Source: a virus
Taxonomy: Duplodnaviria > Heunggongvirae > Uroviricota > Caudoviricetes
Strand: one strand, 5' to 3'
Virus record (IMG/VR): IMGVR_UViG_3300037418_002559
Span: 1-15,998 of that record
DNA length: 15,998 nucleotides
Under the pieces are notes generated by a model, which worked only from the letters and a program-made list of their open reading frames with translations, did not search any database and had not been told where the DNA came from. Shown here piece after piece: positions 1 through 15,998 of the stretch (within the stretch, counting starts at the first letter, position 1; each line of letters begins with the position of its first letter). A program made the translations under genes and the position numbers.

Positions 1-881
1 GGCCCGTAAGTTCCAGGTGCTTTAGTAGTCAACAGCGAGAATTGCGACCCGTAGAATACGTTGCGATAGAATTGAAAGTTATCCGCGCCGCCGAACTCGA
101 AGAAGATGCCATCGTTGGGCGAGTTGTAAATGGTGTTGTAGCGCCAAATGACCACACCACTTGGTCCAAACGGATAGCTGTATACGATGTCCTCGTGATC
201 CACGCCGTCGTTGAACGTGTCGTGGATGGAGTTGTACTGCACCACGGAGTTCTGCCAATTCTCCTCGCGGAAAGTCTCGCTCATGTTGAAGAGTTCGCAG
301 TACTGAACTGTGAAGTTCGTCACTGTATTGCTTGCGGGCACGATGTTGATGCCGTAAGCGCCGACTGAGCAGTTGCCAGCGGGAGCGCAGGCCGGTCCAG
401 CGAATTTAATGTGGTCAAGTGTGTCGCCAGTAATGGAGCGTGTCAGCGCTCCGACGCAGCTGTTACCGCCGCCAACGGAAGTCGTGCCTACCCAGCCACC
501 CGGTATTCTGCCGCTGATGGTTGTGTAGTCACCTTCTAAATCGCAAACTGCTCCAGCTGTGTTCACCGTGGAATCGAAGCCTGCTGACCAACCGGGAGCG
601 GCTACTGGAACGCTGTCGGTGGCGAGTACGCGCTGAATGGTAAGCCTACTACCGCTGGTGCACACCTTCGTCGGTGTAATAACTTGGGTGTAGTTACCAC
701 CCGCCACCCAGATAGTGTCTCCGCAGGCTACCGAGGCGAAGTTGATGGAGTTGAAATCCGTCCATGCGTTCGTCCAGCTCGTACCAGAGCCAGTACCAGA
801 AGCCGACTTACTGACATACCAATTACCGGCTAAGCAAGTCTCAGGCAATAGCAACAATACGAGCAACGCAAGCCGTTTCAA
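1..881 (-). CDS. Secreted right-handed parallel beta-helix (pectin-lyase-like) protein, 3'-truncated by the window edge; not in the supplied ORF track
   Basis: Manual translation from TTG at 881 (overlapping the TGA of 878..1630) is open to base 1: MKRLALLVLLLLPETCLA-GNWYVSKSASGTGSGTSWTNAWTDF...VACGDTIWVAGGNY...VVQYNSIHDTFNDGVDHEDIVY...WRYNTIYNSPNDGIFFEFGGADNFQFYRNVFY. It has a signal-peptide-like N-terminus, a WYV..G.GSG.SW.NAW start motif and N/T-I-Y ladder repeats typical of beta-helices. Confidence 0.8.
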   Translation of the reverse strand, partial: MKRLALLVLLLLPETCLAGNWYVSKSASGTGSGTSWTNAWTDFNSINFASVACGDTIWVAGGNYTQVITPTKVCTSGSRLTIQRVLATDSVPVAAPGWSAGFDSTVNTAGAVCDLEGDYTTISGRIPGGWVGTTSVGGGNSCVGALTRSITGDTLDHIKFAGPACAPAGNCSVGAYGINIVPASNTVTNFTVQYCELFNMSETFREENWQNSVVQYNSIHDTFNDGVDHEDIVYSYPFGPSGVVIWRYNTIYNSPNDGIFFEFGGADNFQFYRNVFYGSQFSLLTTKAPGTYG

Positions 882-1630
882 AACATCACCGCTTTGCCAC
901 GTGTAGAAGCACTAGCTCCTGAATTCAACTGGAAAGTCAGTACAGTGCCAATAGAAACATCACTGACAATCGTAGTAGAAGCTGATTGCGTTCCAGTTGC
1001 GGTGATTGACTTATCCCACCATCCAGTGGTGTTGCGTGAAGAAGCCGAACGGTTGGCACTGAACCCGGACGGAGCTACCCCGTAAGTTTGCGCGGCGTTC
1101 CAGTTATCGCACGTAAACACCACCAGTTCGTTAGGGTTGGTGGTTACACCAGTAGTCCCAGAGCTGCATGTGGTGCTGGTGGCGTTCACCGAAGGGGCAA
1201 TCTTGTCCACGGTGGCCGATACGAATCCAGACGTGGCCGTGTAGCTCCCGCTTTCGATCGAAATGAAGCCGTCCGTGGTCGCACCGGCCCAGGTTCCCGT
1301 AATGACCGGGGTGCCTGCGCCTGTGACAAGGCAGGCTGCCCACGTACTAGTGAACAGCCCGGTCTGCGTCTGTACGTTTCCAGAAGAAGTGCAGCTCGCC
1401 GTGGCACCAGCTACGGTCGCGGCGAAGGTTAGGGCGTCGCCAGCGGTGTTGTCGTGCTTTGACGAGATTACCAGCAGAGTTCCGACCGCTTGACTGGTTG
1501 CATAAGTGCATGTGACCGACTGCCCAGAACTGGCTATTTGGTTCACGCAGCCGGTCACATAGGTGGCGGATACCGCATGCGCCAGTGGCGCCACCAACAG
1601 CATTAGAAACAGCGTTATGAGTTTTCTCAT
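878..1630 (-). CDS. Secreted Thr/Ser/Gly-rich beta-strand protein (hypothetical; fibre or appendage-associated)
   Basis: 250-aa ORF with ATGA overlap with the upstream stop and a Sec-type signal peptide MRKLITLFLMLLVAPLAHA. It sits in a tightly coupled minus-strand run. Confidence 0.8.
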   Translation of the reverse strand: MRKLITLFLMLLVAPLAHAVSATYVTGCVNQIASSGQSVTCTYATSQAVGTLLVISSKHDNTAGDALTFAATVAGATASCTSSGNVQTQTGLFTSTWAACLVTGAGTPVITGTWAGATTDGFISIESGSYTATSGFVSATVDKIAPSVNATSTTCSSGTTGVTTNPNELVVFTCDNWNAAQTYGVAPSGFSANRSASSRNTTGWWDKSITATGTQSASTTIVSDVSIGTVLTFQLNSGASASTRGKAVMF

Positions 1631-4188
1631 TGCGCGCAGTCCAGGCTAAACGTTACCTGCTTGGCCCCGCTCACTGCGGTAATGAAGAAACCAAGAGTGT
1701 CGTTAGCCGCTATGGAAGTAGAAGTGAAGTCGGTCAGCGTCGTCGAGTCGATCTTGGTTCCGGTCGCAAGAGAAACGCCAGAGGTAGAGATTGAGTTAGA
1801 AGCTACGGTTGGCAGCGCCGTACCGCCGTTCACGCGCGCCGTCTTGACGGTCACTGTGCCAGAATCGGCCATGATGTGCCAACCGGTAATGGTACATGCG
1901 AATGGAACGGTGATGTAGCCTACTTCAGACGTGGTGAGCGCGGAGCCAGTTGCCACGTCGCCGAACGACCATCCCAAGGATCTGGTTGTGGAAATATATG
2001 TGCCGACCGACTGGCTTATTCCGTTAACTGTAGAAGGTGTAGCGAACTTCATCACTTGCCCGGCAGGATTGGCCGCTGGCAGTTGCAGAAAATATGCCGG
2101 TGTGCCAGAAGCAGGACCAGCAAAGCCGACGTAATTGGCTGGTAGCGAACCGGTGGCGATGGTTCCGGTGCCGACGCCCAGCGCCGCTACGCCTTGTGTG
2201 GAGCCGCTGGTGGCGATTGAGGTTGGCGTGATGGCGCCGAGCGTCAAAGCAATTGTACCGTTGGAAGTCACAGGCGAGCCGCTTACACCGATGCCGTTCG
2301 CTCCCGTCACTGCTACAGACGTGACCGTGCCTGCACCAGCCCACGTGCCGTCGCCGCGCCAAAAGGTAGAAGCCGAAGCGCTAGTGCCGGAGTTGAGGTG
2401 GCTTACACCAAGGTTGCCAGTAACGTCCGCTGTAGCCAGATTGACCGCACTGGACGTGACAGCCGACTCGTTCACGCCATCCGCCGTTGCTGGCGCTGCT
2501 GCATGAATAATGCCAGCTGTAATTGTGGCGGGCAGCTTTAACAGGTACGCCGTGCCTCCTGTCGCTGGCGCCGCAAGACCGGCAGAGTTGGCTGGCAATG
2601 CTGCGATGCTGCCTGCACCAGCTGTAAGTTTTACCGCTCCTGGAGTAAGGCCATTCGTTCCAATAGAAGCCACTACAACTGGCTCTGCTGATGTTACGGT
2701 CGTACCGTCGTCTGATAGCGCGGAGTTGATAATGGAGTTTGGTCCGTTCGCGCGCGGTAGAACGTTGGTAGTCAGCGAAGTGGACGTGGTATTTCCGCTT
2801 CCGCCGCTCACGGCAGTGATGACGCCGCTGGTGCAGGTGATGGTGGTGCCGTCGCACTTCACGCCGCCCAGCACAGAGGTCGTAGCCTGCGGCAGCGTAT
2901 ATCCACTCCCATTCGCAATTACGAACGCCGTGGTTGCCAGCTTAGTTGAGTTATCTCCATTCGCTTGCGTTGTTGCCGTTGTGCCGTTCGGCAGTGCTGG
3001 CGTGCCGGAAAGATTTGCCGCCGTGCCGGTCGTGTTCTGATTCAACGTTGCGATGAACGAGGCCGGAATCTGGTTTGAGGCACTGTAGGACAAGCCCCAC
3101 GCATTGCTGCCCGCATAATTCGCAATGCCAGCTGCTGCGGGCCAGGTCATGGTGCCGCCGGAATACTGCGGTATGTTCAGCGTCCCGCTGGACACTGTGG
3201 CTGGGCCGCTAGTCCCGGTGGTGGTCAGTGCGGTGATGTAGCGATTGGCGAGCGCGAACGCGGTCGTGGCGAGCTTGGTCGTATTGTCGCCCAGCGTTTG
3301 CGTAGTCGCCGTAGTGCCATTGGGGAGGGCTGGCGTGCCGGACAGGTTGGCGGCAGTGCCGGTGGTGTTCTGATTCAGCACAGGCACGTCAGCCGCTACG
3401 ATACTGCGCGCGTGCGGAGCGCCGTCGGTGCCAATGTAATCGAGAAACTCATTGGCCACGGAAGTGGAAGCTTGTACGCCGCCCAGCGCACCCACAGTAG
3501 GCGTGGGTATCTGCGCCGCAGCGAGCGTGCCAGTTATGTCTGCGAACGACGGCTGCGCAGTACCGAACAAGCCAGAAACGGAATCGTAATTAGCGATGAA
3601 CTGGTGCGCCAGCTGCGTGCGCGTAACCGGCAGCTGCGTACCACTCGGCAGGTAGGGCAGAGCAGGCAAGTCACCAGCGGTAAGCGCGCAGAGACCTACA
3701 CTCGTTGCCGTGCCGCAAGTGCCCAGTACGAGGTGCGACGTCTGCCCTGTGGCGCTCTGGAATGTCTGCGTACCGGACGACGACAGAGTAGTGGGCGAAG
3801 CAGCCAGCCATGAAGGCAGCGCCCAAGCGATACTGCCAATGCCAGTACCCGTACCGCTGAAGGTGTACGTATTGCCTATATGAGAAACACCCGGCCCAGT
3901 AAATGAAAAGTTACCGGTAAGTGTGTCAATACTTTGAACGCCGTTGGCGGTGCCAACCTTCTGCCAAGTGAGCGGCGTACCAGTACACTGGTAGACACCG
4001 CCACCAGCTGTTGTGCTGGTGTTAACAACAGTAAGGTAGTTAGGATACGCGCAAGAGCCCGCAGGCGTGTAGCTCTGATAGACTACGTAGCCCGCTGTAG
4101 GCGGGCCTTGCGCACGCACTACTTTGCAGCCAACAGTAGCTGACAATGCGCAAAGTAGTGACACAATGAAGAGAAGTTTCTTAGGCAC
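1627..4188 (-). CDS. Large tail-fibre-like / adhesin-like protein with N-terminal signal peptide and internal repeats
   Basis: 853 aa, GTG start after AAGGAG, hydrophobic N-terminus MPKKLLFIVSLLCALSATVGC. It is T/S/G/A-rich and has two copies of the fibre-repeat-like motif TTATTQxxGDN(S/T)TKLATTAF. Confidence 0.75.
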   Translation of the reverse strand: MPKKLLFIVSLLCALSATVGCKVVRAQGPPTAGYVVYQSYTPAGSCAYPNYLTVVNTSTTAGGGVYQCTGTPLTWQKVGTANGVQSIDTLTGNFSFTGPGVSHIGNTYTFSGTGTGIGSIAWALPSWLAASPTTLSSSGTQTFQSATGQTSHLVLGTCGTATSVGLCALTAGDLPALPYLPSGTQLPVTRTQLAHQFIANYDSVSGLFGTAQPSFADITGTLAAAQIPTPTVGALGGVQASTSVANEFLDYIGTDGAPHARSIVAADVPVLNQNTTGTAANLSGTPALPNGTTATTQTLGDNTTKLATTAFALANRYITALTTTGTSGPATVSSGTLNIPQYSGGTMTWPAAAGIANYAGSNAWGLSYSASNQIPASFIATLNQNTTGTAANLSGTPALPNGTTATTQANGDNSTKLATTAFVIANGSGYTLPQATTSVLGGVKCDGTTITCTSGVITAVSGGSGNTTSTSLTTNVLPRANGPNSIINSALSDDGTTVTSAEPVVVASIGTNGLTPGAVKLTAGAGSIAALPANSAGLAAPATGGTAYLLKLPATITAGIIHAAAPATADGVNESAVTSSAVNLATADVTGNLGVSHLNSGTSASASTFWRGDGTWAGAGTVTSVAVTGANGIGVSGSPVTSNGTIALTLGAITPTSIATSGSTQGVAALGVGTGTIATGSLPANYVGFAGPASGTPAYFLQLPAANPAGQVMKFATPSTVNGISQSVGTYISTTRSLGWSFGDVATGSALTTSEVGYITVPFACTITGWHIMADSGTVTVKTARVNGGTALPTVASNSISTSGVSLATGTKIDSTTLTDFTSTSIAANDTLGFFITAVSGAKQVTFSLDCAQ
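2911..3378 (-). repeat. Intragenic 45-aa duplication (copies ~3243-3378 and ~2911-3045)
   Basis: LNQNTTGTAANLSGTPALPNGTTATTQ(TL/AN)GDN(T/S)TKLATTAF(A/V)(L/I)AN occurs twice in the 853-aa protein. Confidence 0.9.
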
Positions 4189-4204
4189 ACTGGCTCCTTC
4201 TTAC

Positions 4205-5074
4205 TTAGGCCGCTACACGCTCTTCTAGGCCCACGGCAATTTTCTTGAATTGTGGCTTGGTCATGGTCGTAATTCGGCCATTCCAGTAAACACGCGCTGG
4301 GAATTGAATATCGTCCAGCGTAAGAATAGGAATGACAACACAGCGACAATTGTAGATCTCACCCGCTTGGTAGTTTCCTTGCGATTTTTCGCCAACCAGT
4401 AGTTCAGGTGATGGTGCGTGGCCCCATGGCACGATCACACCGTCCATGTGCTTATGACTTTTACGGGTACGCTGGTCTTGGCTGGTCTCCCACTGATACC
4501 ACTCCACATTCAGCCGTTCGCAGCGTGCTTGCGTTAGTGCCGTACTCGCTTTGGCCGTCTCCGTCCGGCTGATAAGATGGGTGCGGGAACGAAGAAGCTC
4601 AGGGAAGCGCTTCTGGGCCATTTTTGCGACGGTCTTGGGACGTGCGCCTGACTGCTGCGCCTTAGCAATCTCGTCTGTGAGTGTAGTGGCGGCTGCCAGC
4701 GGTAACGAAGAGATGAGCTTGGCGTTTTCCCGTACAAGCTGGTGAACTCGCGCACCCGTAGCTCCTTGCATCTCAGCTTCTAATAACTTGTACAGCATTG
4801 GCGCACGGCTGGAACGACTGGCAGCTTCCCGCCACGTGCGCCAGTTGGTCTTCTGCGTATGGAAGATCATACGCTTGGCGAGCAGCTCGGCTGCGTTCTG
4901 GATGTCTTTCTCCTGGCTGCGCCGTGCTAGGTCGGCAAGCCATTGATTGAACGACTGCTCCGGCTTCTTTTTTGAAGACAATAAAACGCGGCCCGTTATT
5001 TCACGGATGCCGCGTTCATAGGCTCGTTGCAGTCGCTGTGTAGGTCCGAACTCGGGTGGTTTTCGTGGGGGCAT
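4205..5074 (-). CDS. Phage head morphogenesis protein (SPP1 gp7 / Mu F family)
   Basis: 289 aa with the family motifs RTHLISRTETAKA, YQWETSQDQRTRKSHKHMDG and AGEIYNCRC. GAGG SD precedes the ATG. Confidence 0.9.
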   Translation of the reverse strand: MPPRKPPEFGPTQRLQRAYERGIREITGRVLLSSKKKPEQSFNQWLADLARRSQEKDIQNAAELLAKRMIFHTQKTNWRTWREAASRSSRAPMLYKLLEAEMQGATGARVHQLVRENAKLISSLPLAAATTLTDEIAKAQQSGARPKTVAKMAQKRFPELLRSRTHLISRTETAKASTALTQARCERLNVEWYQWETSQDQRTRKSHKHMDGVIVPWGHAPSPELLVGEKSQGNYQAGEIYNCRCVVIPILTLDDIQFPARVYWNGRITTMTKPQFKKIAVGLEERVAA

Positions 5075-5082
5075 GCTGCCTC

Positions 5083-7098
5083 TTAGTCAGTTTCCCAGTC
5101 CTTAATCCTTGGATCTCCAGTGAATTCTTGAAGCGCCTTCAACCGGGTCACGAAGTTCCCTATTTCCTTCTTGTTCTTGCGCGCCCATTCAACGAACTGA
5201 GAAGTGTTAACTTGGAATGCCGTAGGCCCGTTCAATTTGTAGCTGACGTTGATCATGGAGGCGTCGCCCACCGGCGCTACGTCCTTGGCCCTGGCAAGAT
5301 TGCCGCCGGTGATGTTATGGAATCCATTCTTGCGCTCGTTGAGCACGCGCCACTCATTCTTGCCGCCCTCGTTACGACGAACAAAGCCGTGACTGACCAT
5401 CTGTTCCGTTGGCGGATCGACGGGGAAGCGATACTCGAAGCCGTTACGCTCCAGGCTCTTCGCAAGCGCCTTGGCTTTGTCCGCGTTCACGCCCATCATG
5501 CCGACGTGTGCACCCACCGGCGCTACGTCCTTGGCCAGCGCCTTCTTCAATGCGGACTTAGACTTGCCGTACTTACCATTCAGCACGTCGTTCACGAAGC
5601 GCAGGTCAAATCCTGTCTCCTTAGCAATAGCTGCTGGCTTCTTACCTGCTTCCGCCTCGCGGATAATAAGCATGGCGCTGCCGTAGTCTGTATCGCGCTC
5701 GAAGGGGGAGGCGTCGGTGGCGCTGCCTGACGGCACTGCCCTAATAATGTGCCACTCCCACCCCAGTTTAGCGCGCTCCGGCTCTGCCTTCTTCTTGGCC
5801 TCCTCCTTTGAGGAGGCTGTCACAGTAACGTACTTTTTCTGACTAAGATAGTAAGCGTTACGGATTGTTACAGTCCACGTACCTGCGTCCTCCGCCTTGG
5901 GCCGCTGTGAGCGCGGAATCACCTTGGCGATGGGTGCGAGCGCCTTGTTCTCGGAGTCGATGGCTTTGAAAGCCGCGTTCTGTTTCTTTGCAGCTTCATA
6001 TAGCGCTTTATCTTCTGCTGTTTTTGGCGGGTACGCAACGAAGAGTTTCAAGATGTTATTCAGAAGATGTTGTTTGTCCTTCACTTGCGCAAGGCGCTTC
6101 TGCAGCTTCTGTTCTGCCGAGTCCCCCGTCCGCCCCTTGAGCAGCGCGTGGATAGCCTTGGCCTCTTTACCGCCGATGCGCTTGTCCTTGTTGATTTCCT
6201 TCTGGACGGCTTCGGCGTTGTACTTAATGGGCTTTACTTCGGCGTCCTTCCCACCACGCATGCGCTCGCCAGCCTTAATCTGACGCAGTGCAGCTTCGTG
6301 TGCTAGCTTAGCTACTTGTGGGCTGACTGTTGGCTCTGCTGGTGCTGGCGTGTACTTGACGGGCTTCACTTCGGCGTCCTTCGCTCTACTGGGCTTGTAC
6401 GTCAACTGTTCCACATGCGCTTTATCTTTCGGTCGTTTGCCTTTGTTGTACAGCTTCTCCGCAGCTGCGTTCGTTATGTCAAGCTCTCTAGCCAGAACAC
6501 TAATCTCTGCGTATTTCGGCGAAAGACCTGTGGGCTGGCCCAGCGGACCGGCGTCCTTGGCCTGGAACTGCGTGCGCGACAGATCGGACGCGGGTAGCTC
6601 TTTGTTAGTTCCCATGTGCCGCACCAGGTACGCTCCGCTCGACTTAACGGCCCGTATCAGTCCGGTTCCGCCGCCGTGGGTGGTGTTCACGAACACGCGC
6701 TCACCCTCCTTGAAACCGTCGGCGTCGCCCACCGGAGCGACGTCCGTCGTAAAGCGCTTCAGCTTCGGCTCGCCATACACTTGGTGCCCCTGCTTCTCGG
6801 CGACGGCCTTCGCCGCTTCTGGATCCGTCGCCGTGACGGTCATCCACTTGACGGTGGCACCGCTCTTGACACGCATCACGAACTCCTTCGCCGCTGAGTC
6901 CTCCGCGTACTCGCTGGGGTGCTCTTTGTTCTCAGTGCTGTCGCCCAACGGGGCGACGTCCTTGCCGCGACCACGCAGAGCAATAGCTGCTTCGCTGGCA
7001 CTGTTGAACGGGCCAAACCGCAAACTATCGTTCGGCAGGCGGTAGAACCACTTGCCGTTTACGACTACGATCGTTCCTTCTCTACCTTCGAATCCCAT
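5083..7098 (-). CDS. Modular basic protein with repeated (A/G/T)-x-D-(A/S/V) linkers; putative processed internal head protein
   Basis: Likely start is ATG 7098 (GGAGG SD; the ORF track extends to 7125). Lys/Ala-rich modules of ~40-80 aa are separated by GKDVAPLGDS, TTDVAPVGDA, AKDAG, AKDAEVKPVKY, GKDAEVKPIKY, TGDSA, AEDAG, ATDAS, AKDVAPVGA and AKDVAPVGDA. Confidence 0.8.
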   Translation of the reverse strand: MGFEGREGTIVVVNGKWFYRLPNDSLRFGPFNSASEAAIALRGRGKDVAPLGDSTENKEHPSEYAEDSAAKEFVMRVKSGATVKWMTVTATDPEAAKAVAEKQGHQVYGEPKLKRFTTDVAPVGDADGFKEGERVFVNTTHGGGTGLIRAVKSSGAYLVRHMGTNKELPASDLSRTQFQAKDAGPLGQPTGLSPKYAEISVLARELDITNAAAEKLYNKGKRPKDKAHVEQLTYKPSRAKDAEVKPVKYTPAPAEPTVSPQVAKLAHEAALRQIKAGERMRGGKDAEVKPIKYNAEAVQKEINKDKRIGGKEAKAIHALLKGRTGDSAEQKLQKRLAQVKDKQHLLNNILKLFVAYPPKTAEDKALYEAAKKQNAAFKAIDSENKALAPIAKVIPRSQRPKAEDAGTWTVTIRNAYYLSQKKYVTVTASSKEEAKKKAEPERAKLGWEWHIIRAVPSGSATDASPFERDTDYGSAMLIIREAEAGKKPAAIAKETGFDLRFVNDVLNGKYGKSKSALKKALAKDVAPVGAHVGMMGVNADKAKALAKSLERNGFEYRFPVDPPTEQMVSHGFVRRNEGGKNEWRVLNERKNGFHNITGGNLARAKDVAPVGDASMINVSYKLNGPTAFQVNTSQFVEWARKNKKEIGNFVTRLKALQEFTGDPRIKDWETD
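5267..5536. repeat. Exact 24-nt direct repeat cccaccggcgctacgtccttggcc (5267-5290, 5513-5536) encoding the AKDVAPVG linker; degenerate copies near 6721-6745 and 6940-6967
   Basis: Read directly from the sequence. Confidence 0.9.
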
Positions 7099-7099
7099 C

Positions 7100-7261
7100 T
7101 CAATCCTCCAAGACCTGAGCCGCATCCAGCTCCGGTAGCATCCAGTTTATAACGCCGCCGGGTCTCCAGAAAATGCGAACGCCGGGTTGCTTGCTCAGCT
7201 CCCGCGCTTTTTCGCAGGTGGTAGTCGTGGTCTTGGGCATGACGAGTAGATTTTCCTTCAT
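7100..7261 (-). CDS. Small hypothetical protein (53 aa)
   Basis: ATG overlaps the TGA of 7258..7566 (ATGA). The ORF fills the gap to the SD of the next gene: MKENLLVMPKTTTTTCEKARELSKQPGVRIFWRPGG... Confidence 0.55.
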   Translation of the reverse strand: MKENLLVMPKTTTTTCEKARELSKQPGVRIFWRPGGVINWMLPELDAAQVLED

Positions 7262-7566
7262 GCTTGCGCTGCTCCTTGCGCAATGGCGTGGACGTACTGC
7301 TCGGGTAGCCACATGTAGACGAATGCGGCCTGCTCCTGCATGGGGTTGTCCTTGAGTTTGCAAACAGCGCCGTGCGCCAGCCGCAGCCGCAGCGTACCCT
7401 CCACCGGCGCGCCAGCGTCCTTGAGCTTGGCGAGTATGAGCTGCATGTACTGCTCCGGGTTGGTGTGGCAGGCGAACAGCATCTGTACGTCTTGCGTGCT
7501 GATTTCGACGCTGATGGGCTTCGGCCCTTGAAGGAGTTCTTGCGCTACTGCGATATCATTTGACAT
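7258..7566 (-). CDS. Hypothetical protein
   Basis: 102 aa, AGGAG SD, co-oriented with neighbours. Confidence 0.75.
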   Translation of the reverse strand: MSNDIAVAQELLQGPKPISVEISTQDVQMLFACHTNPEQYMQLILAKLKDAGAPVEGTLRLRLAHGAVCKLKDNPMQEQAAFVYMWLPEQYVHAIAQGAAQA

Positions 7567-7586
7567 CTTTGCTCCTACGAACAGGT

Positions 7587-7624
7587 AAAAAGATGGGCGC
7601 TCCGCCCTGCCGGATAGAGCGCCC
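7587..7624 (-). terminator. Putative Rho-independent terminator
   Basis: On the minus strand: GGGCGCTC ... GAGCGCCC (8-bp stem with internal GGCA-loop hairpin) followed by ATCTTTTT, in the 7567-7675 intergenic gap. Confidence 0.5.
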
Positions 7625-7675
7625 CAGGAGGCCTAACGTGAGGCAGTCTGTGCTAGCGGGCTGCCTGCAACAGCT

Positions 7676-7996
7676 TTAGATTTGAACTCCGTTGAACACT
7701 GCCTTCGGCATCCCAGCGAGCAGCACGCGAGCGGTCTGTAAACCCAGCATGTAGCCCTGCGTGAACTCGTTCATACTGTGCTCGAACGTACCCTCGCCGA
7801 CCAGCGCGTCTATTCTGCCTGCACCCAGACACGCGAGCTGTTGCGCTTGGCCGATCAGCAGTTTGCCCGTCTGGCTGCCAGGCTCGTTCATCGCTTTGAC
7901 GAACGCCGCCTTCAGCGTGTCAATTGCCATCTCCAGCATCATTACTGACGGTATTGTCGCTCCGTATACTGGCTCTTGCGGATTTCCTGCGTCCAT
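7676..7996 (-). CDS. Hypothetical protein
   Basis: 106 aa, AAGGAG SD, co-oriented. Confidence 0.75.
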   Translation of the reverse strand: MDAGNPQEPVYGATIPSVMMLEMAIDTLKAAFVKAMNEPGSQTGKLLIGQAQQLACLGAGRIDALVGEGTFEHSMNEFTQGYMLGLQTARVLLAGMPKAVFNGVQI

Positions 7997-8009
7997 CTTG
8001 CTGCTCCTT

Positions 8010-8774
8010 CTAGAACGGACACGAGTGCGTCAGTAGGCACGCGACATTCACGCCGGTATTGCCGTAGGCGTACACGTGCTTGTACCACGGCTGCGGAGCC
8101 GTCAGCTTGTCGGCTTCCTTGTGTACGTCAGTGGCGATGGCGCTTACTTGCATGGAAGTGTCAGCCGAAGCCTTGAGGAAGCGCGCAACGTCGGGCGAGG
8201 TAAGCAAGGCGTTGAAGCTGGTCACCGACTCGTGCATGTCAGCGTATAACTGCCGCTCCTGCTCGTCCAGTGTGGTCAGGTTGCGGTTCTCGTGATTTGC
8301 CGCCACCTCTATCTGCCCGAACGTGCCGCGCACCGTGGCGAGCGTGCGATTAACGTCGGCCAGCGTACCACAAGGTTTCTTCGCGGGCGGTAGTGGCGCA
8401 TTGAACATCGGCTCCGCGTGCCCTGCACTAACGACTGCGCTAGGCACTGTGCCGCAAGGACGATTAAGCGCGTCCAGCGTGGCGGTAGCGCCATCCAGCA
8501 CCGCTCCGACCTTATCGGTAACGGCGAGCGACTTGGTGGCTTGTTTTCCTACCGAGTCAGCCGTATTCTGCAGCGTCTTTAAAGTGCTCACGGCTTGCGG
8601 CCCAACGTTCTCGAACGAGTCCAGCGTGGACTGCATCGTAACCAGCGTCGATCCCGCCTTACGCGTCACTTCCTCTGCGGCCTTAGCTACTCGCAGTGCG
8701 GCGTCCGCAACTGCGAGTAGGCAAGCACAAAGAGCTAGCAGCGCCACTGCCTTGCACCACTCATACGTCGTCAT
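8010..8774 (-). CDS. Membrane-anchored helical / coiled-coil protein (possible lysis accessory such as a spanin; function unproven)
   Basis: 254 aa with an N-terminal hydrophobic segment (AVALLALCACLLAVADAAL) followed by long amphipathic helices. It starts 5 nt after the upstream stop and lies two genes from the holin-like ORF. Confidence 0.65.
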   Translation of the reverse strand: MTTYEWCKAVALLALCACLLAVADAALRVAKAAEEVTRKAGSTLVTMQSTLDSFENVGPQAVSTLKTLQNTADSVGKQATKSLAVTDKVGAVLDGATATLDALNRPCGTVPSAVVSAGHAEPMFNAPLPPAKKPCGTLADVNRTLATVRGTFGQIEVAANHENRNLTTLDEQERQLYADMHESVTSFNALLTSPDVARFLKASADTSMQVSAIATDVHKEADKLTAPQPWYKHVYAYGNTGVNVACLLTHSCPF

Positions 8775-8778
8775 CGGA

Positions 8779-9243
8779 CTAGGCAGAAGCGGGGGTGCTG
8801 GACGCGCTTTCCAACGCCTTCACAGCAGCCTCGATGGCCGAACCAAGCAGGCCGACTTCGGTGACGGCCTTGGTAACGGCGGCGACGGACTGCGGATTCT
8901 TGACATGGCCATCAGTCAGCAGCGTACTCAGATGGTCTGCCACCGATGCGAACACGCTGGCAGCAGTAGGCGTCGGCCCGAAGTCCGTGACCAGCGCGCT
9001 GGCTGCGGTGAGGTCGGCCTGCGCCTCGTGGATAACGTCGCCTACGATCTTGGCGGCGTCTCCTTCGCCCGTCGCAGTAAGTGCCAACTGTAGCACCGGT
9101 CCGATATAGGCCAGACCGGCGTCCACAATCTGCTCCAGCTTGGGCGCTGCTTTCGTAAAGGCCACGAGTTCCTTCTCCAGCCACGCGACCGTGGAGTGCG
9201 CCGCAGAGCTAATACCGTTGAATACTGACTTGAAAATGTTCAT
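8779..9243 (-). CDS. Hypothetical Ala-rich amphipathic helical protein
   Basis: 154 aa, GGGAG SD, co-oriented. Confidence 0.75.
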   Translation of the reverse strand: MNIFKSVFNGISSAAHSTVAWLEKELVAFTKAAPKLEQIVDAGLAYIGPVLQLALTATGEGDAAKIVGDVIHEAQADLTAASALVTDFGPTPTAASVFASVADHLSTLLTDGHVKNPQSVAAVTKAVTEVGLLGSAIEAAVKALESASSTPASA

Positions 9244-9257
9244 TGTTTTCTCCCTTG

Positions 9258-9665
9258 CTACTTGAGGTTGATGTTCTTGTATGCGCGCCCCTGTAGAGGC
9301 AGTGCGACTGGTTTGGCCGCTTCCTCCACGGCATCCGTGATGGGTGGCGTGGCTGTTACCGATTCAGTCTTGACGATAGAGCCGGGTGGATGCGCGGCTT
9401 CTTTCAACTGCGCCTGCAGCATATTGGATGCCACGCCGATAACGCCGCCAGCGATGGTAGTGTCAATTCCGAATTTCTTACACTCGACCAGCATCCAGAA
9501 ACCGATGACCAGTACCAGCAGCGCGAACGGCTGACTGCTGATGTTGTTCACGGCGGTGACGAAGGCCGGAAAGTCGAGGTGTGTACGACGTAGGAACACA
9601 AGGAAGAAGATAAGGAGTGCTACAATAACCAGCAGCGGACTATTCAGTAATTCGATGTAGCGCAT
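9258..9665 (-). CDS. Holin-like small multi-pass membrane protein
   Basis: 135 aa, GGAGG SD, 2-3 hydrophobic segments (LLVIVALLIFFLVFL; PFALLVLVIGFWMLV; IAGGVIGVA) and a hydrophilic C-terminal tail. The CDS is well supported; the holin function is inference. Confidence 0.6.
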   Translation of the reverse strand: MRYIELLNSPLLVIVALLIFFLVFLRRTHLDFPAFVTAVNNISSQPFALLVLVIGFWMLVECKKFGIDTTIAGGVIGVASNMLQAQLKEAAHPPGSIVKTESVTATPPITDAVEEAAKPVALPLQGRAYKNINLK

Positions 9666-9940
9666 TCACGGTCCCTCCGAAGCTGCTTGCCGATGGCGGC
9701 GCAAGCGGTCATTACTTCGTGCGCGGTGACGTCGCACATAAGACGATTGCGCAGATTCCGCGAAGCGCGATTGTTCACCATGCGCGTAAACACGCTCTGC
9801 GCGGGCCACCTGCTGACTGCACGAAGTTGCTCATTGCCGCGCCGCTTCTGTTGCCGAAAGGTGATGCCAGTGCGCCGCCGCTCAGTACGTAGCATTGAGG
9901 GTGCATTATGCCTGCGTGCCTTGCTTGGTGCTTCTTGCAT
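9644..9940 (-). CDS. Arg-rich hypothetical protein
   Basis: GGAGG SD before ATG 9940, 98 aa. It fills the gap between 9943..10089 and the holin-like gene and overlaps the latter by 22 nt. Confidence 0.5.
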   Translation of the reverse strand: MQEAPSKARRHNAPSMLRTERRRTGITFRQQKRRGNEQLRAVSRWPAQSVFTRMVNNRASRNLRNRLMCDVTAHEVMTACAAIGKQLRRDRECATSNY

Positions 9941-9942
9941 CA

Positions 9943-10089
9943 CTAGCCTCCGAACTTAGCCTGCCCGATTGCGGTTCCTACCGCGTTCAGCAACCGCGTA
10001 TACCACGGTACTTTGACCGCAGCACACGGCCCTGCGTGCCCGTAGAACCGAGTGCAGCGCCAGCCCTTGGGTGCTCTATCACACGTCAT
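9943..10089 (-). CDS. Small Cys/His protein (48 aa), below the ORF-track cutoff
   Basis: GGAGG SD overlapping the terL end. Translation: MTCDRAPKGWRCTRFYGHAGPCAAVKVPWYTRLLNAVGTAIGQAKFGG*. Confidence 0.65.
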   Translation of the reverse strand: MTCDRAPKGWRCTRFYGHAGPCAAVKVPWYTRLLNAVGTAIGQAKFGG

Positions 10090-10091
10090 AA

Positions 10092-11390
10092 TCAACCTCC
10101 CGTTACGCGCCACTGCGGTATCTTGCCATGGACTCCGTATCGCATGGAGTCACAGTCATCGTCTTCGATCTTCAGCGGCTGCTCCACGCCACGCTTGGCC
10201 GCTTTGTCGTCCCAGCTGTAGTTCGGAACGCGCTTGGCCAGCTCCGGGCAACCGCGCTTGCTAATCCTCAGCTTGCGGCGCTGGAACAGAGTGGCGACGG
10301 TGTGGATGCCTTCCTTGACGCTGTTATCAGCATCGGTGACCCACAACCCGCGCTGCACCATTTCGGCCTTGATGGAAGCTGCTTCGGGCGGCACGATAAT
10401 CTGGTGCTTCTCGGCACCGAACTGGATAAGGTCGTCAACGTACTGACCGTCGGTCTTCTGCCGCATCTCCTTACGGCTATCCCAGCGCTGCTCCCGCGTG
10501 ATCCATACAACATCACCGTCGTCGTAATACTCCAAGTGCGCTTGAACGTGATCGACACCCGGATCGACGCTGAACCAGTGATCGACGTGTCCGCCCGCTG
10601 CACGCAGGCCAAGCGGCTCAGCAGGCAGCTCTACCTGCTTGCCATCAACCACCACCACACCATCGAATAGATTAGCCGTTTCAGAAAAGCTATCACGATA
10701 GATACTGCCCTCGGCAACTACCCACTGCGCCAGGATGTAGCGCTTGTAGTACACGCCGGTCTGCGACGCGATGATGGCCCTCTTGGCCGCCTCGTCGATG
10801 TTGGGGTTGTCATTCAGACTGAAGTTGATGATTTCCAGATCCGGCTGGAACTCCGTAGAGTCGATGACCTCCGACTTCAGGTAACAGTACGGATTACCGG
10901 TGTTGGTGGAGCCGTACCAGCGCGCGCCTGTTGGCGACATACGCAAGAAGTTCTGCGCCAGGAAGCTCTTGGGGTACTCCACCACCTCGTCACCCACAGT
11001 CAGGCCGACGGTCATTCCAAGGATCTGGCGGTAAGATGCTTCGTCCTTCGCGCCCAAACAGAACCACTGCTTACCGAACAGCCACAGCTCGCCAGTAGCT
11101 TGGTTGTAGCTGTAGTTGGACTGGCCGGCAATGTTGAATAGATCGATGAGTACGTTGCGGTAGAGCGTCTGCTTGGTGGCCCCGGTCATGAGCCGCTTGG
11201 CGTTAGGCGGTAGCGGATAGCGGGAGAGCTGCACGATGGTCTTGGCGTCCAGCGTGAAGGTCTTCGCACTTCGTACTGCGCCGATAAGCAGGTTGTAGCG
11301 CTTGTCCAGCGCCGGGTCACGCATAATGAAGTCGTGGCTCTTGCGCCCGAACGGCTTCATAATGAGTTCGGTAGGTGCCTCGACTATCAT
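10092..11390 (-). CDS. terL: Terminase large subunit (PBSX/SPP1-like family)
   Basis: 432 aa with Walker A-like GAVRSAKT, Walker B TVGDE, motif III GSTNTGNP, and RNase H-like nuclease residues SVDPG...DDDCDSMRY. It lies downstream of terS and the HNH gene. Confidence 0.93.
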   Translation of the reverse strand: MIVEAPTELIMKPFGRKSHDFIMRDPALDKRYNLLIGAVRSAKTFTLDAKTIVQLSRYPLPPNAKRLMTGATKQTLYRNVLIDLFNIAGQSNYSYNQATGELWLFGKQWFCLGAKDEASYRQILGMTVGLTVGDEVVEYPKSFLAQNFLRMSPTGARWYGSTNTGNPYCYLKSEVIDSTEFQPDLEIINFSLNDNPNIDEAAKRAIIASQTGVYYKRYILAQWVVAEGSIYRDSFSETANLFDGVVVVDGKQVELPAEPLGLRAAGGHVDHWFSVDPGVDHVQAHLEYYDDGDVVWITREQRWDSRKEMRQKTDGQYVDDLIQFGAEKHQIIVPPEAASIKAEMVQRGLWVTDADNSVKEGIHTVATLFQRRKLRISKRGCPELAKRVPNYSWDDKAAKRGVEQPLKIEDDDCDSMRYGVHGKIPQWRVTGG

Positions 11391-11476
11391 CTATGGAACC
11401 CTAAGAGCTTCATGATGACGATGCAAGTAAGCAACCCCACGATGTAGCCAAGCCAGTACTCCGGGTTCGTTTCCAC
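11387..11476 (-). CDS. 29-aa single-pass membrane micro-protein coupled to terL
   Basis: AAGGAG SD with 6-nt spacer then GTG. Translation: METNPEYWLGYIVGLLTCIVIMKLLGFHR*. Its TGA overlaps the terL ATG (ATGA). Confidence 0.65.
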   Translation of the reverse strand: METNPEYWLGYIVGLLTCIVIMKLLGFHR

Positions 11477-11518
11477 ACTCTACTCCTTACCGGAAGCACC
11501 AAGCTCCGTACCACCAAG

Positions 11519-11839
11519 CTAAGAATTTTCGCATGCGTACCTCTCGAACCAAAACACGATGCCGCGCTGCCAGCCCAGCCACCGTAGGCTGCCCCGCCAC
11601 GTCTCCAGATCCATGTTGCCCTTATCTAAGTTGCATGCGGCACAAGCGGCCACAATATTCTCCACGGTGTGTAGTTCTGGATTTTTGCAGCCATTGCGAC
11701 CGCTGAAACTGTATCGTACGCCTCTATAACGAATAATGGGCGCAACGTGGTCACGGTGCCAACCGTGCTTGGGCAACTGTTCACCGCAATAGGCACATCG
11801 TCCTCCGTACTTGGCATAAAGCGCCCTACGCGAAACCAT
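11519..11839 (-). CDS. HNH endonuclease (Zn-binding, packaging-associated position)
   Basis: Likely start ATG 11839 (GGAGG SD). Motifs GGRCAYCG...WHRDHVAP...ENIVAACAACNLDKG match CxxC / H-N-(H/N) / CxxC. It lies between terS and terL. Confidence 0.9.
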   Translation of the reverse strand: MVSRRALYAKYGGRCAYCGEQLPKHGWHRDHVAPIIRYRGVRYSFSGRNGCKNPELHTVENIVAACAACNLDKGNMDLETWRGSLRWLGWQRGIVFWFERYACENS

Positions 11840-11996
11840 CGTCCTCCGCTGCACGGCGTAGGTAATAAGCATAGGCAAGCAAGAATAGCGCCTCCCGGCC
11901 CTGTTCGTCCAACGAGTCCCAGCGCTTTTGCGCCAGCTCTATCCTGAAGGCCTGCGCTGACGTGTCTAGCGGCGCAGGTGCAATGGCTACGGTCAT
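11826..11996 (-). CDS. Small hypothetical protein (56 aa), below the ORF-track cutoff
   Basis: AAGGAG SD at the terS stop. Translation: MTVAIAPAPLDTSAQAFRIELAQKRWDSLDEQGREALFLLAYAYYLRRAAEDDGFA*. It overlaps the HNH start. Confidence 0.65.
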   Translation of the reverse strand: MTVAIAPAPLDTSAQAFRIELAQKRWDSLDEQGREALFLLAYAYYLRRAAEDDGFA

Positions 11997-12001
11997 GGTG
12001 A

Positions 12002-12751
12002 CTACTCCTTCGGCCCTGCCTTCAGCGCCGCGAACAGGCCTTCCAGCTGCTCGTTGGGCTTCTCTCCGGAGTTGTCAGGGCTCCGTCCGTGCTTCTTGGG
12101 CTTGAGATGGCCGAGAGTCCACTGTATGCCCTGAAGCGCCAGTTTACTTCGCTCTACGTTGTCAATGTAACGCGTCTCGACGGTGTCCACAACATCTCCG
12201 TCCTTAGTAACTACCTGCCGTTCAACTGTGATGGTTCCCTTGTTCGTATTCAGTGTTAAGTGCTGCGCCATTTCTTCATAGAGCGGCACCAATAAGTCTT
12301 TTGCGCGCGTACGGATTTCTACGAACGGGTGTTCTTTTTCCCCGAGCCAGACTAACATCTGCGCAACTGGCGGCATGCCTTCTATCTCTGCGATTTCACG
12401 CATACTATGCCCAGTAGATATCAGTGTGAACAGAGCATTACCAAGTTGATCAGTCCACTCAACACGTGCGTATTCCCATGGCCTGCCCTTATTCTGCTGA
12501 ATGGCTGGCGTGGTGACCAGCCCCATAGTAGCTTGTTTACCAGCAGTCTTCGTAGCGGCAATCACTTCCGCTTGCGTGTCTTTAGCGGCTGCTATATTGA
12601 ACTCTGTGACAGCTTTGTTTGCGGCTGATTTCTGTGCTCTATTAAGACGACCATCGTGCGTCTTTCCTGGAGGCAGAGGATTGCCTCTAGGCTTCTTCGC
12701 AACCGGCTTCTTGGAAGCAGGCGCATTAGTCGCCTTCTTCTTAGTCGCCAT
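12002..12751 (-). CDS. terS: Terminase small subunit (Sf6 gp1 / P22-like type) with long basic N-terminal extension
   Basis: AAGGAG SD. HTH-like ISTGHSMREIAEIEGMPPVAQMLVWL, followed by F...RAK and DNVERSKLALQGIQWTLGHLKPKKHG, the pattern of Sf6-type small terminases. It is the first gene of the packaging block. Confidence 0.85.
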   Translation of the reverse strand: MATKKKATNAPASKKPVAKKPRGNPLPPGKTHDGRLNRAQKSAANKAVTEFNIAAAKDTQAEVIAATKTAGKQATMGLVTTPAIQQNKGRPWEYARVEWTDQLGNALFTLISTGHSMREIAEIEGMPPVAQMLVWLGEKEHPFVEIRTRAKDLLVPLYEEMAQHLTLNTNKGTITVERQVVTKDGDVVDTVETRYIDNVERSKLALQGIQWTLGHLKPKKHGRSPDNSGEKPNEQLEGLFAALKAGPKE

Positions 12752-12771
12752 GCGGTAGTTCTCCTTGGGTT

Positions 12772-12816
12772 AAATAAAGAAGACGCCGCCAAGTGTGAAG
12801 GGCACTCAGCGGCGTC
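12772..12816 (-). terminator. Strong Rho-independent terminator ending the RNA locus, just upstream of terS
   Basis: On the minus strand: GACGCCGC-TGAGTG / CCCTTCA loop / CACTTG-GCGGCGTC (14 bp including two G-U pairs), then TTCTTTATTT. Confidence 0.8.
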
Positions 12817-13015
12817 AGGTTGTGACTGTTCGCGTCAAGGCGGTGCCATGGTCAGCCTCAGCGCACTGTGCGGCGCGGTAAGGACGCCCGTCGTCACTCA
12901 CGAACTGCGCTTTGTGCGGCCAACCCACTGGTTGAATTGAACTGATCGCGCACAAAGAATAAAAGTTGCCGGCCTCTTCTGTTGCCAGGACTCATCCGGC
13001 TTGCCCCGACGGTTG

Positions 13016-13099
13016 TTAGGCCGCCAGCTGCATCGGAGCAACGGTGCGAGCACGGAATGCGAGCACGTTGTTCTTCCGCGTACTGTCACGTTGGGTGGC
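13016..13099 (-). other. tmRNA tag reading frame (A)ATQRDSTRKNNVLAFRARTVAPMQLAA*
   Basis: Resume context CACAACU-GCC (A at -4), 27 sense codons, C-terminal LAA degron. The exact resume codon is inferred. Confidence 0.75.
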
Positions 13100-13186
13100 A
13101 GTTGTGGTTCAGTTCTCGTTACGGTGAGCACCAGTTCCGGCAAAGTCCATGGACTTTCAAACACCCGTCGAAACCATGACAGGCCC

Positions 13187-13332
13187 ACAAGAGAGTGCTT
13201 CAATACTTCTCAGCTTCAAGGGCTTTACCATTGCACGTGACTCGCTTCGAGGCCGTGCCTCTAGCAGCAGGTTGCGATCCTACCACCCTCATCACTAGCT
13301 TACGTACTTATACCGCTTTTTGAAGCACTCTC
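13187..13332 (-). other. tmRNA intervening segment (146 nt) closed by a perfect 13-bp inverted repeat
   Basis: GAGAGTGCTTCAA directly after CCA (13332-13320) pairs with TTGAAGCACTCTC (13203-13191) 4 nt before the GGG 5' end. Confidence 0.85.
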
Positions 13333-13593
13333 TGGTGGACCCGATGGGAGTCGAACCCATGTCCGAATCATTCTCCAATCCACTTCATACCTTGCGTAAC
13401 TACGGGGCATCCGTACAGGCTTGCCTCCACCACTCCGTCTACATCGGACGGAGACAATCATGTCAGGACCGGTAAGCTGGTTGATCAATCCAGCCTCTAA
13501 TGCGCGAGCCGCCCAGTCCTTTGCTGCGGTCGTAATGCGCGTTCGGTGGCAGCCCATTTATTGCTACTATATGGCCTTTCGGCACCGAACTAA

Positions 13594-13704
13594 TGTGCAA
13601 GCGCTGATGGGATTCGAACCCATGCAATCCGTTGCCTCTTTACGAGGTGGTCATCCCCAGCAGCGATGCTGGCCGTTCAGCCACTCCGGCACAACGCTTG
13701 CACA
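13594..13704 (-). ncRNA. tRNA-Ser-like RNA / pseudo-tRNA lacking a 7-nt anticodon loop
   Basis: AGCGTTG-TG-CCG GAGTGGCTGAA CGG-C-CAGCA TCGC TGCTG-(~33-nt variable region)-ATGGG TTCGAAT CCCAT-CAGCGCT. The D-arm is Ser-type, the acceptor helix extends to 13 bp, and no CCA is encoded. Confidence 0.7.
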
Positions 13705-13713
13705 ACTCAAACT

Positions 13714-13790
13714 TGGTCGGCGATGAAGGATTCGAACCTCCGACATCCTGCTCCCAAAGCAGGCGCGCTACCAGACTGCGCCAATCGCCG
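13714..13790 (-). tRNA. tRNA-Pro (anticodon UGG)
   Basis: 77-nt canonical cloverleaf: CGGCGAT-TG-GCGC AGTCTGGTA GCGC-G-CCTGC TTTGGGA GCAGG-ATGTC-GGAGG TTCGAAT CCTTC-ATCGCCG-A-CCA. Confidence 0.97.
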
Positions 13791-13840
13791 TCGTGCTTTG
13801 CTGCTCGCCTAGAATCTCACATAGCAGCAGCGCACACTTA

Positions 13841-13846
13841 ATTATA
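13841..13846 (-). promoter_or_regulatory. Candidate -10 box (TATAAT) upstream of the RNA locus
   Basis: Perfect TATAAT ~50 nt upstream of tRNA-Pro. No convincing -35 element. Confidence 0.35.
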
Positions 13847-13848
13847 GC

Positions 13849-14019
13849 CTACCGTGCATCCAGACTTTCACGCAGGAACAGGCCGTCTTCAATTTCACGC
13901 AGGCGGTAGAATACCAGCCCGTTGTGGCTCTCTGTAGCGCCGACGGTGAATGCTTCTTTCACACGTAGTTCTCTTTGCTGCACCAAGGTGACTTTGCTGC
14001 CGACTTTCAAATCGTGCAT
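13849..14019 (-). CDS. Small hypothetical protein (56 aa)
   Basis: GGAGG SD with 5-nt spacer before ATG 14019 (the ORF track gives a longer upstream start): MHDLKVGSKVTLVQQRELRVKEAFTVG... Confidence 0.6.
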   Translation of the reverse strand: MHDLKVGSKVTLVQQRELRVKEAFTVGATESHNGLVFYRLREIEDGLFLRESLDAR

Positions 14020-14364
14020 GCTTGCCTCCAATGACTTACTTTGCGGGGAGGCAGCCCCGATGAAGCTCTGCCTCCGTATTCCGCACAGTTCCCGAACAGC
14101 CTTCTGGGCCTCTCGTCGGGTGCTCAGCACTGAATCCAGTGCCAACATCAATCATTATAAGGCCGCCAGCAGGTGTCGCCTTCTAGACGACTGCTGCAGC
14201 AAGCGTAATGGTAATCATAGACAGCGTCTACACAGAGCAAGCTCCGGAACGAGCTAGCCAACCTCCGCGCCTACTAGCGGCCTGTAACTATTATAAGCGC
14301 CGCTTCGGTCGCAGTGCGCCGAGTATCGCACCAGCCATTGTGAACCCAATTCCTATGCGCGCTC

Positions 14365-14529
14365 TCAGCCACATATACGCACCGGACTTACAGCACCACA
14401 CGTCTTCGTCATATAAGCGTGGATGGCGGCCTCGTACGGCGTCAATGGGCGCTCTTCTTTCGTCGTTACGGGTGTCGCCTTGACGAGCTTGGCCGACCGA
14501 GATTTCTTAGCCGAACTCTGTTTCTTCAT
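14365..14529 (-). CDS. Small basic hypothetical protein (54 aa), below the ORF-track cutoff
   Basis: GAGG upstream, starts just after the stop of 14537..14980. Translation: MKKQSSAKKSRSAKLVKATPVTTKEERPLTPYEAAIHAYMTKTCGAVSPVRICG*. Confidence 0.5.
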   Translation of the reverse strand: MKKQSSAKKSRSAKLVKATPVTTKEERPLTPYEAAIHAYMTKTCGAVSPVRICG

Positions 14530-14536
14530 CTCGTTG

Positions 14537-14980
14537 TTACCTCAACGGCTGCAGGCCCCACGTGCGCAGCCCCATGATTGCTTTGCCGGATTCGTCGTGA
14601 CATCTTACTGGAGACCAGACACGAGTGCAGTCCGTAGCGACAATGGCCGACACGAACCCCACCTTCGTGTCCGGTCCGCCCACAAACCGATGGGTCTCCG
14701 CCTCAATCGCTTCCTGCGCTTTCTTCCTACGCACATGTAAGTGTGCTTTGCAGGTGGGCCAGATCCCGTAGTTCTCCAGACGTGCAGCTTCTTCAAGGCT
14801 CAGTACGCAAATATCCAAGATGTAGTTCTCGCAAGGAATCCGATCGTTAGTCAGGGGCTTCACCCGTTGAATCTGACGGCGCTGATCGGGGCGTCGTTCA
14901 GACAGCGTGCTTCTTTCGTAGATTCCACCTAATCCATCACACGTTCGTTTCGCGGTAGCTTCATCATACCGCCGGGTCAT
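14537..14980 (-). CDS. Hypothetical protein (start uncertain)
   Basis: 147-aa ORF, first minus-strand gene after the AT-rich region. No recognisable family. Confidence 0.5.
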   Translation of the reverse strand: MTRRYDEATAKRTCDGLGGIYERSTLSERRPDQRRQIQRVKPLTNDRIPCENYILDICVLSLEEAARLENYGIWPTCKAHLHVRRKKAQEAIEAETHRFVGGPDTKVGFVSAIVATDCTRVWSPVRCHDESGKAIMGLRTWGLQPLR

Positions 14981-15019
14981 CCGAAACGGGGATTTATTTT
15001 TCAGAACCTACTAAATTGT

Positions 15020-15400
15020 AGAATGAGGGAATCCAACAGCTTATTTTCCAACCACTTAGCTCTAAATCCCTCGATCCCTCAGATGGCCACTCAATCATGG
15101 TCGAGGGAAAGGTTTTCCGCGACTGGCCTACTCTGGGTGGTATCCCTCAATCTATTATTCTCTTATAAGTTATTTATATAATATGTATATGTAATATCTA
15201 TAGTATTATTAGATATATTTTTATCCCTATATGCGTTTTGGAAGTGGTAACGAGGGAACCCTTACGAGGGAGGCTAACTGTATATAAATCAGCCACTTGC
15301 ATTTTTGGTTCCCTCGCGCCGCGCCGGTGAGCCTTTTCCAAACTAGCGTTTAAGCCCCTTCTATAGTAATATAGAAGCTCACCACTTACAATCTATAAGG
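15020..15400. promoter_or_regulatory. AT-rich divergent control region with repeated motifs (origin-like or packaging-site-like)
   Basis: 15151-15230 has 12 G/C in 80 nt. It is flanked by repeated CCCTC/GAGGG motifs, a perfect 10-bp inverted repeat (15251-15260 / 15307-15316), and IHF-consensus-like sites at 15031-15043, 15046-15058 and 15287-15299. Confidence 0.6.
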
Positions 15401-15407
15401 AGCCACT

Positions 15408-15992
15408 TTGGCACGACTCATGAAGGCTTTTACGCTCGATCTAGAGGTCATCAGCGCTCTAGAGCAGCTTCGTGACAGTCCACCCGACTGTCCCCACTTA
15501 CAGTTGATTAAGCGAATTTTATACGGAGAACGGAGGACTGAGAACGAAGAAGTTCTGGATGACGACGATATGTTTCCTTCTGATTATGAAGAGATGTATG
15601 CACAGCTGCGTCCCGAGCCGAAGCCGCATCCAACGATGAACGCTGTCGCTGCGAAGCTGTGGAAGACGAAACGTTTACCCAATCTGAAAGCGTTGTACGC
15701 TGCTGGTTTCGCGGAAGGTCCAGTGTTCTACGCTACCTTTCACAGTGAAGTCAAGCAGCGCCAACGCGCAAACAAGCGCCGCCTTACACGTTGTGTACCT
15801 GGCGAACCTCTAAATGCAAGCCGTATTACAGAAGCAATCATCAGCCTTGGATTAGAAGCACTACAGGAAAGGGTTGCACGCCTTGGATCTGCGGGAAGTA
15901 AGAGAAAAAATGTTGGCGAAAGCCAAGACAAGCTGCCTTACACCGGGCGACGTAAAAAAGTTGCGGTTTCAGCCGTACGAGGAGAATCATGA
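15408..15992 (+). CDS. Hypothetical protein, possible DNA-binding (ribbon-helix-helix-like termini)
   Basis: AAGGAG SD with 5-nt spacer then TTG, 194 aa. It is the only credible plus-strand gene in the window. Confidence 0.7.
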   Translation: MARLMKAFTLDLEVISALEQLRDSPPDCPHLQLIKRILYGERRTENEEVLDDDDMFPSDYEEMYAQLRPEPKPHPTMNAVAAKLWKTKRLPNLKALYAAGFAEGPVFYATFHSEVKQRQRANKRRLTRCVPGEPLNASRITEAIISLGLEALQERVARLGSAGSKRKNVGESQDKLPYTGRRKKVAVSAVRGES

Positions 15993-15998
15993 TCTAGA

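Follow-up and report, generated by a model that had tools for sequence, protein, structure and literature searches.

The 15,998-nt stretch of DNA analysed here (the window) is the first 16 kb of a virus record of 100,317 bp that CheckV rates as complete (100%), and it carries on its minus strand a circularly permuted (two-piece) tmRNA gene in which the 3' half of the tRNA-like domain lies upstream of the 5' half. The gene is encoded by the phage, its fold and its tag reading frame are conserved across independently assembled copies, and it represents a new, well-supported family within the phage two-piece tmRNAs that are already known. We consider it highly probable that this is a genuine accessory gene of an uncultured tailed phage of ~100 kb and that its RNA takes part in ordinary trans-translation on host factors.

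Identification and architecture of the two-piece tmRNA gene

ARAGORN called a permuted 'tmRNA*' at 12925-13425 on the minus strand, and the Rfam model RF04321 (tmRNA_permuted) matched the same strand over full model positions 1-213 with a score of 68.7 bits (E = 1e-11), above its curated cut-off of 47 bits. The initial annotation, made from the letters alone, had proposed a permuted tmRNA at 12960-13500 and had suggested that covariance models be run against it; both programs agree with that proposal, RF04321 aligns to the acceptor piece as well as to the coding piece, and the span covers the gene, whose conserved part extends from 13453 to ~12955. Its further expectation that standard tRNA and tmRNA scans would mis-call the gene was wrong for the window, where ARAGORN and Rfam both call it. 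Among the homologues described below, ARAGORN missed L095, which has a 3-nt spacer and was detected by Rfam, and mis-read the tag of L225. The parts of the gene are as follows.

13333-13453, minus strand: acceptor piece (ARAGORN 3' tRNA domain, RF04321 alignment and covariation)
13453-13433, minus strand: 5' hairpin of the acceptor piece, covarying across homologues
13433-13423, minus strand: motif GUGGUGGAGGC in the acceptor piece, invariant in most members of the family
13409-13403, minus strand: UGCCCCG in the acceptor piece
within 13333-13453, minus strand: 3' strands of helix 2 (covariation)
13360-13344, minus strand: T-arm, covarying
13343-13337, minus strand: 3' strand of the acceptor stem
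13336, minus strand: A73
13335-13333, minus strand: encoded CCA
13187-13332, minus strand: intervening segment (spacer) of 146 nt, closed by a perfect 13-bp stem
12955-13186, minus strand: coding piece (ARAGORN 5' tRNA domain and tag, RF04321 alignment; 3' end approximate)
13186-13180, minus strand: 5' strand of the acceptor stem, GGGCCUG
13175-13167, minus strand: GGUUUCGAC in the coding piece
within 12955-13186, minus strand: 5' strands of helix 2
about 13142-13107, minus strand: pk1-like region
13016-13099, minus strand: tag frame of 27 codons followed by UAA, ATQRDSTRKNNVLAFRARTVAPMQLAA, with resume codon GCC
13025-13008, minus strand: stop-codon hairpin, covarying
13007-12968, minus strand: conserved 3' domain, with conservation ending just past CCGGCA

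Read from the sequence, the acceptor piece ends in GGAC-AUGGG-UUCGACU-CCCAU-CGGGUCC-A-CCA, with its last nucleotide at 13333, and the coding piece starts at 13186 with GGGCCUG...GGUUUCGACGG. The two halves form the 7-bp acceptor stem that had been described at the outset, with G3:U70 and A73, and the CCA is encoded. The complementarity of helix-2 segments between the halves, also proposed at that stage, is backed by covariation in the homologues, and the tag frame ending in LAA and a stop codon is present at 13099-13016.

Homologues and conserved fold

Homologues were searched for in contigs of uncultured phages and metagenomes with TerL and with a pattern derived from the conserved 3' domain. 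Six further full-length copies were found in independent assemblies (L011, L015, L066, L095, L099 and L225), together with a truncated member.

L011: complete 105-kb virus, TerL 65% identical
L015: TerL 67% identical
L066: 107-kb virus
L095 and L099: full-length tmRNA copies on contigs
L225: 100-kb contig, TerL 69% identical
L075: truncated contig of the tmRNA family

The homologues scored 74.9-101.1 bits with RF04321, and an nhmmer profile made from coding pieces matched all six copies over their full length. The family comes from soil or peat-type metagenomes. The pattern scan of metagenomes returned 33 loci, five of which hold the family tmRNA or a part of it (L075, L083, L094, L095 and L099; L083 is the same contig as L011). 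About 23 loci (L068-L100) were rejected as chance matches to the 3'-domain pattern that are not tmRNA; they carry a nearly identical element of ~95 nt (...CCTGGGGCAAGCCGGTATGGGGCAGCAACAGTATACCCCGCCGGCTCCCCCAAG...) with a nested GC-rich hairpin, which is found on many unrelated contigs, mostly from human-gut metagenomes. A looser pattern for the acceptor piece gave chance matches, with no new family members among the matches listed, and a search of IMG/VR for the exact 32-nt T-arm and acceptor end gave no match.

Alignment of the seven members showed G3:U70 and A73 to be invariant (7/7), with covariation at acceptor-stem positions 4-6 and in the T-stem. Six members encode the CCA, the exception being L225, whose acceptor piece ends in ACC-U and lacks an encoded terminal A. 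The consensus of the tRNA-like domain and helix 2 from six homologues comprised 29 pairs, with 92% of cells canonical and compensatory changes in 17 pairs, compared with 38-51% canonical for slid partners and 81% canonical with 16 compensatory pairs for the best of 500 column shuffles. The seven-member alignment gave 23 pairs, 93% canonical and 11 compensatory, again above all controls. Within this consensus fold helix 2 consists of three segments with compensatory changes; a covarying hairpin carries the stop codon in its loop; and the 3'-domain hairpin GCCGG/CCGGC is replaced in L225 by GUCGG/CCGAC, a compensatory change.

Two regions of the fold are less clear-cut. In the 3' domain, for which the initial annotation had proposed a pk2-like pseudoknot, the GGGGC strand has an ambiguous partner, either within the coding piece or in the GCCCC of the acceptor piece; when the pieces were co-folded thermodynamically, the long-range pairings were inconsistent and did not settle it. 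For the pk1 region, an H-type arrangement was drawn by eye from the alignment, with CGG/CCG as stem 1 and a stem 2 formed by CUC/GAG (window) or CCG(A)CU/AGCGG (L015); the corresponding sequence of L095 is a plain hairpin. We also considered the 5' hairpin of the acceptor piece as a fossil of tandem duplication, given its likeness in an RF00023 alignment to the 5' tRNA-like part of one-piece tmRNA, and rejected this reading, the likeness not being conserved in homologues.

Other RNAs were called beside two of the homologues. In L225 an 82-nt tRNA-Arg(CCU) call (2362-2443, plus strand) starts ~7 nt past the end of the coding piece. In L099 a match to Rfam CyVA-1 (RF02965; 1938-2011, plus strand; 43 bits against a cut-off of 41.4) lies ~560 nt downstream of the tmRNA; CyVA-1 RNA is absent from the genome of the window and from three relatives.

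The spacer and the permuted order

The perfect 13-bp stem that had been seen to close the intervening segment is present, and the spacer as a whole has a folding energy of -52.9 kcal/mol (z = -3.66 relative to shuffled versions). Across the seven members the spacers are 146, 86, 83-84, 67, 18, 18 and 3 nt in length and unrelated in sequence, with the long ones closed by stems of 13, 10, 9 and 7 bp that sit directly between the CCA end and the short run before G1. An ORF of 31 codons inside the window spacer (13295-13200) was rejected as a feature of the family, with nothing comparable conserved in the homologues. Such variable length and lack of conservation are as expected of cut-out sequence and fit an excised segment; the non-conserved spacers of 3 to 146 nt also suggest that the precursor may be processed into two base-paired mature RNAs.

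Mis-assembly at 13187-13332, by which a one-piece gene would appear in permuted order, had been raised as a possible refutation. Although the record was assembled from a metagenome and an inverted repeat of 13 bp flanks the spacer, nothing was found in favour of an artefact, and the order of acceptor piece first and coding piece second recurs in seven independent assemblies. Because these assemblies share the permuted order while their spacers (3-146 nt) are not conserved, mis-assembly is excluded, and we give an artefactual order next to no credence.

The tag reading frame

From its GCC resume codon the tag frame is open for 27-28 codons in all seven members, with an in-frame 3-nt indel in L011, and the tags share the consensus A[TN]xx[DV]Sx[RKQ][KR][NDG]NVL[AM]F...[LM][QA][LM]AA. 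The Ser at position 6 is specified by AGU, AGC or UCU, depending on the member. Position -4 before the resume codon, which established tmRNA work ties to the choice of that codon, is an A in each of the six members tabulated. With pairwise pN/pS values of 0.43 to 1.2, the tag peptide is under selection that is weak overall and concentrated in blocks. At 27-28 residues the phage tag is about three times as long as that of E. coli, which has 10 residues (ANDENYALAA), and its central motif NNVLAF recalls NNIV.F, which we take to be the core of the cyanobacterial tag.

Genomic neighbourhood in the phage

On the minus strand the genes follow one another in the order tRNA-Pro(UGG), an irregular tRNA-like element, the tmRNA, a terminator-like hairpin, TerS, TerL and a head-morphogenesis gene, so that the tmRNA gene stands just upstream of the terminase genes, with TerS, TerL and the head-morphogenesis gene directly downstream.

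13714-13790, minus strand: tRNA-Pro(UGG) (ARAGORN; Rfam tRNA 66.6 bits)
12782-12816, minus strand: terminator-like hairpin, 14 bp followed by UUCUUUAUUU, between the RNA gene cluster and TerS
12002-12751, minus strand: TerS gene, immediately downstream of the tmRNA (PHROG 1482, E = 1.4e-10)

The tRNA-Pro(UGG) heads the small cluster of RNA genes to which the tmRNA belongs and is kept in relatives L003 and L101, which have no tmRNA. No sigma-70-like promoter was found within 12700-14300. A complete viral genome, flanks of phage genes and conserved synteny together establish that the tmRNA is encoded by the phage and belongs neither to a host nor to a prophage border; the initial annotation had called it phage-encoded, in agreement with the CheckV-complete record and with the terminase and head genes downstream.

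The irregular tRNA-like element (13599-13698, minus strand), between tRNA-Pro and the tmRNA, scored 34.1 bits with the Rfam tRNA model (cut-off 29). The D-arm is of Ser type, the T-arm is good and the acceptor stem has 7 bp, but the anticodon-loop position has a loop of only 4 nt and the extra arm is very long; ARAGORN did not call it, also when introns were allowed, and a homologue was found in none of the related loci. Irregular tRNA-like genes have been described on acidobacterial-type soil contigs (PMC5389517). Between this element and the acceptor piece lie ~170 nt of non-coding sequence (13426-13598, minus strand), likewise with no homologue in any related locus. Elsewhere in the window, the 680-residue protein encoded at 5083-7125 had no tblastn match among deposited phages.

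Faint matches to HNH or NUMOD3 homing endonucleases were seen in small genes between or beside the terminase genes of several relatives (L102, 4494-4835; L103; L222, 5287-5607; L224, 3026-4008; L225, 3380-3697), and no such gene was detected at the terminase position in the window.

Distribution among related phages

The tmRNA is an accessory and dispensable gene with a patchy distribution among close relatives. It is lacking in the closest of these, L102 (TerL 88% identical), L003 (85%), L101 (79%), L222 (78%) and L224 (71%), and is found at the same place in the more distant L011, L015, L095 and L225; the order of RNA genes, TerS and TerL is kept in L011, L015 and L095. Compared with L003, the window has an extra ~810 nt between tRNA-Pro and TerS, in which lie the terminator and the tmRNA as well as the tRNA-like element and the non-coding stretch at 13426-13598. 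A deletion remnant of the family tmRNA was found in L094 (reverse complement of 1300-1410 in a 1,493-nt contig). Nothing more survives there than the 3' domain, the stop-codon hairpin and the final ~10 codons of the tag, and these directly abut the end of a protein gene, the same one that lies upstream of the intact tmRNA in L066. A TerL search of genome contigs gave a single match, on an 8-kb contig that had been binned to a MAG of Nitrospiraceae.

The patchiness among close relatives and the L094 remnant could also be taken to mean that the gene is recently captured host DNA, decaying and without function in the phage. Alternatively, it could be a functionless mimic of an attachment site (attP), tmRNA genes being common integration sites of mobile elements (PMC4383910). 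However, no match to a tyrosine integrase (PF00589) was found in the phage genome, and the tmRNA is therefore not an attP fragment. Against decay stand the completeness of the gene, the retention of all identity elements, by way of compensatory changes, in seven diverged copies, and a location beside the terminase genes that is shared even by phages with TerL identities as low as 65-69%. A host source finds no backing either, the tag-plus-3'-domain pattern having no match in the bacterial genomes among species representatives. We consider a functionless passenger of either sort very improbable.

Proposed function in trans-translation

A gene for SmpB is absent from the genome of the window and from the genomes of two relatives, and the tmRNA must therefore rely on the SmpB of the host. 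Following established tmRNA biology, we propose that the acceptor piece, spacer and coding piece would be transcribed in one precursor with the tRNA genes beside them. Closure of the spacer by its stem would set the CCA end (13333) beside G1 (13186), allowing the acceptor stem, T-arm and helix 2 to form; host RNase P would then cleave at G1, and 3' trimming would remove the spacer back to the CCA, to leave two base-paired RNAs of ~121 nt and ~230 nt. Host AlaRS, if compatible with the phage RNA as we assume, would charge it by way of G3:U70 and A73, and host SmpB, for which compatibility is likewise assumed, would together with EF-Tu carry it to ribosomes stalled on broken mRNAs. Translation would resume at GCC (13099) and add the 27-residue tag ending in LAA, by which the ribosome would be freed and the tagged peptide marked for host proteases. 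During the breakdown of host mRNA, the phage may profit from a greater capacity for ribosome rescue or from one tuned to the phage. A more speculative benefit, put forward in the initial annotation, would be to stand in for host tmRNA that is cut in the course of defence.

The same dependence on host factors can be read in another way, with the RNA acting mainly as a competitor or re-router that soaks up host SmpB and EF-Tu, or that swaps the host tag for a long phage tag; the outcome would be an altered fate for the products of stalled ribosomes, or a blunted host trans-translation, with no added rescue capacity. A phage that has no SmpB of its own must share that of the host, and the tag, at about three times the E. 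coli length, contains the conserved blocks ATQRDS (N-terminal) and NVLAF (central), to which no purpose has been assigned. There is also a precedent in the RNA of phage DS6A, which consists of a tRNA-like domain only and is thought to inhibit tmRNA by titrating SmpB (PMC4131195). A pure decoy, however, has no need of a conserved reading frame, and in the present family G3:U70, A73, the A at -4, the open tag frame, the stop codon in a hairpin loop and the C-terminal [LM]AA are all kept. We therefore regard competition or re-routing as the main role of this RNA as unlikely, and favour ordinary trans-translation on host factors.

Relation to known tmRNAs

The models for the three two-piece host lineages did not reach their cut-offs on the window, and all three aligned to the tRNA-like domain only.

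beta_tmRNA (RF01850): 36.2 bits, cut-off 84
cyano_tmRNA (RF01851): 28.7 bits, cut-off 70, model positions 54-122 only
alpha_tmRNA (RF01849): 18.6 bits, cut-off 50, model positions 80-179 only

With the homologues L066, L099 and L095, the beta model gave 46.3-50.5 bits, also below its cut-off. The one-piece model RF00023 matched only the acceptor piece of the window, at 28.1 bits compared with a cut-off of 47. When the gene was compared by blastn with 50,697 deposited phage records, no similarity was seen beyond T-arm matches of 31-35 nt; a match in Stenotrophomonas phage Summit, considered as a relative of the tmRNA, was rejected after it proved to be a suppressor tRNA.

The phage tmRNAs listed in 2014 were one-piece (PMC4131195). 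Since then, tmRNA genes have been reported in 402 of 18,146 phage genomes, with 133 unique structures of which 53 are permuted according to ARAGORN (Buchholz et al. 2022, PMC9004378). The permuted examples include Methylophilales phage Melnitz and Pelagibacter phages HTVC008M and Mosig; Synechococcus phages S-CAM1, S-CAM3, S-CRM01 and S-SSM7; and Caulobacter phages phiCbK, CcrSwift and CcrKarma; others are carried by phages of Stenotrophomonas, Citrobacter, Bordetella and Streptomyces, hosts outside the three two-piece lineages (PMC9004378). In a tree, the tmRNAs of Melnitz and of the marine phages group with the alpha or cyano host lineages (PMC9004378). The tmRNA database holds 79 phage sequences and, for Acidobacteriota, 1,589 standard, 0 alpha-type and 5 'beta-type' permuted tmRNAs (PMC11915505, with the latter counts in Table S2).

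Because two-piece tmRNAs had already been reported in phages (PMC9004378), the gene in the window is of a known kind. The novelty of a permuted phage tmRNA that the initial annotation implied is thus lost to the 53 structures already tabulated there, an outcome it had itself named as one that would speak against it. The family could have been captured from a host lineage with two-piece tmRNA and since diverged, or it could go back to a separate permutation. More speculatively, and in our view less likely than not, the family might form a permutation lineage of its own beyond the alpha, beta and cyano types, one that arose or at least diversified in phages instead of being copied from a host with a two-piece gene, and whose conserved tag would act as a phage-specific signal, for example to an adaptor or protease, and be more than a replica of the host degradation tag.

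The known range of phage-carried genes is unchanged by this tmRNA. What it adds to the two-piece phage tmRNAs, so far mostly from aquatic isolates, is a well-documented family of soil-type phages, with seven diverged copies that provide a structure supported by covariation, a conserved long tag and natural experiments in spacer length (3 to 146 nt); all of these may be of use in testing how the precursors of permuted tmRNAs mature. Since the family matches none of the lineage models and comes and goes among near-identical phages, it may help to explain the stray 'permuted' tmRNAs that turn up in phyla with one-piece tmRNA (PMC11915505, Table S2).

By comparison with known systems, the nearest of the lineage models is that of the beta two-piece tmRNA (RF01850), the best-scoring of the three, which shares the layout of acceptor piece, spacer and coding piece; model positions ~68-175 of 331 match (the tRNA-like domain and helix 2), whereas the 5' domain of the acceptor piece, the tag and the 3' domain of the phage tmRNA go unrecognised. 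The permuted layout is also shared with the alpha (RF01849) and cyano (RF01851) two-piece tmRNAs. One-piece tmRNA (RF00023), including that of Bxz1-group mycobacteriophages and Bacillus phage G, differs in gene order, which is permuted here, although it has in common with the phage gene the Ala tRNA-like domain and helix 2, a resume codon for Ala preceded by a putative pk1-like region, a tag with AA at its C-terminus and a hairpin whose loop holds the stop codon. The closest parallel is with the phage tmRNAs of PMC9004378, which share the permuted order, the location in a phage genome among tRNA genes, the 'tmRNA*' call by ARAGORN and a presumed dependence on host factors. Those tmRNAs come mostly from marine or aquatic isolates, whereas the present family comes from soil or peat-type metagenomes and is set apart by its tag of 27-28 residues and by its fit to no lineage model.

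Follow-up and report, generated by a model that had tools for sequence, protein, structure and literature searches.

What an RNA with the body of a serine tRNA and no anticodon to read with could do for a phage is the question raised by the start of the soil-phage record IMGVR_UViG_3300037418_002559. The record is 100,317 bases long, and probably circular since its final 127 bases repeat close to its beginning; its first 15,998 nucleotides were analysed here (the window). The feature in question lies on the minus strand at 13704-13594, between an ordinary tRNA-Pro gene and that of a permuted tmRNA. An earlier note, made from the bare letters of this DNA, had described a serine-type D arm and T arm, an anticodon arm closed down to a 4-nt loop, a 13-bp terminal helix and a missing CCA, and all of these elements were found again on this strand.

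The setting is a stretch of ~1,050 bases that holds RNA genes only, on the minus strand, upstream of the genes for the small terminase, an HNH protein and the large terminase. It begins with a TATAAT (13841-13846), read from the sequence as the probable -10 box of an RNA operon; a consensus promoter scan passed over this box, there being no -35 match. There follow a canonical tRNA-Pro(UGG) with encoded CCA (13714-13790), the feature, which starts 9 nt further on, small hairpin modules, a permuted two-piece tmRNA (12925-13447; RF04321, 68.7 bits) and a 14-bp intrinsic-terminator-like hairpin with a T run (12782-12816), which ends the operon before the small terminase gene. Between the feature and the tmRNA lie a closed multi-hairpin element (13530-13590) and a perfect hairpin (13426-13470), both on the minus strand; a relative, L011, has a multi-branched element at the equivalent place, its sequence unrelated to that of the window. 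The octamer GCRCATTA occurs three times within ~100 bases (13598-13591, 13540-13533 and 13505-13498, minus strand) and eight times genome-wide; its first copy runs into the trailer side of the 13-bp helix, and the repeats could possibly be a processing or protein-binding mark. The tmRNA carries an unusual 27-aa tag (ATQR...NNVLAF...AA) in three related phages (window 12925-13447, minus strand; L011:7706-8148; L015:4732-5100). Permuted tmRNAs have been described for Alphaproteobacteria, Betaproteobacteria and Cyanobacteria (PMC11915505), and none scored above the model cut-off in the 31 Acidobacteriota genomes searched. Genes for TROVE (PF05731), SmpB and tyrosine integrase were not found in the phage genome; as there is no gene of the tyrosine integrase family, an attP remnant was rejected as an unsupported reading of the feature.

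The gene, counted with its leader/trailer helix, spans 13594-13704 and contains a 7/5 core at 13698-13599. Its terminal helix (13704-13692 paired with 13606-13594) has 13 bp, 12 Watson-Crick and one G-U. The 5' strand (13692-13704) consists of a 6-nt leader (13704-13699) and acceptor positions 1-7 (13698-13692), and the 3' strand (13594-13606) of the acceptor (13606-13600), U73 and a 6-nt trailer, with no CCA. U8, G9 and the D arm (13673-13691) come next, the D arm proper (13689-13673) having a 3-bp stem and an 11-nt loop, and are followed by a closed hairpin that replaces the anticodon arm (13657-13672), with a TCGC loop of 4 nt on a stem of 5 bp, or 6 bp if C26 is counted. When the acceptor, D and T stems are held fixed, five pairs of this hairpin have computed probabilities >0.95 and the loop-closing pair 0.75. 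The variable region (13624-13656, about 33 nt in comparison with ~18-22 in canonical tRNA-Ser) ends in C48 and contains a single stable short hairpin, CCTC/GAGG (13647-13635), with weak hairpins on its flanks; this short hairpin is separated from the anticodon-position stem by 9 nt and from C48 by 10 nt, a placement that differs from that of a canonical arm. The T arm (13607-13623) is canonical, with 5 bp and a 7-nt loop, and the elbow bases U8, A14, G15-C48, G18, G19, U54, U55, C56 and A58 are all intact. It had been claimed that every stem is intact; this has to be limited to four stems, those of the acceptor, the D arm, the T arm and the anticodon position, because the lower part of the variable region forms no stable long stem. 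Rfam recognises the feature as tRNA (RF00005, 34.1 bits) with the 4-nt loop, and ARAGORN does not call it as a tRNA. The folding z-score of the whole molecule is only -2.4 and weakens to -0.1 without the helix extension.

Over 12800-13769 the window is identical at every base to a Logan contig from the source run (depth 24.6), and the feature is thus not an assembly error, even if the run may be the source sample itself and thus does not provide independent confirmation. A junction resembling 13624-13672 at 80% in one contig was set aside as it is probably another organism's tRNA.

The serine ancestry shows in U8-G25, the 19 nt of which are the same as in canonical tRNA-Ser(GCU) and (CGA) genes of Acidobacteriota genomes (L343, L344 and L347). 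The serine-type D arm, the T arm and G15-C48 are present and C11-G24 is kept; the 5-bp anticodon stem with a 7-nt loop that starts one base after the D stem in tRNA-Ser is missing. A shifted register does exist, in which a 4-bp stem with a G-G mismatch at 31-39 would carry a 7-nt loop of the form YU-GCU-R, 3 bases too far from the D stem. Arms like it arise in 0.4% of shuffles, or in 0.1% if four Watson-Crick pairs are needed, both figures being post hoc. This register is ~6 kcal/mol less stable and has a computed probability of 0.0004, so it is not a working fold, and the claim that the RNA has no usable anticodon stands. The GCT at 13661-13659, now paired inside the hairpin, may be a relic of the old anticodon.

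The acceptor end has departed further. All 11 canonical tRNA-Ser genes compared have G1-C72, G2-C71, A3-U70, G73 and CCA (11/11); the feature has A1-U72, G2-C71, C3-G70 and U73, and among these serine marks keeps only G2-C71. Most bacterial tRNA-Ser conserve both G1-C72 and G2-C71 (PMC9976931). With these marks lost, the feature is probably not charged. As E. coli SerRS reads shape before sequence and serine identity resides mainly in the variable arm rather than in the anticodon (PMC9976931), we consider serylation only unlikely.

Is the feature then a decaying gene? Compared with each of the 11 canonical tRNA-Ser genes, the feature shows two-sided change in 5-7 of the 12 acceptor/T pairs and one-sided change in none, with pairing retained throughout; of the 11-15 substitutions, only 0-2 hit the D arm or T loop. 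When as many substitutions were scattered at random, the 15 frame pairs all survived in 0.013-0.095% of trials; the null supposes that the ancestor was canonical, and the result would be weakened by a divergent functional phage tRNA in that place. The earlier argument for selection over random decay is thus borne out by the compensated acceptor/T pairs and by the <0.1% of random trials that keep the frame, and we regard it as probable that the feature is a selected, non-decoding RNA.

Close homologues were not found. The feature is absent from all 57 loci found by terminase (0/57), and exact-pattern searches of IMG/VR gave no close homologue; a hairpin-type pattern had one match, an unrelated look-alike. 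BLASTN against cultured phages and plasmids returned only short T-arm or chance matches, and a match in the Tunturi_5 phage, confined to the T arm, was rejected. No anticodon-less copy was seen in those searched of 401 Acidobacteriota genomes. A relative with 85% terminase identity has the tRNA-Pro alone and lacks the feature; L011 and L015 share the tmRNA and lack the feature, L011 having other tRNAs and L015 no tRNA detected upstream, and the relatives without the feature include a complete one with the same tmRNA. The RNA island is accessory and variable among relatives. Several other tRNA genes of these phages are unusual in their own right: L011 has a tRNA-Gln with a mismatched acceptor end and an altered T loop (L011:7376-7448), L030 a leucine-like frame in which hairpins totalling ~100 nt stand in for the anticodon arm (L030:1697-1855) and another frame, remodelled inside (L030:1161-1276), L046 an expanded anticodon arm in a gene that its relatives also have and that resembles tRNA-Ile(UAU) (L046:1306-1396), and L054 a tRNA frame with a shortened arm (L054:5526-5600).

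Look-alikes were obtained in another way. A search for the D loop and the T loop at a spacing too long for tRNA-Ser gave 10 viral loci, and one with a looser pattern 23; together with genome scans these yielded at least 16 distinct sequences with a paired frame (L061, L062, L066-70, L073, L169, L254, L270, L315, L320, L321, L324 and L325). It should be noted that their D arm sequence was imposed by the search and that matches without a paired frame were left out. They come from uncultured phages and from prophage-like regions of genomes assigned to Sphingomonadales, Burkholderiales and Pedobacter (metagenome-assembled). All have the same D arm and T arm, a freely varying paired acceptor and no canonical anticodon arm; the feature shares the D arm, C48, the T arm, the paired acceptor and the missing anticodon arm. 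Outside the pattern, U8-C11 is present in 10/10 of the first set and C48 in 17/17. Among 16 look-alikes 99.2% of cells are paired, and 10 of the 15 pairs show two-sided change. Acceptor/T covariation reached 0.85, a value inflated by kinship and by the choice of paired matches, against 0.18 in shuffled alignments (0/500 shuffles) and 0.08-0.24 in slid controls. The acceptor sequences show no fixed identity set, and none of the look-alikes tested was called by ARAGORN or, at the gathering score, by Rfam.

A TAnnnT box lies 3-12 nt upstream of 6 of the 14 stand-alone look-alikes against 0.76 expected, the significance being overstated owing to the whole-locus background; such boxes fit the RNA itself being the product. 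Two look-alikes adjoin HNH and terminase genes, as the window copy does, and no shared neighbouring enzyme was seen among the set. About twelve (L061, L062/L203, L067, L071/L255, L073, L169, L254, L270, L320, L321, L324 and L325) combine a long variable hairpin with a UGA-N8-RRA stretch left unpaired where the anticodon arm would be, both absent from the window copy, the variable stem of which is weaker than in most look-alikes. As its hairpin is unlike the UGA-N8-RRA arm of this largest group, the set may have arisen by convergence. R1, a covariance model built on the look-alikes, gave 63.9 bits for the window RNA and 62-71 bits for canonical tRNA-Ser, and thus did not tell mimics from tRNA-Ser; the middle regions differ. 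The UGA-N8-RRA group, without an Rfam match in those scanned, is a better target for defining a family than the window copy. Serine-like bodies with a proper anticodon arm and oversized variable arms were also encountered (L219:6163-6255, L229:6087-6188, L164:835 and L299:590); their anticodons are not those of serine (GAG, CCA, TAG and TAG, respectively), and they are possible mistranslating or irregular tRNAs.

The 13-bp helix had earlier been taken to permit an 8/5 geometry as in bacterial tRNA-Sec. The Watson-Crick extension beyond 7 bp is 6 in the feature and at most 5 in the controls, none of which (0/206) reaches 6; these were 206 archaeal tRNAs reused from metagenome and genome scan matches and dominated by intron-bearing archaeal tRNA-Leu. 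The look-alikes resemble the controls with extensions of 0-4, and extensions to 8-10 bp with G-U allowed are common by chance in ordinary tRNAs. An 8-bp acceptor giving G73 is possible on paper. Since extensions are common by chance and not shared, and since two look-alikes (L320 and L321) encode NCCA at the 7-bp register, the frame is 7/5 and not 8/5, and the extension is a leader-trailer helix particular to the window copy. The Sec-like geometry is therefore unsupported: the feature has neither a Sec-type D arm nor UCA, and the look-alikes do without the extension.

The reading that we favour, and hold tentatively, is that of a tRNA-Ser-derived, non-decoding mimic of the tRNA elbow that would act as a decoy toward proteins recognising the tRNA body or 3' end. 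Judging from the -10 box and the terminator, the RNA would be transcribed together with tRNA-Pro and tmRNA; the compensated pairs and intact elbow bases suggest that it folds in vivo into an acceptor/T helix joined to a D-loop/T-loop elbow, with a sealed hairpin, as computed, displayed where the anticodon should be. Having no anticodon, it is not readable at the ribosome, and with the serine acceptor marks lost it would probably escape charging. Its likeliest use would then be to occupy, harmlessly, host proteins that during infection bind the body or 3' end of tRNAs or attack them there; this decoy role is the weaker part of the reading and a conjecture. Anticodon nucleases read the anticodon loop, and the earlier proposal of a decoy for these enzymes in particular is weak because the RNA lacks that loop. 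A wider proposal, possible and on balance unlikely, is that the feature and its look-alikes are an undescribed class of phage small RNAs with promoters of their own, acting in trans as inert decoys against host proteins that sense or attack tRNA, the window copy being an intermediate in which GCU was sealed by an inserted complement.

Rather doubtful is a processing signal in the manner of plant mitochondrial t-elements, by which the frame would direct RNase P and 3' trimming to cut the operon into tRNA-Pro, the small modules and a tmRNA precursor. The conserved parts, the elbow and the 12-bp helix, are those that processing enzymes read, the feature does lie inside a polycistronic RNA operon, the slot before the tmRNA is filled in L011 by a CCA-less tRNA-Thr(CGU) with U73 and an 11-bp terminal helix (L011:7466-7545), and t-elements set a precedent (PMC1920247). 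However, no tRNA was detected ahead of the same tmRNA in L015, the tRNA-Pro 9 nt away already supplies cut sites, and many look-alikes are solitary genes with a -10-like box in front. The 6-bp paired extension is moreover expected to hinder RNase P at +1, which counts against this reading. A guide specific for the tmRNA, as suggested earlier, is not supported, as two relatives have the same tmRNA and lack the feature.

A relic is unlikely: a divergent phage tRNA-Ser(GCU), once functional and recently inactivated, would be still uneroded, its perfect helices having arisen by template switching at near-palindromes. This would explain the hidden YU-GCU-R register, the weak lower variable stem, the absence of the feature from both the 85%-terminase relative and the complete relative with the same tmRNA, and the degeneration of the relatives' neighbouring tRNAs. 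It would, however, require a 3-nt insertion, ~10 extra variable nucleotides, new acceptor pairs and the loss of G73 and CCA, all compensated and with the elbow spared, and the same losses are met again in look-alikes from unrelated phages.

Less probable still is a private carrier, charged by host SerRS and donating serine to a non-ribosomal transferase, a use the earlier note had proposed. The reliance of SerRS mainly on the variable arm and shape (PMC9976931), the retention of G2-C71 and C11-G24 and the G73 of the 8-bp reading would suit it, but G1-C72, A3-U70, G73 and CCA are all missing, the variable hairpin is out of register by its distances from the anticodon-position stem and C48, no acceptor identity is conserved in the look-alikes, and the genome has no gene of the FemAB, Acetyltransf_6, class II synthetase (tRNA-synt_2b) or CCA-enzyme families. 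That the feature decodes as tRNA-Ser(GCU) after a conformational switch unmasks the anticodon is highly improbable: the alternative register is there in the sequence, but its instability, the three extra nucleotides after the D stem, the G-G mismatch and the lost acceptor identity all speak against it.

Whatever the function, annotation tools discard phage tRNA-shaped RNAs as pseudogenes, and here the sequence evidence points to a serine-type tRNA shape selected for shape alone and recurring in prophage-like regions and uncultured phages. As decoys, these RNAs would give phages a counter-defence made of RNA against immunity that targets tRNA; should they prove to be processing signals or relics, the lesson is mainly one for annotation.

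Neither Rfam nor the literature searched, which was covered in part, holds a family or description for this RNA design. It was compared with known systems. With bacterial tRNA-Ser (CCG/CGG D stem, GCU and CGA) the feature shares the D arm, T arm, G15-C48 and long variable region, and differs in lacking a 7-nt anticodon loop in the stable fold, the acceptor identity, G73 and CCA. Bacterial tRNA-Sec (8/5) is approached by the 8-bp acceptor reading with G73 and the 5-bp T stem, whereas the 6-bp D stem with short loop, UCA and CCA are absent and the extension is unconserved in look-alikes; the proposed comparison with SelC* and tRNA-Sec likewise found neither a UCA or GCA anticodon nor a Sec-type D arm, and the best match in the Rfam clan is plain tRNA. 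The allo-tRNAs and irregular tRNAs of Mukai et al. (PMC5389517), some of which are probably unused in translation, have in common a long variable arm, a serine-like body and a soil and phage context; they are set apart by an 8/4 or 9/3 branch, a long D stem closed by a tetraloop, and the possession of an anticodon, whereas the T stem of the feature is 5 bp long, its D arm is of the serine type and an anticodon loop is missing. YrlA Y RNAs are non-decoding, keep the D/T elbow and the Levitt pair and occur in phages, as does the feature (PMC4201824), but they are circularly permuted, with the T arm before the D arm, and adjoin a Ro60 gene; the feature has the normal order, no TROVE gene and no Rfam match to YrlA.

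The small RNAs C and D of phage T4 presumably have a tRNA-like 3' half. For decades they have had no known role. Encoded by rnaC and rnaD, they too belong to a phage tRNA region (PMC3014915); they have been seen experimentally, whereas the feature is known from sequence and has no match in cultured phages. Plant mitochondrial t-elements are likewise tRNA-like frames within longer transcripts (PMC1920247), although they abut the ends of organellar mRNAs, and the frame of the feature is far better conserved and many of its look-alikes stand alone. It is to T4 RNAs C and D and to the t-elements that the feature is closest in kind.
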